This document shows positions 1 to 64,000 of a DNA stretch of 64,000 bases, piece after piece (within the stretch, counting starts at the first letter, position 1; every line of letters begins with the position of its first letter). Below the pieces are notes generated by a model. That model was not told where the DNA came from and searched no databases. It saw only the letters and a list, made by a program, of their open reading frames with translations. The position numbers and the translations under genes were made by a program. The stretch comes from Solirubrobacteraceae bacterium. GTDB taxonomy: Bacteria > Actinomycetota > Thermoleophilia > Solirubrobacterales > Solirubrobacteraceae. The stretch spans positions 160,387 through 224,386 of the forward strand of contig DATJQY010000015.1 in NCBI GenBank assembly GCA_035505215.1, in the 5' to 3' direction.

Positions 1-146
1 CGTATCGATCTACTCAGTAGCCCCAAATGACACTGGAACACAAGACGGTCCCCGTCATGGGAGCCACCTCGAGCATCGGGCGAGCTGTCGCGCCTGACGT
101 CCCGAGGCTGACGCCGTGAGCCATCTTTGGAGACTGGAGGAAGCAG

Positions 147-443
147 ATGAGCACCCCATACGCCTTTGTCGTCCGCCTCGTGGCCAAACCAGAAAAAGCC
201 GCCGCCGTAGCTGAGCTGCTAGGAGGCGCGCTGCCGCTCGCCCAAGCGGAGCCCGGCACCGTCGCCTGGTACGCGGCCAGAACCTCCGACACAACCTTCT
301 GGATCTTCGACACGTTCGCCAGCGAGGACGCTCGGCAGGCACATGTTGCAGGCCCGATCGCGGCCCTGCTCGTGGAGAAGGCCGACGAGCTGTTCGCGGA
401 GCCGCCCGAGATACTTCCAGCAGACGTGCTGGCCGCCAAATAG
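147..443 (+). CDS. Antibiotic biosynthesis monooxygenase (ABM)-family protein
   Basis: 98 aa with the ABM pattern (RLVAKPEK...EPGT..W...F.IFDTF.SE.ARQAH). RBS-like GGAGG upstream. Confidence 0.85.
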   Translation: MSTPYAFVVRLVAKPEKAAAVAELLGGALPLAQAEPGTVAWYAARTSDTTFWIFDTFASEDARQAHVAGPIAALLVEKADELFAEPPEILPADVLAAK

Positions 444-688
444 TCAAACGCTGTCAAGCCCACCAATTCACCCGTCGAGAGACGGACAGCCACCACTGGC
501 GCTTTTGTTACCGGCAACGGCCGTTCGAAACTTGCGCCTCGGCGACAACGGGGGCCTCAGCCAGCGGTACGCCGGACGAGCGCTCCTCGATAACGCGATC
601 GTGTCGTGCCGGCCGTGACTCAGACGGCGCGGAGGGGCGCACAACCACTGGCGCTGAACCCAGATCTTTTCGTCGTCATGGTGGAGCA

Positions 689-1414
689 ATGAGTCGAGTT
701 CCGGACGCGTACTCTGGGCTTATGGCGAAGCTTGACGCGCTCCTCGCGGAGCAGGTCAGTTACTACAGTGCGCGCGCGCCGGAGTACCTCGAGGACGCTG
801 CTGTGGAAGGGGTCACGCCGGAGACCCAGAGCGCGGCTTCTCGGGCGTTCGTGGCGGCCCTCGATGCCGCCGCACCGTTGGGGGACGTGCTGGAACTGGC
901 CTGCGGGCCCGGAACGTTCACCCGTGAACTCGCCGAGCGCGCCACGTCGGTCACTGCACTTGACGCCTCACCCGAGATGCTAGAGATCGCTGTTGCTCGC
1001 ATCGCGCCGCGCACAAACGTGCGCTTCTCCCGGACTGACCTGTTTGCGTGGGCTCCAGATCGTCGTTATGACTTTGTGTTCTTCGGCTTCTGGCTCTCGC
1101 ATGTGCCAGCGGAGCGATTCGAGTCGTTCTGGTCCGCGGTTGCCAGCGCATTGACGCCCGGCGGCAGGGTGATGTTCTTCGACGACGGCCACCGGACCGC
1201 CGAGGAGCTGGTAGAGGGACCGGGCTCCGCGACGATCGAGCGCCGCTTGCGCGACGGACGCCGCTTCCGCGCCGTGAAGGTGGCGCGTGAGCCGGTGTCG
1301 CTTGAACGAACGCTGTGCGAGCTGGGTTGGGAGATCGAGGTCCGCCCGCTGGCGGGGCCGTTCTTCGTGGGACTCGGTGGGCGCGCCCGCCGTCGGGCGG
1401 AAGACCCGCTTTGA
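689..1414 (+). CDS. Class I SAM-dependent methyltransferase
   Basis: Motif I VLELACGPG, followed by VTALDASPEML and YDFVFFGFWLSH. The start could instead be the ATG at 722. Confidence 0.85.
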   Translation: MSRVPDAYSGLMAKLDALLAEQVSYYSARAPEYLEDAAVEGVTPETQSAASRAFVAALDAAAPLGDVLELACGPGTFTRELAERATSVTALDASPEMLEIAVARIAPRTNVRFSRTDLFAWAPDRRYDFVFFGFWLSHVPAERFESFWSAVASALTPGGRVMFFDDGHRTAEELVEGPGSATIERRLRDGRRFRAVKVAREPVSLERTLCELGWEIEVRPLAGPFFVGLGGRARRRAEDPL

Positions 1415-1653
1415 CGTCACCACCGCCGGCAACGCCGGCACGCTCGCTCCACGCAAGCTCGCATCCGTCCACGCCATCCGTGCGGACAGCGGCGCGCGGC
1501 TCCAGAGGCGACAGACCCCTCCGACAGCGAAGGCCGCCTTTGGCGATTGCGGGTGCTCGCTGACCGGCTGTTCCGCCCTCCTTTGATGCCAGAGATGGCG
1601 GAGGCGTCGCGCGCTCCGATGGGCGATCATCGCAGTACCTGCTCGGGCTGATC

Positions 1654-2805
1654 GTGGCTGATTGGAGACCAATGAGCGGTGGCGGAGAAACTGAATCGCA
1701 GCCAGACGCCGAGGACGGTGCCTCGATGGAGCCGTCCGACACGGACCTGCTGATCGACTACCTGGAGGAGCGAGGCGCCACGGCGGATGAGCTGGCTGAT
1801 GCGGTCGCAACGGGGTCGCTGGGTGCGCTGGCACTTGAGCTGGCCCTCCGGGGCGCGGGCGAGCTTTTGCCGTTCGAAGAGGCTGCCAGCACTGCTGGTC
1901 TCGATGTGGAAGCTGCCCGCGAGCTTTGGTGCGCACTTGGATTCCCGGATCCCAAGCACCGGCAACTGCGCGTTACCCCAAAGCAGATCCAAACGCTCCG
2001 CCTGCTAGCGGAAATGAGCGGGCCCCTGGGGGCCGAGACCGGACTGCAGCTGGCGCGCGTGATGGGAAGCTCGATGGCGCAGCTGGCCGAGGCGATCGTC
2101 GTCGCCTTCCGAGTAAAGGTGGAGATGCCGCGACGCGACCACGGGGAGCCTTATTCCGAGGTGGTGCGGGACTACTCGCAGACGGCCTCGATCGTCCTTC
2201 CGGCCCTGGCGGACGCGCTCGGCGAGGTTCTGACCGAACACCTACTGTCGGTGTCGAGATCGAACTGGGCGCTTGATGAGCGCCGAGCCGCTGTAACGCG
2301 TGAGCTGGGCATCGGCTTCGCCGATCTGGTCGAGTACACGCGCGTCAGCAGACTCTGGGAGCCCGCCGAGCTGGCCTCGGCGATCGCCCGCTTCGAAGCT
2401 CTTGTGCGCGAAGTCCTGACGCGGTATCCGGCACGCGTAGTGAAGCTGATCGGCGACGAGATCATGTTTGCCGTCGATGACGTCAGCCGTGCGGCCGACC
2501 TAGTGCGCGAGCTGATCGAAGAGCTCGCGGCTGACCGGCAGCTTCCTCCGGTGCGCGTCGGGCTAGCCGCTGGGCGGGTCGTCTCCTATCAGGGTGACTA
2601 CTACGGAGATGTCGTCAATCTTGCCGCCCGATTGGTCAAGGCCGCCGACCCAAGAGCCGCGCTCGTCTCCGGGCCGAGCATGAAAAAGGCGACGTCCTCA
2701 CGCGACCTGGAGATGGTCGAAATGCCAGTGCTCAAGGGGTACGAGGGTGCGGTGCGCGTATACAAGCTCCTCAGCCGCAAGCCTTCGAACGAGACCGAGC
2801 CGTAG
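1654..2805 (+). CDS. Class III adenylate/guanylate cyclase with N-terminal regulatory region
   Basis: GFADLVEYT, VKLIGDEIM and DYYGDVVNLAARL: metal-binding Asp residues, ATP-specifying K/D and transition-state N/R are all present. Start uncertain (1654, 1672 or 1726). Confidence 0.9.
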   Translation: MADWRPMSGGGETESQPDAEDGASMEPSDTDLLIDYLEERGATADELADAVATGSLGALALELALRGAGELLPFEEAASTAGLDVEAARELWCALGFPDPKHRQLRVTPKQIQTLRLLAEMSGPLGAETGLQLARVMGSSMAQLAEAIVVAFRVKVEMPRRDHGEPYSEVVRDYSQTASIVLPALADALGEVLTEHLLSVSRSNWALDERRAAVTRELGIGFADLVEYTRVSRLWEPAELASAIARFEALVREVLTRYPARVVKLIGDEIMFAVDDVSRAADLVRELIEELAADRQLPPVRVGLAAGRVVSYQGDYYGDVVNLAARLVKAADPRAALVSGPSMKKATSSRDLEMVEMPVLKGYEGAVRVYKLLSRKPSNETEP

Positions 2806-2831
2806 AGAACCTCGTGACGCGCGCTCGAGTG

Positions 2832-3365
2832 CTACTGGCCGCCGGCCTGGCGAGGCGCGCCCGCGTCTGGTCCGTCCTCGCCCGGATGCTCACGCACGAG
2901 GAAGTCTTCGATCTCGGCCACGCGATCGCGAGAACGCTCCGCCACGGCCAAGAGGTCGCTCATCGTGGCGACCTCCTCGATCTGCTCGCTGACAAACCAC
3001 TGGAGGAACTGCTCGGCGGCGAAGTCACGCTCGTCACGGGCGGTCCCCGCCAGCGCGTTGATCTGCTCTGACACCTCGCGCTCTTGTCTAAGCGCGAGCG
3101 CCACCGGCTCCACCACGTCCCCGAACCTGGTGCGCGGCGCGGCGATCCCGGGCGTGGTGACTTCGGCGCCCGTGTCCAGCAGATACTGGATCATCATCAT
3201 CGCGTGCCCGCGCTCCTCCAGCGCCTGGCGATAGAAGAACCCAGCCAACTGCGGGAGCGTCTGGGTTTCGTAATACACCGCGCACGCAACGTACTGCTGG
3301 TGGGCCGCGAACTCGTTGGCGATCTGCTCGTTGAGCTTGGTCGCAAAAACGCCGGCATCAGCCAT
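2832..3365 (-). CDS. ftnA: Non-heme ferritin
   Basis: NEQIANEF..QY, EERGHAM, EREV and EQIEE give the ferroxidase-centre pattern of bacterial ferritins. Confidence 0.9.
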   Translation of the reverse strand: MADAGVFATKLNEQIANEFAAHQQYVACAVYYETQTLPQLAGFFYRQALEERGHAMMMIQYLLDTGAEVTTPGIAAPRTRFGDVVEPVALALRQEREVSEQINALAGTARDERDFAAEQFLQWFVSEQIEEVATMSDLLAVAERSRDRVAEIEDFLVREHPGEDGPDAGAPRQAGGQ

Positions 3366-3382
3366 GCGCGCCGCAGCCTAAC

Positions 3383-3403
3383 AGAGGTTAGGGTGCCCTA
3401 ACC
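3383..3403. promoter_or_regulatory. Probable IdeR/DtxR iron box upstream of ferritin
   Basis: AGAGGTTAGGGTGCCCTAA matches 14/19 positions of TWAGGTWAGSCTWACCTWA and contains the palindrome GGTTAGGG-TG-CCCTAACC. It lies ~20 bp upstream of the ferritin ATG. Confidence 0.6.
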
Positions 3404-4891
3404 CGCGGCGGGTGGCGGCGGCAGCCCGGCCGGACCCTTGAGGGCGACGACCTGGTCGGTGCCCGGAAGGAGCAGCAGGCCATCGCCGACGGACGGCGTC
3501 GGGAAATGGTTGGCATGGCCGCCGAACGGGATCGCGACGACCTCCTTGCCGTTGGCCGGGTTGAGGCCGTACACGTTGTCGCCTTGAATCGTCCAGACCA
3601 GTCCGTCGGCGATGATCGGTCCGCCCGCGGCGCCGTCGTTATCGGTCCACAGCTGCTTCAGGTACGGAGCCTTCCGCGAAATCCTCATAGCCGTCACGCC
3701 GTTCGGGCACGGTATGTAGACGACCGAGCCCTGCACCGCGTGGCCTCCATCCGGGTCGCCACTGCACACCGAACGGGACGCGACCTCGCCTTCCTCGCCG
3801 CCGAGATGTCCCTGACGCAAGAGATATCCGATGTCGGTCTTGCCGACCTGGAACACGAAACCGTGCACGAGCGCGGGATCCCCGGTCCCCAGGTCGAGGT
3901 CGTCGGCGCTGAGCCGCTGCCAGTCCCGGGGGTAGAAGAGCGACTTCAGGTGCATCGTCGGCGAGAGCTCGAGTACCGCGTCGCTGTCGTCATATGGCTG
4001 ACGGGGGCCGAGGTCGTAGCCGTCGGCGCTCGCCACGTAGACGTTCCCGTGAGGATCGACGACCGGAGAGCTGCCGCCCATCCACACCGCCCCGCGATCG
4101 CGGCCGCTGCCGATCTGGAAGTAGTGGAGCCGTCCTCCCCGCTCTGGAATCGAGACGACGTAGCCGTGGGCCGGGCCGTTGGGGCCAGGGCAGTCGCCCG
4201 TGTTCTGACCGTAGGCGATGACCACGAAACCGTGGTCGAGCGCCAGTCCCGGGCGCTGCAGCTGCGCGAGCTGGTCCTCGCCGGCGTTTGGCATCGCTCG
4301 CTCGTCCAGCTCAACCTTGCCGGTGAACAGATTGAGCCCGAAGAGACGGTGCGACGCTTCGACGCCACGCGAGGCCGACGGGCCGCGGATCAGCGTGTCC
4401 GCGTCGACGAATATCTCGTTGCGCTGCAAGTCGATCACGGGCGTGCCCGTGATCCCGACCTCGGGCGAGATGTCGCCGCAGGGCAGGTCATCGGATGGCA
4501 CAGGGCTCGCCAGGTGGCGTGACCAGAGGATCCGCCCGCTGCGTGCCGCCAGCGCGTAGACGGTGTCGTGCTCGGTCGCCGCGATCACGCGGCCATCGGC
4601 GACGAGCGGCTCGCCGTAGAGCTCGCCGTCAAGGCTCGGGGAGGTCCAAGCGTGCCGGGAAGGCAGCAGCTTGGTCGACGCCGCGTGGACTCCGGTCGCC
4701 TCGGCGTCCCCGTGGTAGGTGGTCCAGTTCGTACCAAAGCCGGAGGCCCGCGACGTGGGCCTCGATTTCGCTGGCCCGGCGCTCGGGCTTCCCGCTTTCG
4801 GCGCCGTCGAGCCGGCCAGGGAAGACCCACAGCCAAAGCAGCCGAGCGACGCGACCGTCATGACAGCGGCCAGTCGAGCCTGTCGCCTCAT
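3398..4891 (-). CDS. Secreted PQQ-binding-like beta-propeller lipoprotein
   Basis: Start reassigned to MRRQARL (4891) ahead of a signal/lipobox (SLGCFGC). Repeated beta-propeller motifs (VYALAARSGRILW, VYGLNPANG). Confidence 0.75.
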   Translation of the reverse strand: MRRQARLAAVMTVASLGCFGCGSSLAGSTAPKAGSPSAGPAKSRPTSRASGFGTNWTTYHGDAEATGVHAASTKLLPSRHAWTSPSLDGELYGEPLVADGRVIAATEHDTVYALAARSGRILWSRHLASPVPSDDLPCGDISPEVGITGTPVIDLQRNEIFVDADTLIRGPSASRGVEASHRLFGLNLFTGKVELDERAMPNAGEDQLAQLQRPGLALDHGFVVIAYGQNTGDCPGPNGPAHGYVVSIPERGGRLHYFQIGSGRDRGAVWMGGSSPVVDPHGNVYVASADGYDLGPRQPYDDSDAVLELSPTMHLKSLFYPRDWQRLSADDLDLGTGDPALVHGFVFQVGKTDIGYLLRQGHLGGEEGEVASRSVCSGDPDGGHAVQGSVVYIPCPNGVTAMRISRKAPYLKQLWTDNDGAAGGPIIADGLVWTIQGDNVYGLNPANGKEVVAIPFGGHANHFPTPSVGDGLLLLPGTDQVVALKGPAGLPPPPAAG

Positions 4892-4951
4892 CGCGCAACC
4901 TGAGCAGCTACCACCGTGGGCCGAGTGTAAGCGCCGCCGCGCGGCGTTGAC

Positions 4952-5587
4952 TTGATCGGAGTGGGTCCTACGATGGTGCTCGTGACGCCAGGCCGTCGCT
5001 CGGCTCCCTTGTTCGCGGTTGCGCTGAGCGCGATCGTGGCGGGATGCGGCTCCGCTCACCGACCTCCGGTGAGGCCTCACGCGGCAACCGAACGGCCCGG
5101 AGCGGTCCAGGTCCCCCAGACGATCCCGGCGCCAGCGCCGACGAGGATCCCGGCCCCGGCCGCCGCCGTGGCCGTCATCAAGGCGTGGTCTAACGCCCTG
5201 CGGCGCGGCGACATCGCCGGGGCCGCGCGGTACTTCGCGCTGCCGAGTGTGATGATCAACGGACCGGACGCGAACGGCAACGGCGTCCTCATCCGGATCG
5301 ACAGCCGGGCCAGCGCGAGAGCCGCCAACGTGACCCTCCCCTGCGGCGCCAGGTTCATCTCGGCCGATCAGCGCGGCCGCTACGTCAACGCGCTGTTTCG
5401 CCTGACCAACCGGCCCGGACCGGGAGGGGGCTGCGGCACCGGGGCGGGACAGACTGCTCGCACCAACTTCGTGATCAGCGCGGGACGGATCGTCGAGTGG
5501 ATCCGCGCCCCTGACGATCCGGGCGACAATCCCGGGACGACGCCCGCCCCGCTGCCGGGCGGACAGGGATCGGGTCCAGCCGTCTGA
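4952..5587 (+). CDS. Hypothetical lipoprotein (possible NTF2/SnoaL-like fold)
   Basis: Lipobox IVAGC, Pro-rich linker, then WSNALRRGD...AARYFALP...FVISAGRIVEW, a pattern typical of NTF2-like folds. Confidence 0.6.
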   Translation: MIGVGPTMVLVTPGRRSAPLFAVALSAIVAGCGSAHRPPVRPHAATERPGAVQVPQTIPAPAPTRIPAPAAAVAVIKAWSNALRRGDIAGAARYFALPSVMINGPDANGNGVLIRIDSRASARAANVTLPCGARFISADQRGRYVNALFRLTNRPGPGGGCGTGAGQTARTNFVISAGRIVEWIRAPDDPGDNPGTTPAPLPGGQGSGPAV

Positions 5588-5596
5588 GTCGGCCGC

Positions 5597-8446
5597 CTAG
5601 CCGCTGACCGAGACCGTCACCCCGTTTTCGCGCTGGGCATCCGGGCTGAGGTCCGCCGTTGCGTGGACGACCGAGTTGGTCTCAGGCGCCCAGCTCGGCG
5701 GGGTGACGATGAACCGCGTTCTCGCCGCCTTGGACGGCCTCAGGTTGTAGAAGGTCGCTGGCCCAAGCGCCCGGACCCTCCATCCCTCCGGCACCTGGAG
5801 CGAGAGGCGGACCACGCGGAGCGTCTCATTGCCTCCGCGCGTCAGCCGCACCGTGAACCGTGATCCACGGCCCGGGCTGACCTGCTTGGCTCCGCGGACT
5901 AGGACCTGGCGGGCGGCCGGGGTTTGCGTGATCGCAAACGAGCCGCGCAGCGGCAGGTTGGCCAGCGCCGAGGAGTCGCCGAGGTACACCTGATAGGTGC
6001 CGAGGCTCTGGGTCCATCCCTTGGCGGACTGATCCCACCACCACGTGTCCTGTGGGGTGATCGTGAAGTGGACCTCCGCCGAGCGGCCCGGCGCCAGCGC
6101 GACCTTCTGGAAGTCGACCAGCTGGCGCGGCGGCTCGCCCGCGCTGGCGGGATCGCCGAGGTAGAGCTGGGCGACGTCCGCGCCCGCCGTGGAGCCGACG
6201 TTCTTGATCGTGGCCGAGACAACGGTGTCGTAGACGCCGCCAGCCCCGGTCCGCTCGATGCGCAGATGGCTGAAGGCGAACTTCGTGTACGACAGCCCGA
6301 ACCCGAACGGGAACAGCGGCGTCAGATTCTTGGCCTCATACCAGCGGTAACCCACATCGAGGCCCTCGGAGTAGAGCACCTGCCCGTTGACCCCGGGGAA
6401 CTGGGCCGGGGTCGAGGCCGGCACCTGGGCCAGGCTGGTCGGGAAGGTCACCGGGAGGTGGCCGCTCGGATCCACCTTGCCGAACAGCACGTCGGCCAGC
6501 GAGGTGCCGTTGGACTGGCCGGGATACCAGGCGTCGACGACCGAAGCCGCCTGGCTCAGCCAGGGCATTGCGACCGGTGCCCCAGCGTCGATCACCACCA
6601 CCGTGTGCGGGTTGGCCGCCGCGACGTCGGAGATCAGCTCGTCCTGCGCGGAGGGCAGGTTGAGGCTGGGCCGGTCGGTCGCCTCGGACTCGGTGTCATC
6701 GGAGACGACGACCACCGCCTTCGCAGCCGACTTGGCCGCGCTCACCGCCGCGGCGAGCCCCGGGGCGAGGAACGACGGGGTGCCCCAGCTCAAGTTGCTC
6801 GACTCGCCCCCGCCGCTGATCGAGAGCGTGTACTTCTGGCCGGCGGTCAGGTCGATCGCGGCGGAGAAGGTACTCACGGGTGGCGTGCCGGGGTTGACGA
6901 TCAGCGGCTGCCCGTTGACCGACAGCGTGTCCGGCGTGTAGCACTGGCACTGGTTGGTGAACGCGAGCACATACGTGCCCGTCTCCGGCGCGGTCAGGGT
7001 GCCGGTGTAGCTCCCGCCGAACGGCGTCCCGCCCGCGGGATAGGCCGGTGACAGGGCCGAGGCGGGGATCGCCGGCAGGGCGGTATCGGTCGGTAGCCCC
7101 TGCGTGTAGCTGACGTGCGTCCCCGGGCCGGCGGCTGCCTGCAGCCCCTGGAGCGGGGTGACGGTCGAGGACGGGACCACGTACGCGCTACCGCCGCCGC
7201 CGTTGGTCGGCGAGGCCGAGGCGGACGGTCCGATCACGGCGACGTCCCCGGCGCTCTTGGCCGACAGGGGCAGCGTGCCGCGGAGGTTCTGGAGCAGCAC
7301 GGTCCCGCCGTCGGCCACCTGGTTGCCGAGCGTTTGATGGGCGGGCGTGGTGACCGTGGCGGTCGGGGTGGCGGGGCGCTGGAGCTTGAACAGGTTGAAG
7401 CGGAACATCTCGGTCAGCATCCGCTGGACCATCGTGTTGAGCACCGAGCGCGGGATCGCCCCGGTCTCCACGGCCGTCTGGAGCGGCGTCCCGAAGTAGG
7501 TGTTGAACGGCTGCTCCTGGTCGGTTCCGTCCTGCGCCCCGGAGGTGCTGTGGAGCGCGCCGTAGTCGGAGGTCACGAAGCCCGGGAAGTCCCACAGGTC
7601 CCTCAGGGTCGTCGTTTCCAGGTACGGGTTCTGGCAGCTGTAGTTGCCGTTGACCGTGGAGTACGCGCACATCACCGAGGAGGCGTTGGCCTTGGTCACC
7701 GCCGCGTCGAAGGCCGGCATGTAGATCTCGTGCAGCACCCGGTCGCTGACGATCACGTTGTCAGCCTCGGTATTGCGGTTGGTCTCCTGGTTATAGGCGT
7801 CGAAGTGCTTGACCTGCGACATCTCGCCCGTGCTCTGGACGCCGTCGATCTCGTCGGTGGCCAGCGCCGAGTCCAGGAACGGGTCTTCGGTGAACGCCTC
7901 AAAGGACCGGCCCCAGCGCGGGTCGCGATCGATGTTGACGGTCGGCCCCAGATTGACGTCCGCGCCCTTGCCGAGCTCCTCGGAGCCGATCACCTGGCCG
8001 TACCGGTAGGCGAGCGAGTTATCCCAGCTCGCGGCGACGTCGACCCCGGCCGGCAACTGGGTCACCCCCGTCAGCTCGTCGGCGACGCCCGCGGGTCCAT
8101 CCTCCTCGCCGAGCTTCGGAATGCACAGGCCGGCGAGGGGATTGCCTGGCGCACTGCCCGGCATCCAGAACACATACGGGTTGGGCGAGGGATTCGGACC
8201 CTCATTGGTGGTGCCGTGGCCCGCGACCAGGAAGTCCTCCTGGGCGATGCTCATCTGGCTCATCAGCTGCGCCACGCGCTGAGCAATCGGCGCGTTCGAT
8301 GTGACCCACGGACACGAGGTGTCCGCCTTCGCCCCGGGCGCCAGAACGCCCGTGAGCACAATGGCCGCTAGGGCACCAGCCAGGCGCCACCGCGCGCCAA
8401 ATCGAAGGGAGGGCCGAACCGAAGACAGAGCAGACATTCCCGCCAC
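5597..8446 (-). CDS. Secreted GH3 beta-glucosidase with PA14-like insert, Fn3-like domain and C-terminal Ig-like domain
   Basis: Signal peptide, RDPRWGRSFE, VKHF, nucleophile motif FVTSDY, WYPGQ..G..LADVLFG, FPFGFGLSYT. Confidence 0.93.
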   Translation of the reverse strand: MAGMSALSSVRPSLRFGARWRLAGALAAIVLTGVLAPGAKADTSCPWVTSNAPIAQRVAQLMSQMSIAQEDFLVAGHGTTNEGPNPSPNPYVFWMPGSAPGNPLAGLCIPKLGEEDGPAGVADELTGVTQLPAGVDVAASWDNSLAYRYGQVIGSEELGKGADVNLGPTVNIDRDPRWGRSFEAFTEDPFLDSALATDEIDGVQSTGEMSQVKHFDAYNQETNRNTEADNVIVSDRVLHEIYMPAFDAAVTKANASSVMCAYSTVNGNYSCQNPYLETTTLRDLWDFPGFVTSDYGALHSTSGAQDGTDQEQPFNTYFGTPLQTAVETGAIPRSVLNTMVQRMLTEMFRFNLFKLQRPATPTATVTTPAHQTLGNQVADGGTVLLQNLRGTLPLSAKSAGDVAVIGPSASASPTNGGGGSAYVVPSSTVTPLQGLQAAAGPGTHVSYTQGLPTDTALPAIPASALSPAYPAGGTPFGGSYTGTLTAPETGTYVLAFTNQCQCYTPDTLSVNGQPLIVNPGTPPVSTFSAAIDLTAGQKYTLSISGGGESSNLSWGTPSFLAPGLAAAVSAAKSAAKAVVVVSDDTESEATDRPSLNLPSAQDELISDVAAANPHTVVVIDAGAPVAMPWLSQAASVVDAWYPGQSNGTSLADVLFGKVDPSGHLPVTFPTSLAQVPASTPAQFPGVNGQVLYSEGLDVGYRWYEAKNLTPLFPFGFGLSYTKFAFSHLRIERTGAGGVYDTVVSATIKNVGSTAGADVAQLYLGDPASAGEPPRQLVDFQKVALAPGRSAEVHFTITPQDTWWWDQSAKGWTQSLGTYQVYLGDSSALANLPLRGSFAITQTPAARQVLVRGAKQVSPGRGSRFTVRLTRGGNETLRVVRLSLQVPEGWRVRALGPATFYNLRPSKAARTRFIVTPPSWAPETNSVVHATADLSPDAQRENGVTVSVSG

Positions 8447-8519
8447 CTCGCGTGAGACGTGTAAGCCCGGCCTAAGTTCAGACGGTTCCCCCGCGCCGAG
8501 CGGCGTAAACCGAATCCCG

Positions 8520-9776
8520 CTAGCTGGCCACGGCCGCCGGGATCACGTCGGTGCGCTCCCGTGCGGAGGCGCGCCGCGCCTGAGGCCGTCGCCTAAGGTG
8601 CATCGCGGTAGCCACCGCGAGCCCGAGCGGGACCTGCACCCAGAAGCTGATGATCCGATAGACCAGCACCGCGGTCACGGCCGTGGTCGCGTGCATGCCG
8701 TAGGCGACGAGCAGGACCGAGAGCGTCCCCTCCACGACGCCCACCCCGCCTGGGGTGATGGGAAGGTTTTCCGCGACCTGGCCGACGGCGTAGACAGCCA
8801 GGAGCGCCGACCAGGGAACATGGCCGCCCGCCGCCAGGATCGCCGCCGCCAGACAGGCGCAGTCCGTGATCCAGTTACCGAGCGCGGCACCGGCCGCTGG
8901 GAGGAGCGCACGGGGTCCCGGTGCCCAGCGTGGCCAGTGCACGCGCCGGCTGAACACTGCCAGCCCCCCCAGCACCACCACCGCGGCGGCGATCAGCGCC
9001 ACCGCGACCCGGAACGGCGCGGCCGGCCCGTGGTCGCCGGCGAGCTCGACACCGATTGCCAGAAGCAGGACGAGCACGGCCGAGACAACCACCAGCATCG
9101 AGACCAGCACACGGACGGCTGTGCCCCGACCGACACCGCGTCGGCGCAGTTGATCGAAAGAGAAGGTCGCCGCCAGGGCCTGCCCTGCCGGAATCGACAC
9201 CGACAGCGCGTTGCTGGCGAGGCTCAGCGCGATCATCGAACGCAGCGTCAACCTCGCTCCGCGAGCGCGTAGCAGCACCCAGCCAAGCGACGCGAAGGAG
9301 ATCGTTGAAAGCGCCTCGGCATAGACCGCCAACCTCACGTAGCGCCAATGCAGATGGGCGAGCTGGCCGATGGCGTCGGTCACGGTGTCCCATTGGCCCG
9401 AGATCGAGACGAAGGCGACCACGATCAGGATCGGAGCGAGAAGCCACTGGGCCCGGAGGAGCCACTTGCGATGGCTGGTTCTGGGGCGCTCCCGTTCGTC
9501 CTCCCGCCAGGGCACGGCGACAGGGTCGGATCGTCCCCCTTTGCGCAGCTGCCAGACGGCCAGGAGCGGGAAGATCACCGCGGCGGCGATCTCCACCCCC
9601 AAGCGGATCCACGATCGCCCCGCGACCCCGGTTGATGCGAGGCGAAAGCCGGTGACGGCCAGGTTCGCCGCGGCCACAAACGCAAGCGTGCACAGGGCCG
9701 CCGTCGACCACCGCATCGTCCCCACTTCGCCGCTGGCCTGGTCCGCCTCCATGGCGACATCCCACCAAAGCAGCAC
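8520..9776 (-). CDS. Lysylphosphatidylglycerol synthase TM-domain (YbhN/UPF0104, flippase-like) membrane protein
   Basis: Multi-pass membrane protein with LPITPGGVGVVEG and AVLVYRIISFW, hallmarks of LPG_synthase_TM. Confidence 0.85.
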   Translation of the reverse strand: MLLWWDVAMEADQASGEVGTMRWSTAALCTLAFVAAANLAVTGFRLASTGVAGRSWIRLGVEIAAAVIFPLLAVWQLRKGGRSDPVAVPWREDERERPRTSHRKWLLRAQWLLAPILIVVAFVSISGQWDTVTDAIGQLAHLHWRYVRLAVYAEALSTISFASLGWVLLRARGARLTLRSMIALSLASNALSVSIPAGQALAATFSFDQLRRRGVGRGTAVRVLVSMLVVVSAVLVLLLAIGVELAGDHGPAAPFRVAVALIAAAVVVLGGLAVFSRRVHWPRWAPGPRALLPAAGAALGNWITDCACLAAAILAAGGHVPWSALLAVYAVGQVAENLPITPGGVGVVEGTLSVLLVAYGMHATTAVTAVLVYRIISFWVQVPLGLAVATAMHLRRRPQARRASARERTDVIPAAVAS

Positions 9777-9828
9777 GAGCTACCTCTAACGGTCCGCGAA
9801 GAACACCTGAAGGAGCATTACGTCGGAT

Positions 9829-12084
9829 TTACGGCAGTGAGTTGATGACGCCCTCCGCGCTCCCCACCACGGTCAGGCCAGCGGCGACCAGCGGTGCCCC
9901 CGTGTCCTCCAGGCACTCGGCGTCGAGCGCAGGGGAGTCCGAGCCGGTCGCCGGCGCCGGCCCAACCCGTCGGCCGGTCGTAAGTCTCCGCCGGAGGGCG
10001 AAGTGGAGATGAATCGGCAACGAGCGCGAAGAGTCACCCACATACACCTGGTAGGTCCCCTTGGCCGCCGTCCAGACCCCGTTCCAGAAGGAGAGCTGGC
10101 GCGGGGTCAGCGTGAAGGTGACCCGGGTCTTGTGGCGGGCGCGGACGGTGACCCGTTTGAAGGCCTCGAGCTGGCGCGGCGGCTCGCCGGCGGCGGCGGG
10201 ATCTCCCACGTAGAGCTGCACCACGTCCGATCCCGCACGCCGGCCGACATTGCGGACGAGGACGCTGACCGTGACCCGGCCCTTCTTGGTCGGGCGCGAG
10301 AGGTGGGCCTTGCTGAAGCGGAACGACGTGTACGAGAGCCCGAACCCGAACGGGAAGAGCGGCGTCTCCTTGTTCTCGTCGAAGTAGCGGTAGCCGACGA
10401 AGATGCCCTCGTTGAACTTCTGCTCCCCCACCCCTGGCCAGTCGGTCGGAGAGCCGGCCGGCTCCTGGGAGAGCGAGACCGGGAAGGTGACCGGGAGCTT
10501 GCCCCCCGGATCGACGTCGCCGAACAGGACCGCCGCGATCGCGGTGCCGTCGCCCTGGCCGGGATACCAGGCCTCGAGCACGCCGGCCACGCTGCTCAGC
10601 CACGGCATCGTCACCGCACTGCCGGTGTTGAGGACCACGATCGTGTGCGGGTTCGCGGCCGCGACGTCCTCGATCAGCGTGTTCTCCTGCGCGGGCAGAT
10701 CGATGCTCGGAAGATCCTCTCCCTCGCTCTCCTGAAGGTCGACGAACACGATCGCGACCGAGGCGGACTTGGCCGCCGATGCGGCCGAGCTGGGGTCAGA
10801 GCCGTCGTTGTAGACGACGCTAGCTCCGTGGGCCCGGGCGACGATGCCCTGGTAGGGCGTCACGACCGACGGGGCGACGACGCTCGCGCTACCCCCGCCG
10901 CCGGTGTAGGCGCCAGAGCCGGCGTCGGCGCCGATCACCGCGATCGAGTGCGTGGTGGCCGGCTTCAGCGGCAGCAGTGAGCCCGCGTTCTTGAGCAGGA
11001 CGGTCGAATCCTCGGCCACCTTCACCGCGGTGGCGGCGTGGGCCGGCGTTGTCACCACGTCGCCCGGCGCGCCGGTGACCGGGTGGCTGAAAACGTGGAA
11101 GCGGAACATCTCGGTGAGGATCCGGGAGACCATGCCGTTGAGCGTCGCCTGGGAGACGGCGCCGTCCTGGAGCCCTTCCTGCAGCCCGGTCGTGTAGTAG
11201 CAGCCGTCGGGCATCTGCATGTCGAGGCCCGCGTCCGCCGAGGGGGCGGCGCTCTTGGTGGCAAACCAGTCCGAGGTGACGAAGCCGGTGAAGCCGAACT
11301 CGCTATCCAGTACCTGGGCGAGCAGATAACCGTCCTGACACGCCGGCACCCCGTTCACCTCGTTGTAGGAGCACATCGCCGACGCCACGTGCGCCTGCTG
11401 GATCGCGTCCTGAAACGGCGGCAGGTAGATCTCCTGGAGCGCTCGCTCGGAGACAATCGAGTTAGAGGCCGGGCTGTCGCGCGCCGTCTCCTCCGCGTAG
11501 GCCGCGAGGTGCTTGACCTGCGCCATCACGCCCTGGCCCTGGACGCCGTCGATGTAGCCGTCGCCGATCGCGCCCTGCAACAGCGGATCCTCGCCGTAGG
11601 TCTCAAACGCCCGGCCCCAGCGCGGGTCGCGGACGATGTTGACGGTCGGGCCGAGGTCGACGTTCGCGCCCTTGCCGCGCTGCTCGGCGCCCACCACTGC
11701 CCCGTACTGCGCGGCCAGCTTCGGATCCCACGTGGCCGCCAGCGCGACGGGGGCCGGGAGCTGCGTGACCCCGGTCATGCTGTCGCCCGATCCGGCCGGG
11801 CCATCCTCGAGGTTGAGCGCGGGGACGCACAGGGACGGGATCGGCGTCGTCTGGCCGGCGTAGACGGGTCCCATCTCCGCCACCGGGCCGCTGGTCAGGC
11901 CCGAGAGCAGGTCGAGCTTGTCCGACTGCGACATCTGGGCCAGCAACTGCTTCACGCGGGCCGCGATCGGGGCCTTCGAGGTCACCCAGGGGCAGCCGGC
12001 GGCGTTGGCGGCCGCGGGCACAAGTGCGGCTGCGGCTAAGAGCGCCGCCAGCCCCGCTATGCCGACGAGCAGCTTCCCGCGCAT
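9829..12084 (-). CDS. Secreted GH3 beta-glucosidase (paralogue without PA14-like insert)
   Basis: Start reassigned to MRGKLLVG (12084, signal peptide). RDPRWGRAFE, FVTSDW, WYPGQ, FPFGFGLSYT. Confidence 0.93.
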   Translation of the reverse strand: MRGKLLVGIAGLAALLAAAALVPAAANAAGCPWVTSKAPIAARVKQLLAQMSQSDKLDLLSGLTSGPVAEMGPVYAGQTTPIPSLCVPALNLEDGPAGSGDSMTGVTQLPAPVALAATWDPKLAAQYGAVVGAEQRGKGANVDLGPTVNIVRDPRWGRAFETYGEDPLLQGAIGDGYIDGVQGQGVMAQVKHLAAYAEETARDSPASNSIVSERALQEIYLPPFQDAIQQAHVASAMCSYNEVNGVPACQDGYLLAQVLDSEFGFTGFVTSDWFATKSAAPSADAGLDMQMPDGCYYTTGLQEGLQDGAVSQATLNGMVSRILTEMFRFHVFSHPVTGAPGDVVTTPAHAATAVKVAEDSTVLLKNAGSLLPLKPATTHSIAVIGADAGSGAYTGGGGSASVVAPSVVTPYQGIVARAHGASVVYNDGSDPSSAASAAKSASVAIVFVDLQESEGEDLPSIDLPAQENTLIEDVAAANPHTIVVLNTGSAVTMPWLSSVAGVLEAWYPGQGDGTAIAAVLFGDVDPGGKLPVTFPVSLSQEPAGSPTDWPGVGEQKFNEGIFVGYRYFDENKETPLFPFGFGLSYTSFRFSKAHLSRPTKKGRVTVSVLVRNVGRRAGSDVVQLYVGDPAAAGEPPRQLEAFKRVTVRARHKTRVTFTLTPRQLSFWNGVWTAAKGTYQVYVGDSSRSLPIHLHFALRRRLTTGRRVGPAPATGSDSPALDAECLEDTGAPLVAAGLTVVGSAEGVINSLP

Positions 12085-12149
12085 CCCTGGATCACCGGGC
12101 GAAGATCTTATGGAGTCACCCCGGCGCCCGCTCCAGCACCACCCGGTTC

Positions 12150-13055
12150 CTAACTGCCCCCGCGCTCTTGGGCGAGGGCATCCAGCGCCCGCGCCAGCCA
12201 GGTCGGCGCCTCCTGCTCCCACAGGGTCACGCTGTGACCGCCGGGATACTCGGCGAAGACGTGACGGATGTGCTGCTTGCGCAAGGCCCCGTTGAAGGCG
12301 AGGTTGTCCGAGGCAAAGCGGGTGTCCTGGTTACCGACGTAGAAGCCGATGAACGCCGGGTCGCGGGCCAGCGACCGGGCGAGGACCGCGCCCCGGGGGG
12401 CGCGAGCGGCCGCGTTGGCCGCCGCGGAGCCGAGGTTGAGGATGTGCAGGCCGCTCGGGTCCGTGGCCTCGAAGTAGCCGCTCCAGGACTCGATGGCCCC
12501 GAAGGTGTCGAGATGGCGCAGACCGATGTTCATAGCGCCAAAACCGCCGGCCGAGAAGCCGATCAGCGCTCGGCCTGAGCGCTTGGCGATGGTGAGGAAG
12601 TGCGTGTCGATGCATCGGGTCAGGTCGCGGGAAAACGCCTGGGGCCAGTTCTCGGTGGGCCCAACGTCGAGGTACTCCGGGTCGCTGTTCTCCGTGCGCG
12701 CTCCCTGGGGGGCGACGACGATCGCCGGGCGCGATCCGCTGGCCACGACGTTGGCCACGAAGCCGCTCTCGGTATACGTCTGCGGTCCGGCGGGAAGTCC
12801 GTGCAGGAGATAGATGACCGGGAAGCGCTGCGTGGTCTCTCCGTATCCCGCGGGGAGGTAGACGAGCGCCGGCAGCTTTCCCCCCAGCGAGGGTGAGGAA
12901 CAGGTCATCGACACCGTGCTCGGAGCCGCCGACGCGTGGGCGACGGGTCGCGGCGAGACCGCACGCCGGCGATGCCCGCGCCGCACCAGAGCGGCGTGCG
13001 CAATCGAGACACCCAGGATCAACAGGAGCGCAAACGAAACAGCGGGGGCACGCAC
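12150..13055 (-). CDS. Secreted alpha/beta-hydrolase (putative esterase, Ag85/Fes-like family)
   Basis: YLPAGY...FPVIYLLHG, nucleophile GFSAGG, C-terminal PGGH. N-terminal signal peptide. Confidence 0.85.
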   Translation of the reverse strand: MRAPAVSFALLLILGVSIAHAALVRRGHRRRAVSPRPVAHASAAPSTVSMTCSSPSLGGKLPALVYLPAGYGETTQRFPVIYLLHGLPAGPQTYTESGFVANVVASGSRPAIVVAPQGARTENSDPEYLDVGPTENWPQAFSRDLTRCIDTHFLTIAKRSGRALIGFSAGGFGAMNIGLRHLDTFGAIESWSGYFEATDPSGLHILNLGSAAANAAARAPRGAVLARSLARDPAFIGFYVGNQDTRFASDNLAFNGALRKQHIRHVFAEYPGGHSVTLWEQEAPTWLARALDALAQERGGS

Positions 13056-13081
13056 CCTCGCTCACGGTAGCGGCGAGCCGG

Positions 13082-15532
13082 TCAAGGTCGTGTAAGCAGC
13101 TCACCATCCTGCAAGCGCGCGTGCAGGCCGCCGAACGGCGGCCGAACCGCGCGCTGGGCTATCCGCAGCCAACCATGCACCATCCCCGGCAGCGCGGCCC
13201 CGGCGGCCAAGAGCACGCCCTCGAACCACGCGCCGGAACCCGGGACCCGGTCGGCGAGCACGGCGCTCAGCCGGAGGTTCCGCGCCAGGGCAAATGACGC
13301 CTCGGAGGCGAACAGCACCAGCAACAGCCCGAACCCAGCCACGACCACCACGCGGGCCGACGGCCGGACGCGGATCAGGACCAGCCCCAAGACGACTCCG
13401 GCGAGCAGCCAGGCGGCCGCCACCCGGGCCAGCGGCTGGCCGTCAAACCCCGCCAGCTGGAGCAGCGGGAGGGCGTCGCCGAGCCGCGGGCCGGCGGCCA
13501 GCCAGCCCAGGCCGCGCAGGCCGTAGAGCAGGCCGGTCCCGGTCAGGACGGCAAAGATCACCGCGAAGCCGACCCCAACGCTCGCCACCACCCCGCGGAG
13601 CAGCGCCGCCAGCGATCCCCAGCCACCGCGGAAGGCCCGCCGCCAGTCCACCGAGGCGCCCGACTCCGCCCCGGCCAGAACCGGCACGCACGCGAGCACG
13701 ATCGCGATCGCGAGCAGATGGAGGCCGGTGATGAGCGGGCGTGAGCCGAGCGACTCGCCGAACGCAGCCAGCCCGAACACGAGCGCAGTGAGAGTGGCGA
13801 GGCCCGTCATCAGCGAGATGGAGCTGATCGCGTTTGACCGGCGCAGCGCCGCCTGGAAGGCGAGGAAACCGACGAACGTCATCCCGGCGGCGACCAGAGT
13901 CCAGCCGGTGAAGAGACTCGACGTGCCGTGCGCGCGTACGCCCAGCGATACGGCTTTGATGGCCGCGTCGGCCACGCCGTAGAAGAGTCCGGCCGCGATC
14001 GCCTTCCCCGCTCCTCCGTGGTTGTAGATGACCGCTCCGCCCGCCACCGCCGCCGCGCTCGCCCAGACGAGCGCCGCGGTCGCGATCCCGCCGCCCGGCC
14101 GTGGCACGCCGATGGGGAGCAGGGCCAGGCTGGCCGCCATGGCCACGACCGCGATCACCTGAAGCCGGGGCACCCGGTAGCCGAAGATCCCTGCCCCGAG
14201 CGGAACCGAGAGGGCCAGCCCCCCGGCCGCGAAGGCCTGAACGAGCGACAGGGGAGCCAGGGCCACCGCGACGATCTGGACCAGGAAGCCGAGCCACCCG
14301 AGCCCCTGCCCGGCCAGCCAGGTGCGGCTGCGCAGCGCCCCGAGCCACGCCCGCAGGCCGTCGCCGCTGCCTCGCACGAGGCCCCGCTGCTGGAGCATGA
14401 AGCCGAGGTTGATGAGTGCTGCCGAGCCGATGGCGAGCAGCAGCCCGAGCCACGCCGAAGCCGGCAGTCCGCCGCCCCGCGGCGCCAACCCCGCGCGCGC
14501 GCCAGGCCGACCCGCGTCGAAGCGGCGCGCCGGCGCCGGGAGCGCGTGCCGCTCCGGCCCCGAGCCGGCCAGCCGGGTAGCGGCAGCAAGTCTGGAGACG
14601 GATGGCGGCAGCGGGTGGCTCACCATCCTCGAGGCCCGCAGCATCATCGAATCGACCTGGTCGTACCAGACCTCCCAGTCGTGACCCCCGGGGAACAGGT
14701 TGTAGGTGGCGATGGCTCCGCTGCGCCGCAGGGCGCGGGCCATGGCGCCGATCCTGCGGCCGTCGGGGTCGTGGCGCCCGGTGAACATGTACACCCGCAG
14801 CGGATAGCGCTCCAGCGCCCGGCGCAGCCGCGTAGTCTGCGCGTACTCCAGCGGGCTGTTATAGGCCAGCGCCGCGCCGCTCGCGTCACGGAAGACAGCG
14901 CTGAACTTCCGCGTCTGGATGTAGTACCCGGACCAGGACTGGACGTTCTCAAACACCTCCGGGTGATGGAGCGCGATGTTCAGGGCGCCGTAGGCGCCGG
15001 CGGAATAGCCCGCGATTACGCGAGCGCTGCGAGACGGGATGGCCGAGAAGCGGGTGTCGACGTCGCGGACGACGTTGAGCACGTAGCTTTCGAAATGTCC
15101 CGCCGGCGTGTTGGCCCACTCGGAATCCGAGAACGAGCTGCTGATGCGGCCGTCGGGCATCACGAGCAGCATCGGGCGCAGCTGGTGCTCGCTGATCCGG
15201 TTGGCCAGCCGCACGTCGAGGCCGACAACGCTGATGAAGTCCCTGGGGCTTCCCGGCGCGCCGTGGAGCAGGTAGTAGACCGGATAGCGCTGAGCCCGGC
15301 TGTAGCCGCCCGGGAGGTAGACGAGGTAGTCGGCCATCCGGTGGAGCGCCCGGGAGTAGAAATGCACCGTCTCCAGACGTCCGGGGCGCGCATGTGGGAA
15401 CCGCTTGACCGGCGCGAACCCCCGGTGCACCCAATACGCCTGACCGTAGCTGTAGGTCCCGATCAGCCCGGCGGCAACCGTGCCCGCGATCACGAGGATC
15501 GCCAGCAGGCGCCAGAAAATTCGGCGGCGCAT
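13082..15532 (-). CDS. Fusion: exported esterase domain + DMT/NIPA-like membrane domain + additional membrane domain
   Basis: Start reassigned to MRRRIFW (15532). YPVYYLLHG, GYSAGA and PGGHDW, then a linker, a DMT-like region (ALAPLSLVQ) and further hydrophobic helices in one frame. Confidence 0.75.
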   Translation of the reverse strand: MRRRIFWRLLAILVIAGTVAAGLIGTYSYGQAYWVHRGFAPVKRFPHARPGRLETVHFYSRALHRMADYLVYLPGGYSRAQRYPVYYLLHGAPGSPRDFISVVGLDVRLANRISEHQLRPMLLVMPDGRISSSFSDSEWANTPAGHFESYVLNVVRDVDTRFSAIPSRSARVIAGYSAGAYGALNIALHHPEVFENVQSWSGYYIQTRKFSAVFRDASGAALAYNSPLEYAQTTRLRRALERYPLRVYMFTGRHDPDGRRIGAMARALRRSGAIATYNLFPGGHDWEVWYDQVDSMMLRASRMVSHPLPPSVSRLAAATRLAGSGPERHALPAPARRFDAGRPGARAGLAPRGGGLPASAWLGLLLAIGSAALINLGFMLQQRGLVRGSGDGLRAWLGALRSRTWLAGQGLGWLGFLVQIVAVALAPLSLVQAFAAGGLALSVPLGAGIFGYRVPRLQVIAVVAMAASLALLPIGVPRPGGGIATAALVWASAAAVAGGAVIYNHGGAGKAIAAGLFYGVADAAIKAVSLGVRAHGTSSLFTGWTLVAAGMTFVGFLAFQAALRRSNAISSISLMTGLATLTALVFGLAAFGESLGSRPLITGLHLLAIAIVLACVPVLAGAESGASVDWRRAFRGGWGSLAALLRGVVASVGVGFAVIFAVLTGTGLLYGLRGLGWLAAGPRLGDALPLLQLAGFDGQPLARVAAAWLLAGVVLGLVLIRVRPSARVVVVAGFGLLLVLFASEASFALARNLRLSAVLADRVPGSGAWFEGVLLAAGAALPGMVHGWLRIAQRAVRPPFGGLHARLQDGELLTRP

Positions 15533-15537
15533 CCGGG

Positions 15538-16848
15538 TCACCGCCCGGAGACGTAGGCCCGGACCGAGGAGGGCACGGGCTCGGAGCGCGGCGCGCTGAC
15601 CGGCGGCACTGGCCGCCTCGAGTCCCAGCGCCGCCCCAGATAGCCCTCGGCCTGGAGCACGCGATAAATGGTTCTCGGGAGGGCACGGCGCGATGGATAG
15701 ACGAGGTAGCGGGGGCGCCACTGGGGGGCGAACTTGTCGTTGAAGCGGATGAGGCGCTCCATCTGAAAGCGCCGGCCCAGAACGGCAGTCGCGATCCCGA
15801 TCGCGCCTCGGCGCAGCCAACCTCCCGACGCTCTGCCGCGAATCACGTGCGCCAGCCCGGCGTAGTTGAGGCTGACCTCGCTGACGCCGCGCTCACGCGC
15901 CACCTCGATGGCGCGGCACACGAGCGCCTCGTTGAGCCCGTTGGGGTTCTCCCCCACCCGGCGCATCGTGGCCAGCGACAGCTTGCCGCGGTGCGCGACG
16001 AAGTGCATCGCCGCGGTCAGGGCTCCCTCGGGCGAGCGCGCAAGCAGGTAGAGGTCGCGGGGGCGGATCCCCGCCTCGTACGGCCCCATGCTCATGGCGA
16101 AGCCGAGCAGGCGCGGCCGCTGAGCGCGCCAGCGGGTCTCGAGCGCCTCGATCTCGGCCTCGGTCACCAGGTCGATGTCGATCCCGTCGAAGGCGACGAT
16201 TTGCCAGCCGCGACGCTCTACGCGGTGGACCGACTGGCGCAGCTTGCGCACCGGCCGCCCGTCGAGGCTGAAGTTCTCCGGGCGGACCACCGCTTCCTCG
16301 CCGACGCACATCGAGCGCAGGCCGAGCCGGTGGTAGGTCTGGAGCTGAGCCTCTGACGCGCCGTAGACGGCGACGTCCCAGCCATGAGCGCGGGCCGTGT
16401 CGAGGAACCTCGCCGCGACCGCCGGAGCCGCCCCGGCCGGCGCGACCGGATCACCCGAGACGACCGCCGTGCGACCGAAGACCCGGTAGCTGATGACACC
16501 GCCGGCGGCGAAGGCATAGGCCTTGTCGGGCCTCACGATGAAGGGCGAGATCGAGTCCTCCCCGTAGCGGTCGACAAGGTGCCGGGCGGCGGCGAGCTCG
16601 TCGTGGGAATCGTGCCGCCTGGCTGCGCCAGCGAGCGAAGCCGAGGCGCGCCGCCGGCTCAGCGCCAACGCGGTTAGGCCACCGAGCGCGAGCGCGTCAG
16701 CGCCCAGGCCGAGGGCCAACAGGACGTCGCCGGACCCGCCCGGCAATAGCGAGGCCAGGAGCGACCACGCCGCCAGCGCCAGACAGCCGATCAGGACGAT
16801 TGATCGCGCGCGCCGTTTCCGGAGGGCGATGAGAAGGAAGCGTGACAC
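15538..16848 (-). CDS. Phosphatidylglycerol lysyltransferase-domain protein (DUF2156, MprF C-terminal-like)
   Basis: Two N-terminal TM helices, then VVSGDPV, GEEAVV..FSLDGR..RKLRQ, MRR..PNGL.E.L and F..KF.P.W.PRYLVY. Confidence 0.88.
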   Translation of the reverse strand: MSRFLLIALRKRRARSIVLIGCLALAAWSLLASLLPGGSGDVLLALGLGADALALGGLTALALSRRRASASLAGAARRHDSHDELAAARHLVDRYGEDSISPFIVRPDKAYAFAAGGVISYRVFGRTAVVSGDPVAPAGAAPAVAARFLDTARAHGWDVAVYGASEAQLQTYHRLGLRSMCVGEEAVVRPENFSLDGRPVRKLRQSVHRVERRGWQIVAFDGIDIDLVTEAEIEALETRWRAQRPRLLGFAMSMGPYEAGIRPRDLYLLARSPEGALTAAMHFVAHRGKLSLATMRRVGENPNGLNEALVCRAIEVARERGVSEVSLNYAGLAHVIRGRASGGWLRRGAIGIATAVLGRRFQMERLIRFNDKFAPQWRPRYLVYPSRRALPRTIYRVLQAEGYLGRRWDSRRPVPPVSAPRSEPVPSSVRAYVSGR

Positions 16849-16872
16849 CCCAGGGAAAATCTCGCTCGCATG

Positions 16873-16911
16873 CCTGAGGCCGGGCCGGGAGAAGCCTGAG
16901 AATTTCCTGAG
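16873..16911 (-). promoter_or_regulatory. Probable OmpR/PhoP-family direct-repeat site upstream of the DUF2156 gene
   Basis: CCTGAG at 16873, 16895 and 16906 (22- and 11-bp spacing). A near-identical 17-mer lies upstream of the response regulator at 19182-19198. Confidence 0.6.
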
Positions 16912-16923
16912 TCCGCGGGGCGG

Positions 16924-18462
16924 CTAGCGACGCCCGGCCGTCTCGGCCGAGGCCGATGTGCCGCGGTCGGCCGCGTCGGGCGCGGGGGCCCCAGGCGGAG
17001 CGGCCGGGAGCCTCACCGTGAAGAGCGCGCCGCCGGTGGGGCGATTGGCCGCCTGCACGGTGCCGTCGTGGGCCTCGACGATCGCGTGCACGATCGAGAG
17101 GCCGAGGCCCGATCCACCGTCGTCGCGGGTCCTCCCCGCCTCGGCACGCCAGAAGCGCTCAAACACCTGCTCCTCGGCGTCCACGGGCAGCCCGAGTCCG
17201 TGATCGCGCACCTCGAGCACGGCCTGCGGACCCTCACGGGAGACGGAAACCTCGACCGGGGTGTCCGGGGGCGTGTGGGTGACGGCGTTGCTCAAGAGGT
17301 TGTTCAGGACCTGACGCAGGCCGTCCGGGTCGCCGAGCACCTCGACGGCATCGGCGCTGGTCAGCGAGATCGGGCGCCCGGGCGCCGCGGCGCGGGCATC
17401 GGCGACGGCCCCGACGACGAGTTCGCCCATGTCGACTGGCACCCGGCGAGATTTCGGGAGTTCGTCCAGCCGCGCCAGGGCCAGCAGGTCTTCGACGAGC
17501 ACGCCCATCCGGGCGGCCTCGGACTCGATCCGCGACATGGCCCGCTCAAGGAGCTCGGGATTGCGCGCCGGACCCAATCGGAACAGCTCCGCGTAGCCCC
17601 GGATCGAGGCCAGCGGAGTCCGCAGCTCATGCGAGGCGTCGAGCAGGAATTGGCGCTGGCGCTCTTCGCTGCGCGCCCGCCCGGCGAACGCGTCCTCGAT
17701 CCGCACGAGCATCCGGTTGAGCGACAGACCCAGACGACCGATCTCGGTGCGGGTCGTCGACGGGGTGACCCGCCGCGATAGGTCTCCTTCGCTGATCTCG
17801 TTGGCCACTCGGCTCATCGCGTCCAGCGGGCGGAGAGCGAGGCGGATGACCACCCACCCGAGCCCGGTCAGCGCGATCAGAACAGCCGCCACGACGATCA
17901 CCTCGACGAGGACCAGGCGGTCGAGCGCCTCATCGGTGTCCCGGAGGGGAATCGCCACCGCGACCGCGCCGGCTCCCGAGTCGAGCGGCACGACGGCGAC
18001 GCGGAAGCGGATCTTGGACTTGGGTATCGAGGCGACGGTGTAGAGCTTGGGCGTCCCGGACGACTGGGCCGCCTGCAGGACACGAGCGGGAATCGCCGGC
18101 CGCACCCGGGTGCGCGTGTCGTAGCTCGTGAGGATCGGACCCCGGAGGACGTTCCCGGTCGGGCCGACGAACTCCCCGAAGGCGCCCGAGGGGACGAATC
18201 CGACCAGGCCCTTGCGGTACTGGGACGAGACGGCGTGCACGTCGCGCGTCAGGTGACGGACCTTCGGGCTGACGGTCAGGAGCCGAGCGTCGAGGCCCAG
18301 GGCGTAGGTCATCGGCGCCGCCGCCGCCTCGACGCTCTGATCGGCGCGGCCGTAGAGGTAGGAACGCTGCTCGTAGTAGATGGCAAAGGCCGAGAGCACG
18401 AGCGCAGTGGCGATGAGCAGCAGGATGCTCATGAGCAGCCGGGTCCTCAGCGACATGGTCAT
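16924..18462 (-). CDS. HAMP-domain sensor histidine kinase
   Basis: Two TM helices, HAMP, H-box ASHELRTPL, N-box NLLSNA, G boxes DHGLG and GSGLGL. ATGA overlap with the response regulator. Confidence 0.95.
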   Translation of the reverse strand: MTMSLRTRLLMSILLLIATALVLSAFAIYYEQRSYLYGRADQSVEAAAAPMTYALGLDARLLTVSPKVRHLTRDVHAVSSQYRKGLVGFVPSGAFGEFVGPTGNVLRGPILTSYDTRTRVRPAIPARVLQAAQSSGTPKLYTVASIPKSKIRFRVAVVPLDSGAGAVAVAIPLRDTDEALDRLVLVEVIVVAAVLIALTGLGWVVIRLALRPLDAMSRVANEISEGDLSRRVTPSTTRTEIGRLGLSLNRMLVRIEDAFAGRARSEERQRQFLLDASHELRTPLASIRGYAELFRLGPARNPELLERAMSRIESEAARMGVLVEDLLALARLDELPKSRRVPVDMGELVVGAVADARAAAPGRPISLTSADAVEVLGDPDGLRQVLNNLLSNAVTHTPPDTPVEVSVSREGPQAVLEVRDHGLGLPVDAEEQVFERFWRAEAGRTRDDGGSGLGLSIVHAIVEAHDGTVQAANRPTGGALFTVRLPAAPPGAPAPDAADRGTSASAETAGRR

Positions 18463-19160
18463 GTCCTTGGCAGCCGCAACGAGTAACCCACCCCGCGAAT
18501 TGTGTGAAGCAGTGGCGGCCCGTCGGCGTCGATCTTCTTGCGCAGGTAGCTCACGTACGTCTCCAGCACGCGGGCGTCACCGGCGAAGTCGTAGCTCCAC
18601 ACCCGTTCCAGAAGCTGCTGCCGGGTGAGGACGCGCCGCGGGTTGGTCATGAAGTAGTGCAGCAGTCGGAACTCGGTCGCCGTGAGCTCGATCGGCCGCC
18701 CCGCCCGTGAGACCTCACGTGTCTCCTCGTCGAGTTCGAGATCCTCGAAGGTCAGCCGGCCGCTGAACTCCGCGCCGGCGCCGTTGCGACGGACCACGTT
18801 GCGCAGCCGCGCCATCAGCTCCTCGAGGCTGAAGGGCTTGGTGACGTAGTCGCCACCCCCCGCGGTGAGACCCCACACCTTGTCGGTCGTGGCGTCACGC
18901 GCGGTCAGGAACAGGATCGGCACGTCAACCCGCTCGGCGGCGAGCCGCCTCGCCACCTCAAAGCCGTCGATGTCGGGGAGCATGACGTCGAGGACGAGGA
19001 CGTTCGGATGCCAATCGCGCACGCTGGCCAGCGCCCCCGCGCCGCTGTCGGCCTGCGCGACCTCGAAGCCGTTGTGACGCAGCGCCATCGACACGAAGTC
19101 GACGATGTTCGGTTCGTCGTCGACCACCAGCACGCGCACCGGACCATCAGTGTCGCTCAC
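18459..19160 (-). CDS. OmpR/PhoP-family response regulator
   Basis: VLVVDDE, LDVMLP (phospho-Asp), FLTARD, KPFS and a winged-helix C-terminus (TIRGVGY). Confidence 0.96.
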   Translation of the reverse strand: MSDTDGPVRVLVVDDEPNIVDFVSMALRHNGFEVAQADSGAGALASVRDWHPNVLVLDVMLPDIDGFEVARRLAAERVDVPILFLTARDATTDKVWGLTAGGGDYVTKPFSLEELMARLRNVVRRNGAGAEFSGRLTFEDLELDEETREVSRAGRPIELTATEFRLLHYFMTNPRRVLTRQQLLERVWSYDFAGDARVLETYVSYLRKKIDADGPPLLHTIRGVGYSLRLPRT

Positions 19161-19181
19161 ATGATCATTATCGAGCCCGAA

Positions 19182-19198
19182 TCTGAGGATTTCCTGTG
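19182..19198 (-). promoter_or_regulatory. Probable autoregulatory direct-repeat site upstream of the response regulator
   Basis: TCTGAG-GATTT-CCTGTG versus CCTGAG-AATTT-CCTGAG at 16895-16911. It sits just upstream of a GATAAT -10 element (minus strand) located 6 nt before the GTG start. Confidence 0.55.
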
Positions 19199-19211
19199 GA
19201 TCTGGGGTGCC

Positions 19212-20114
19212 CTAGAGGGTGGTGCGACAGGAGGCAGATCCGACCTTCACCTGCACGGGCTCGCCGGAGACCGAGCGTGGGGCTTTGAAGTAGACGTCGG
19301 CGTAGCCGGAGCTGTCGGTGCGCCAGATCGCCGAGCGCCCCGAGCTGTCGCTGACCGTCACCGTCTGGCTGGGCTGGTTGGAGTGGACGTAGACGTCGAA
19401 GTCGCCGTAGGCGCTCGAGTACGAGGCGGTGGCCGAGCAGTGAGCGGCGGATGACGAGGCCGTGGTCGGTGCCGGCGCGCGGGCGGCGAGCGCCACCCAG
19501 TTGGCGGCGATCGCGCGTTGCGCGTCGGCGAGCGTCATCTGCCCGTCGCACACCTTCTGGTTGAGCTCGTCCTCGACCGCGTCCTTGGGGTTCGGCGACG
19601 CGCCCGGCTCGGGCCATAGGTTCCTGGGGTCGTTGACCGCGCCGCCCAGCTCGAGCGGGACGAGGTGGTCGTACTCGTAGCCGCTCATGGGGCCACCATC
19701 GCCGTAAGCGGCCAAGCTCCGCGCCTTCTCGGTCTCGGTGACCTGTTCAGGCGGGCGGACGGTCGAGGTCCAGCCTTTCACGCAAATCGTCTGGTGGATG
19801 TTGGCCTGGGTGATCGCCGGATCGAGCGCGCCCGGGGTGCAGTGCGGATCGGGGCGGGAGTAGGGGCCGGTGCCCATCGCGTGGCAGGCGCCGGGCGGAG
19901 GCTGGGCCTGGACGCGTTGGGCGGATGCGGTCGAGTAGGCGAGGCCGTTCGTGGCCGTCCGCTGGCGTTCTGAGCGGCCGTGGGGCGCGTCGGTTGACGG
20001 CGCCTGTGCCGTGGTCGCAGGTGCGGTGCCGGCGGTGCTGCTTGGCGCGGCCTGGCCGCAGCCCGCCAGCGTGAGCGCGGCAAGCGCGATGAGCAGCGTG
20101 CGACGGCTTGTCAC
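19212..20114 (-). CDS. Lipoprotein with HNH-like (His-Me finger) motif and C-terminal beta-rich domain
   Basis: Start reassigned to GTG 20114 (lipobox LAGC). YEYDHLVPLELGG...RNLWP. Confidence 0.7.
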   Translation of the reverse strand: MTSRRTLLIALAALTLAGCGQAAPSSTAGTAPATTAQAPSTDAPHGRSERQRTATNGLAYSTASAQRVQAQPPPGACHAMGTGPYSRPDPHCTPGALDPAITQANIHQTICVKGWTSTVRPPEQVTETEKARSLAAYGDGGPMSGYEYDHLVPLELGGAVNDPRNLWPEPGASPNPKDAVEDELNQKVCDGQMTLADAQRAIAANWVALAARAPAPTTASSSAAHCSATASYSSAYGDFDVYVHSNQPSQTVTVSDSSGRSAIWRTDSSGYADVYFKAPRSVSGEPVQVKVGSASCRTTL

Positions 20115-20162
20115 GCGCGCGAAGATAGGTGGAGCGACGAGCTCAGAGAACGGAGGAGAGTC

Positions 20163-20678
20163 ATGGCTAGTAGCGACGTTGGCGGGGGAACGGTAGTCAT
20201 CGCCTACGACGGCTCGCCCGCGTCCCGCCAGGCGATCGTTGATTCGGCCAAGCTCGTCGGCTCGTGCCGCATCCTCGTCGTCACTGTGTGGGAGGAGGGG
20301 CTGGCGTACACGGCGCCGATCCTGGCGCCGACCGACGGCCTGGGGGTCAGGCCGATGGTCGACCCGGAGACGGCAAGGGAGCTCGATAGCGCCGTCCACG
20401 AGCACGCGAACCGCGTCTCGACCGAGGGGGCCACGCTGGCGCAATCGCTCGGGCTGGAGGCGGAACCACTCGCCCTGCCGGACGAGGGCAGCGCGGCCAG
20501 GACGATCCTCAGGCTGGCGCGTGAGCGGGACGCCCTGGCGATCGTCGTCGGCTCACGTGGCCTGGGCGGTATCCGAGCCCGGATCGAAGGCAGCACGTCG
20601 AAGGATCTCTTGAAGCACTCCCCCTGCCCGGTCCTCGTCGTGCACGAGGTCGAGGACAAGGACGACGCTGCCGAGTAA
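20163..20678 (+). CDS. Universal stress protein
   Basis: VVIAYDGS, IVVGSRGLGG, GSTS..LL.HSPCPVLVV. Confidence 0.93.
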   Translation: MASSDVGGGTVVIAYDGSPASRQAIVDSAKLVGSCRILVVTVWEEGLAYTAPILAPTDGLGVRPMVDPETARELDSAVHEHANRVSTEGATLAQSLGLEAEPLALPDEGSAARTILRLARERDALAIVVGSRGLGGIRARIEGSTSKDLLKHSPCPVLVVHEVEDKDDAAE

Positions 20679-20743
20679 GGATCGCCAGCGAGGGATCAGA
20701 GGCGCCGGATTGCCAATCGCCGGCACCCACGCTTGGCCTACGA

Positions 20744-20960
20744 CGTGGACTCGCGAGCCCCTGATCGTGTCGACACGCGGTCGCCCGAGGACAGGACCGG
20801 CGGCGGCGACCCGCCGAAGCCCTGCTTTCACCTGAGCTGCTCGCTCACTATCGAGGCCAGCAAGCCAGCGGTCGAACGTAGCCGTCCTCACCACCGCCCA
20901 CGACGCACCTGACCCGCGGCGAGGCGGCTCCGGTTCAGCCAAAGATGCGAGCTTGGCCAT
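20744..20960 (-). pseudogene. Truncated RelE/ParE-superfamily (phage Gp49-like) toxin fragment
   Basis: WAVVRTATFDRWLAGL...GPVLGRPRVDTIRGSRVH resembles the N-terminal half of Gp49-like RelE toxins. The expected KELR/RVLFAFD/LLV.GDK half is absent and the frame runs into the usp 3' end. Confidence 0.6.
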
Positions 20961-21267
20961 CCCCGTCCCCGGCGTCCATCCGCTGGCGCAGTGCCACCGC
21001 GAGACGTAGGTGTTCGAGAACGCGATCGCACGCCATCGCGAGCAGCTCGGTGGCGCGTTCCAGGTCCTGGGGATCCGCACTTTCCACCGCCGTGCGAATC
21101 GTGCCGACGAGCATCTCGATGACGACGGCGGCCGTGTCCTCGCCCGGAAACGCGTCCTCAGGAAGGTCCTCAATGAGATCCGACGCAACTCCGAACAGCA
21201 TCGATCCGGCGCGGAGGATCCCGATGGTGAATTCCTCGACCTGATCGGTCGCTTCGCTAGACGCCAT
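20935..21267 (-). CDS. Hypothetical acidic alpha-helical protein
   Basis: 110-aa ORF with protein-like composition; it overlaps the start of the toxin-like fragment. Confidence 0.6.
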   Translation of the reverse strand: MASSEATDQVEEFTIGILRAGSMLFGVASDLIEDLPEDAFPGEDTAAVVIEMLVGTIRTAVESADPQDLERATELLAMACDRVLEHLRLAVALRQRMDAGDGDGQARIFG

Positions 21268-21445
21268 GTGGGTAAGAGCATCTGGCGCCCGAGTTCCACC
21301 CCCGGTGGGTGTTCCAACTTAGTTACAAATCGAGGCCGCCCAGCGGTCTGCCGCGGTCGATCTCAGGACCCGCCACAGGACCTGGGCGAGAAACGCCCCG
21401 TATGTTCCCGTTTCTCGACCAGCTCGCGCCCAGGCTGACCGGACC

Positions 21446-22219
21446 TCAGCGCGCGTCCCACTGAAACCAGGCGATACCCACCCCGCCGAACGCGACGACG
21501 TAGCCGAAGCAGGCCGCCAGCGCCTCGGTGTCCTGGGTGCTCCAGCCGTGCACGCCGAGGACGCCGGCGAACAGGGTCATGACCACCCCCACCGGGCTCC
21601 AGCGCGCGATGTCTCCCCAGGTAGTGCCCAGGGCACCGCTCTGGCCGAGCGTGCCCAGCAGGATCAGGATGGCGAGCAGTACCCGCGCCACCGCCTGGAC
21701 GGTGTCGGCTGAGCGGACCAACCCGACCAGAGCCTGGGCGATGCTCAGGAACACGGCTCCCCCCAGCTCGGCCACGAGCAGCGCCAGGAGGTACTGACCG
21801 AACGAGAGCGAGAGGTTGTGGATCCGGCCGCCCACGATGACCACGAACAGCGACAGGATCAGGTTGGCCACCGCCTGGATGGCCAGGCGGCTGGTCATGA
21901 TCGTCCAGGTGGGGGCGGGGGTGACCCGCAAGCGCTGGAAGACGCCCTTCTCGCGGTCGCGCGCGACGGTCAGGGCGTAGCCGACGATCGAGGTGGCGGC
22001 CAGTCCGTAGGCGATGGCCAGGCCGACGATGTACACCGCCCCGCCGAACTTGTGGCTCGCCTTGACCCCGTTGGTGCTGAGGAGCAGGAACAGCGGCAGC
22101 AGCGCACTGACGACCAGCGCCCGGCGGTGCTTGAGAAAGACCTGGAAGTCCGCCCGGAAGAGCGACCTGAACACGACCGACAGCGGCGGCGGCGCGGACG
22201 AGCGTTCGAGGCTAGTCAC
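21446..22219 (-). CDS. ABC-2 type exporter permease
   Basis: Six hydrophobic segments and REKGVFQRLRVTP. Start reassigned to GTG 22219, which overlaps the ATPase stop. Confidence 0.9.
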   Translation of the reverse strand: MTSLERSSAPPPLSVVFRSLFRADFQVFLKHRRALVVSALLPLFLLLSTNGVKASHKFGGAVYIVGLAIAYGLAATSIVGYALTVARDREKGVFQRLRVTPAPTWTIMTSRLAIQAVANLILSLFVVIVGGRIHNLSLSFGQYLLALLVAELGGAVFLSIAQALVGLVRSADTVQAVARVLLAILILLGTLGQSGALGTTWGDIARWSPVGVVMTLFAGVLGVHGWSTQDTEALAACFGYVVAFGGVGIAWFQWDAR

Positions 22220-23132
22220 GGACCTCGCTCCCGGTGAGTCCAATGAATACGTCTTCCAGTGTGACCGCGCCGTGCGCGACGGCGCGCACCCGCGGATCGT
22301 CCTTGTGCTTCTCGATCAAATTGCGCGGCGTCTCCGCGGTCAGCAGCGTGCCGTGGTCGATGATGGCGACGCGGTCGCACACCGCCTGGGCCTCCTCCAT
22401 CGAGTGCGTGGTCAGGAGGATGCTGCCGCCCTCCTGGCGCAGATGCTCGATCCGCCCCCACAGCTGTCGGCGAGACTGCGGATCGAGGCCCGCCGTCGGC
22501 TCGTCGAGGAGGAGCAGAACGGGATCGTGAATCACCGCGATCTGCAGGGATAGGCGCTGCTGCTGCCCGCCTGAGAGCTGCTTGAACGGCTTATCGGCCT
22601 CGGCGCCCAGCCCCGTCTCCCGCAGCTTTCCCGTGACCTCCTCATCGGACAACCTCACCCCGTAGAGCCCGGCATAGAGCTCGATGATCTGATTGATCGT
22701 CAGTTCAGCCTGGAAGCTCGTCGCCTGGAGCTGCACCCCCATCCGCGCCTTGGCTGGCCCCGGATCACGGCGGATATCCATGCCGTCGACGAGCACGGTT
22801 CCGGTCCGAGGCTTGAGCAGGCCCTCGACCGCGCTCAGCGTGCTCGTCTTGCCAGCTCCGTTCGGACCCAGGAGACCGAAGATCTCCCCCCGCGCGATCC
22901 GGAAGCTGACCTCCGAGACGGCCACCTTGGCCCCGTAGGCGACGGTCAGGCCCTGGACCTCGAGGACCGCGTCGGTCGCCGCGTCGGGCGTTGGCGGCTG
23001 CGGGCGAGGGGTCGGCGGCACGGCCGGCGCCGGGGGCTGCGGGCGCAGCAGCAGCGTCCCGTCGCCCTGCTCTTCGGCGATGAGGTAGGTCTCCTCGTGC
23101 TCGCCCCGAATCACGCGCACCGTCTCGGGCAC
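22212..23132 (-). CDS. ABC transporter ATP-binding protein with extra N-terminal domain
   Basis: Walker A GPNGAGKT, signature LSGGQ, Walker B LLLDEP, H-loop TTH. Confidence 0.93.
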   Translation of the reverse strand: MPETVRVIRGEHEETYLIAEEQGDGTLLLRPQPPAPAVPPTPRPQPPTPDAATDAVLEVQGLTVAYGAKVAVSEVSFRIARGEIFGLLGPNGAGKTSTLSAVEGLLKPRTGTVLVDGMDIRRDPGPAKARMGVQLQATSFQAELTINQIIELYAGLYGVRLSDEEVTGKLRETGLGAEADKPFKQLSGGQQQRLSLQIAVIHDPVLLLLDEPTAGLDPQSRRQLWGRIEHLRQEGGSILLTTHSMEEAQAVCDRVAIIDHGTLLTAETPRNLIEKHKDDPRVRAVAHGAVTLEDVFIGLTGSEVRD

Positions 23133-23275
23133 TTATCGGACGGTACTGTCCCCCCAGGACCGATGCCGCGACCCCCTATCGCCCGCAGACTCATCCGCGC
23201 CGTGAGGTGGGCGGATCGCTGGGTGTCTGCCGCCGGGCGCAACTGCTGCGTGGGGCGCTCCCAGGAGCGCGCGCC

Positions 23276-24556
23276 GTGGACCCCCAAAGACAAGCTGACG
23301 CGCTCGCCGCGCTGAGCAGCTTCCCGCTGCTGGAGGCGATCTTCGGGCGCCGGTCGCGGCGCTTTCCGCTCGGCGGCGAGATCCCCGACGGGCCCCTTAC
23401 CTACAAATCCAAGCACGAGCATCTCCCCCTCTCCGAGCTCGAGACGCTCCTGATCCTGGCCGTGATGACGGGCACGACGGGCTGGCACTACGGGATCACG
23501 CGCCACGCCCGCTACGCCCCCGCGCTGGCCAACTACAACGCCGCCGCCGCGGGCCGCACCTTCCCCTCGGCGGCGGGCTTTCACACCTCGGAGCTCTTCT
23601 TCACCGACGACTCCGGGCTCTACTTCCTCCCCACCCGCGACGCCGGGGCGCTCGTCGATCCGGCCACCGAGGAGGTGACGGTGGAGCTGATGCTCGCGCG
23701 CCACCGCGACCGCGTGCAAAAGCTGTCGGGCACGCGCCTCCACCTCCCGCGTGAGGAGCCCTACCTCGAGGGCCACAACACGTGGATCGCCAACGAGCCC
23801 GGCTCGCTGCTCGCGATCCCGATCGCCGACATCGCCCAGCACCACATCGCCAACCTGTGCTTCTTCACCCAGAACGGCTACTGCCTCTACGACGACATCA
23901 ACCAGCGCCCGATCCCCGGAATCGAGGCGTTCGGCGATCTGGTCGACCTCGAGGCGCCGGTCCCGCTGTCCTTCGTCGAGCAGTACTCGCTCACCGAGGC
24001 CTCGGCCGAGCTCATGACCTCCAGCTACAACGGCGCCCTGCTGCTCCAGGCCATGGGGCTTGGCGGATGGTCGTTTGACGGCATCGAGCACATGGCACTG
24101 CTCGGAGCCTCGGGGAACCCCGAGGTCCCGGGCCTCGGCTTCCGCTACGACACCGACGAGCGCTGGGGCACCCCGAACCCCACCGGGCGGACCGACGGAA
24201 CCTTCCACGCCTTCTGCCCGCCCCACTTCCCGACCATGGCCGCCGCGGTCGACGCCTTCTGCGAGCGCAAGTTCGGCCCCGGCGGCCCGTATCACCCGGA
24301 CACGCCGGGGCCGTGGCAGGACTCGCGCCGGGTCCGCGCCGCCGCCGAGCCCCACGACGAACGCTTCCGCGCCTGCGTGACCCTCCAGTGCCAGTACACG
24401 CTCGAGACCTGGGGCAAGTTCCCGGGCACGGTGCCGAGCGTGTGGGTGATGAACTTCCTCCAGGCCCAGCACATCGACCTCGAGTTCTACGACCACCACT
24501 TCCGCCCCGGGGCCTACCTCGACACCCACCGCCGGCACATGGAGGTCTGGCACTAA
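23276..24556 (+). CDS. Nitroreductase/SagB-like fold protein of unknown function
   Basis: RRSRRF, GRTFPSAAG and LLLQAMGLGGW resemble FMN-binding motifs of the nitroreductase superfamily. GTG start follows AGGAG. Confidence 0.55.
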   Translation: MDPQRQADALAALSSFPLLEAIFGRRSRRFPLGGEIPDGPLTYKSKHEHLPLSELETLLILAVMTGTTGWHYGITRHARYAPALANYNAAAAGRTFPSAAGFHTSELFFTDDSGLYFLPTRDAGALVDPATEEVTVELMLARHRDRVQKLSGTRLHLPREEPYLEGHNTWIANEPGSLLAIPIADIAQHHIANLCFFTQNGYCLYDDINQRPIPGIEAFGDLVDLEAPVPLSFVEQYSLTEASAELMTSSYNGALLLQAMGLGGWSFDGIEHMALLGASGNPEVPGLGFRYDTDERWGTPNPTGRTDGTFHAFCPPHFPTMAAAVDAFCERKFGPGGPYHPDTPGPWQDSRRVRAAAEPHDERFRACVTLQCQYTLETWGKFPGTVPSVWVMNFLQAQHIDLEFYDHHFRPGAYLDTHRRHMEVWH

Positions 24557-24557
24557 A

Positions 24558-24662
24558 AAAGTGCGCCTCGTGTGCGGCCCGCGATCGAGACGCACGTTTG
24601 GGTCCTATAGAGCACACAACGTGCGCCCGAATCCCCACCCGTGAGCGAGACGCACGTTTTTT
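24558..24662. repeat. Two REP-like hairpin units in 60-bp tandem
   Basis: GTGCGCC at 24561 and 24621; CGAGACGCACGTTT at 24586 and 24646. Each unit has complementary arms. Confidence 0.75.
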
Positions 24663-24669
24663 CAGGGAA

Positions 24670-24741
24670 GGCCGGGCCGCATGCGGCCCGGCCCCGCCCG
24701 GTGCATGCACCGGGCGGCGGGGGCGCGCATGCGCGCCCCCG
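24670..24741. repeat. Array of three abutting perfect 24-bp palindromes centred on GCATGC
   Basis: GGCCGGGCCGCATGCGGCCCGGCC | CCGCCCGGTGCATGCACCGGGCGG | CGGGGGCGCGCATGCGCGCCCCCG, checked base by base. Confidence 0.95.
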
Positions 24742-24756
24742 AACACCACGATGCGC

Positions 24757-26346
24757 TCAGACCGTGTCGAGCCCCTGGTTGATCATCCGGCCCACGGTCT
24801 CGTACTTGGCCCGGTCGTTGCGCTTGAGATAGAAGGCGTAGCCGAGCCCACCGAGGAAGATCAGCAGGTCGGCCCAGCACAGCCACTTGGCGTAGCTGTA
24901 GCCCGAGCCCAGGAAGCTCAGGTGCTTGATGGCCAGGTAGAGGACGATGGCCTGGCTGACCAACGAGAGCAACGGCGCGCTGATCGTCGTCCACCAGTGG
25001 TGCTCCTCCTTGTGGTGGGTGCGGAAGTAGTTCCAGATGGCCAGCGAGACCAGCGCCTGGATGGCCAGGATCGAGACCACGCCCATGACGGCCATCAGGC
25101 CGTAGACCTGGAGATAGCCGACCGAGTCCGCCGAGCCGAGCTTCGGGTCGACGGCCGCGAACAGCGCGAAGGCGAGCAGGATCAGCGCCGCGATGACCGA
25201 CTGCGTCGTCGAGGCGATGTGGGCGCTCTTCCACTTGTGGTGGGTCCGGCCCAGCGCCGCGGGCAGGATCCGCTCGCGCCCGAGCGAGTACATGTAGCGC
25301 GCCGTCGTGTTGTGGAAGGCCATCCCGCAGGCGAACGAGCCCGTGATGATGAACCAGCTCAGGCACCCCTGCAGGAACGCGCCGGCGAAGTGATGCGCGG
25401 GCAGGAAGAAGAAGTTCGCGGCGTTGTTCTGGGCCACCGACGCCGCGGCGTCAACCGAGTGGTAGCCGCTGAGGCCGGCCCACGAGGTGATCGTGTAGAA
25501 GATCATGAGCCCGATCACCGAGATGTACAGCGCCCGGGGGACGTTCTTTCTGGGGTTTCTCGACTCCTCCCCGTAGTTGGGGGCCATCTCCCAGCCGACC
25601 CAGGACCAGAAGGCGAAGAAGAGGCCGATCGACCAGGCTCCGGCCGCGATCGTGGCGCCGGCGACGTGGCCGCCAGGATAGCTCTTGAACGCGTTGGCCG
25701 GGTTGATGGCGGCGGCGCTGACGTTATGGGAGGCCTGGGTGAAGATGACGATGTCGAACACCAACAGGGTGAGGACCTCGCACAGCAGCGCGATCCCGAG
25801 GATGCGGGCCGAGATCCGGACGTCGAAGTAGGTCAGGGCCGCGATCAGCGCGATCATGAAGAACCCGCACCAGTACCACTGGATGTTGACTCCGTAGTGG
25901 TGGAGTTTCAGCTGGGCGAAGTAGGCGAACCCGCCCACCAGCGAGACCTCAAACACGCTGTAGGCGGACACCATCAGCAACCCGCTGGCCATCCCCAGCT
26001 CGCGGTTCAGGCCGTGGCTGATGAAGCTGTAGAAGCCGCCCGCCGTGGTCACCTTGCGCGACATGGCGACATAGCCCACCCCGAAGATGGTGAGCACGAC
26101 CCCGGCCACGATGAAGCCGGCGGGCGTCCCGAGCCCGTTCCCGTAGCCAACCGAGATCGGCGTGTTGAACAGCATGGCCGAGATCGGCGCCGATCCCGTG
26201 ACGGTGAGAAACAGCACACCGACCAGACCCACCGCCCCGGCGCGCAGCTTGTGGATGTCCTCGCGCTGGCCAACGTCGATGCTCTCCACCACGGGGAGCA
26301 TCCCCTCGTGGTGCTCTCCCACCCCGCCTGGACTGATTGTGCTCAC
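24757..26346 (-). CDS. APC-family amino acid/amine permease
   Basis: About 12 TM segments, GSAP in TM1, GGFYSFISHGL, YGEESRNPRKNVPRA. RBS GGAGGAG before the GTG start. Confidence 0.92.
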   Translation of the reverse strand: MSTISPGGVGEHHEGMLPVVESIDVGQREDIHKLRAGAVGLVGVLFLTVTGSAPISAMLFNTPISVGYGNGLGTPAGFIVAGVVLTIFGVGYVAMSRKVTTAGGFYSFISHGLNRELGMASGLLMVSAYSVFEVSLVGGFAYFAQLKLHHYGVNIQWYWCGFFMIALIAALTYFDVRISARILGIALLCEVLTLLVFDIVIFTQASHNVSAAAINPANAFKSYPGGHVAGATIAAGAWSIGLFFAFWSWVGWEMAPNYGEESRNPRKNVPRALYISVIGLMIFYTITSWAGLSGYHSVDAAASVAQNNAANFFFLPAHHFAGAFLQGCLSWFIITGSFACGMAFHNTTARYMYSLGRERILPAALGRTHHKWKSAHIASTTQSVIAALILLAFALFAAVDPKLGSADSVGYLQVYGLMAVMGVVSILAIQALVSLAIWNYFRTHHKEEHHWWTTISAPLLSLVSQAIVLYLAIKHLSFLGSGYSYAKWLCWADLLIFLGGLGYAFYLKRNDRAKYETVGRMINQGLDTV

Positions 26347-26362
26347 CTTGGTCTCCTCCGTG

Positions 26363-26827
26363 TTACGTGGTCACTGACACCGCGTGTTTGTCGCTTGAGT
26401 TGCCACTGTCCGTCCCGTCCAGAACCGCCACGAGCACCCGCTCGACGGCGGCATTCCATTCGCTCTGCCGAAGGCGGACCTTGGCCGGCCTGAGCGTCCG
26501 CGGCTCGACGTCCGAATAATCAGTTCGGGCCAGCCGGTCAAAGGACGCGATGGCCCGGATCACGATCCCGTAGTCGTGGGCGCCGACGAAGCTCCCGATC
26601 CAGTCCCCGGGTCGCCCCTCGTCGGCGAAGATGCCCTCGCGCACGCCCTCCCAGTAGGCGTGCTGGAACAGGCAGCCGGCGATTCCGCGCTTGACCCAGC
26701 ACCCAGCCGTGAGCTCGTGCTCGCCCCGGCCGAGCCCGCGCAGGCTCAGCTGGAGCAGTTTCCGGCCCTGCTCGGATGCGGCCAGGTCGGCCAGGTCCTC
26801 ACGTAGGCGCTGCTCTTCGGCGGTCAT
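26363..26827 (-). CDS. Hypothetical protein
   Basis: 154-aa ORF lying co-oriented between the TIM-barrel and permease genes (53- and 17-bp gaps). GC.....GCLFQHAYW motif. Confidence 0.65.
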   Translation of the reverse strand: MTAEEQRLREDLADLAASEQGRKLLQLSLRGLGRGEHELTAGCWVKRGIAGCLFQHAYWEGVREGIFADEGRPGDWIGSFVGAHDYGIVIRAIASFDRLARTDYSDVEPRTLRPAKVRLRQSEWNAAVERVLVAVLDGTDSGNSSDKHAVSVTT

Positions 26828-26879
26828 GTCGTCACCTCGTTGGTTGGGTACATCAGAGAGGACGCCTCCACCGCCGATT

Positions 26880-27554
26880 TCATGCCTTGACTCCGCCGGC
26901 TGCCTCGAGGCCGTAGCGGAGCTGCTCCGCGAGCGATCCGTCGGGAACCAGCTTTCCGTCGAGCGCCGCGGTGCCGATCGTGAACGCCCACACGCCGCGC
27001 TCGGCCAGGGCCCGGATCCGCTCCGCCGAGTCGACCGAGCCGGCAGCGATCACCGGCAGCGCGGTCGCCCCGACGACGGCCTCGACGAGCGCGTCGACAT
27101 CGCCGTCGTAGCGGTAGGCGAGCAGGTTGATCCCGGCCACGCCGAGCTGCTCGACCCGCCGGGCGTCGTCCGTGATCTCCTGGAGCGTCCCGCGCAGCAG
27201 GCACGGGTGGTCGATCACACGCCCGATGTAGGGGAAGAACTGGAGCTCGGTGCCCGCGATGATCTCCTGCACCGGCTCGACCAGCGTGCCCCCGATCAGA
27301 TAGTCGGGGCCGATCTCCGCCGCCACGCGAGCGGACTCAAGCGTCGCCGCCTCGGTCTCGGAGACCACCTCGAGATAGCTCGTGTGCCCGTTGGCGCGGA
27401 TGTCGTCCATGAGCCGCGTGAGCTCGTCGCGCGGGAGCCCCAGGTCCTTGCAGCCCACGTGGCTGATGCCACTCGCGGCCACCGACTCATACACGGCTCG
27501 TGCGTCGGCAATCGTCCGGTCATCCCGGGTCAGCATGAAAATGAACTCGGTCAG
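26880..27554 (-). CDS. Ribulose-phosphate-binding-type TIM-barrel enzyme of unknown function
   Basis: FIFMLT..D, HVGCKD, YLEVVS, PVIAAGSV and AFTIGTA (C-terminal phosphate-binding loops). Start uncertain (27554 or 27536). Confidence 0.65.
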   Translation of the reverse strand: MTEFIFMLTRDDRTIADARAVYESVAASGISHVGCKDLGLPRDELTRLMDDIRANGHTSYLEVVSETEAATLESARVAAEIGPDYLIGGTLVEPVQEIIAGTELQFFPYIGRVIDHPCLLRGTLQEITDDARRVEQLGVAGINLLAYRYDGDVDALVEAVVGATALPVIAAGSVDSAERIRALAERGVWAFTIGTAALDGKLVPDGSLAEQLRYGLEAAGGVKA

Positions 27555-27565
27555 CTCACACCCCA

Positions 27566-27580
27566 AGTTGTCCGACAACT
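27566..27580. promoter_or_regulatory. Palindromic operator candidate (GntR-type)
   Basis: AGTTGTC-C-GACAACT, perfect 7-bp arms, between divergent operons, one of which encodes a GntR regulator. Confidence 0.6.
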
Positions 27581-27639
27581 ACGCTATCTTAGCCTGAGGA
27601 GTTCGGGGCCGTCAACGGCAGTTTTAAGGAGAGAGAGGG

Positions 27640-28698
27640 ATGCGCGCAGCGATCTGGGACGGCCCGGGGGCGATGAGCGTCGGGGAGGTCCCCGACGCCA
27701 CCTGTCCCGGGGACGGCGTGCTGCTGCGCGTCACCGCATGCGGGATCTGCGGCACCGATGTGCGCGCCTTCTTCAATGGCGACCGCCGGATCTCGCCGCC
27801 CTGGGTCCTCGGGCACGAGATCAGCGGCGAGCTGATCGAGATCGGCCCCGAGGCCTCGCGTGAGCTGGAGACGATGGGCCTCAAGCTCGGCGACCACGTG
27901 CACTGCATCTCGACCCTGTGGTGCGGGGCCTGTCGCATGTGCCGGACCGGGAACGAGCACCTGTGCGTCCGCCACGAGCTGATGGGCTTCGACTACCAGG
28001 GTGCCTACGCCGAGCTCGTGGCCATCCCCCAGATCGCGCTCAAGAACCTGTTCGCGATCCCCGGCGGGCTCTCCGATGCCGAGGCCACCTTCACCGATCC
28101 CCTGTCCGACGCGATCTGCGGCCACAAGGACATCGGCGTGGGCCTCGATGACACGGTCGTGGTGATCGGAGCCGGGCCGGTGGGGACCGCGCACGCCGCG
28201 ATTTCGCGCTTGGAGGGGGCGGGGCGGGTCATGCTTTTGGAGTCGGCGCGCGACCGGCTGGAGCTGGCGCGGGAGATCCTCGGCGACGAGCGGCTCGATT
28301 ACGTCGACGTCTCCAATGGGGACGGGACGGCGGCGGTCCGCGCGGCCACGGACGAGATCGGCGCCGATGTGGTGATCGTCGCCTGCTCGAGCGGCGCCGC
28401 CCAGGAGCAGGCGATGGACATGGCCGCCCCGCGGGGACGCGTCCTCTTCTTCGGCGGGCTGCCCAAGGGGACGACCCACATCCAGTTCCCGTCCAACATC
28501 CTCCACTACGGCGAGGTCCAGGTCCACGGCTCCTACGCCTCGCGCCACCGCGACCAGGTCCACGCGCTGGACATGCTGGCCGACGACGTCGGCGGGCTGC
28601 GGGGGGTGATCTCCGACGTGGTCGACCTCGAGGGCGCGCCCGAGGCGTTCAACCGGATTCGCTCAGGGGGCGTGCTGAAGATCGTCGTGGAGCCCTGA
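27640..28698 (+). CDS. Zn-dependent (MDR) polyol/alcohol dehydrogenase
   Basis: CGICGTD, GHE, structural Zn motif C..C..C.......C, GAGPVG. Confidence 0.93.
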   Translation: MRAAIWDGPGAMSVGEVPDATCPGDGVLLRVTACGICGTDVRAFFNGDRRISPPWVLGHEISGELIEIGPEASRELETMGLKLGDHVHCISTLWCGACRMCRTGNEHLCVRHELMGFDYQGAYAELVAIPQIALKNLFAIPGGLSDAEATFTDPLSDAICGHKDIGVGLDDTVVVIGAGPVGTAHAAISRLEGAGRVMLLESARDRLELAREILGDERLDYVDVSNGDGTAAVRAATDEIGADVVIVACSSGAAQEQAMDMAAPRGRVLFFGGLPKGTTHIQFPSNILHYGEVQVHGSYASRHRDQVHALDMLADDVGGLRGVISDVVDLEGAPEAFNRIRSGGVLKIVVEP

Positions 28699-28707
28699 GT
28701 TCCTGAG

Positions 28708-29436
28708 ATGGCCACCTCGAGCCGTGAATCGCTCCGCCACCGGATCGCCGAGACGCTGCGCGAGCGGCTGGTGCGCGGCGAGTTCTCCGCCGGGTCACGC
28801 CTCCCCAGCGAGCCCAAGCTGGCGCGCAGCCTTGGGGTGTCGCGGAGTTCCCTGCGCGGCGCCATCGCCATGCTCGAGACCGACGGCCTGCTCCAGCGGA
28901 TGCACGGCTCGGGCACCTACGTCGCCGAGCGCCCGGTCCTGCGCAACGACCTGAGCCGGAACTTCGGGGTCTCGGAGATGATCGCCGCCGCCGGCCTCGA
29001 CCCCGGGACGGTGGACGAGCGGGCGGCCAGCGAGGGGGCGCCCGAGGACGTCGCCGCCGCCTTCGGGATCGAACCGGGCACGCCGCTCAGCGTGCTGCGC
29101 CGCGTGCGCACGGCCAACGGGCGCCGCGTCGTCGTCAGCACCGACTGGTGCCGGCAGGAGGTGCTCGATCCGTCTGATTTGTCCGCCCTCGGCGAGGGCT
29201 CGGTCTACGCCGCGCTGGCCGAGCAGGGGTTGCCGATCCATCATGGCGTGGCCTCGATCTCCCCCGCGCTGGCCCCGGCCTCGCTTGCCCGGCTGCTCGA
29301 GGTGCCGGCGCGCTCGCTGCTCCTGACGCTGTTTCAGGTCGACAGCACCGTGCTCGGCGAGGTCGCGCTCGTGTCGATCGAGCACCACCTGGCCAACGCC
29401 TTTGAGGTCAGCGTCTACCGGCGGGGCCCCGCCTGA
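28708..29436 (+). CDS. GntR-family regulator (HutC/UTRA subfamily)
   Basis: RLPSEPKLARSLGVSRSSLR..GSGTYV and a UTRA-like C-terminus. Confidence 0.92.
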   Translation: MATSSRESLRHRIAETLRERLVRGEFSAGSRLPSEPKLARSLGVSRSSLRGAIAMLETDGLLQRMHGSGTYVAERPVLRNDLSRNFGVSEMIAAAGLDPGTVDERAASEGAPEDVAAAFGIEPGTPLSVLRRVRTANGRRVVVSTDWCRQEVLDPSDLSALGEGSVYAALAEQGLPIHHGVASISPALAPASLARLLEVPARSLLLTLFQVDSTVLGEVALVSIEHHLANAFEVSVYRRGPA

Positions 29437-29444
29437 GGAGCTCC

Positions 29445-30953
29445 GTGAGCGACGAGCTGGTCGTGGGCGTCGACGTCGGCTCGCAGGGCACCTGCGCCCA
29501 GGCGATCGCGCCCGACGGCGCCACGGCGGCGATTTCCTACGTCCCCCACTCCCTGTCCTATCCGTATCCCGGCTGGGCCGAGCAGGATCCGACCGAGTGG
29601 CTGGGCGCCGTCGCGCAGGCGCTCGGCGAGGTGCGCCGCGCCGCGGCGCCGGCGCCGCTGCGGGCGATCGCCTTCGGGTCCCAGCTCGACGGGCTCGTGG
29701 CGACAGACGCCGACGGGGACCCGGTCGGGCCGGCGCTCATCTGGATGGACCGGCGCGCCGGGGCGGAGTGCGCTGAGGCGGCTGACCGGATCGATCCCGC
29801 CCGCCTGCGCGAGCTGACCGGGTGCAATCTCGACCCCGGCCACGTGGCGGCGAAGATGGCCTGGCATCGCCGGCACCGGGGCGCCGAGCACGCCTCGGCG
29901 CGCTGGCTTCTGCTCCCGGGCTCGTTCGTCGCCTGGCGCGCGGCCGGCGAGCTCGCGGTCGACCCCTCCAACGCCTCCTCGTCGATGCTCCTCGAGCTGG
30001 CCAGCGGCGCTTGGTCGCCGCTCGCCTGCGCGGCCTTCGAGGTCGAGCCGGAGATGCTGGCCCCGATCCGGGGGGCCCACGAGGTCCTCGGACCCGTGGC
30101 GCCGTGGCTGCGCGAGGCGGCCGGGCTCGACGCCTCGACGCTCGTCGTCCTCGGCTGCGGCGATGAGATGGCGGCCACGCTGGGGGCGGGGGTGAACGAG
30201 CCGGGGTCGGTGTGCGATGTGCTCGGGACGGCCGAGCCGGTGTGCGCCGTGGTCGCCGAGCCGGCCCTCGACCCCGGGCAGGTGACCGAGGCGCACCCGC
30301 ACGCGAGCCCCGGGCAGTGGCTGCTCGAGAACCCGGGCTGGCTCTCCGGGGGCGCCTATCGCTGGTTTCGCGACGAGCTCGGATCCTCGGAGTCGGCGCG
30401 GGCCGCCGCGACGGGGGCCGACGTCTACCAGGTGCTGAACGACGGGGCGGCGGGCGTGCCACCGGGGGCGGGCGGCGTTTTGTGGCTCCCGGCGCTGGCC
30501 GGGGCCACCGCGCCGGAGTGGAACGCTTCCGCGCGCGCCGCCTGGTTCGGGTTGACCTCGGCGCATGGCCGGCCGCACCTGGCGCGGGCTCTGCTGGAGG
30601 GGAACGCGTTCGCGCTGCGTGACGTCGTCGACGCGATGTGCGAGGCGGGGCTCGAGCCGACCGAGCTCGTGTGCGTGGCCGGCGGGGCGCGGGGGGACTT
30701 GCTTTTGCAGATCCGGGCCGATGTCACGGGCCTGCCGGTGACCCGGCCTGAGGACGTCGAGACGACGGCCCGGGGCGCCGCGATGCTCGCCGCCGCCGGC
30801 GCCGGGGTGTATCCCGATGTCGCCTCGGCGGTTCTTGCCATGGCGAGCCCGCGGCGAGAGGCGGTGCTTCCTGATCCGGAGCGCCAGGCCGTGTACGCCG
30901 AGGCGTATGGGCGCTACCGGCAGCTCTATGCGGCGCTACGGCCGCTGTTTTGA
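29445..30953 (+). CDS. FGGY-family carbohydrate kinase (xylulokinase-like)
   Basis: VGVDVGSQG, WAEQDP, ALIWMD.R, LEGNAF, AGGARG, ARGAAMLAAAGAG. Confidence 0.92.
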   Translation: MSDELVVGVDVGSQGTCAQAIAPDGATAAISYVPHSLSYPYPGWAEQDPTEWLGAVAQALGEVRRAAAPAPLRAIAFGSQLDGLVATDADGDPVGPALIWMDRRAGAECAEAADRIDPARLRELTGCNLDPGHVAAKMAWHRRHRGAEHASARWLLLPGSFVAWRAAGELAVDPSNASSSMLLELASGAWSPLACAAFEVEPEMLAPIRGAHEVLGPVAPWLREAAGLDASTLVVLGCGDEMAATLGAGVNEPGSVCDVLGTAEPVCAVVAEPALDPGQVTEAHPHASPGQWLLENPGWLSGGAYRWFRDELGSSESARAAATGADVYQVLNDGAAGVPPGAGGVLWLPALAGATAPEWNASARAAWFGLTSAHGRPHLARALLEGNAFALRDVVDAMCEAGLEPTELVCVAGGARGDLLLQIRADVTGLPVTRPEDVETTARGAAMLAAAGAGVYPDVASAVLAMASPRREAVLPDPERQAVYAEAYGRYRQLYAALRPLF

Positions 30954-31468
30954 GCGAGCCTTCGCGCCACCTAACTCGCCTTCGCCAGCACCGCGCGTGT
31001 TACACGGAACGGGTATCCGCTCCGTGGGGTGTGGCGGCAAGCGGTTGACGTCCGCCGGGGCCGAGAGGGGCGCTGTCGTGAGGCGGGGCCGCCGCGCGCC
31101 GCCCGGAGGCCTGCCGGCTCTCGCGCGGCAGCAGCCATATCGCTACAAAGCTCGCTTCGTTGCCCGCGCTCATTAGCGAAATGGTCGCCAGGGCGGCCAA
31201 AACGCTAATCAGCGCCGAACGCCGAGCACGCTCATGCGCGAAATGGTCGCTCCCGAGCCGTCACTCAACGACCTCGCTCGGATGAGCCCGCCCCGCCCCA
31301 CCTCCCCACAACACGAACTCTCCAGGTCGCCCAACGCCCCCAACTCGTGGCGAGAAAGCGGGATACCCGTTACACGAATGCCGCCTTCGCGACGTTGATT
31401 TCGCGGGACGACAGAAACGTCACACGGATCGCCGCGCGGCAGATGCGTGTCGCGGTGGGCGCTGTCCC
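30954..31468. repeat. REP/BIME-like intergenic mosaic between convergent genes
   Basis: 22-mer CGCTCATnnGCGAAATGGTCGC at 31167 and 31229 (20/22 identical), each opening a hairpin. Imperfect inverted repeat AACGGGTATCCGC (31008) / GCGGGATACCCGTT (31358). Confidence 0.55.
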
Positions 31469-32845
31469 CTACGTGGTCGACACATAGACGTTCTTCAGCT
31501 CGGTGTAGTGCTCCAGCGCGTGGGGGCCGAGCTCGCGCCCGATCCCCGACTGCTTGAAGCCGCCGAACGGGGTCGTGACCCGGACCGAGGTGTTGGAGTT
31601 GACCGACAGGGTTCCCGCCTCCAGCGCGCGGGCGACGCGGAGCGCCCGGGCGCCGTTGCTGGTCCAGATCGAGCCGCTGAGGCCGTAGATCGTGTCGTTG
31701 GCCAGCCGGATCGCCTGCTCCTCATCCTCGAACGGGATCACCGCCGCGACGGGCCCGAAGATCTCCTCGCGGGCGGCGCGGTCCTCGTTGGAGACCGGGC
31801 AGAGCACGGTAGGGGCAAACCAGAAGCCGGCGCCGTCGGGGGCGCTCCCGCGGATCGCCACCGGGGCATCGGCGTCGACGAAGGAGGCCACCTTCTCACG
31901 CTGGTCGGCGGTGATCAACGGGCCCATCTGGGTCTCCTCGTCGAGCGGGTCGCCCACCCGGAGGGCGTCGATCGCGTCCTCGAGCGAGGACATGAAGCGA
32001 TCGAGCACCGAGCGCTCGACGAGGATCCGGCTGCGCGCGCAGCAGTCCTGGCCGGCGTTCCCGAACACGGCCAGCGGCGCCGCCGCGGCGGCGCGCTCGA
32101 GGTCGGCGTCGGCGAAGATCAGGTTGGCCGACTTGCCCCCCAGCTCAAGCGTGATCCGCTTGATCTGCTGCGAGGCGAGCGCGCCGATCCGCCGCCCGAC
32201 CGCGGTCGAGCCGGTGAACGCGACCTTGGCCACGTCGGGATGCTCGACCAGGCGTTCGCCGACCACCCGTCCGGGCCCGACGACGACGTTCAGCACGCCC
32301 TCGGGGAGCCCCGCCTCAAGCGCGATCTGCTCGAGCTCGATCGCGGTGAGCGGGGTCAGCTCGGCCGGCTTCAGCACGATCGTGTTGCCGGCGGCCAGCG
32401 CCGGCGCGACCTTCCAGCAGGCGATCGGGAGGGGGAAGTTCCAGGGCACGATCATCCCGACCACGCCGAGGGGCTCGCGGAAGGTCAGGTCGACCCCACC
32501 GGCCACGGGGATCGTGTCCCCGAGCAGCCGCTCGGGCGCGCCGGCGTAGTAGCGGAAGGTCTCGACCACCATCCCCACCTCGCCGCGGGCATCGCCGATC
32601 GGCTTGCCCACGTTACGCGCCTCGAGCACGGCGAGGTCCTCGGACCGGGCCTCGATCGCGTCGGCCAGCCGGAGCAGCAGCGCCGCCCGGTCGCCGGGGG
32701 TGACCTCGCGCCAGGCGGGGAAGGCGGCCTTGGCGCGGGCGACGGCCGCGTCGGTCTCCTCGGCACCGGCGTGCGGGAACTCGGCCAGCACCTCCTCGGT
32801 CGCCGGCTCCACGACCTTCAACATCGTCTCGCTGCTCGTTGCCAC
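31469..32845 (-). CDS. Aldehyde dehydrogenase (aminobutyraldehyde dehydrogenase-like)
   Basis: PWNFP, FTGS, LELGGKS, catalytic Cys in GQDCCA, EEIFGP, PFGGFKQSG. Confidence 0.95.
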   Translation of the reverse strand: MATSSETMLKVVEPATEEVLAEFPHAGAEETDAAVARAKAAFPAWREVTPGDRAALLLRLADAIEARSEDLAVLEARNVGKPIGDARGEVGMVVETFRYYAGAPERLLGDTIPVAGGVDLTFREPLGVVGMIVPWNFPLPIACWKVAPALAAGNTIVLKPAELTPLTAIELEQIALEAGLPEGVLNVVVGPGRVVGERLVEHPDVAKVAFTGSTAVGRRIGALASQQIKRITLELGGKSANLIFADADLERAAAAAPLAVFGNAGQDCCARSRILVERSVLDRFMSSLEDAIDALRVGDPLDEETQMGPLITADQREKVASFVDADAPVAIRGSAPDGAGFWFAPTVLCPVSNEDRAAREEIFGPVAAVIPFEDEEQAIRLANDTIYGLSGSIWTSNGARALRVARALEAGTLSVNSNTSVRVTTPFGGFKQSGIGRELGPHALEHYTELKNVYVSTT

Positions 32846-32891
32846 CGCGGACCCTCCTCTACGCTCGGCTGCTCGACATCGGCCAACTCTA

Positions 32892-32907
32892 CTGGTATAA
32901 GGACCAG
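32892..32907. promoter_or_regulatory. Inverted repeat overlapping a probable -10 element (FadR-type operator candidate)
   Basis: CTGGT-ATAAGG-ACCAG in the 64-bp divergent gap. TATAAG lies 8 nt before ATG 32910. Confidence 0.4.
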
Positions 32908-32909
32908 AA

Positions 32910-34286
32910 ATGAGACCTTTTAGTGAGGGGGCGGCGGTCGTCGATGTCGCGGACAGCCACGTGCTGGCCCCCGAGTTCGATCGGCGCTATCCGATGATCG
33001 TCTCCGGCGACGGCGTGTGGGTGCAGGACGCGGGCGGGCGGCGCTATCTCGATGCGATGAGCGGCGGTTCGATGGCGCTGACCCTGGGGCACGGGCGCCA
33101 GGACCTGATCGAGGCCGCCCGGGCGCAGGCCCAGAAGCTCGCCTTCCTGCACAACGAGCGGCTGACCAACCCGGCCCAGGAGCAGCTGGCCGCGGAGCTG
33201 ACCGCGGTCGCACCGGCAGGGCTGGAGCGCGTTCACTTCGTCACCGGGGGCGCCGAGGCCAACGAGTGCGCGCTCCGGATGGCCCGGAGCTACCACGTCG
33301 AGCGCGGCGAGCCCGGCCGCTGGATCGTCGTCTCCCCCGCCCAGGCCTACCACGGGCCGACGATGGCGACGCTCGCCCTCACCGGCCGGGCCGGCCTCAA
33401 GGGCCCGCTCACCCCCTACCTGCACGAGCTGCCCCACATCCCGCCCAGCACCTGGCGGTTTGACCCCACGGGGGAGGAGGCGCTGGCCGCGCTCGACCGG
33501 GTGCTCGAGCAGGCCGGCCCCGAGAACGTGGCCGCCTTCTTCTGCGAGGCCATCAGCGCCGCCGCGCTCCCCGCCTACACCCCACCGAAGCGCTTCTGGG
33601 AGGGGCTGGCCGAGCGCCGCGAGCGCCATGGCTTCCTCATCTGCTTTGACGAGGTCGTGACCGGGATGGGGCGCACCGGCAGCTGGTTCGCCGCCGATCG
33701 GCTGCCCTTCGTCCCCGACGTGATCGCCACCGCCAAGGGGCTCGGCGCGGGTTACGCGGCGATCGGAGCCACGATCTGCCACGAGCGCGTGTATGAGGCG
33801 GTGGCGGCGGGATCACGGAAGTTCTCCCTCGGCCACACCTGGGACGGGGCGCCGCTCCCCTGCGCGGTCGGGATCGCGGTGATCGACGCGCTCCGCCGCG
33901 AGGGCCTGATCGAGCGGGTCGATCGCCGCGGTGCGCAACTGCGGGCCGAGCTGGCCCAGGCGCTCCAGGACGTGGACATGGTGCGCGAGGTGCGCGGCCA
34001 CGGCTTCCTGCTCGGGATCGAGTACGTCGACCCCCGCGACGGCGAGTCGTTCCTGCCCGCCGAGCTCGGGGTGGCGGGTCGGATCGACGACGCCGCGCTC
34101 GAGGCCGGGCTGGTGATCCTCTCGACGCAGCCCACGGGCGACGGCTACGCCGGCGACCAGAGCCTGTTCGCGCCGCCCTTCACCACCTCCGATGAGGAGC
34201 TCGACGAGATGGTGACCCGCTTTGTGGAGGTGGTGCGCCAGGTGGCGGCCGGCGTCGAGCGCGAGCTGATGGTGCCCGCGCCGTGA
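32910..34286 (+). CDS. Class III PLP aminotransferase (paralogue 1)
   Basis: YLDAMSG, GGAEANE, YHG, FDEVVTGMGRTG, PLP-Lys in AKGLGAGY. Confidence 0.93.
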   Translation: MRPFSEGAAVVDVADSHVLAPEFDRRYPMIVSGDGVWVQDAGGRRYLDAMSGGSMALTLGHGRQDLIEAARAQAQKLAFLHNERLTNPAQEQLAAELTAVAPAGLERVHFVTGGAEANECALRMARSYHVERGEPGRWIVVSPAQAYHGPTMATLALTGRAGLKGPLTPYLHELPHIPPSTWRFDPTGEEALAALDRVLEQAGPENVAAFFCEAISAAALPAYTPPKRFWEGLAERRERHGFLICFDEVVTGMGRTGSWFAADRLPFVPDVIATAKGLGAGYAAIGATICHERVYEAVAAGSRKFSLGHTWDGAPLPCAVGIAVIDALRREGLIERVDRRGAQLRAELAQALQDVDMVREVRGHGFLLGIEYVDPRDGESFLPAELGVAGRIDDAALEAGLVILSTQPTGDGYAGDQSLFAPPFTTSDEELDEMVTRFVEVVRQVAAGVERELMVPAP

Positions 34287-34978
34287 CCCTCCGCGCCCTC
34301 GTCGTCCAGCACGAGCAGCCGACCCCGGGCGGCTACGTCCACCAGTGGCTCCAGGAGCGCGGCGCCGACCAGGACACCTACCGGATCGACGTCGAGGAGC
34401 GCGAGGTCGACCCCCGCGACTACGGGATGATCGTCTCGCTCGGGTCCGAGTTCGCCGCCTTCGATGACTCGATTCCGTGGCTGGAGCGGGAGAAGCGGCT
34501 GCTGCTGGCGGCCACGGAGGCCGACGTTCCGGTGCTCGGCATCTGCTTCGGCGGCCAGTTGCTGGCCCGGCTGCTCGGGGGCCGTTCCTACCGCGGCGAA
34601 GTAGCCGAGATCGGATGGCTGCCCGTGCGCAGCCGCGAGACCGCGCTGGTTCCAAACGGGCCGTGGTTTCAGTGGCACTTCGATACCTTCACCGCCCCCC
34701 CGGGTGCGTCGCTGATCGCCGACAGCCCCGCCGGTCCGCAGGCCTTCACGCTCGGCCGCAGCCTCGGGCTCCAGTTCCATCCCGAGGTGACCCCGGAGAT
34801 CATGGACTCGTGGGTCGCGGTGTACCGGCACGAGCTCGACCAGGAGGGCGTCGACCCCGACCGCCTGCTCGAGGAGACCTACGAGCGCGCCGGCGAGACC
34901 CGGGCCGCGGCCTGGCGCCTGTTCGACGGCTTCCTGGCCCGGGCTCAGGAGCTCGAGGGGGCCGTGCGTGGCGGTTGA
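34283..34978 (+). CDS. Type 1 glutamine amidotransferase-like protein
   Basis: GICFGGQ (Cys) and QFHPE (His-Glu) triad. GTGA overlap with the upstream gene. Confidence 0.92.
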   Translation: MTLRALVVQHEQPTPGGYVHQWLQERGADQDTYRIDVEEREVDPRDYGMIVSLGSEFAAFDDSIPWLEREKRLLLAATEADVPVLGICFGGQLLARLLGGRSYRGEVAEIGWLPVRSRETALVPNGPWFQWHFDTFTAPPGASLIADSPAGPQAFTLGRSLGLQFHPEVTPEIMDSWVAVYRHELDQEGVDPDRLLEETYERAGETRAAAWRLFDGFLARAQELEGAVRGG

Positions 34979-35711
34979 GCCGAACGTGGGCTTCGCCCCC
35001 GTCCAGCAGGTGCGCGCCCACGAGTACGTGGCCGAGCAGGTGCGCCGCCATATCGCCCTGCGGCTGATCGCCCCGGGCGAGTCGCTCCCCCCTGAGCGTG
35101 AGCTCGCCGTCACCTTTGGGGTCGGCCGGCCGACCATCCAGCACGCCCTGCGCCTGCTCGAGGCCGACCGCCTGGTCGAGGCCCGGCGCGGCCGCCACGG
35201 CGGTACCTTCGTCTCCGAGCCCGAGGCGGACACCGACGCGATGGACGAGCTCCTGGCGCGGGTGGCCCGCGCGCGCGAGGAACTCGAGGAGGTGCTGGCC
35301 TATCGCCGGGTGATCGAGCCCCGCGTGGCCCGGGAGGCGGCGCGCACGCGCCGGCGCGTGGATCTGACGGCGATGTCACGTGCCATCGCCGGCATGGCCG
35401 AGGCGGTCAGCGAGCCCGACTACATGCGCCACGACACCGAGTTTCATCTCGCCGTCGCGCGCGCCGCCCGCAACCGGTTCCTGCTCGGTGCGATCGAGGA
35501 CGTGCGGCTGCGCCTCAACGACGTCATGAGCCTCCTGCCGGAGTCCGACACCTGGCACCGCCGGCTGGGGGGCGAGCACGAGGCGATCCTGAGCGCGATC
35601 GAGGCCCGCGATGCCGACGCCGCCGAGCACGCGATGGATCTCCACGTGGCCGCCAGTGAGCTGAGTGTGAAGGCGCTGATGACGGCGATCCGGAGGAGGC
35701 CGGCGACGTGA
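34968..35711 (+). CDS. GntR/FadR-family regulator (FCD domain)
   Basis: LPPERELA..FGVGRPTI..AL, GRHGGTFV, D.EFH.A.A, EH.AI..AI...D. Confidence 0.92.
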   Translation: MAVEPNVGFAPVQQVRAHEYVAEQVRRHIALRLIAPGESLPPERELAVTFGVGRPTIQHALRLLEADRLVEARRGRHGGTFVSEPEADTDAMDELLARVARAREELEEVLAYRRVIEPRVAREAARTRRRVDLTAMSRAIAGMAEAVSEPDYMRHDTEFHLAVARAARNRFLLGAIEDVRLRLNDVMSLLPESDTWHRRLGGEHEAILSAIEARDADAAEHAMDLHVAASELSVKALMTAIRRRPAT

Positions 35712-37057
35712 TCACCGCCGAGGAGACTCACGTCTTCCCCCGCTTCCTCGACCTGGCCTACCCCAACGTCGAGCGGGGCCAGGGCGTACGGCTCTACACG
35801 AGCGACGGCTTCGAGGTGCTCGACGCCTGCTCGGGGGGCGCGATGGTGGCGTGCCTGGGCCACGGCGATGAGTCGATCGTCGAGGCCGCCCGCGCCCAGG
35901 CGGAGCGGATCTCCTATGTCTATAACCACCACTTCACCAATGAGCCGCAGGAGCTCCTGGCCGACCGGCTGATCGAGCTGACGGCGCCCGAGATGGCGCG
36001 CGTGCGCTTCGTCTCCGGCGGCTCTGAGGCCAACGAGACGGCGCTCCGCCTGATCCGCCAGTACCACGTCGACCGGGGCGAGGCGGGTCGGTGGCGGATC
36101 ATCTCGCCCGCCCAGGCCTACCACGGGGCGCTGTTCGGGGCGCTCGCGCTGACCGGCCGCCCGAGCCTCCAGCGCCCCTACGGCGAATACCTCCCCGATC
36201 ACCTGCACATCGCGCCGGCGACGTGGCGCTTTGATCCCTCGGGGCAGGCGGCGCTCGAGGAGCTCGACCGCCTGCTTAAGGCGGCGGGCCCGGAGACCGT
36301 GGCCGCCTTCATGTGCGAGCCGGTGAGCGCGGCGGCGCTGCCCGGCTACACCCCGCCGGAGAGCTTCTGGCAGGGGCTCGAGGCCCGCCGCCGCGAGCAC
36401 GGCTTCCTGATCTGCTTCGACGAGGTGGTCACCGGGATGGGCCGGACGGGGAGTTGGTTCGCCTCCCAGCAGGTGCCGATCGAGCCCGACGTGGTCACGG
36501 GGGGCAAGGGCCTCGGCGCCGGCTACGCGCCGCTGGCCGCGACCCTGTGCACGGCTGAGGTGTTCGATGCGCTGGCCGCCGGCTCGCGGAACTTCGAGCA
36601 CGGCCACACCTGGGACGGGGCGCCGCTCCCCTGCGCGGTCGGGCTGGCGGTGCTCGATGCGTTAGTTGAGCGCGGCCTGCTCGAGCGCGTCCGCGGCCGG
36701 GGCCCATCGCTGCGCGAGGAGCTCGAGCAGGCGCTGGCCGGCTTCGAGATCGTCCGCGAGGTGCGCGGCCGGGGCTTCCTGCTCGGGGTCGAGTTCGTCG
36801 ACCCCCGCGACGGCGAGTCGCTCCTGCCCGACGAGCTCGACGCCGCCGCGCTGATCGACGACACGGCGTTTGAGCACGGCGTGCTCGTCACCTCGTCACA
36901 CTCGACCGCCGACGGCTTCACCGGAGATCAGACCCTGCTCGCCCCGGCCTTCATCGCCACCGACGCCGAGCTCGGTGAGATGGTCGAGCGCTTCGCCGCC
37001 GCGGTGGCCGACGTCGAGCGGGCCGTCAAGTCCTCGCTCGCGGGGGCGTCGGCGTGA
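35708..37057 (+). CDS. Class III PLP aminotransferase (paralogue 2)
   Basis: LDACSG, GGSEANE, YHG, FDEVVTGMGRTG, GKGLGAGY. Visibly colinear with paralogue 1. Confidence 0.93.
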   Translation: MITAEETHVFPRFLDLAYPNVERGQGVRLYTSDGFEVLDACSGGAMVACLGHGDESIVEAARAQAERISYVYNHHFTNEPQELLADRLIELTAPEMARVRFVSGGSEANETALRLIRQYHVDRGEAGRWRIISPAQAYHGALFGALALTGRPSLQRPYGEYLPDHLHIAPATWRFDPSGQAALEELDRLLKAAGPETVAAFMCEPVSAAALPGYTPPESFWQGLEARRREHGFLICFDEVVTGMGRTGSWFASQQVPIEPDVVTGGKGLGAGYAPLAATLCTAEVFDALAAGSRNFEHGHTWDGAPLPCAVGLAVLDALVERGLLERVRGRGPSLREELEQALAGFEIVREVRGRGFLLGVEFVDPRDGESLLPDELDAAALIDDTAFEHGVLVTSSHSTADGFTGDQTLLAPAFIATDAELGEMVERFAAAVADVERAVKSSLAGASA

Positions 37058-38385
37058 CCTCGCTCTCCGACCTCCCGCGCGCCAGCGGCGCCGGCGGCGG
37101 AGCGCCCGCCGCGGGTGAGTTCGTGCTCCTGGGCATGCCCGACGTCAACGGCTCGGTCCGCGGCAAGGCGCTCCGACCGGACGCGTTCGAGGCCGCAGTC
37201 GAGGGCGGCGCGGTGATGACCGACCTGCTCCTGGCGCTCGACCCGACGGATACTCCGATCACCGACTACGAGCGCTTCGGGATCCGCTCGGGGGCGGGCG
37301 ACCTCGTCGTCCAGCCCGATCTCGCCACCCTGCGCGAGCTCTCCTGGCTGCCGGGATGGCGCATCTGCCTGTGCACTCCGGCGTGGCCGGACGGCAGCCG
37401 CTGCGAGCTGTCCTCACGTGAGACGCTCCGGGGCGCGCTGGAGCAGATTGCCGCCCAGGGCTACGAGACGATGGCCGCCTTCGAGTACGAGGTGCGGCTG
37501 CGCGACGGCGATGACGCGCCCCTGTCCAGCGGGCTCAGCTACAGCCTGAGCGAGATCTCCCGCTTCGAGCGCTTCGTGGCCCAGCTCGTTCCGGCGCTCG
37601 AGGCGCTCGGGGTCGAGCTCTCGGCCGTCCACACCGAGGCCGGGCCGGGGCTGCTCGAGCTGAACCTCGCCGCCCGAGAGGGCCTGCGCGCCGCCGACGA
37701 TGCCGTGTTCGTCAAGCTCGCAGTCCGGGAGGTCGCCGCCTCGATGGGGCTGCACGCGAGCTTTCTGGCCAAGACCAAGCCGGGCGAGGAGGGCTCGAGC
37801 GGGCACGTCCACCTGTCGTGCTGGGCCGACGGCGTGAACGCGTTCGGCGCCGGCGAGTCCGACGAGCTGCCGGCACCGTTCAGCGCCGCGATCGCGGGCG
37901 TGCTTGAGCACCTGGGGGCCGCGTCGCTGATGCTGTGTCCGACGATCAACTCCTACAAGCGGCTCGTCCCGGGCTGGTTCGCGCCCGTGAACGTGAGCTG
38001 GGGGCTCGAGAACCGCTCCTGCGCCGTGCGGGCGATCCGGGGGGCGCGGCCCGAACGGTGGCGGATCGAGTGCCGGCGCCCCGGCGCCGACGCCAATCCG
38101 TATCTGGCCCTGGCCGCGCTGGCCGTGTCGGCGGCCGACGGGATGGCCCGTGGCGCCACGCCGCCGGCGCCGATCGAGGGTGACGCCTCGGAGCGCACCG
38201 ACCTGCCGGCGCTGCCGGGGTCGCTCGAGTCCGCGCTGATCGCCTTCGACCGCGACGAAGGCTTCCGCCGCCTGATCGGCGAGACGTTCTGCGACTACTA
38301 CCGGACCTCGCGCGCCTGGGAGCTCGCGGCCTGGCGGGAGTCGGTCAGCGACTGGGAGCGCGAGCGCTACGAACGTGCCGTCTGA
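37054..38385 (+). CDS. Glutamine synthetase-like gamma-glutamyl-amine ligase (1)
   Basis: D.NG..RGK, EYE, HTEAGPG.LE, GSSGHVH, NSYKRL, WGLENRS, ECRRPGADANPY. Confidence 0.92.
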   Translation: MTSLSDLPRASGAGGGAPAAGEFVLLGMPDVNGSVRGKALRPDAFEAAVEGGAVMTDLLLALDPTDTPITDYERFGIRSGAGDLVVQPDLATLRELSWLPGWRICLCTPAWPDGSRCELSSRETLRGALEQIAAQGYETMAAFEYEVRLRDGDDAPLSSGLSYSLSEISRFERFVAQLVPALEALGVELSAVHTEAGPGLLELNLAAREGLRAADDAVFVKLAVREVAASMGLHASFLAKTKPGEEGSSGHVHLSCWADGVNAFGAGESDELPAPFSAAIAGVLEHLGAASLMLCPTINSYKRLVPGWFAPVNVSWGLENRSCAVRAIRGARPERWRIECRRPGADANPYLALAALAVSAADGMARGATPPAPIEGDASERTDLPALPGSLESALIAFDRDEGFRRLIGETFCDYYRTSRAWELAAWRESVSDWERERYERAV

Positions 38386-39097
38386 GCCGGTGATCGGAAT
38401 CTGTGCCGTGCGCGAACAGGCGCGCTGGGCGTTCTGGGATCAGCCGGCGCACCTGGTGGCGGACTCCTACGTCGCCTCGGTGCAGCGCACCGGCGCGGTC
38501 GCCGTGCTCCTGCCGGTCGACTCCCGCGCCCCGGTCGAACTGCTCGAGCGGATCGACGCGCTCCTGCTCATCGGCGGCGCCGACATCGAGCCCGCGCTCT
38601 ACGGCGAGCCGCGGGCTCCGGAGACCGAGGCCACCTACCCGGAGCGCGACGAGTTCGAGATCGCCTTGCTCTTGGGGGCGCTGGCCCGCGAGCTTCCGGT
38701 TCTGGGCGTGTGCCGCGGCATGCAGATCCTCAACGTCGCCCTCGGCGGCACGCTTCAGCAGAGCCTCGGCGCTGAGGACGGCAACCATCCTCACCGCAAG
38801 GCGCTCGGGAGCTTCGAGGGCACCGACCACGTGGTCCAGCTCGAGCCCGGGTCGCTCGCGGCCCAGGCGGCGGGCGAGGAGCGACACGTTGCCCGCTGTC
38901 ATCACCATCAGGCCGTGGGTCGGCTCGGCGACGGGCTCGTGGTCACCGGGCGCTCGGCCGACGGGGTGATCGAGGCGATCGAGACCAGCTCGGGCGGCTG
39001 GACGCTCGGCGTCCAGTGGCACCCCGAGGCCGACGAGCGCAGCCGCCTGTTTCACGCCCTCCACGCTGCGGCGGAGCGCTATGCCCTGGTCAAGTGA
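38375..39097 (+). CDS. Gamma-glutamyl-gamma-aminobutyrate hydrolase family (PuuD/peptidase C26)
   Basis: LLLIGGADIEP.LYG, RDEFE, GVCRGMQ..NV..GGTL.Q, HHHQ, GVQWHPE. Confidence 0.92.
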   Translation: MPSEPVIGICAVREQARWAFWDQPAHLVADSYVASVQRTGAVAVLLPVDSRAPVELLERIDALLLIGGADIEPALYGEPRAPETEATYPERDEFEIALLLGALARELPVLGVCRGMQILNVALGGTLQQSLGAEDGNHPHRKALGSFEGTDHVVQLEPGSLAAQAAGEERHVARCHHHQAVGRLGDGLVVTGRSADGVIEAIETSSGGWTLGVQWHPEADERSRLFHALHAAAERYALVK

Positions 39098-39863
39098 GGT
39101 GGTGAGCGCCGTCGCGGAGGCCCAGCAGAAGGACAACCTGTGCGGGCCGTTTCACGCCGCCCGGATCCTCCGCGAGGCCGGCGGGGCGGACGATCCCCTC
39201 GACCAGGATCTGGTTGCCCTGCACGCGGGGACGGAGCTTCCCGAGCGCGAGCTCGGGCCGCAGGTGCCGCCCGGCGCGGTGAACCGCCGCGACTATCGGT
39301 TCGAGCTTCCACGGGTTGACGAGTCGCGGGCGGGCACCTCGGCCGCGGGCTTGGCGGCGGCGATCGCCGAGCTCTCGGGCGGCCGCCTGCGCTGCGTGCC
39401 GGCGAGCGGGGACTGGAGCGCGAGCGTGGTGGAGCAGATGGTCCTCCGCGGTCGCTCTTTGGACGCGCGGCTCCTGGCCAACCTCCAGACCGGCCTGCTG
39501 TGGGGGAGCCGGCCGCCCATCGAGTCACTGCTATCGGTACTGGCGGGAGACGAGCCCGGCGACGGGGCGCCGGCGGCGGAGTGGGACGTCGGGCACTTCG
39601 TCGAACTCGTCCAGGTGGTGCGCGGTCACGGCGGAGCGCTCGTGATCGTCCGGGACTCATATCCGTCGCTGGGGTGGAACGGGGTGCATCTCCAGCCCCC
39701 CGCGGCGCTGGCCGCCGCCCTGCTCCGGGGCGACGGACGGGGCGGCGGGATCCTGGCCGTGGCCGTCCCGGAGGCGGTCCCGGCGGTGGAGGAACTGATC
39801 GCCGGGCTTGGGCTGGCCAGCCAGATGTGGGATAACTGCACGGGAGGAGAGACACCGAGATGA
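39081..39863 (+). CDS. Hypothetical papain-fold (C39/phytochelatin-synthase-like) Cys-His-Asp protein
   Basis: QQKDNLCG near the N-terminus, GHFVEL and VIVRDSY downstream. Overlaps both neighbouring genes. Confidence 0.55.
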   Translation: MPWSSEVVSAVAEAQQKDNLCGPFHAARILREAGGADDPLDQDLVALHAGTELPERELGPQVPPGAVNRRDYRFELPRVDESRAGTSAAGLAAAIAELSGGRLRCVPASGDWSASVVEQMVLRGRSLDARLLANLQTGLLWGSRPPIESLLSVLAGDEPGDGAPAAEWDVGHFVELVQVVRGHGGALVIVRDSYPSLGWNGVHLQPPAALAAALLRGDGRGGGILAVAVPEAVPAVEELIAGLGLASQMWDNCTGGETPR

Positions 39864-41203
39864 CCATCGCCGAAGAGCAGTCGGCCAGCGCCGAGGAGGT
39901 CCTGTCCACCTGGCGCGAGCAGGGAATCCGCAACGTCCGCTTCGAGCTCCCGGACATGCACGGCGAGAGCCGCTCCAAGCTCGTACCGATCGAGCACGCG
40001 CCGCGCTTCGCCGCCGATGGGCTGAACATGTACGGCGGGACGGTCGTGCTCGACACTCGCTCCGACGTCGTCCCGGGGACGCTCTACAACGAGGAGATCG
40101 GGTACGCCGACCAGCGCCTGAAGCCCGATCCGAGCACCGCCGCGATCGTCCCCTGGGCCAAGGCCACAGGGCGGATGATCTGCGATGCCTTCTGGGATGA
40201 CGGCACCCCCCTGGGGGCGGCGCCCCGGCAGGTCTTCCGGCGGGTGCTGACCCGCTGCCGGGAGCTCGGCTACGAGCCGCTGATCGGCGTCGAGCCCGAG
40301 TTCTACCTGCTCGACGCGCAGACCAAGGAGCCCCTGTTTGAGGGCTACCACATCTTCAACACGGTGCGGAACACGTGGGTACCGGCGATCGAGCGGATCG
40401 TCGCCGAGACGCGCCAGTTCGGGATCGACATCATCACCGCCAACTGCGAGTACGCCGGCTCCCAATGGGAGATCGTGTTCGGCCCCTCGAGCGGCCTGGC
40501 CGGCCCCGACGCCGCCTTCAGCTTCAAGAACGCGGCCAAGGAGCTGGCTCACCAGGAGGGGCTGCTCGCCACCTTCATGTCGAAGCCGTTCGAGGACTCG
40601 GCCGGTTGCGGCGCCCACAACCACATCGGGCTGCTCCACCGCGAGGGTGGCGAGAACGCCATGTCCGACGACGCCCACGAATGGGGCCTCTCGCCCGTCG
40701 GCCGGAGCTTCATCGCCGGCCAGCTCCGCCACGCGCGCTCGATCTACACCCTGCTCGCCCCCACGATCAACTGCCTGAAGCGGCGCCGGACCCATACCTT
40801 CTCTCCCACCAACGTCTCCTGGGGGCTCGAGGACCGCAGCGCCTTCATTCGCGTCAAGGGCGGCGACGTCAAGAACAAGCACGTCGAGAACCGCGCGCCG
40901 ACGGGGCTCTCGAACCCGTACCTGGCCAGCGCCGGGCTGCTCGGCGCCGGGCTGCTCGGGATCGCCGACGAGCTAGAGCTGGAAGCGCCGGCCCAGCGCC
41001 CGGCCGAGGAGGACGAGTCCAAGCCGAAGCTGCCCACCACGGTCGAGGAGTCGCTCTCAGCCCTTGAGGCCGACGCCAAGATCGTCGACATGCTGGGCCA
41101 GGAGTTCGTCACCGCCTACGCCGCGATGCGTCGCTACGAGCTCCAGCGCTTCGCCGATCACGTCACCGACTGGGAGCGCGAGGAGTACCTCGAGCTGCAC
41201 TGA
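39860..41203 (+). CDS. Glutamine synthetase-like gamma-glutamyl-amine ligase (2)
   Basis: DMHG.SRSK, EPEFY, EYAGSQWE, SKPF...AGCGAHNH, NCLKR, WGLEDRS, ENR.P...NPY. Confidence 0.93.
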   Translation: MTIAEEQSASAEEVLSTWREQGIRNVRFELPDMHGESRSKLVPIEHAPRFAADGLNMYGGTVVLDTRSDVVPGTLYNEEIGYADQRLKPDPSTAAIVPWAKATGRMICDAFWDDGTPLGAAPRQVFRRVLTRCRELGYEPLIGVEPEFYLLDAQTKEPLFEGYHIFNTVRNTWVPAIERIVAETRQFGIDIITANCEYAGSQWEIVFGPSSGLAGPDAAFSFKNAAKELAHQEGLLATFMSKPFEDSAGCGAHNHIGLLHREGGENAMSDDAHEWGLSPVGRSFIAGQLRHARSIYTLLAPTINCLKRRRTHTFSPTNVSWGLEDRSAFIRVKGGDVKNKHVENRAPTGLSNPYLASAGLLGAGLLGIADELELEAPAQRPAEEDESKPKLPTTVEESLSALEADAKIVDMLGQEFVTAYAAMRRYELQRFADHVTDWEREEYLELH

Positions 41204-41215
41204 GCCGGGCCCCGC

Positions 41216-41986
41216 TCAGGGCTCGGTCAAGTACGCGGCGGTGATTCCGCCGTCGACCAGGAACTCGGTCCCCGTCACCCAGGCCGCGTCATCGCTGGCC
41301 AGATACAGCGCCGCCTTGGCGATGTCCTGCGGCTCGCCGAACCGGCCGGCCGGAATGTGGTTGAGCCGGTTGGCGCGCTTCTGGGCGTCCGAGATCAGAT
41401 ACTCGAACAGCGGGGTGCGGACGGGTCCGGGGCAGATCGCGTTGGCGCGGATGCCGTGGCGCGCGTACTGCACCGCGATCTCCCGCGTCATCGCGAGCAC
41501 GCCGCCCTTGCTCGTCGTGTAGGCGATCTGAGGCGCGGCGGCGCCCATCAGGGCCACGAACGAGGCGATGTTGATGAGCGACCCCGTCCCGTCGGTGTCC
41601 AGCATCAGCGGCACGGCGTGCCGGCAGGACAGGAACACCCCGGTGAGATTGACCGCGATGACCTGGTCCCAGACCTTAAGCGGGGTCTCGGTCACCCCCT
41701 CATCGCGGGGATCCATGATCCCTGCGTTGTGGACGCTGATATCGAGCCGGCCGTGGGTGCTCCGGACGGCTTCGAAGACCTCCCGCGTCGAGGCGTCCTG
41801 TGAGACGTCACCGGCGACGAACGTCGCCTCCGGGCCGATCTCCGAGACCGTGCGCTCACCGGCCGCGGCGTCGATGTCATTGACCACGACCTGGGCTCCC
41901 TCGGCGGCGAACAGGATCGCCATCTCCTTGCCGAGCCCCGAGCCGGCGCCGGTGATCAGGGCGACCTTCCCATCGAGACGAGGCAT
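41216..41986 (-). CDS. Short-chain dehydrogenase/reductase
   Basis: TGAGSGLG, NAG, S, YTTSK, ANAICPG. Resembles the SDR that accompanies actinobacterial glnA4 clusters. Confidence 0.93.
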   Translation of the reverse strand: MPRLDGKVALITGAGSGLGKEMAILFAAEGAQVVVNDIDAAAGERTVSEIGPEATFVAGDVSQDASTREVFEAVRSTHGRLDISVHNAGIMDPRDEGVTETPLKVWDQVIAVNLTGVFLSCRHAVPLMLDTDGTGSLINIASFVALMGAAAPQIAYTTSKGGVLAMTREIAVQYARHGIRANAICPGPVRTPLFEYLISDAQKRANRLNHIPAGRFGEPQDIAKAALYLASDDAAWVTGTEFLVDGGITAAYLTEP

Positions 41987-42016
41987 AGGCGGATCCTATG
42001 TGAGGGCTGATTCCCC

Positions 42017-42325
42017 CTAGGTTCGAACGAGACGGCGATCCGCGTAGGCGGCGAGCTCACGCTCGAACTCCGGCCACCACTCGGGCTCGAGGTCGGGCGG
42101 AGAGGTGGGCGGCGTCGGGCCGCCGGCGGGGCCTCGCCGTCCTCCACCCCAGTCGGAGTCAGGTGAATCGTCCCCGCGACGGCGCTCGGAGGCTGCCGCC
42201 AGCCACAGAGCCACACATGCGGCGAGGATGACCACGCCGATCACCGCGTAGGCCAGCCAGCCGGGAGAACTGACTATGTCCGAGACCCGGCGGACGCCGA
42301 TGCCGATTGCGTAGCTCATGATCAA
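42017..42325 (-). CDS. Small single-pass membrane hypothetical protein
   Basis: One TM helix, a Gly/Pro-rich linker and C-terminal WWPEFERELAAY. Start uncertain. Confidence 0.55.
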   Translation of the reverse strand: MIMSYAIGIGVRRVSDIVSSPGWLAYAVIGVVILAACVALWLAAASERRRGDDSPDSDWGGGRRGPAGGPTPPTSPPDLEPEWWPEFERELAAYADRRLVRT

Positions 42326-42682
42326 GAAACTGCAGATATCACGGGGCGGCTGAGACCGACGGGGCCCGCGTGCCTCTCTGAGCTTCCCCGCCCGTTCACG
42401 CCCGAAACGGACTTGCTAGTGGCGGGGTGGGTGGCAGCACGTCGAATGGCGGCGTTGAAGCATGCAACATGCCCGGTCACCGTCGTACATGGGGCGAACG
42501 AAGGCACAACGAAGGCGAGGCGATCGATCACTTCGTGCGCCGCGGCACCGCTGGGCATGACCCCCAGGGCGGGCCGTCGTTTCTGAATATCCGCGAATGG
42601 TGGACATGACGCACCGCGCCGAGTAGGGTCGGCTGAGCAGGCGGCCCGGGAGGGCATGCGAGGGGAGTGAGGTGGTGGCGCG

Positions 42683-44923
42683 ATGTTGACCAGTGGGATC
42701 CGTAGGCACGGGTCGTTCTCTGAGGGATCACGCCTGGCGCGAGGCCGGCTCCTGGGTTGTTTGGGGGCAAGCTTGGTGCTCGCGCTCGTGCTCGCGCCGG
42801 GCGCCGTTGCGGCCCGGGGGCACGATCACGGCTGGGGGCACCCGCGTCTCACTCTGGTCTCCGTGTCCAACCCGCGCCCGGAACTGGTCAGCGGCGGCGA
42901 AGTGCTGGTGCGAGCCGATCTCGGCAAGGGGGTCGACCCCGCCGATGTGCGGATCTCCTCGAATGGCCAGGACGTCACGTCCAGCTTCCAGCGGCAGCCC
43001 GACGGGAGCCTGCTCGGGCTGGTCACCGGCCTGGCGATCGGTCCTAACCGGCTCGTCGCTTCCGTGGGCCGACGCTTCGCCTCGTCGCTTGACGTCGTTG
43101 ACCACTCGGTCAACGGGCCGGTCTTCTCCGGCAAGCAACAGCTTCCGTTCGTCTGCCAGACGACGACCTTCGGGCTCGCGGCCTCGAGCCCGCCTGACTG
43201 CTTCGCACCGACGGTCGTCTCGTACGTGTACAAGAACACCTCCGGGGCGTTCGTGCCGCTGGCCGATCCCGCGAGCGTTCCGGCTGATGCGGCGACGGCG
43301 ACGGTGAATGGGCAGAGCGTGCCGTATGTCGTGCGGATTGAGACCGGAGTGATCGACCGGGCCGTCTACCAGATGGCGGCCCTGTACGACGGGCAGGCCC
43401 CATCCCCGCTAAAGCCCGACACGAGCTGGAACGGCAAGCTCATCTACACCTTCGGTGGCGGCTGCAACTCCGGCTACACCCAGGGCACCGCGACGGGCGG
43501 GGTGCTCGACGATCAGTTCCTCTCGCTGGGTTACGCCGTGGCGTCATCGACCCTCAACGTGCTCGACCAAGATTGCTCGACAATCATCTCGGCCGAGGCC
43601 GCGATGATGGTGAAGGAGCACTTCATCGACACCTACGGGCCGACGCAGTTCACCATCGGCTGGGGCGGCTCAGGCGGCGCGATTCAGCAGTACGAGATCG
43701 CTGATTCCTATCCCGGGATCCTGGACGGCATCGTCCCGAGCATCTCGTTCCCCGACCCGCTGACCACCGCGGGGCCGGTCACCGACTGCAGGCTGCTCGA
43801 CTCGTTCTTCGCCGGGCCGGGATCGTCGTTCACGACCGCGGAGAAGACCGCCATCGCCGGCTACAACGACTACACCACCTGCGTGTCCTGGGATGACACG
43901 TTCGCGAACCGGGCGACCGCCACCGGCAGCTGCAACCCGGCGATCATCCCACCCGCCGAGCAGTGGAGCCCGTCGAACCCGGGCGGGATCATCTGCAACT
44001 CCGACGAGCAGATCGTCAACCAGCTCGGGGTCGATCCCACCACCGGCTTCCCCAACAGCCCGCTTGACAATGTCGGCGTGCAATATGGGCTTGCCGCTCT
44101 GAACTCGGGGGCCATCACGCCGGCTCAGTTCGCCACCCTCAACGCGGACATCGGCGGGATGAACTACGCCGGCGCGCCGGTTCCGCAGCGAACCGAGGCG
44201 AGCTTGAAGGCACTGCGTGCTGTCTACGCCGACGACCTGGTCAACAGCGGGTCACTCGGGCTGCGCACGACACCCGTCATCGACCAGCGCCTCGACCTCG
44301 ATTTCCTCGGCTTCGGAAACGACATCCACACCACCGACTGGTCGTTCATCATCCGCGCCCGGATGCTCGGGGCCAACGGGACCGACGGCAACCAGGTGAT
44401 CATCGAGACCGAGCCCACGGCGGCGGAGATCGGCGCGGCCGACACCTACGAACTGGCGGAAATGGACGCCTGGCTGACCAACATCGAGAACGATCATTCG
44501 CATCGCGACGCCCAGCAGAAGGTCCTCGACGACAGGCCGTCCGGGTTGAGTGACGGCTGCTACCTGTCGGCTACCGACCTCTTGAACCAGACCCTCACCG
44601 ACCCGGGTACCGGGCAGTGCGGCACCGTCTACCCGGTGGCTTCGAACCCCCGTCTGGTGGCCGGGGAGCCACTGTCGATGCCCGCCCTGAAGTGCGGCCT
44701 GAAGCCGCTGAACTTCCGCGATTACTCGGTGAGCTTCACCGCGGCCGAACAGGCCGAACTCCGCCAGGCCTTCCCCACCGGGGTCTGCGACTACAACCGA
44801 CCGGGGGTCGGCGTTCAGCGGCCGATCGCCAGCTGGCTCAGCTACGGTGACAACCCCGATGCCGTCATCGGTCCGTTCCCGCTGCCACCGCCGCCGAGCA
44901 CCCGAGCCTGGGCGGCTAGATAG
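42683..44923 (+). CDS. Secreted tannase-like alpha/beta hydrolase (DUF6351-like)
   Basis: Signal peptide, SNPRPELVSGG, WNGKLIYTFGGGC, nucleophile-elbow GWGGSGG. Family name recalled from memory. Confidence 0.7.
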   Translation: MLTSGIRRHGSFSEGSRLARGRLLGCLGASLVLALVLAPGAVAARGHDHGWGHPRLTLVSVSNPRPELVSGGEVLVRADLGKGVDPADVRISSNGQDVTSSFQRQPDGSLLGLVTGLAIGPNRLVASVGRRFASSLDVVDHSVNGPVFSGKQQLPFVCQTTTFGLAASSPPDCFAPTVVSYVYKNTSGAFVPLADPASVPADAATATVNGQSVPYVVRIETGVIDRAVYQMAALYDGQAPSPLKPDTSWNGKLIYTFGGGCNSGYTQGTATGGVLDDQFLSLGYAVASSTLNVLDQDCSTIISAEAAMMVKEHFIDTYGPTQFTIGWGGSGGAIQQYEIADSYPGILDGIVPSISFPDPLTTAGPVTDCRLLDSFFAGPGSSFTTAEKTAIAGYNDYTTCVSWDDTFANRATATGSCNPAIIPPAEQWSPSNPGGIICNSDEQIVNQLGVDPTTGFPNSPLDNVGVQYGLAALNSGAITPAQFATLNADIGGMNYAGAPVPQRTEASLKALRAVYADDLVNSGSLGLRTTPVIDQRLDLDFLGFGNDIHTTDWSFIIRARMLGANGTDGNQVIIETEPTAAEIGAADTYELAEMDAWLTNIENDHSHRDAQQKVLDDRPSGLSDGCYLSATDLLNQTLTDPGTGQCGTVYPVASNPRLVAGEPLSMPALKCGLKPLNFRDYSVSFTAAEQAELRQAFPTGVCDYNRPGVGVQRPIASWLSYGDNPDAVIGPFPLPPPPSTRAWAAR

Positions 44924-45180
44924 ATCGGGCGTGGGCAACTTCCGCGGACGGTCGAGATGAGCGGCCGCGGCAATCGGAACGTAGACGAGCGGGTGATCCC
45001 CTACCAGTTGCGCGAACTCCGGGGGTATCGCGTGGACAGCCGGAGGAGACACCTCGATCGCGTCATCGACGCGCCCGATCCTGCGTCTGCTGACCGAGAA
45101 CGGTGATGTGCCGATATTGACGCCGGGGAACCGGGGGTTACAGGCCGACCGACGCGATCCCCCCGGTTGGCGGGGGCGAG

Positions 45181-45207
45181 AACGACAAAGGCCACCGTGC
45201 GGTGGCC
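45181..45207 (-). terminator. Intrinsic terminator downstream of tRNA-fMet
   Basis: Hairpin GGCCACCG-CA-CGGTGGCC followed by TTTGTCGTT on the minus strand. Confidence 0.6.
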
Positions 45208-45271
45208 CTTGAGGTCTCGGTCGGCCGGTGTGCCGGGCGGTTAGCCCGTCCGTACGCCTTGTCGGCCGGGA

Positions 45272-45345
<74 letters not shown>

Positions 45346-45356
45346 GTGGACGCACG

Positions 45357-45385
45357 ATTTTAGCGCTCGTGTGAAGAAGTTGGAA
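45357..45385 (-). promoter_or_regulatory. Sigma70-type promoter of tRNA-fMet
   Basis: TTCCAA-17 bp-TAAAAT on the minus strand, ending 11 nt before the tRNA 5' end. Confidence 0.65.
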
Positions 45386-45431
45386 CAACCGAGTCTTGTT
45401 TCGTAGCAGGGCCTGGCTGCACCATGCGGGC

Positions 45432-45704
45432 ATGGCCACACTGCGTGAGAAGATCGCCGCCGAACAGAGCGCCCGCGCCATGCTCGACGACCACGGGCTG
45501 CCCCAGCCCGACGAGGTCGAGTATGGCTACACCTGCATCCGGCTCCTCTGGCACGAGGAGAAGGCGTGCATGATCGTCCAGATCGACGAGCCGCCGCCGG
45601 GCTGGGTGTTCGCCGAGGACCTGCCTCCCGAGGCGCTGCCGAACAAGGTGCGCCTCGACGACAACGACGACGACGATGACGACGCCTACGACGACGCCTA
45701 CTGA
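45432..45704 (+). CDS. Small acidic hypothetical protein
   Basis: MATLREKIAAE...PDEVEYGYTCIRLLW with an Asp-rich tail. Start reassigned to ATG 45432. Confidence 0.65.
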   Translation: MATLREKIAAEQSARAMLDDHGLPQPDEVEYGYTCIRLLWHEEKACMIVQIDEPPPGWVFAEDLPPEALPNKVRLDDNDDDDDDAYDDAY

Positions 45705-45758
45705 CTCGCCGGCGCTCCATCCGTCGCCTCGACCGTCGATCGACCCTACGATCCCGCG

Positions 45759-47150
45759 ATGGCCAGAGCCGGGACTGGGCAGAGCGGCTGGCGCGTCGCG
45801 CCGGCGTCTACGCTGCCCCGGCTCAGATCGCACCTAACGAGGGTTCCGACAAGCGTCTGGATCTGGCTGGCGATCGCACTGGCGCTCCGGGTGCTGCTGG
45901 TGGCGCTGACCTGGCACACGAAGCTCACGCTCGACCCCAGCGATTTCAACCGCAGCGCCGCCTCGATCGCCGGCGGCCACGGCTATCCACCCACCAATCG
46001 AGCCCCGGGCGGGGGACCGAGTGCGTTTCGGCCACCCGCCTACCCCTTCCTCCTGGCCGCCGTCTACGTGTTCGCCGGACACCCGGACCCGGCGGCCGGA
46101 CGGCTGGTGGGAGCCTGTCTGGGCCTCGCATCGGTCGCCCTGATCACGCTGATCGCGTTTCGCCTCTGGGGCCGGCGCGTGGCCATGGTCGCCCTCGGGA
46201 TCGCGGCCGTCGCCCCTCCGCTGGTTGTGCTGAGCACGGCATTGATCTCCGAGGCGCTGGTCGTTCCGCTGATTCTGGCGGCGGTGCTGGCGGCCCTGGA
46301 GGCCCGGACGAGCCCCCGACCGATCCGGTGGGCGATCCTCACCGGGGTGCTCGTCGGCCTGGCCGCGCTCACGCGGACGAACGCCCTCATCCTGCTGATC
46401 CCGTTTGCGCTCGCGTTCCTCCCGCATACCGCGTGGCGCCGGCCGAGGAGCTGGGTCGCGCCGGCGGTGGTGATCCTCGCCGCCGGGCTGACGATCGCGC
46501 CATGGACGATTCGCAACGCGGTCGTGTTCGGTCGGTTCATCCCGATATCGGACGAGAGCGGCTACACGCTGGCCGGAACCTATAACCAGGTCTCACGCGC
46601 CAGCACGCGCTTTCCCGCCAACTGGATCGAGGCCGAGCACGGTGCCTCACCTGAATACGCGCGGATCCTGCAGACCGCGCGGCGGGAACGCTGGAACGAG
46701 CCGACGTACGGAAGTCACCTCCAGGCCCAGGCCTTCCAGGAAATCGCAAGCCATCCGGCCTACGTGCTCAAGGTGGCCTACTGGAACGCCATCCGCATGT
46801 TCGACGTGGCGGAGATCCGCTTGGCGCGCAACAACCTGGCCAACACCGACATTCCGCTCGCCCCGGCGCTGGCGCTCATGAACTCGGCGCCGTTGCTCGA
46901 GGTGCTGGCGCTGGGCGGCCTCCTCATCCGAGCCGCGCGGCGGGTGCCGAGGTGGTTCTGGCTCGTCCCGCTGAGCCTTCTGACCACCCTTTTCGTGAGC
47001 GGATTCATCCGCTTCCGTGCCCCGATCGATCCGTTCCTGGTCATGCTGGCGGCGCTGTTCTTGACCGACATCTGGGAGTCGATGTTCCGAGGGCGCAGCC
47101 GCCAGGGCGCCGCCACCGGAGGGGCCGGGGCCTACTCGGCCGGCTCGTAG
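45759..47150 (+). CDS. GT39/ArnT-like (GT-C) membrane glycosyltransferase
   Basis: Multi-pass protein with D...F...A, FRPPAYP, ISEAL, LTR.N and PWTIRN. Confidence 0.8.
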   Translation: MARAGTGQSGWRVAPASTLPRLRSHLTRVPTSVWIWLAIALALRVLLVALTWHTKLTLDPSDFNRSAASIAGGHGYPPTNRAPGGGPSAFRPPAYPFLLAAVYVFAGHPDPAAGRLVGACLGLASVALITLIAFRLWGRRVAMVALGIAAVAPPLVVLSTALISEALVVPLILAAVLAALEARTSPRPIRWAILTGVLVGLAALTRTNALILLIPFALAFLPHTAWRRPRSWVAPAVVILAAGLTIAPWTIRNAVVFGRFIPISDESGYTLAGTYNQVSRASTRFPANWIEAEHGASPEYARILQTARRERWNEPTYGSHLQAQAFQEIASHPAYVLKVAYWNAIRMFDVAEIRLARNNLANTDIPLAPALALMNSAPLLEVLALGGLLIRAARRVPRWFWLVPLSLLTTLFVSGFIRFRAPIDPFLVMLAALFLTDIWESMFRGRSRQGAATGGAGAYSAGS

Positions 47151-47488
47151 CCGGCCAGCACCGCGTCGAGCAGCCCGGGGAAGCGGGCCTCGATGTCGTC
47201 GCGGCGCAAAGAGTTCACGCGCTTGGTCCCCGCGACCCGCTGGCGGATCAGGCCAGATTCACGCAGCACCCGGAAGTGGTGCGTGCAGGTCGACTTGACG
47301 ATCGGCAGGTTGAAGCTGTTGCACGTCCGCTCCCCCCCGCCGGCGGCCAGCTCGACCACGATGCGCAGGCGCATCGGGTCGCTCAGCGCGTGCAGGATCT
47401 CGGCCAGAGTCAGCGCATCCCGAGGTGGATGCTCGAGCGGCGCAATCTCCTCGGCCCCCGCCGCGCTGTGTACCGAAAACGTCTCCAT
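47132..47488 (-). CDS. ArsR/SmtB-family regulator
   Basis: LHALSDPMRLRIV, KST.THHFRVLRESGLI. RBS GGAGGAG before ATG 47488. Confidence 0.9.
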   Translation of the reverse strand: METFSVHSAAGAEEIAPLEHPPRDALTLAEILHALSDPMRLRIVVELAAGGGERTCNSFNLPIVKSTCTHHFRVLRESGLIRQRVAGTKRVNSLRRDDIEARFPGLLDAVLAGYEPAE

Positions 47489-47501
47489 TACTCCTCCCAT
47501 T

Positions 47502-47549
47502 GTACGACGCCCATCGAACTTTTGCTACGATGTTCGATAGTCATCGTAC
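47502..47549. promoter_or_regulatory. Paired pseudo-palindromic operator candidates between ArsR and MFS
   Basis: GTACGAC-GCCC-ATCGAAC (47502-47519) and GTTCGAT-AGTC-ATCGTAC (47532-47549) are inverted copies of one motif. Confidence 0.65.
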
Positions 47550-47566
47550 TCGATCTGAGGAGGCTT

Positions 47567-49141
47567 ATGGCGACGGAGACAACCACTGAACGTCAAGGCA
47601 GGCAACGGTCCCGCCGGCCCGCGGCCGGCGCGTGCCCGGCGGAGCGGAGCGTCCGGCCGGCTCAGGGCGCGGCACCCGCCGAGCCCGAGCATCGCCACCT
47701 CAGGGCCACCCTCATCCTGGCCTGCCTGGCCCAGTTCATGGTCATCCTCGATGTCTCCGTCGTCAACGTCGCGCTGCCGTCGATCGGCAACGCGCTCCAC
47801 TTCTCCGAGACCGACCTGCAGTGGGTGGTCAACGCCTACACGGTGACCTTCGGCGGCTTCCTCCTCCTCGGCGGGCGCGCCGCCGACCTGTTGGGACGCC
47901 GCCGAGTCTTCGTGGCCGGGCTCACGCTGTTCGCCCTCACCTCGCTCGTCTGCGGGGTGGCTGACTCGCGGGTCACGCTGATCGCGGCCCGGGCGGTCCA
48001 GGGGCTATCGGCCGCGGTGATCGCCCCCGCCTCGCTGTCGATCCTCACCCACACGTTCCGGGAAGGCGCGGCGCGCAACCGCGCCGTCGGGATCTGGGGC
48101 GCCATGGGTGGCGCCGGCGGCGCCGCCGGCGTCCTCTTGGGCGGGATCCTCACCCAGGCGCTCAGCTGGCGCTGGATCTTCTTCATCAACCTGCCCATCG
48201 GCCTGGGCGCCGCGCTCCTGACCCAGTACTACGTGGCCGCGCTGCGCGACACGAGCCAGAGGCGCAGCTTCGACCTGCGGGGCGCCGTCTCGGCCACGCT
48301 CGGTCTGACCCTGCTCGTGCTCGGGATCGTCCGCACCGGGACGATCGGGTGGGGCTCGCCGCAGACGATCGCCACGCTGGCCGTCGGCGTCATCCTCGTC
48401 GGCCTGTTCCTGGCCATCGAGGGCAGGTTTGCCAGCGCGCCCCTGATGCCGCTGCGGATCTTCAAGTCGAGGACGCTCACGGCCGCGAACCTGATCGTCT
48501 TCACGATCGGCGCCGCGTCCTTTGCCATGTGGTACTTCCTCACCCTCTATCTCCAGGAGGTGCAGGACTTCTCGCCGCTGAGAACCGGCCTGACGTTCCT
48601 GCCCATGACGCTCTCGATCATCGCGGGATCGACGATCGCCTCACGCCTGGTCGGCCGCGTCGGGTATAAGCGCCTACTCGTCTTCGGGATGGCGCTCCAG
48701 GCCATCGGCCTCCTGCTCCTCAATGGCATCTCGGCCGGGGGGACCTACGCGGGCGAGCTGCTCATCCCCTCGCTGCTCGTGGCCTTCGGCATCGGCCTCG
48801 CCTTCGTCTCAGGCACCATCGCCGCCGTGAGCGGAGTCCCCTCGCACGAGGCCGGGCTCGCCTCGGGGATCGTCAACACCGCGCGCATGGTCGGAGGCGC
48901 CCTGGGGCTCGCGGTGCTGGCCGCGGTGGCCACGAGCAAGACCAACGAGCAGGTCAAGGCGGCCGGCGCCCACGCCTCGCCGCACATCCTGCACGTGGCC
49001 CTGACCAGCGGCTTCGAGCTCGCGTTCGTGGTCGCCGGCGTGTTTGCCGCCGCCGGGGCGGCGGTCGCGCTCTTCGGCCTGCCCTCGATCTCCCCCCGCC
49101 GCGCCACGGCCCAGCAGGAAGTAGCCGTCGAGAGCGCATAA
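47567..49141 (+). CDS. MFS efflux transporter, DHA2 (EmrB/QacA) family
   Basis: D.SVVNVALP.I, GGRAADLLGRRR, WRWIFFIN.PIG, about 14 TM. RBS GAGGAGG before ATG 47567. Confidence 0.93.
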   Translation: MATETTTERQGRQRSRRPAAGACPAERSVRPAQGAAPAEPEHRHLRATLILACLAQFMVILDVSVVNVALPSIGNALHFSETDLQWVVNAYTVTFGGFLLLGGRAADLLGRRRVFVAGLTLFALTSLVCGVADSRVTLIAARAVQGLSAAVIAPASLSILTHTFREGAARNRAVGIWGAMGGAGGAAGVLLGGILTQALSWRWIFFINLPIGLGAALLTQYYVAALRDTSQRRSFDLRGAVSATLGLTLLVLGIVRTGTIGWGSPQTIATLAVGVILVGLFLAIEGRFASAPLMPLRIFKSRTLTAANLIVFTIGAASFAMWYFLTLYLQEVQDFSPLRTGLTFLPMTLSIIAGSTIASRLVGRVGYKRLLVFGMALQAIGLLLLNGISAGGTYAGELLIPSLLVAFGIGLAFVSGTIAAVSGVPSHEAGLASGIVNTARMVGGALGLAVLAAVATSKTNEQVKAAGAHASPHILHVALTSGFELAFVVAGVFAAAGAAVALFGLPSISPRRATAQQEVAVESA

Positions 49142-49189
49142 GCGCTCGGGCGCCTTGCACGGGCGCGGGATCGGCGAGAATCCCCGCCC

Positions 49190-50122
49190 GTGGCCCGCTG
49201 CTTCGTCACCCGAGAGCTCCCCGGACCCGCGCTGGGGCGGCTGCGGGAGGTGCATCAGGTGGAGGTGTGGCGGGAGCGCGTGCCGCCGAGCTACGAGGAG
49301 CTGCTCGAGCACGTCCGGGAGGCCGAGGGACTGCTCAGCCTCCTCTCTGACCGCGTCGACGCCGAGCTGATCGCGGCCGCGTCGCACCTGCAGGCGATCT
49401 CCAACTACGCCGTCGGCTACGACAACATCGACCTGGAGGCGGCCGCCGCGCGCGGCATCCCGGTGGGTAACACGCCGGACGTGCTCACCGACGCCACGGC
49501 CGATCTCGCCTTCGCGCTCCTGCTCGCCGCCGCCCGGCGCCTGCCCGAGGGGATCGAGGAGGTCAGAGCCGGCGAATCGCAGACCTGGGAGCCGGCCCAC
49601 AACCTCGGCACCGACGTCCACGGGGCGACGCTGGGGATCATCGGGTTCGGGCGGATCGGCCAGGCCGTGGCGCGCCGGGCCAAGGGCTTCGACATGCCCG
49701 TGCTCCACACCGGCGCCAGCAGCAGCGCTGAAGAGCTGGCCGACCTCCTCGAACGCTCTGACTTCGTCTCCCTGCACGTGCCGCTCACGCCGGAGACCCA
49801 CCACCTGATCGACGCCGCCGCGCTCCAGCGGATGAAGCCGACGGCGATCCTCGTCAACACCGCTCGGGGCGGGGTGGTCGACCAGGAAGCCCTCCGCCGA
49901 GCCCTCCACGACGGCGTCATCGGCGGCGCGGCGCTCGACGTCACCGACCCCGAGCCGCTCCCTCCCGACGACCCGCTGCTCAGCGCGCCCCACCTGATCG
50001 TCGTGCCCCACATCGGCTCGGCCACCCGCCACACGCGCGAGCGGATGGCCGACCTGGCCGTGGACAACCTGCTCGCGGCGCTGGCCGGCGAGCCGATGCC
50101 CCATCAGGTGGCGGTCGGATGA
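49190..50122 (+). CDS. D-isomer-specific 2-hydroxyacid dehydrogenase (glyoxylate reductase-like)
   Basis: AVGYDNID, NTPDVL, GFGRIG, NTARG, LDVTDPEP, PHIGSA. Confidence 0.93.
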   Translation: MARCFVTRELPGPALGRLREVHQVEVWRERVPPSYEELLEHVREAEGLLSLLSDRVDAELIAAASHLQAISNYAVGYDNIDLEAAAARGIPVGNTPDVLTDATADLAFALLLAAARRLPEGIEEVRAGESQTWEPAHNLGTDVHGATLGIIGFGRIGQAVARRAKGFDMPVLHTGASSSAEELADLLERSDFVSLHVPLTPETHHLIDAAALQRMKPTAILVNTARGGVVDQEALRRALHDGVIGGAALDVTDPEPLPPDDPLLSAPHLIVVPHIGSATRHTRERMADLAVDNLLAALAGEPMPHQVAVG

Positions 50123-51045
50123 CCCGGATCGCGGTCGTCGACATCGGCACCAACTCCACCCGGCTGCTCGTGTGCGACCGCGAGGGCGATCAGATCACCG
50201 ATGAGCTCGAGCGTGAGTCGAGCGTGACCCGGCTCGGCGCGGGCGTCGACGCCGACGGCCGGCTGGCCGAGGCGTCGATGGACCGCGTCTACGCCACCCT
50301 CGATAAGTACAGGGAGCTGATCGACGGCCGTGACGCCCAGGTCAAGATCGCCGTCCTCACCAGCGCGGTCAGGGACGCCGCCAACGGGCGGGAGTTCGCC
50401 GACACCGTCGCGGCGCGCTACGGGCTTACGCCCCACGTGCTGAGCGGGGACGAGGAGGCAGAGCTCACCTTCCTGGGCGCGATGAGCGAGCGCGACCCGG
50501 CCGACGAAACGCCCACGGTGGTGGTCGACATCGGCGGCGGCTCGACCGAGGTCGTGATCGGGCGCGGGCGCCAAGCGACGTTTCACGTCTCGACCCAGGC
50601 GGGCGTCGTGCGCCAGACCGAGCGCCACATCCACGACGATCCCCCGACCGAGGAGGAGCTCGACGAGACCCGCGCGGACGTGCGCGAGACGCTAGGTCAG
50701 GGGGTGCCCGAGGAGCAGCGCCAAGCGGTCGAGCACGCGATCGCGGTCGCCGGCACGGCGACCTCGCTCGGGGCCATCGCCCAGGAGCTCGAGCCCTACG
50801 ACCCGGAGAAGGTGCACGGCTACCGGCTGACCCGATCCGAGTGCGAGGAGATCCTGAAGCGGCTGGCCGCGATTCCGCTGGACGAGCGCCGCCAGGTCCC
50901 GGGGCTCCATCCCGACCGGGCGCCGACGATCGTCGCCGGCGTGATCATCCTGACCGAGGTGCTCCGGCTGTTCGGGCTCAACGAGGTCGAGGTCTCAGAG
51001 CACGACATCCTGCGCGGGGCCGCGCTCGGACTGGTCGACGGCTAG
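50119..51045 (+). CDS. ppx: Ppx/GppA-family phosphatase
   Basis: VDIGTNSTRL, TSAVRDA.N, EA.LTFLG, DIGGGSTE, R...I.AG. Confidence 0.92.
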   Translation: MTRIAVVDIGTNSTRLLVCDREGDQITDELERESSVTRLGAGVDADGRLAEASMDRVYATLDKYRELIDGRDAQVKIAVLTSAVRDAANGREFADTVAARYGLTPHVLSGDEEAELTFLGAMSERDPADETPTVVVDIGGGSTEVVIGRGRQATFHVSTQAGVVRQTERHIHDDPPTEEELDETRADVRETLGQGVPEEQRQAVEHAIAVAGTATSLGAIAQELEPYDPEKVHGYRLTRSECEEILKRLAAIPLDERRQVPGLHPDRAPTIVAGVIILTEVLRLFGLNEVEVSEHDILRGAALGLVDG

Positions 51046-51549
51046 CCCGGCGCCTGGCCGGCGGCGCCGAGGCGGAGGCGGATGTCCGCGCACTCAGCGC
51101 ACACCTCGTCCGGGACCAGGCCGGCCCGCATGAGCAGGGCGAAGATCCGGCAGCCCAGGCAGTAGGCGAAGATCGACTCGAGCCCGGAGGCGATGACGAG
51201 CAGGCCAAGCAGGACATCGGCCGCGGTGTGATGGCCGAGGATCAGCCCGACCACGAGGGCGGCGGTTGAGATCACCGCGCCCATGCCCTGGGCGAAGCGC
51301 TTGGGCGGTCCCGGGGCCGGCTTACGCGGGCCCAGCCGGGGCGCGAGGACGTTCTGCGCCGTCCAACCCAGAGGGCTCAGCGTGGGCCCGGTCAGAACCC
51401 CGGGCCCAGAAGCCGTAGGCGAGCGGGATGAGCAGCCAGTAAGCCCCGGTAACCAGCGTTGTCACCGCGAGAACGAAGACAACGGCCGCCACCGTGCGGG
51501 CGGCCTTCTCGTTGACCGGATTGGGAAAGGAGAAGAGCCCGCGGGCCAT
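51042..51549 (-). pseudogene. DUF4395-family membrane protein interrupted by a +1 frameshift
   Basis: FSFPNPVNE.AAR in one frame and LTGPTLSPLG...PGPPKRFAQGMG...LES..AYCLGC in another. One extra G in the run at 51398-51401. May be a sequencing error. Confidence 0.75.
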
Positions 51550-51680
51550 CAAAATCCATCTTAGTCTGTCGGGTTTCAGGCCTTCTCGCTGCGGAGATTC
51601 TTACGAACCGGTGGCGGAAAACCCCCGTGGCTACAGGTTTATCCGGAATCTGGACTTTTGAAGGTCTGAATAAGTTCCTC

Positions 51681-51710
51681 TTGACAGCGGCGGTGCGTTC
51701 CTGTCATTAT
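51681..51710 (+). promoter_or_regulatory. Sigma70-type promoter with overlapping inverted repeat
   Basis: TTGACA-18 bp-CATTAT, with TGACAG-N13-CTGTCA overlapping. No ORF follows. Confidence 0.6.
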
Positions 51711-51713
51711 TCC

Positions 51714-51887
51714 GACGGGGCAAGCTTTGCTAGCCCCACACATAGGCTCGGGCGAAGCCGCAGACATCGGCGCCTCCCGCCGTCCGAGCCAATCTAACCG
51801 GCCCTTTCTGGCACGTACCCCTGCCCGTCCCGATTGGGCCAAACCTGGATCGGAAGCCGCCCGCTGAAATGCGGGCGGTTTTCGTTG
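51714..51887 (+). ncRNA. Candidate ~170-nt small RNA
   Basis: Bounded by the promoter above and an intrinsic terminator; several complementary stems; no plausible ORF. Confidence 0.55.
51854..51887 (+). terminator. Intrinsic terminator
   Basis: GCCGCCCGC-TGAAAT-GCGGGCGGT followed by TTTCGTT. Confidence 0.75.
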
Positions 51888-52151
51888 TGCGGTGGCGGGC
51901 GGTTTGCCTTATCGGTGGGGCGATGCCGCGCCGGCGACCCTTACTCGCCGACCGCCGTCCTTGAGCCGATGGCGCCGAGGCGAGCGATGGGCGGGAAGGG
52001 TCGCCCCGGGGCCGGGAAGCAGCGTGCGCTCGCGGACCCAATCCGCCAATCACCGCCCGATGTGGGCTCGCGCGGCAGCCAGGGTCCGTTTTCCGGACCC
52101 TACGTGCCGAGGAGCGGCGCAAAGCGGAGTAGTTGGCGAGTTAGGTCCGGC

Positions 52152-52270
52152 CGCCAGCGCCGCCGCGAACCGAGGGCCGCCAGCGCCCCCGCGAACCGAG
52201 CAACGCCAGCGCCCCCGCGAACCGAGCAACGCCAGCGCCGCCGCGAACCGAGCAACGCCAGCGCCGCCGC
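52152..52270. repeat. 26-bp tandem repeat (4 full copies + 1 partial)
   Basis: Consensus CGCCAGCGCC(G/C)CCGCGAACCGAGCAA at 52152, 52178, 52204, 52230 and partial at 52256. No spacers. Confidence 0.93.
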
Positions 52271-52278
52271 CCGCCGAG

Positions 52279-53946
52279 CTAGGCCAGATTCGACCGCCGC
52301 GGGTAGGCCACGCTCGGGTCGGTGAGCACGTTCACCAGCGACGGCTGACCCGAGGCCAAGGCCCGCTCCAGGGCCGGTCGGAGCTCGTCCGCCGTCTGGA
52401 CGAATTCGCCGTGACACCCGAGCGCCTCGGCCACCCGGTCATAGCGGGTGCCCGGGCGCAGGTCGGCGACGACCGAGTAGCCGTAGAGCGCCTCCATCGG
52501 GTGCTTTTCGAGGGCCCAGATGCCGTTGTTGCCCATCACCGCCATCACCGCCACGCCGTGGCGGGCGAGGGTGTCGAGCTCCATGCCGGAGAAGCCGAAG
52601 GCGCCGTCGCCGAGGAGCAGCACGACCTGCCGGTCGGGGCGGGCCAGCTTCGCCGCCAGGGCATAGCCCATGCCCGATCCCAGGCACCCGAACGGTCCCG
52701 GATCGACCCAACACCCGGGCTGGAAGCAGTCGATGACCCGCCCGGCGTAGGAGACGAAGTCGCCGCCGTCGCCAACCACGATCGCGTCACGGTCGAGCAG
52801 CCGGGCCAGCTCGCCGTAGATCCGCATCGGATGCAGCGGCGCCCGCGGATCCGACAGCTCGCCCCGCTCACCCTCCCGGCGCTCGGTCTCCAGGCGACGC
52901 AAGGACGCGATCCACTCGTTGCGCAAATCGGCCACGTCCGCTTCCGGGGACCGCGCCGCGTCTCGCAGCGCGTCGAGCGTGGCCGGGAGCGCGCCGTAGA
53001 GCTCGGCGGCCAGCGTCCGCGGATAGCGCCGGTCGGGTTCGGCCGCCTCGATCGCGACGACGTCGGCGTCCGGGGCGAAGACGGCGCCGAAGCCGAGGCG
53101 GAAGTCGAGCGGGACCCCGATCACGAGCGCCAGGTCGGCGCCCGCGAGGCCCGTGCTCCGCGCGCGGGAGAAGAAGAGCTCGTGATCGGCGGCCAGGCAG
53201 CCGCGGGCCAGGCCGTTGAGGAACACGGGGATCCGGAGCTCCTCGGCGAGCACCCGCAGCGCGTTCTCCCCATGGCCCCAGTAGAGCCCGGTCCCGGCCA
53301 TGATGACCGGGCGCTCCGCCTCGGCCAGAAGGGCGGCCGCGCGCGACAGGTCCGGTCCGGACGCCCCGTCACCGCGCCACGGCTCGGGCGGCGGGGGCGC
53401 CGCGGCCAGCGGCTCGGCGCCTTCCATGAACACCTGATCGAGTGGGAAGTCGACGAACGCCGGTCCCGAGGGCGGGGACAGCGCCGCCCGCACCGCGACG
53501 TCGAGCAGCCCGGGGATCTCGTCGGTGAGCACGGCGGTGGTGGCGATCTTGGCCAGCGGACGGACGATCGGGACGTGGTCGATCTCCTGGAGTGAGCCCT
53601 GACCCCAGCGCTGCTGGGGAGCCCGGCCGCCGAGGACGAGCAGCGGGGACTGGTTGAGCGAGGCGGCGGCGATAGCGCTCATCCCGTTCATCACGCCGGG
53701 ACCGGCGGTCAGCGCGCAGGCGCCGAGCTGGCGCGTCACCTTGGCCCATCCCTCGGCGGCGAAGGCCGCCGTCTGCTCGTGGCGAACGTCGATCAGCCGG
53801 ATCCCCTCGGCGCGGGCGCCATCGTAGATCGAGAACAGGTGACCGCCGGAGAGGGTGAACAGGGTGGTGATGCCGTGCTCATGCAACCGCCGCGCCACCA
53901 GCCGTCCGCCGTGAAGCCGGGTCCCGGCCTCCGTTTCGGTGTCCAC
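52279..53946 (-). CDS. Acetolactate synthase-like ThDP enzyme (IlvG/2-hydroxyacyl-CoA lyase-like)
   Basis: DVRHEQ.A.F.AEG, TAGPG, ThDP motif GDGAF...NN. No regulatory small subunit nearby. Start GTG 53946 lies 7 nt after TAGCGT. Confidence 0.88.
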
Positions 53947-54025
53947 GACCAAGACGCTAACACTGCGCTTAGGCTCGGCAGTAGGATCGAGACGTTCTCA
54001 CGACTGCGAGCAGGAGGTTCACGAG

Positions 54026-54208
54026 GTGCAGCTTTCCGTTGCCACACCTTCGCCGGACCATCTCGAGTTCGACGAGCTCTGCTCCGAGGTGGAAGATTTC
54101 GAGCCGCTGCCGACGCTGACGGCGGAGCCGCTCGAGCGCCAACCGGAGGGCGAGGAGACGACCCCGCTCGACGGGCAGATCCTGGCCGGGCTCGTCTCGC
54201 CCTGCTGA
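54026..54208 (+). CDS. 60-aa acidic hypothetical peptide
   Basis: AGGAGG lies 8 nt before GTG. MQLSVATPSPDHLEFDELCSEVEDFEP...LDGQILAGLVSPC. Confidence 0.55.
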   Translation: MQLSVATPSPDHLEFDELCSEVEDFEPLPTLTAEPLERQPEGEETTPLDGQILAGLVSPC

Positions 54209-54454
54209 TCGCCTGCCGGCGCGGCTAACGCCCCGGATGGGCGATTTCGGGGGCCGGCGCGGTCCCCTGCCTATCTAGATCTCTTTTCCAATCGGCCCCT
54301 TTTGCCCGTTCTTCGGGGCAATTTGCAGGGAAATTGCTTTATGCCGATTGGATGTTGCAAACCCACGTACAGCGGGAAGTATCTAAAACTGGACGATCGC
54401 GAGAGGACGTCCAGGAAGACGGACTTATCCAGGTAGAAAAACAGGGGAGGCGTA

Positions 54455-55141
54455 ATGCCTAACGTTCCACCCCCGAAACGGCACCCGTATGACCAATGGT
54501 CACCGGATGCTCGGGCGCTGGACTTGGTGGGCGACAAGTGGACGCTACTGATCGTCCGCGATCTCGCCGCCGGGCCAAGGCGCTTCGTCGAGCTCCAGCG
54601 GGTCCTGCCGGGGATTTCCACTGAGCAGTTACGAAGCCGACTGAATCGCATGGTCGCGGACGAGATGCTGACCCGGAAGCGGTATCGCGAGGTGCCGCCG
54701 CGGGTCGAATATGAGTTGACCGAGCGCGCGCGCGAGCTGATGCCCGTGCTGGGCGAGCTGGCGCGGTGGGGCTATGAATGGGCCTGGGGGCCGCCCCGCG
54801 ACTCAGAGACGGTCGACGTGAGCGCGATCTTCCGGCTCGCGCCGGGGCTGATTCCCGCCAACGGCTCGAGCGGCACGGTCGAGTTCGCCGTCGATGAGGG
54901 CGAATTCCGCCTGTCCTACTGCTGCGCGGTCTCCTCGGTCGGCGTCGTCGTCGAGGAGCGCGAGCCGCGCCAGCCCGACGCCCGCGTCACGGGCACCCGC
55001 TCGGACTGGGTCAAGGCGCTCCTGCCCGAGCACGACCGCGACGGCCTCGAGATCACCGGCGACCGGCCGCTGGCCGAGAAGCTCTTGGCCCACCTGGTCG
55101 CCGAGGGCCGGACCAACCACCGCTCGCGCGCGCTGGCCTAA
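54455..55141 (+). CDS. HxlR-family winged-helix regulator with C-terminal SCP2-like extension
   Basis: ARALDLVGDKWTLLIVRDL..GPRRF.EL...LPGIS, PPRVEYELT. RBS GGGGAGG. Confidence 0.9.
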   Translation: MPNVPPPKRHPYDQWSPDARALDLVGDKWTLLIVRDLAAGPRRFVELQRVLPGISTEQLRSRLNRMVADEMLTRKRYREVPPRVEYELTERARELMPVLGELARWGYEWAWGPPRDSETVDVSAIFRLAPGLIPANGSSGTVEFAVDEGEFRLSYCCAVSSVGVVVEEREPRQPDARVTGTRSDWVKALLPEHDRDGLEITGDRPLAEKLLAHLVAEGRTNHRSRALA

Positions 55142-55143
55142 AG

Positions 55144-55215
55144 CCCACCCGCGCATGCGCGGGTGGCCCGGCCGGTGCATGCACCGGCCGGAGGGGCGGC
55201 GCATGCGCCGCCCCT
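55144..55215. repeat. Second array of three 24-bp-period palindromes centred on GCATGC
   Basis: (C)CCACCCGCGCATGCGCGGGTGG(C) | CCGGCCGGTGCATGCACCGGCCGG | AGGGGCGGCGCATGCGCCGCCCCT. Confidence 0.95.
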
Positions 55216-55217
55216 TA

Positions 55218-56681
55218 CTACTTACTCGAGTACGTCGCCGAGTTGATCGGCGGCACCTTGTACTGGGTGCTTGAGCCGGGGAGCGTGGGCTGGGTCCAGC
55301 AGGCCGGGTGCCCACCGGCGGCGGCGTCGGTCGAGCCGTGGGCGCCGCCGGTGTTGCGGCAGTCCCAGGCCGCCAGGCCCCAGTCGCCCGGGAAGGTCCC
55401 GCCGGCGTTGAAGATCTGGCTCAGCCAGAGCGATGACGGGTACACGTTGCCGCGGTTGTCGGTATCCCGGTTCGGGGCCAGGGATAGGGTCTCCGGGCCG
55501 CTCGGGCCGAACTGGCGCAGGTAGTGGCCGGTGCCGTTGCCGCCGAAGGTGGTGGTGCGGGCGAAGAAGCTGGCCCCGCCGTCGGTGATGAAGTCCGAGG
55601 TGAGCTGCTGGTGTCCGCCGATCCAGTCGAGGATCGGGTTGAGCTGCTCCAGGAACGGTCCCAGCTGATCGAGCATCGTGTTCGGCCCGAGGCCCTTGAT
55701 GATCCGCTCGGTCGCCGGCAGCCCCGTCGAGGAGGCCGTGACCAGCGGCCCCAGCTTGACGAACAGCGTCCTCAGGCTGGGCGCGAGCTGGTTGACCGCG
55801 GTCAGCGTCGGCTTCAGCTTCTGGGCCACCGGAATCAGGTTGCGGATCACCGGGTCGGCGTTGGCGGAGAAGGTCTTCAGATCGGCCATCGTCAGCCGCG
55901 ACTGGGTGAGGAAGGTCGGGAAGATGTGGAACACGTCGGCCAGGGCGACGTTGTTCCGGGCCAGCTCTCCGAACGTCGTGTCGCCCGCGGTGATCAGGTT
56001 GCGCAGGGCGGCCGGATCCTGGTTCAGGGCCGCGAACGTGGTGCCGCCGTTCTGGACCAGGGAGACGACGGCGGTGTGCTGGATGTTCAGCACCTGGAGC
56101 AGCTGGGTGAAGTTGATCGCGAACGGCGGCAGGTTGCCCAGGACGTCGTTGAGGTTCTGGTCGTTGCCCGTGACCGCCTGGGCGATCGACTGCTGCCAGG
56201 AGCGGAAGGCGGCGCGCGTGGTGGGGTCGAAGGTGTCGAAGATCTGATTCAGCTGGGTGGCGGGCACCACCTGGGTATTGGGCAGGCGGCCGCCGTCGGC
56301 CAGCGGTGGCGAGTGCGGCGTCCCCGGAGTCAACTGGACGTAGGTCTCGCCGAGGATCGTCTTCTCACGCAGGATGGCCTGGGTGTTCTTGCGCAGCGGC
56401 GCGTACTGGTTGTCGATCTGGATCGTGGCCAGCGTGCGGTTGTCCTTGGCGTCGCGCTGGGTCTCCACGACCTTGCCCACCGAGACCCCGGCGATGCGGA
56501 CGTCGGCCTGGTTGGCCAGGTCATAGGCGCTGGGGAAGGCGATCTCGACGCGGTAGCCCTGGGGGTTGAACGGCATCGTCCCGCCGAAGGACAGCCACAG
56601 GAAGAGCAGCAGCCCCACGCAGGAGAGCGCGAACAGGACCATCGTGGCGATGCGGGATACAGGAGGGCTGTCGGTTGCCAT
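55218..56681 (-). CDS. MCE/MlaD-family protein
   Basis: N-terminal TM, ADVRIAGVSVGKV, A.LR.KT.LGE.YVQL.PG, long helical region. Confidence 0.9.
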   Translation of the reverse strand: MATDSPPVSRIATMVLFALSCVGLLLFLWLSFGGTMPFNPQGYRVEIAFPSAYDLANQADVRIAGVSVGKVVETQRDAKDNRTLATIQIDNQYAPLRKNTQAILREKTILGETYVQLTPGTPHSPPLADGGRLPNTQVVPATQLNQIFDTFDPTTRAAFRSWQQSIAQAVTGNDQNLNDVLGNLPPFAINFTQLLQVLNIQHTAVVSLVQNGGTTFAALNQDPAALRNLITAGDTTFGELARNNVALADVFHIFPTFLTQSRLTMADLKTFSANADPVIRNLIPVAQKLKPTLTAVNQLAPSLRTLFVKLGPLVTASSTGLPATERIIKGLGPNTMLDQLGPFLEQLNPILDWIGGHQQLTSDFITDGGASFFARTTTFGGNGTGHYLRQFGPSGPETLSLAPNRDTDNRGNVYPSSLWLSQIFNAGGTFPGDWGLAAWDCRNTGGAHGSTDAAAGGHPACWTQPTLPGSSTQYKVPPINSATYSSK

Positions 56682-58129
56682 CAGTTGGTGGGGAGCTTGG
56701 GATAGAAGAGTTGCTTGGCCGAGTCGGGGCTCTCGAGCGTCGAGGCCGCGGGAGCCCCCGATTGCGTGACCAGGTTCGGGTGCTCCTGGGTGTAGCGCGC
56801 GTAGGCGGCGCGGTTGGCCGCGGCCTGGGTCGGGCAGATCGTGTTGCTGGTCAGGATCCCGGTCAGGTTGAGCACCGACTCAGAGCCGGGGACGTTATTG
56901 ACGACCTGGCTCAGCGAGGCGCAGCTGGCCTGAATGAAGAGCTGGCGGAAGTCGCCGTTGGCGTCCTGGGTCGAGAACACGGTGCGCGCGTTGTGGTCGG
57001 CCCAGGCCAGCCACCACAGATACCCGTGCTGCCCGCCGCTTGGGTAGTAGCCGAGCTGGTTGAACAGGTGGTTGAGCACCGTGAACACCTTGGACAGGTT
57101 GGGGGTCGCGGCGGCCAGGTTCTGCGCGGCCGGGCGCAGGTTGTAGATGAGCGGCTTGGCCGCGGTCACGAAGGGTCGGATCTGGTTGCGGAGCACCGGA
57201 GTGATCGGCTTGGCCAGCGCCGCGGTGGCCGCGTTGGCAGCCGGGATCGCGCTCACGGCGGGAATCAGGTTCCGCGTCGCCGGGGCCACGATGTCGGCGA
57301 ACTTCTGCACCTTCTGGAGCGTCGTCGTCGTCTGCTGGAGGGTTCCGGGCAGATCCGCCACCGCCTGGCTCACGTTCCCGTTGGCGCTGGCCCAGGCCTG
57401 GAAGACCTTGGAGCTTGAGTCGACGAGCTGGACGATCTGCCCCTGCTTGACCGCCAGGGCGGCGTTCAGCACGTTCAGCGAGTGGATCAGCGAGCGCAGC
57501 GCGGCCCCCCGCTCGGCGACGACCGAGTTGAGCTCGGCCAGCGAGCGGTGGGTGGGCAAGAAGCGCTTGAGGATCTCGGCCAGCTCGCCGCCACCGGGCG
57601 CCTTCAGGCCCGCGCCGGCGCCGTTGACGAGCAGATCGAGGTAGGCCCGCGTGTCGGCGTCGAGCGAGGCCAAAATCTCGTCCGGGTTGACGACCGGGTT
57701 GGTGTTGGAGATGGGGATCGTGTAATTGGCCGGGGCAACCGGGGCGTGGCTGCCCCCGGGCGGAGGCTGAAGCTCGATGAACATGTCGTCGAGCCCGGTC
57801 CGCGGCCGCACCAGCGCCGTCCAGTCCTCGTGGATCAGGTGCCGGTACTTGGTGTCGATGTCCAGCTGGACGAGGGCCATCCCGTCCTGGAGCTTGACCT
57901 GGCCGATGTCCCCGACCTGGACGCCGGATACGCGCACGGTCTGGCCCTGCCCCGGAGTCAGCGCCTGCCCGGTCGAGAACTCGGCGTTGAGCTTGTACTG
58001 CGATGTCCCGATGAACGGCAGCTGGAGGCGCTCGTGGCTGAGCACGTAGCCGGAGACGACCACGGCCAGGATGACCAGCACGAGGATGGCGATGAAGTCC
58101 GTGAGGTGGTTGCGGATCGCGCGCTTCAT
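56681..58129 (-). CDS. MCE/MlaD-family protein
   Basis: N-terminal TM, VRVSGVQVGDI, RPRTGL.D.FIELQP. Confidence 0.9.
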   Translation of the reverse strand: MKRAIRNHLTDFIAILVLVILAVVVSGYVLSHERLQLPFIGTSQYKLNAEFSTGQALTPGQGQTVRVSGVQVGDIGQVKLQDGMALVQLDIDTKYRHLIHEDWTALVRPRTGLDDMFIELQPPPGGSHAPVAPANYTIPISNTNPVVNPDEILASLDADTRAYLDLLVNGAGAGLKAPGGGELAEILKRFLPTHRSLAELNSVVAERGAALRSLIHSLNVLNAALAVKQGQIVQLVDSSSKVFQAWASANGNVSQAVADLPGTLQQTTTTLQKVQKFADIVAPATRNLIPAVSAIPAANAATAALAKPITPVLRNQIRPFVTAAKPLIYNLRPAAQNLAAATPNLSKVFTVLNHLFNQLGYYPSGGQHGYLWWLAWADHNARTVFSTQDANGDFRQLFIQASCASLSQVVNNVPGSESVLNLTGILTSNTICPTQAAANRAAYARYTQEHPNLVTQSGAPAASTLESPDSAKQLFYPKLPTN

Positions 58130-58132
58130 GAC

Positions 58133-59803
58133 TTACCTGATCCCCGGGATCGACTTGGTGATCCGTGTCCCCAGACCGGCCTGCTTGTCCTGGTCCTCGA
58201 GCTGGCCGAGCTCGATCAGGCCGGCGCTGTCCTTGCGGGCCAGCGCGGCGGGGGCGCTGGTGCTCGTGGCCAGGGGCTGCGGGGCGGCGCCCTGCGGCGC
58301 GCTCAGGTCGGTGATCTGCTGCTGGCTCTCGCAGGGGACGTTCGGCTCGAGCGGCGGACGTGAAACCGGCGCCGGTGCCCCATCGCCGCTCGAGTGCAGC
58401 GGCGGGGTCACGGGCTGGCTGCCCTGGATCGGGTTGAGCGCAGTCCCGAAGAGGCCCGGCGACAGCGAATAGGTGAACGTCCCGCCGGTGAGAAAGACCC
58501 GGACGTAGGGGCCGTTGGCGTCGAAGTTACGTGACTCGCCGGCCAGGCCCGGGAGGTAGTCGACGCCCTCGACGTACACCGGCTGCGGCGGGAAGCCGTT
58601 CTTGGCGTTGAAGTTCGGGTCGTTGATGGAGAGACGACTCCAGGGGAGGATGACCTTGACCTGGCAATTCGAGGCCGGCCTGACCTCGTTCTTCATGAAC
58701 GGGATCGACTCCTGATCGAGCTTGGCCAGGGCCGGGATCGTCTTGGCCAGGTTGGCCGTGAGGCCGCAGTTGGCCAGGTTCGTCACGCCACGTGGGCATC
58801 CACCGAGCTCGGAGGGCGCGACGAGCTTCCGGAGCTGGGTGAAGAAGGGCAGGCTGGCGTCGATCATGGGCCCGGTCGACTGCACGCCGGGGATCAGCGC
58901 CTTGGCGAACTGGCGGAGCGGACCGGGGGCGCAGTTGGGCCCCTGGGAACCGGAGCACAGGTCGCTCTGCAGGGCGTTCAGCGCCGGGATCGCCACCTGG
59001 AGGGTGCGCGGGAGCTCGGCCACGGCGGCCTGGAGGGCCTGGTTCTCCCGGGCGAAGGCGCCCGCAGTGGTGTTGAAGTTGGTGACCAGGCTCTTGAGGT
59101 TCTGGGGGTGGGTGTCAAGCGCGCCGTTGACCGTGCCGCCGTAGTTGATCCAGTCGCTGAGGTCGTGCGGCTGCTCGCCCAGGGTGTCGTGGGCGACCTC
59201 CGAGCCGTACTCGTAGGCGGGCAGCCAGTACTGGATCGACTTGTTGTAGTCAGGACCGGATGTCTTGACCGCATAGCCGTACTGCTGGAGCAGCGTCTGG
59301 AGGTTCGAGCGCGTGTTCAGCTGCAGGGAGTCGAGCAGCTGGTCGAACTGCACCGGCTCGGTTCCTTGCTGGATCGGGAAGACCCAGCCGGTCGGGGCCA
59401 CCGGTGCCTCCGGGCTGCCCGGGCTGATGTCGACGAAGAAGTTGCCCTCGAGGAAGATCCGGGGCCGGATCCAGAAGGTGGCGTCCTTATGGATGGGCAG
59501 CCCGTTGCCCTGGATCGTCATCGTCACGTCGGCGGCCGAGCACTGGGCGTTGGGTCCGCTCTGGGCCGTGGTCTTGCAGCCGGTCACCGGCGAGACGCTC
59601 TGGACCTTGCCCACGTTGATCCCGGCGATCCGGACCAGCGAATCCGGATGGAGCTGGTTGGCGTTGGAGAAGATGGCGTGGATCGTGTAAGGGTTGGCGA
59701 ACGGGTTGGCGAACTTCGTCACCGCGCCGTAGCAGATCAGGGCGAGGACGACGATCCCGATCAGGCCGGCCTTGAAGGTGGTCATGCCTCCGCGCTTACG
59801 CAT
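58133..59803 (-). CDS. MCE/MlaD-family protein
   Basis: N-terminal TM, S.VRIAGINVGKV, IRPRIFLEGNFFVD.SPG. Confidence 0.9.
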   Translation of the reverse strand: MRKRGGMTTFKAGLIGIVVLALICYGAVTKFANPFANPYTIHAIFSNANQLHPDSLVRIAGINVGKVQSVSPVTGCKTTAQSGPNAQCSAADVTMTIQGNGLPIHKDATFWIRPRIFLEGNFFVDISPGSPEAPVAPTGWVFPIQQGTEPVQFDQLLDSLQLNTRSNLQTLLQQYGYAVKTSGPDYNKSIQYWLPAYEYGSEVAHDTLGEQPHDLSDWINYGGTVNGALDTHPQNLKSLVTNFNTTAGAFARENQALQAAVAELPRTLQVAIPALNALQSDLCSGSQGPNCAPGPLRQFAKALIPGVQSTGPMIDASLPFFTQLRKLVAPSELGGCPRGVTNLANCGLTANLAKTIPALAKLDQESIPFMKNEVRPASNCQVKVILPWSRLSINDPNFNAKNGFPPQPVYVEGVDYLPGLAGESRNFDANGPYVRVFLTGGTFTYSLSPGLFGTALNPIQGSQPVTPPLHSSGDGAPAPVSRPPLEPNVPCESQQQITDLSAPQGAAPQPLATSTSAPAALARKDSAGLIELGQLEDQDKQAGLGTRITKSIPGIR

Positions 59804-61320
59804 CAGGGATTCGCCGCCACGTAGGTCGTCTGGGGGCCGGTGCTCGGATTGCGGGTCCAGGTCTCACCCGGCGGGACGCGGGAGAGGCCGGTCCAGGTGG
59901 GGCCCTGGTCGCCCGGCGTGTGCTGGTCGGTATCGAGGTCGCGGTTCTTGGGATCGAGATGGTTGAGCTGCTTGGGATAGCCGCGCTGCCCGGCCTCGCA
60001 GTCGGCGTTGCCCTGGTTGTCCACCGCGCCCGCGTAGGCCGGGCCGTGCAGGTATTCGGGCTGCTGCCCGGGCGGGACGCCCTCACCGTCGGCGGGCCCG
60101 GCGGCGGGGAGCGTGCCAACGCTGTCCTGCTGCTGGTTGGCGAAGTTGAGCAGCGCCCGCTGGGCCATGCCGAAGTTCGTCTGCTCGGAGACGAGGTCGG
60201 CGATCTCCACCCACATGTAGTTCCAGGCGTTGCACACCGTCACGTACGGGCCCAGGTAGCGGATCGTCGGGTCGAGCGTGTTGACCGTCGAGGCCAGTCC
60301 GTTGACGGCGACGTTGGTCCCCGGATCACGGGCCAGCGAACCGAGCGAGGTGAGGACGCCTTCGAGCTTCTGGTTCATCGACGGGGTGCGCGGGAGCACC
60401 TTTACGCCGGCCTCGAGCGCCGGGTTGACGTTGGGGAGCGCGTCGCGCAGCTCGGCCGTGGCCGGTCCCATGTAATCCGCGAAGGTCGTCAGATCGGACA
60501 GGAACGGCTGCTGCACCTTGAGCGACGCGGTCGAGACATCGAGCGTGGGCGGGGACTGGCTGATCGTCTGTTCCAGATCCCGCGGGTTCTGCGAGATGGC
60601 GGCAAACGTCGTCGCCTGGTCGGTGAACAGCTTGGAGTTGGTCTGGGCGACGGGCGAGATCGTGGAGAAGAACCCGTTCAGGGCACCGAGGAACCGGGTC
60701 AGCTGGGTGTGGGGATCGGACAGGTAGGCGGCCACCGGGCGCAGGTTTCCGAACAGCGAGGGCAGGCTGGCGATCGTGTCGTTGAGCGACGATCCCCGCC
60801 CCGTCAGCACGTCGCCATAACCGGCCAGGTTCTCCTGCACCGCCGGCCGCGTCTTGGCGTCGAACATGTCGTTGATGTCGTCGAACTGCACCGGCACCGT
60901 CGTGTGCGACGCCGGCATGACGCCGCCGTCCGCGTACACCTTGCTCGAGTGCCCGTAGTTCAGCTCGACGTACTTGAGGCCGAGCAGCGAACGGGGGAGG
61001 ATGGTCGCCGTCGAGTCGACCGGAACCTTGCCCTGGCTCTCGTTCAGCTGCAGGGTCACCTCCGCCCCCACGGTGCCGTTCGAGAGCTCGATCGGATGCA
61101 TATCCGAGACCAGGCCGATCCGGTAGCTGCCCTGGAGGACGTCGTTGCCCGGCACCAGCGCGGCACCGCTGGGGAATTCGACCTTGAGCTCGCGGGTGGG
61201 CACGAAGGGCAGCCCCGTGTCGGCGTTGTAGGCCAGGAACACGGCCACGATCGCCACGAGCACGGTGACCGCCCCGATCAGCACCGGGTTGGCGAAGGCG
61301 GGTTGCGAGGTCTTCCTCAT
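59803..61320 (-). CDS. MCE/MlaD-family protein
   Basis: N-terminal TM, GNDV..G..RIG.V, I.PRSLLGLKYVEL..G. Confidence 0.9.
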   Translation of the reverse strand: MRKTSQPAFANPVLIGAVTVLVAIVAVFLAYNADTGLPFVPTRELKVEFPSGAALVPGNDVLQGSYRIGLVSDMHPIELSNGTVGAEVTLQLNESQGKVPVDSTATILPRSLLGLKYVELNYGHSSKVYADGGVMPASHTTVPVQFDDINDMFDAKTRPAVQENLAGYGDVLTGRGSSLNDTIASLPSLFGNLRPVAAYLSDPHTQLTRFLGALNGFFSTISPVAQTNSKLFTDQATTFAAISQNPRDLEQTISQSPPTLDVSTASLKVQQPFLSDLTTFADYMGPATAELRDALPNVNPALEAGVKVLPRTPSMNQKLEGVLTSLGSLARDPGTNVAVNGLASTVNTLDPTIRYLGPYVTVCNAWNYMWVEIADLVSEQTNFGMAQRALLNFANQQQDSVGTLPAAGPADGEGVPPGQQPEYLHGPAYAGAVDNQGNADCEAGQRGYPKQLNHLDPKNRDLDTDQHTPGDQGPTWTGLSRVPPGETWTRNPSTGPQTTYVAANP

Positions 61321-61356
61321 GGCGAGAGCAGGTTCTTCCTCATGGCGAGAGCAGGT
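61311..61356. repeat. Exact 23-bp tandem duplication of an Mce stop/start junction
   Basis: TCTTCCTCATGGCGAGAGCAGGT at 61311-61333 and 61334-61356. Confidence 0.93.
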
Positions 61357-63280
61357 AGTTGAGGAGCTGCTGGGTCTGGGCGCCGGAGCTCGAGTTCCCG
61401 GTCTGGCTGCTTCCCGTGGCCGAGGCGGCCGTGTTTGCCGCGGTGCTGGTGGCCTTGGTCGCCGTCGAGGCGGCGCCGGTGGCTCCGCTCAGCTGCGAGA
61501 CGATCTGGCTCACGGTCTGGTTGAGGCCGGGCGATCCCGACCCGCTCGAGCCGCCTCCGCCCCCTCCCGCGGCGGTGGAGACCGGAGCGCTCGACTTGGC
61601 ACTCTTCTTGTCGTTGGGTAGATCGGCGGACGTGCTCGAGCTGAGCTTGCAGGCGCTCGTCTTGGGGCCGGTGTAGTGGGTCCCGTAGCCCTCGACCGGG
61701 GCGCCGCCGGGGTCGGCGACGCAGGCGCTCGGGTCGCTCGGGTCGGTCTCGTTGACGCCGGGCTGGTTGGGACCGAGGAACGCGTAGCAGGTGCGCGGGT
61801 TGGCGCCGGTGAACGTGTTGAGGTTGCCGCCGGACTGCACGTAGCTGGCGATGTTGTTGGCGATCGACTGCGGCGTGGCGTAGGGGCTGCACTGCGAGCT
61901 TGCGAATCCGTCGACGGCCAGCTCGTGGCCGTAGGTGCTGAAGGTGTTGATCGCGTTGGTGATGTTGAAGACGTACTCGAGGAGCCCCTGGAGCCCGGTG
62001 TAGCCGGTTCCGCCCGGGCTGCGCTGATCGGTCTCCACCGGACCGTCGCCGACCAGGCCGCCGCCGTAGTTGATCGGCTTCGAGGCGTCCAGGGCCTGGA
62101 GGGTGATGGCCAGGTTCTGACCCAGCTCAGGCAGGCAGTTCTCGCTGAAGCCGCTGCTCTTGCCCGCCTTGTCGATGGCCATGTTCTGGCTCAGGCAGGT
62201 CGACGAGCCGGTGAACTGGCGCAGCGCCTGGACCGTGGGCAGGGCCGCCTTCACCGCCGGGGTGCCGACGCTCGAGGCCGAGCCGAGCGAGGCGCCACCG
62301 CCCGGACAGGAGGTCACGCCCGACTCGCCGCACCCGAGCGACACCGCGGACTGCTGGGAGAACGGCACCAGCTTGTGGAAGAAGGTGTTGAGGTTGGAGG
62401 AGGCCTCGTTGAGGTTGGTGAACACGGTGTCCTGGGCGTCGGCAGCCGCGCCCAGCTTCTGCATGGCCGGGCGCAGCTGCTGCAGGAAGGCAGGCAGCTT
62501 GTTCCAGGTGGCGGCGATGCAGTTGGCCTGGGTCGAGCCGGCGCAGTTGGAGTTGGCGGCCGAGCTGGCCGAATCGGTGGCCGTGTCGTTGGCCTCGACG
62601 ATGAAGCGCTGCACCTGCTTGTCGTTCTTGGCCAGGGCCGTGATCACGTTGTTGGCGCTGACGTTGAGATCGCGGATCGTCTTGGCGTCGCCGGCCAGCA
62701 GCGAGAGCAGAGCGTCGGTCTCGGCCAGGGCCGGATCGCCGCGCTGGAGCGCGGTCTCCAGATCCTGCGAGCGCGCGGCCACGGCGGCGCCGAGCTCGTT
62801 GATGATGAGCGAGAAGCGCTCCCGGTAGGGCAGGCGCATGATGTTCTGGACCAGGTCGGCGGGGATCGTCGACTGGGTCTGGCTGACCGGAATCGTGGCG
62901 CCCTGCTTGAGCGTCGGCCCCGAGGTACCGGGGTTGGGGCAGTCGAGGAAGTACTCGCCGATCAGTGACTGGGGGCGGGACTGGCAGAAGGCGTTGTGAT
63001 GGAAGGCGCCGAAGCCCTTCTCGTTCACCGTGACGGTGATCAGGGCGTCGAGCGGACTCTGGCACTGCTTGTCGTGCTCGGCCGCACAGAGGTCGATGTC
63101 GGTGATCTTCCCCACCGTGGCCCCCGCCACCTTGAAGTCAGACCCGGTGACGAGACCGAAGGCGTTATTGAGCTCGATCTTGTACGTCGCCCCGGTGTTG
63201 GCGCTCTTTGACCCGAGGGCGACGAACAGGAAGCCGGCGGCGGCGAGCAGCACGGCGGCGGTGCCGATGATGCGTCTCAT
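61340..63280 (-). CDS. MCE/MlaD-family protein (long, Cys-rich insertions)
   Basis: Start reassigned to MRRIIG (63280, ATGA overlap). [27 protein letters not shown]. Confidence 0.9.
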
Positions 63281-64000
63281 TGCCCGGTCGGCACCTCGCT
63301 CTGGTTGCACGGGAAGCCAGACTCGACCTGGGTCGCGCTGCTGCCCGGATCGGTCGGTCCCCGCTCCATCGAGCCGGGACAGCGGTCGCCCTGGCCGGTG
63401 GTCAGGACGCTGTTGGCGAAGCCCTGGCGGCCGGTGGCGTCGGTGAGCAGGTTGCTCAACGGGTTTGAGCCGAGGATGTTCAGCGCGCCGTTCTGAATCG
63501 AGCCAATACCCACCACCGGGGCGATCCGGCTCACGGCGCCGTTGGCGTCGTAGACGCCAGGATGCGAGTAGCCCTCGAACCAGCCGGTGAGGTCGACGGC
63601 GTAGGGCCGGGCCACGGCCAGCTCAGGCACGGACTGGTTGAAGGCCTCGGTGGAGACGGGGAAGGCGCCCTGGCGGTAGGCGCCGTCGGCGTAGACGAGC
63701 GGCTCACCGAACTCACCGCCGACGGTGGCCTGGGCGAGCGGAACCGACAGATGGTTCAGATCGATCAGGTCGTTGCCGGGACCGGGCTTGGAGATCACGC
63801 CACTCAGGTTCTTGACCGTGGGAACTGCGTCCACGGCCAGCGGCTCGAGCTGCTGCAGGAGCGCGTAGAGCTTGCCTCGCGGGTAGCCGGGCGCCGGATT
63901 GGCCACCGACTTGGTGGCGTTGACCAGGTTCGTCAAATCGACGAGCGAGTTGCGCAGGTTGACGAACGTGGTGTTGGCCAGGCGCATGAAGGGCGGGAGG
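63277..64000 (-). CDS. MCE-family protein, C-terminal part (5' end outside window)
   Basis: The frame is open to the window edge; Mce-type C-terminus (ARPY.VDL.GWF, YDANG...R). Its stop overlaps the next ATG. Confidence 0.75.
   Translation of the reverse strand, partial: LPPFMRLANTTFVNLRNSLVDLTNLVNATKSVANPAPGYPRGKLYALLQQLEPLAVDAVPTVKNLSGVISKPGPGNDLIDLNHLSVPLAQATVGGEFGEPLVYADGAYRQGAFPVSTEAFNQSVPELAVARPYAVDLTGWFEGYSHPGVYDANGAVSRIAPVVGIGSIQNGALNILGSNPLSNLLTDATGRQGFANSVLTTGQGDRCPGSMERGPTDPGSSATQVESGFPCNQSEVPTGQ

Follow-up and report, generated by a model that had tools for sequence, protein, structure and literature searches.

Genomic locus and promoter of the small RNA gene

The window analyzed here (64,000 nucleotides [nt] of contig DATJQY010000015.1 of a Solirubrobacteraceae bacterium) very likely carries a gene for a small RNA (sRNA) of about 170 nt on its plus strand. 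The gene extends from an inferred transcription start at about position 51717 to position ~51886, where it is intrinsically terminated. Its upstream neighbor is a DUF4395 gene on the minus strand (PF14340), which separates it from a gene for a Ppx/GppA phosphatase (ppx; 50119 to 51045, plus strand; PF02541) lying farther upstream. Downstream, a thiamine-pyrophosphate (TPP) enzyme of the acetolactate-synthase type (557 amino acids; PF02776/PF00205/PF02775) is encoded on the minus strand (52279 to 53952). The RNA is thus antisense to both neighbors, as had been stated in an earlier note on this DNA.

The DUF4395 gene is divided into two open reading frames (ORFs), one of which (51322 to 51549) corresponds to profile positions 1 to 50 and the other (51042 to 51284) to positions 80 to 130; either a frameshift, faulty assembly, or a pseudogene accounts for the split. 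In the window, ~390 nt (51887 to 52278) separate the sRNA terminator from the TPP enzyme stop codon, and this spacer contains a 26-nt tandem repeat (52152 to 52270; 4.6 copies, 94% matches). In most relatives, this stop codon is only a few tens of nucleotides from the terminator. The distance from the conserved RNA motif to the TPP enzyme gene is 123 to 180 nt in most relatives versus 510 nt in the window.

The promoter (51681 to 51710) consists of a perfect −35 hexamer, TTGACA (51681 to 51686), an 18-nt spacer, and an extended −10 element, (TGT)CATTAT, with CATTAT at 51705 to 51710, and is near consensus as a whole. It was the only sigma-70-like site found in 2.5 kb, compared to 0.1 sites expected from shuffles, and the TTGACA-18-CATTAT promoter that had been described in the note is retained. 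Of 140 distinct upstream regions of orthologues, 59 have a motif of the form TTGnnn-N16-19-nAnnnT (score of at least 8 of 12) at the same position, compared to 3 of 140 shuffled ones. The promoter is bracketed by an inverted repeat with 10-nt arms (left arm, 51664 to 51673, GTCTGAATAA; right arm, 51707 to 51716); the right arm overlaps the −10 element and the transcription start, in keeping with the previously noticed overlap of repeat and promoter.

In most orthologues (for example, loci L002-L020 and L033-L039), a box of the sequence nTGGAC-N4-GTTCGA directly abuts the −35 element (TTGC). The position of this operator-like box suggests that transcription of the RNA is regulated in most orthologues. 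The window's copy lacks the box and instead displays the perfect TTGACA together with a different inverted repeat, whose left arm (51664 to 51673) occupies the place of the box. Upstream of lexA in the window's genome, we found TCGAAC-AGGT-GTTCGA (contig C1, position 2190; TCGAACAGGTGTTCGA). The right half of the box is identical to this LexA half-site, whereas its left half is conserved as TGGAC and not as CGAAC. Control of the RNA by LexA (SOS) or DNA damage may be regarded as a lead.

Conservation and distribution of the RNA

The RNA was recovered by BLAST from 44 of 61 related genomes, mostly as one copy per genome and with identities of 73 to 98%. Within the genus, it is 78 to 98% identical, mostly above 85% (window positions 51735 to 51886), and in other families of the order the identity is 73 to 82%. 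The RNA core (51738 to 51886) displays a higher identity than the flanking proteins, which are ~70% identical. Conservation of sequence and structure, on which the existence of the RNA had been said to depend, was thus found both in these relatives and in the covarying stem P1 described below.

The RNA recurs in more than 160 Solirubrobacterales genomes between ppx and a convergent TPP enzyme gene. Among 160 loci, 129 have ppx upstream on the strand of the RNA, and 132 have the TPP enzyme gene downstream in convergent orientation. A two-block pattern (GGCGCCTCCCG, 25 to 50 nt, ACCCCTGCCCGTCC) matched at least 120 species, and among the matches listed, nearly all titles named Solirubrobacterales, Solirubrobacteraceae, Thermoleophilaceae, Conexibacter, Paraconexibacter, Baekduia, or Svornostia. 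Cultured carriers are Conexibacter sp. CPCC 205762, Solirubrobacter deserti CPCC 204708, Paraconexibacter antarcticus 02-257, and Svornostia abyssi J379. R1, a covariance model built on the RNA core, was run over 401 genomes spread across Actinomycetota and yielded matches inside the order only; two weak matches outside the order were located in apparent coding sequence and were discarded. With BLAST and R1 combined, the RNA was detected in the window's family (f1) and in families f2, f3, and f6, and it was not found by these searches in families f4 and f5. As judged from these genome sequences, the RNA family is restricted to the order Solirubrobacterales (class Thermoleophilia).

A copy with 98.5% identity is present at positions 1 to 136 of contig C14 of the same metagenome-assembled genome (MAG), where the flanking proteins are 61 to 73% identical to those of the window. 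The stretch C14:1-7209 repeats the RNA-TPP-HxlR-Mce order at the contig end. Since the whole synteny is repeated at 61 to 73% protein identity, we rejected this copy as a paralogue, and C14 is most likely a contig of a related organism that was binned into the MAG. Several other MAGs also have contig breaks inside the RNA.

The RNA is organized as a string of hairpins

The 174-nt transcript stretch folds at −85.1 kcal/mol, with a z score of −4.7 relative to dinucleotide shuffles. According to the comparative analysis, it consists of four successive hairpins, P0, P1, P2, and the terminator. The 5′ hairpin P0 (GGGGC.AGC...GCU.GCCCC; 51717 to 51737) is variable in sequence between species, while the hairpin itself is kept. 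Of 91 distinct orthologous 5′ segments, 70 were listed, and nearly all of these had a 5′ hairpin as their fold of minimum free energy; the few segments without it were promoter miscalls. Despite their unrelated sequences, these hairpins always end, at their base, just before the conserved ACAUAGG, and the paired fraction of the first 15 nt within P0 is about 0.6. The P0 hairpins of seven orthologous loci carry an extra GUGCCUCCCGCC loop, which contains a second copy of the CCUCCC motif described below.

P0 is followed by a single-stranded linker, ACACAUA (51738 to 51744), in which CAUA is at least 90% conserved, and by the P1 domain (51745 to 51790). P1 constitutes a three-way junction: a 10-bp stem (51745 to 51754/51781 to 51790) encloses the hairpin P1a (51757 to 51760/51768 to 51771) and an unpaired junction (51772 to 51780). 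The stem was 99% paired, with compensatory changes in 8 of 10 pairs, and the observed score was reached by none of 500 shuffles; covariation was measured twice, in a plain MAFFT alignment and then in a model-based alignment. In two divergent orthologues, P1a is swapped for unrelated hairpins. The P1 junction exposes the sequence CCUCCC (51773 to 51778), which is part of the invariant block GGCGCCUCCCG (51769 to 51779) and is identical to the anti-Shine-Dalgarno core. This motif is invariant among 77 representatives, which had been collected by the use of a search pattern containing CCUCCC; it is also kept in orthologues that were detected without that pattern.

The P2 hairpin (51800 to 51840) comprises a stem (51800 to 51808/51832 to 51840) and a 23-nt loop with the invariant C-rich block ACGUACCCCUGCCCGUCC (51813 to 51830). 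At least 5 bp surround this block in all 77 representatives, which use 30 different outer helices to form them, and changes on both sides were seen in 9 of 9 stem pairs. Covariation across orthologues, which the earlier note had proposed to look for, was seen in P1 and P2. Over 28 diverse orthologues, the mean unpaired probability was 0.79 for CCUCCC and 0.75 for ACCCCUGCCC in the P2 loop, compared to 0.38 for the whole RNA; accessibility is thus predicted for the two C-rich blocks.

The RNA ends with an intrinsic terminator (51851 to 51886), whose core G+C stem (51856 to 51864/51871 to 51879) can be extended to 14 bp (51851 to 51864/51871 to 51884) and is followed by the tail UUUUCGUU; the loop is UGAAAU. 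The description of a strong terminator at this site was accurate. A hairpin with a U-rich tail was found in 139 of 153 distinct orthologous 3′ regions.

The comparative structure replaces a fold that had been derived by hand, a single long irregular hairpin. Two of its elements are real, GGCTCGG/CCGAGCC being the P1 stem and GCCG/CGGC being P1a, but its two closing stems have a pairing probability of ~0. A 5′ hairpin (GGGGC..GCCCC) had been described as a competitor of this fold; the comparative data back this hairpin and not the long one.

The locus encodes a noncoding RNA outside known families

Taken mod 3, the spacing of the two invariant blocks is 0, 1, and 2 in 27, 29, and 21 of the 77 representatives, respectively. 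Since it is evenly spread, no reading frame is conserved, and a small protein was rejected. The statement that the region has no ORF holds in this comparative sense, although a 46-codon ORF with a TTG start is present at 51727 to 51867.

A search of the window with Rfam 15 at the gathering score produced no match at the RNA and only a tRNA elsewhere. At an E value of up to 10, the region from 51500 to 52350 yielded terminator-driven noise only (Hrs13 with 18.7 bits, NsiR4, and a miRNA). The covariance-model check against Rfam therefore assigned no known family to the RNA, which had been described as unannotated. Full-text literature searches returned nothing relevant on sRNAs or RNA biology of Thermoleophilia or Solirubrobacterales.

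The gene displays the sequence features of a stand-alone, intrinsically terminated sRNA gene, namely, its own promoter, no conserved ORF, a Rho-independent terminator, and covariation. The sequence comparison supports a discrete, strongly constrained noncoding RNA gene with its own promoter and terminator. Very likely, the ~170-nt sRNA gene at this locus is real, previously uncatalogued, and common to soil Solirubrobacterales. It defines an RNA family that is absent from Rfam 15 and well defined, and the RNA is of a familiar sort.

The RNA is distinct from 6S RNA

The earlier note had raised the possibility of a 6S-like RNA that binds RNA polymerase (RNAP). This reading is unsupported: the 6S model RF00013 does not match, a rod is not formed, and sister families have a separate canonical 6S RNA. 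RF00013, which has a membership cutoff of 46.4 bits, gave no match at an E value of up to 10 in the region from 51500 to 52350 and none at an E value of up to 0.001 in the whole genome. The 6S rod was rejected, as its closing stem had a pairing probability of ~0 in 24 of 24 orthologues, including the window's copy. The rejected outer stems would require base pairing between the 5′ end, which is variable, and the P2 loop, which is invariant. The 5′ end forms a covarying hairpin of its own, and P1 and P2 are separate hairpins, so that there is no rod with a central bubble.

RF00013 detected a canonical 6S RNA above the cutoff in 16 of 41 genomes of the order, namely, in every f2 and f4 genome and in some of those of f3. 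In six genomes, the canonical 6S RNA and the present RNA were found at different loci. In family f1, no 6S RNA was found in 9 genomes searched with the Rfam model or in 31 genera searched with R2, an order-specific 6S model built from the RF00013 matches within the order; the 6S RNA of the window's family is either lost or strongly diverged. The present RNA coexists with canonical 6S RNA in sister families and is therefore neither a 6S orthologue nor a simple 6S substitute.

Proposed function as a trans-acting regulator

In the sRNA 6C of Mycobacterium tuberculosis, C-rich loops bind G-rich ribosome-binding site (RBS) regions of many mRNAs independently of a chaperone (PMC6486639). The hairpins of the present RNA are predicted to display invariant C-rich single strands, and we therefore favor, by analogy with 6C and at roughly even chances, a trans-acting sRNA whose C-rich loops would pair with G-rich ribosome-binding sites and which would regulate the translation or stability of many targets. 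In this mechanism, the hairpins would hold the invariant CCUCCC of the P1 junction and ACGUACCCCUGCCCGUCC of the P2 loop unpaired, and these blocks would act in trans by base pairing with G-rich segments of several mRNAs, in Shine-Dalgarno sequences or in the 5′ untranslated region (UTR). Pairing would block ribosome access or alter mRNA stability without the need for Hfq, a mode of action demonstrated for the 6C RNA of other Gram-positive bacteria of high G+C content. The rRNA-like conservation could then be accounted for by the constraint that many targets, or a partner, would impose, and the extra CCUCCC in the P0 loop of several lineages is as expected of redundant seed motifs. However, a trans-acting sRNA gives no explanation of why the location next to ppx and the TPP enzyme gene is so strictly conserved.

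Target prediction with RNAduplex over 8458 candidate start regions of this genome (72% G+C) revealed no outliers; the best duplex match of the P2 loop, a terminator hairpin beside a spurious ORF, was rejected. Exact 11-mer complements of the RNA in the genome occurred at chance level or within coding motifs. One match in a coding sequence corresponds to R-G-x-G-Y-x-L, which we take to be a motif of OmpR-type regulators. An 11-nt complement to the P2 loop (CGGGACGGGCA) was seen outside the window, on contig C34 of the same genome (~458600 to 459800); this 1.2-kb stretch contains no ORF of at least 70 codons with a GC3 of at least 0.8 and looks structured, and it may represent another noncoding RNA or a long leader.

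We also considered a mimic or antisense of the 3′ minor domain of 16S rRNA, since the P2 loop seemed to resemble positions 1391 to 1409 and P1a plus CCUCC seemed to resemble helix 45 and the anti-Shine-Dalgarno sequence. This candidate was rejected, as local alignment with the 16S rRNA of a same-genus genome did not exceed shuffled sequences and scored 20 in the same sense and 22 in antisense, with a shuffle mean of 20.1.

Alternative explanations

Instead of mRNAs, the unpaired blocks could contact protein, and the RNA would then bind or sequester a protein or form part of a ribonucleoprotein (RNP), including the case of a noncanonical RNAP-binding RNA like 6S, Ms1, or CoRP. We consider such a role rather unlikely overall, although the conservation of the long unpaired stretches is comparable to that of rRNA, as would suit protein-contact surfaces, and the ~45 invariant unpaired nucleotides exceed typical seed conservation and fit a protein or RNP partner equally well. 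The RNAP-binding variant draws on the lack of a 6S RNA detectable with the Rfam model or R2 in family f1 and on the wide variation of actinobacterial RNAP-binding RNAs in sequence and shape (PMC9130861; PMC11077062). It is opposed by the fold, in which a rod with a central bubble is missing and the 5′ and 3′ ends are unpaired with each other, as well as by the coexistence with canonical 6S RNA in f2 and f3. Moreover, the RNA is missing from f4 and f5, and f5 also lacks a detectable 6S RNA; the distributions of the two RNAs are therefore independent. The length of ~170 nt is well below those of Ms1 (~300 nt) and of CoRP, a 516-nt RNAP-binding RNA of Actinobacteria (PMC11077062), and the flanking genes are unlike the oxidoreductase and HAD-IB hydrolase/phosphoserine phosphatase genes that flank Ms1 (PMC9130861). 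That the RNA is a clade-specific RNP RNA, for instance, a non-rod RNAP-associated RNA that has taken over the 6S/Ms1 niche in f1, appears improbable. An RNAP-related role keeps this small chance because f1 shows no 6S RNA and actinobacterial RNAP RNAs are very diverse.

It is similarly doubtful that the RNA is a structured element with intrinsic activity, such as an orphan aptamer or a ribozyme-like fold, whose loops would provide tertiary contacts or a ligand pocket and whose output would be exerted via the adjacent terminator or in trans. Covarying stems combined with invariant junction and loop nucleotides form a pattern known from riboswitch aptamers and ribozymes, and strong conservation is seen in the CAUA linker and in the three-way junction of P1. 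An aptamer, however, would have no downstream gene to act on in cis, the next gene being convergent in 132 of 160 loci. In addition, the C-rich loops have no conserved G-rich partner, and therefore no internal pseudoknot is apparent; nor do any riboswitch or ribozyme families of Rfam match.

It is very improbable that the locus is no independent gene and represents a conserved 3′ UTR of ppx, a product of ppx transcript processing, or an element that acts as a bidirectional terminator and insulator between ppx and the TPP enzyme gene: in 129 of 160 loci, the RNA does come after ppx and is read in the same direction, its start is within ~50 nt of the ppx stop codon in some genomes, and its terminator is located just ahead of the stop codon of the convergent gene, but a minus-strand DUF4395 gene intervenes in the window, the near-consensus promoter ahead of the RNA has counterparts at the same distance in other species, and the ~110 nt of covarying, sequence-invariant structure before the terminator go far beyond the needs of termination.

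Significance of the RNA family

Thermoleophilia, with the order Solirubrobacterales, are abundant soil Actinomycetota. The order-wide, rRNA-like conservation, the well-supported fold, and the two exposed C-rich motifs make the RNA a strong candidate for a core posttranscriptional regulator of this clade. A trans-acting RNA of the favored kind would bear on the question of how Hfq-less bacteria of high G+C content use sRNAs with C-rich loops and, together with the apparent absence of 6S RNA in one family, the RNA bears on the regulation of RNAP in stationary phase. With a seed alignment and a covariance model at hand, it constitutes a ready-made new RNA family, and the cultured carriers make it experimentally accessible.

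Comparison with known RNAs

RoxS/RsaE of Firmicutes is a widely conserved sRNA that is transcribed from a repressor-controlled promoter and uses several unpaired C-rich motifs to target Shine-Dalgarno sequences. It differs from the present RNA in phylum, size, and fold, and the Rfam search indicated no homology. With 6S RNA, the present RNA shares the length class (150 to 190 nt), high conservation, a strong promoter, and the occurrence as one copy per genome. Ms1 is likewise a structured actinobacterial sRNA with conserved synteny and has been proposed for clades without 6S RNA; however, its length is ~300 nt and its gene sits between oxidoreductase and HAD-IB hydrolase genes (PMC9130861), whereas the present RNA has a length of ~170 nt and a place between ppx and the TPP enzyme gene. 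Thermoleophilia are not mentioned in the paper on Ms1 (PMC9130861).

The 6C RNA (RF01066; B11/ncRv13660c in M. tuberculosis and scr3558 in S. coelicolor) is not the family to which the present RNA belongs. The 6C model (cutoff, 47 bits) matched neither in the region, at an E value of up to 10, nor at the locus in 41 relatives, in a search of limited sensitivity that gave a match in only 1 of 14 control genomes. A single subthreshold 6C-like match (37.8 bits) among the 41 relatives was located elsewhere in the respective genome (G051 C1:913091-913164), and a diverged 6C RNA may exist in part of the order. The present RNA is about twice as long as 6C and contains a three-way junction and a 23-nt loop in place of two small C-loop hairpins; its motifs, CCUCCC and CCCCUGCCC, are interrupted by U and G, whereas those of 6C are runs of C. 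It is located beside ppx and the TPP enzyme gene, in contrast to 6C, which lies beside Ms1 in mycobacteria. Nevertheless, 6C provides the best functional analogy: it is actinobacterial and highly conserved and has its own promoter and terminator, as does the present RNA, and it presents C-rich sequence in loops that pair with G-rich RBS regions independently of Hfq (PMC6486639). The present RNA has two invariant C-rich unpaired blocks, but these are placed in a junction and in the 23-nt loop and do not follow the layout of 6C.

Follow-up and report, generated by a model that had tools for sequence, protein, structure and literature searches.

Two convergent genes, one for an HxlR-family regulator and one for an Mce-type protein, are separated by a stop-to-stop gap of 76 nt in the 64,000-nt window (the whole stretch of DNA that was analysed), and 72 nt of this gap are taken up by an array of palindromes, as the earlier note had claimed. 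The locus, referred to here as locus B, raises the question of whether such an array is a structure that belongs to this site, a copy of something that lies elsewhere, or both. In our preferred reading, which we consider probable, locus B is a dispersed non-coding repeat, a hairpin array of REP/BIME-like type, that acts here as a two-way 3'-end hairpin block.

Structure and setting of locus B

Direct reading of positions 55144-55215 confirmed the presence of three abutting 24-bp palindromes, each with a GCATGC centre and repeated with a period of exactly 24 bp. The units read, in order, CCCACCCGCGCATGCGCGGGTGGC / CCGGCCGGTGCATGCACCGGCCGG / AGGGGCGGCGCATGCGCCGCCCCT. Unit 1 (55144..55167) consists of CCCACCCGCGCA+TGCGCGGGTGGC and forms 11/12 pairs, while unit 2 (55168..55191, CCGGCCGGTGCA+TGCACCGGCCGG) and unit 3 (55192..55215, AGGGGCGGCGCA+TGCGCCGCCCCT) are perfect palindromes; unit 3 has an unusual A..T outer pair, which is also found in two orthologous arrays (L159 and L161, described below). 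The borders are slightly degenerate (TAAAG...TAC). On the left lies a + strand ORF for an HxlR-family winged-helix regulator of 228 aa (54455..55141; Pfam HxlR E = 5e-27), the stop codon of which (TAA, 55139-55141) ends 2 nt before the array. On the right, a - strand ORF encodes an Mce/MlaD-domain protein of 487 aa (55218..56681; Pfam MlaD E = 4.5e-16); it is the final gene of an mce cluster, and its stop codon (CTA on the + strand, 55218-55220) lies 2 nt beyond the array. A second HxlR-family gene, with 72% protein identity to the neighbour of locus B, was seen outside the window (C14:3066-3746).

The predicted RNA folds of locus B consist of three hairpins on each strand, with energies of -67.8 and -68.4 kcal/mol (z = -4.6 and -4.1). 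The SSSSSGCATGCSSSSS pattern occurs 4 times in the window, compared with 0.39 expected, and two GCATGC sites are spaced by 24 a total of 13 times genome-wide, every other spacing up to 100 being found at most twice. Because of this excess, the unique spacing and the fold z-scores, a chance origin of the pattern is excluded.

The window contains a further array, locus A (24666..24747, + strand), which is a canonical copy with GGAA, three units and an AACACC tail. Its units (24670-24741) have the same build as those of locus B, and the two middle units have the 16-mer CCGGTGCATGCACCGG in common, in agreement with the earlier note. Units identical to unit 2 of locus B occur in two other arrays of the same genome (C12:203508 and C15:279037), and no identical donor for units 1 and 3 was found elsewhere in the genome. 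In the stretch just upstream of locus A (24550-24665), ...GAGACGCACGTTT(TTT) occurs twice, together with sequences that are in part complementary to it (GCACTAAAAAAGTGC; ACGTGCGC...GCGCACGT), so that this gap has a second small motif of repeat or hairpin type.

A dispersed family of palindrome arrays

The source genome is a draft of 3.76 Mb (68.8% GC, 34 contigs), in which six complete triple arrays and four that are cut off at contig ends were found. The 3' ends of contigs C16, C24, C29 and C33 stop within CATG-centred palindrome arrays, and at the end of C29 a CACATGTG-centred unit is paired with a GCATGC unit. Arrays thus cause breaks in the assembly, and the true count for this genome is 8-10. 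When 185,579 species, each represented by one genome, were scanned for the pattern GCATGC-N18-GCATGC-N18-GCATGC, at least 120 loci matched. Among the matches listed there are at least about 85 further arrays with perfect arms of about 12 bp in every unit, nearly all titled as Solirubrobacterales or Solirubrobacteraceae MAGs; the remaining matches listed have arms of 3-5, are ordinary direct repeats and come from other phyla, so that the distribution is bimodal and an intermediate class is absent. Arrays were present in 7/25 sampled genomes of the genus and in 11/201 genomes and 4/51 genera of the family, with 1-14 per genome (at most 14 triple arrays outside the source genome) and genome-specific arm types, and were absent from all 16 sampled genomes of other families of the order. 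Locus B is thus a copy of a hairpin-array family that is dispersed, with patchy distribution, in soil Solirubrobacteraceae, and the choice that the earlier note made between a functional element and a recent copy is in this respect not supported.

The family is apparently undescribed. A literature search for such repeats found nothing relevant, and comparison of the array with Rfam covariance models gave chance-level matches alone (E >= 1, far below gathering scores). Several other identities were considered and rejected: a phage origin, as none of 32 viral-contig matches is palindromic; a CRISPR array, as the units differ among themselves and abut, with spacers absent; and a sister family with a CGTACG centre, as the 19 'control' matches in one genome (G234) belong to an ordinary 24-bp direct repeat that is not palindromic. 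At an unrelated locus of another MAG (L081, 6621-6692), one array unit is identical to unit 1 of the L159 orthologue, and the outer unit at the opposite end closes, like that of locus B, with the unusual A..T pair and is likewise followed by TCCTA.

The anatomy of the family was analyzed in 94 arrays with 308 units, 237 of them distinct. Most arrays have three units (range 2-7), and the unit spacing is 24 bp, with 23 or 25 being rare. Their half-site reads SSSNNSGGYGCA. Among long palindromes close to the arrays, the centre is CGCATGCG in 227 cases, TGCATGCA in 63 and CACATGTG in 17, which indicates that the CATG centre is conserved even where the search pattern left it free. When 66 distinct three-unit arrays were aligned without gaps, 99.2% of stem cells were Watson-Crick pairs, a percentage that is inflated by the acceptance of units with up to two mismatches each; shuffles gave 67%, and slid controls 32-43%. 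Every one of the 27 variable pairs shows changes in both partners, and G-U occurs in 2 of the 2376 stem cells. In a broader set of 302 units, non-Watson-Crick pairs number 55, and the outermost position accounts for 45 of them. Such exact symmetry at the DNA level, with G-U nearly absent, agrees with a requirement that acts on both strands or on the DNA itself and does not fit one that acts on a single-stranded RNA of one sense. The earlier note had taken natural covariation to favour a functional element over a copy; the covariation is indeed very strong, but the opposition of copy and function is a false one.

The arrays also have a polarity. AAC is present on one side alone in 35/94 arrays, extended as AAC-A/T-G-C, and these arrays tend to have (G)GAA or TGA/TAA on the opposite side; the border is often asymmetric, of the form (G)GAA...AAC(A)(G/C)C.

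Gene contexts were obtained with a rough codon-usage gene caller of our own making. For the 77 arrays with both neighbours called, the flanking genes are convergent in 32 cases, co-directional in 32 and divergent in 13, and the array typically starts 0-20 nt past a stop codon. The upstream ORF continues through about eight arrays, and about five are located within genes. In the source genome, C15:279002 lies between divergent genes for an FmdB-like zinc-ribbon protein and a glycyl-tRNA synthetase, both named by eye, and at C20:149226 the Pro/Ala linker of a carboxylase-like gene, again identified by eye, contains a triple array in frame (C20:149123-150610, L170). The 30 residues downstream of the latter array are still conserved, indicating that transcription and translation pass through this copy. 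The divergent and the in-frame copy cannot be terminators, and because such copies exist the family is not a purpose-built terminator. The idea that the array is an operator for the neighbouring HxlR regulator was dropped, since like arrays adjoin unrelated genes.

At the carboxylase site, relatives have a linker of 18-20 aa with no array, and G018 alone has another array, with borders as in the source genome (..AA+array+AACACCCC). The carboxylase genes of the source genome and G018 are sisters in a linker-free tree (bootstrap 91, SH-aLRT 96), and 11/27 variable pairs differ between their arrays, all of them compensated. A possible near-palindrome in the carboxylase linker was seen by eye only. 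In a further copy (C26:11977-12064), the frame of an ABC ATPase runs through the array and ends in ...VYVKWDSAHAPSPPAVHAPPDGGEHARPRTATA*, by which the ATPase gains about 29 residues with HA-containing 8-aa repeats; a convergent Rrf2-like gene is overlapped at its end by this frame (both identifications were made by eye).

The orthologous junction in relatives

For the hxlR/mce junction, closer relatives were drawn from metagenome contigs. The question raised by the earlier note, whether orthologous junctions have or lack the element, receives a divided answer. The same array is present in L159 and L161, which have 90.5% and 87.8% nucleotide identity in hxlR, respectively, and in both of them units 2 and 3 are identical to those of the source genome. 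Unit 1 is a perfect GCCACCCGCGCA+TGCGCGGGTGGC in L159 and a perfect GCCAGCCGCGCA+TGCGCGGCTGGC in L161, the latter with one compensated change from C:G to G:C, and in both it directly abuts TAA. Since unit 1 of these orthologues is perfect and abuts TAA, the source genome has, relative to them, an extra C in unit 1 and an extra A before it. The terminal mismatch of the earlier note accordingly holds as a count of 11/12 pairs and is better read as an extra C in the left arm.

The array is lacking in L158, L160 and L162/L163 (about 86% nucleotide identity) and in L165 (82%). When four of these gaps were folded (L158, L160, L162 and L165), a GC-rich hairpin was found in each: in L160, L162 and L165 it is an imperfect GC hairpin, unrelated to the array, beside the mce stop, and in L158 a similar hairpin lies farther from the mce stop in a longer gap. 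The earlier note had envisaged that only two copies might exist and that relatives might have unrelated hairpins at the same sites; the latter is found in relatives beyond about 15% nucleotide divergence, while far more than two copies exist. Among 29 congeneric HxlR loci, taken with 1,500 nt of flank per side, no array was present. The HxlR/Mce arrangement was seen in 6 of the 7 + strand loci that were read, synteny being established for this + strand subset only, and the gaps of the + strand loci measure between about 3 and about 90 nt and have unrelated sequences. One such gap (L009 2160-2280, in G007) is made up of about seven tandem copies of GGCGGCGGCGTAAA, a repetition of the gene end with its stop codon. 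Locus B is shown to be an old insertion or replacement that has been kept nearly unchanged.

The extent of this stasis was evaluated against the flanking genes. Fourfold-degenerate sites in these genes differ by 21% (L159) and 30.5% (L161), and the probability of at most two differences in 72 nt at such rates is 8e-6 and 2e-9, respectively. Of the variable pairs of locus B, 0/27 have changed in L159 and 1/27 in L161. A recent recombination tract was rejected as the cause of the conservation, as the adjoining coding sequence has diverged and the 2-nt spacer beside the array is different in the three lineages (TA, TC and AA). The slow evolution of the orthologous array, with its one compensated change, argues for a constraint on pairing, as judged from these comparisons.

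It may be asked whether pairing is maintained by the palindromes themselves. One alternative, which we regard as a minority possibility though the most serious of those considered, is that the arrays are palindromic DNA of a selfish or neutral kind and nothing more, without any role at the site, their symmetry being maintained at the DNA level by template switching within the palindrome (PMC7202029), by conversion between copies, or by both. The exact symmetry with no tolerance of G-U is in its favour, as are the copies that lie in a gene and in a promoter region and the genome-specific arm types, which suggest concerted evolution. The 11 compensated differences between the sister species in the carboxylase array point the same way, and so does the middle unit of the G018 carboxylase array (CCGACCGGT), which is close to other middle units of G018 (CCGACCGGC and CGACCGGT). 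However, self-correction alone predicts an approximately neutral turnover of pairs, 21-30%, which is far from the values seen at locus B, and conversion cannot explain the stasis because units 1 and 3 have no identical donor in the genome. For these two reasons the stasis at locus B points to selection on pairing, a final step that we infer.

Role of the hairpins and class of element

In the reading that we prefer, the family is made up of perfect 24-bp palindromes that abut one another; the CATG at their centre is constant (GCATGC or, in some units, CACATGTG), and their arms are free in sequence and self-complementary. The family behaves as DNA of REP/BIME, RPE or MITE type, settling mostly 0-20 nt past stop codons and also in promoters and in frame. 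In an ancestor of the source genome and its closest relatives, a copy of the array probably replaced an ordinary GC-rich hairpin between the hxlR-like gene and mce. The three hairpins, which are predicted to fold alike on both strands, would then provide a 3'-end structure for both transcripts, probably as a terminator, a block to 3' exonucleases, or both. Selection on pairing in both directions would keep the hairpins exactly symmetric, possibly with help from template switching at quasi-palindromes. In E. coli, template switching within a palindrome 'perfects' quasi-palindromes (PMC7202029).

Two other explanations were weighed. The arrays could be binding sites or cruciforms for a protein that reads CATG or the hairpin, such as a nucleoid organiser or a hairpin-specific enzyme, with effects on transcripts being secondary. 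The centre is always CATG (GCATGC or CACATGTG), even where the search pattern did not require it, and the units have a fixed length of 24 bp and no spacers between them, both of which are consistent with a protein site; yet a sequence-reading dimer would not need complementary variable arms, the 24-bp spacing is out of helical phase, and a candidate protein was not found, so that we consider this explanation unlikely. An origin in place as a dedicated bidirectional terminator, the other copies being due to convergence, would account for an array that fills the convergent gap exactly and for the hairpins of relatives at the same spot, but is highly improbable given that arrays at unrelated loci and in different genera have unit order, centre, length and borders in common, that their taxonomic distribution is patchy and that some copies are in non-terminator contexts.

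The arrays resemble REP/BIME-type repeats in a number of ways. REP elements, BIMEs and REPINs of Proteobacteria are short GC-rich extragenic palindromes that are clustered and dispersed (PMC2817692, PMC3333891, PMC3116915). The arrays are likewise GC-rich palindromes clustered head to tail and dispersed, mostly just past genes; their sequence variants are genome-specific, and an asymmetric conserved tag, here AAC(A)GC / GCTGTT, lies beside the hairpin. In position they agree with REPs, being extragenic and mostly downstream of genes. In form they differ: REPs are imperfect conserved palindromes with a GTAG/CGTC tetranucleotide and alternate in orientation with linkers between them, whereas the array units are perfect, abutting and linker-free, do not alternate and have no GTAG. 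Moreover, the arms vary freely within a genome, with the CATG centre and the 24-bp length alone being fixed, the copy number is low (about 10, compared with more than 100), and no RAYT/Y1 gene was found in 13/13 array-bearing genomes. The host also differs, the arrays belonging to an actinobacterial order of the Thermoleophilia lineage.

Terminators offer a partial parallel at locus B. The hairpins are very stable, yet no U-tract follows the array, and a simple terminator scan returned 0 sites. U-tract-less actinobacterial terminators and the repeated mycobacterial terminator motif TRIT, which receives a mention in PMC3384566, resemble the arrays as very stable repeated GC-rich hairpins at gene 3' ends, often convergent ones. 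The arrays differ in that they consist of 3-7 hairpins whose length is fixed, whose loop is constant and whose stems are free, and in having some copies where a terminator makes no sense; termination by the arrays is putative.

With respect to mobilisation, a search for PF01797 (RAYT/Y1 transposase) was negative in all 13 array-bearing genomes, including the source genome, and positive in control genomes, and RAYT/IS200 mobilisation was therefore rejected. IS110 was discarded as well, having no association with the arrays, and the search for IS91/Y2 was silent in its control genomes. No parent insertion sequence or kb-scale partner was evident. As a tentative proposal, the arrays might be RAYT-independent propagating DNA, in which 24-bp palindromes are copied or renewed via their own hairpins, either by CATG-seeded fold-back and template switching or by an enzyme acting on the CATG hairpin. 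If true, this would explain the G-U-free symmetry, the constant centre with free arms, and the replacement of earlier GC-rich inverted repeats, such as is seen at the HxlR/Mce gap.

Proteobacterial REPs influence where transcripts end, how stable mRNAs are and how the genome is structured, and they depend on a dedicated transposase. The array family places a comparable element in a poorly studied group of soil actinobacteria, with stricter rules (exact symmetry, a 24-bp module and CATG) and with no RAYT found. It offers natural experiments, namely one site with and without the array, a single compensated change in an orthologue and an in-frame copy common to sister species, by which two questions can be tested directly: by what means a palindrome stays perfect, and how repeats of this kind spread when no enzyme for it is known. 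There are practical consequences as well, as arrays break assemblies (four contig ends in the source genome) and are at risk of being mistaken for protein segments in annotation.

Rickettsia palindromic elements (RPEs) and the Correia elements and MITEs of Neisseria are small non-coding palindromic repeats. Like them, the arrays can sit in frame inside genes or alter gene ends (C20 and C26), and in some other genomes they are enclosed by inverted AT-rich 'leaders'. They differ in their modular 24-bp build and in that no parent insertion sequence is seen. A MITE is marked by a terminal inverted repeat, a target-site duplication and a related autonomous IS. Inverted leaders occur in some other genomes only; at the arrays of the source genome there is no terminal inverted repeat or clear target-site duplication, a possible AA duplication being weak, and the leader is absent. 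Where it occurs, the leader precedes arrays of 4-7 units and has the form CATGCTT-(A/T-rich)-AAAGCTGATGNNGT. A coding reading of the frames that an ATG in the leader opens through the arrays was rejected, as spacings of 23/25 bp put units out of a common frame and a conserved peptide is absent. In the complete chromosome of G276 (L218-L229; also L085), AAAGCTGATGNNGT has 17 exact occurrences, always in a CATGCTT-(A/T)6-9-AAAGCTGATGNNGT leader that abuts an array, and four of the arrays have an inverted leader at both ends, giving elements of 158-209 bp.
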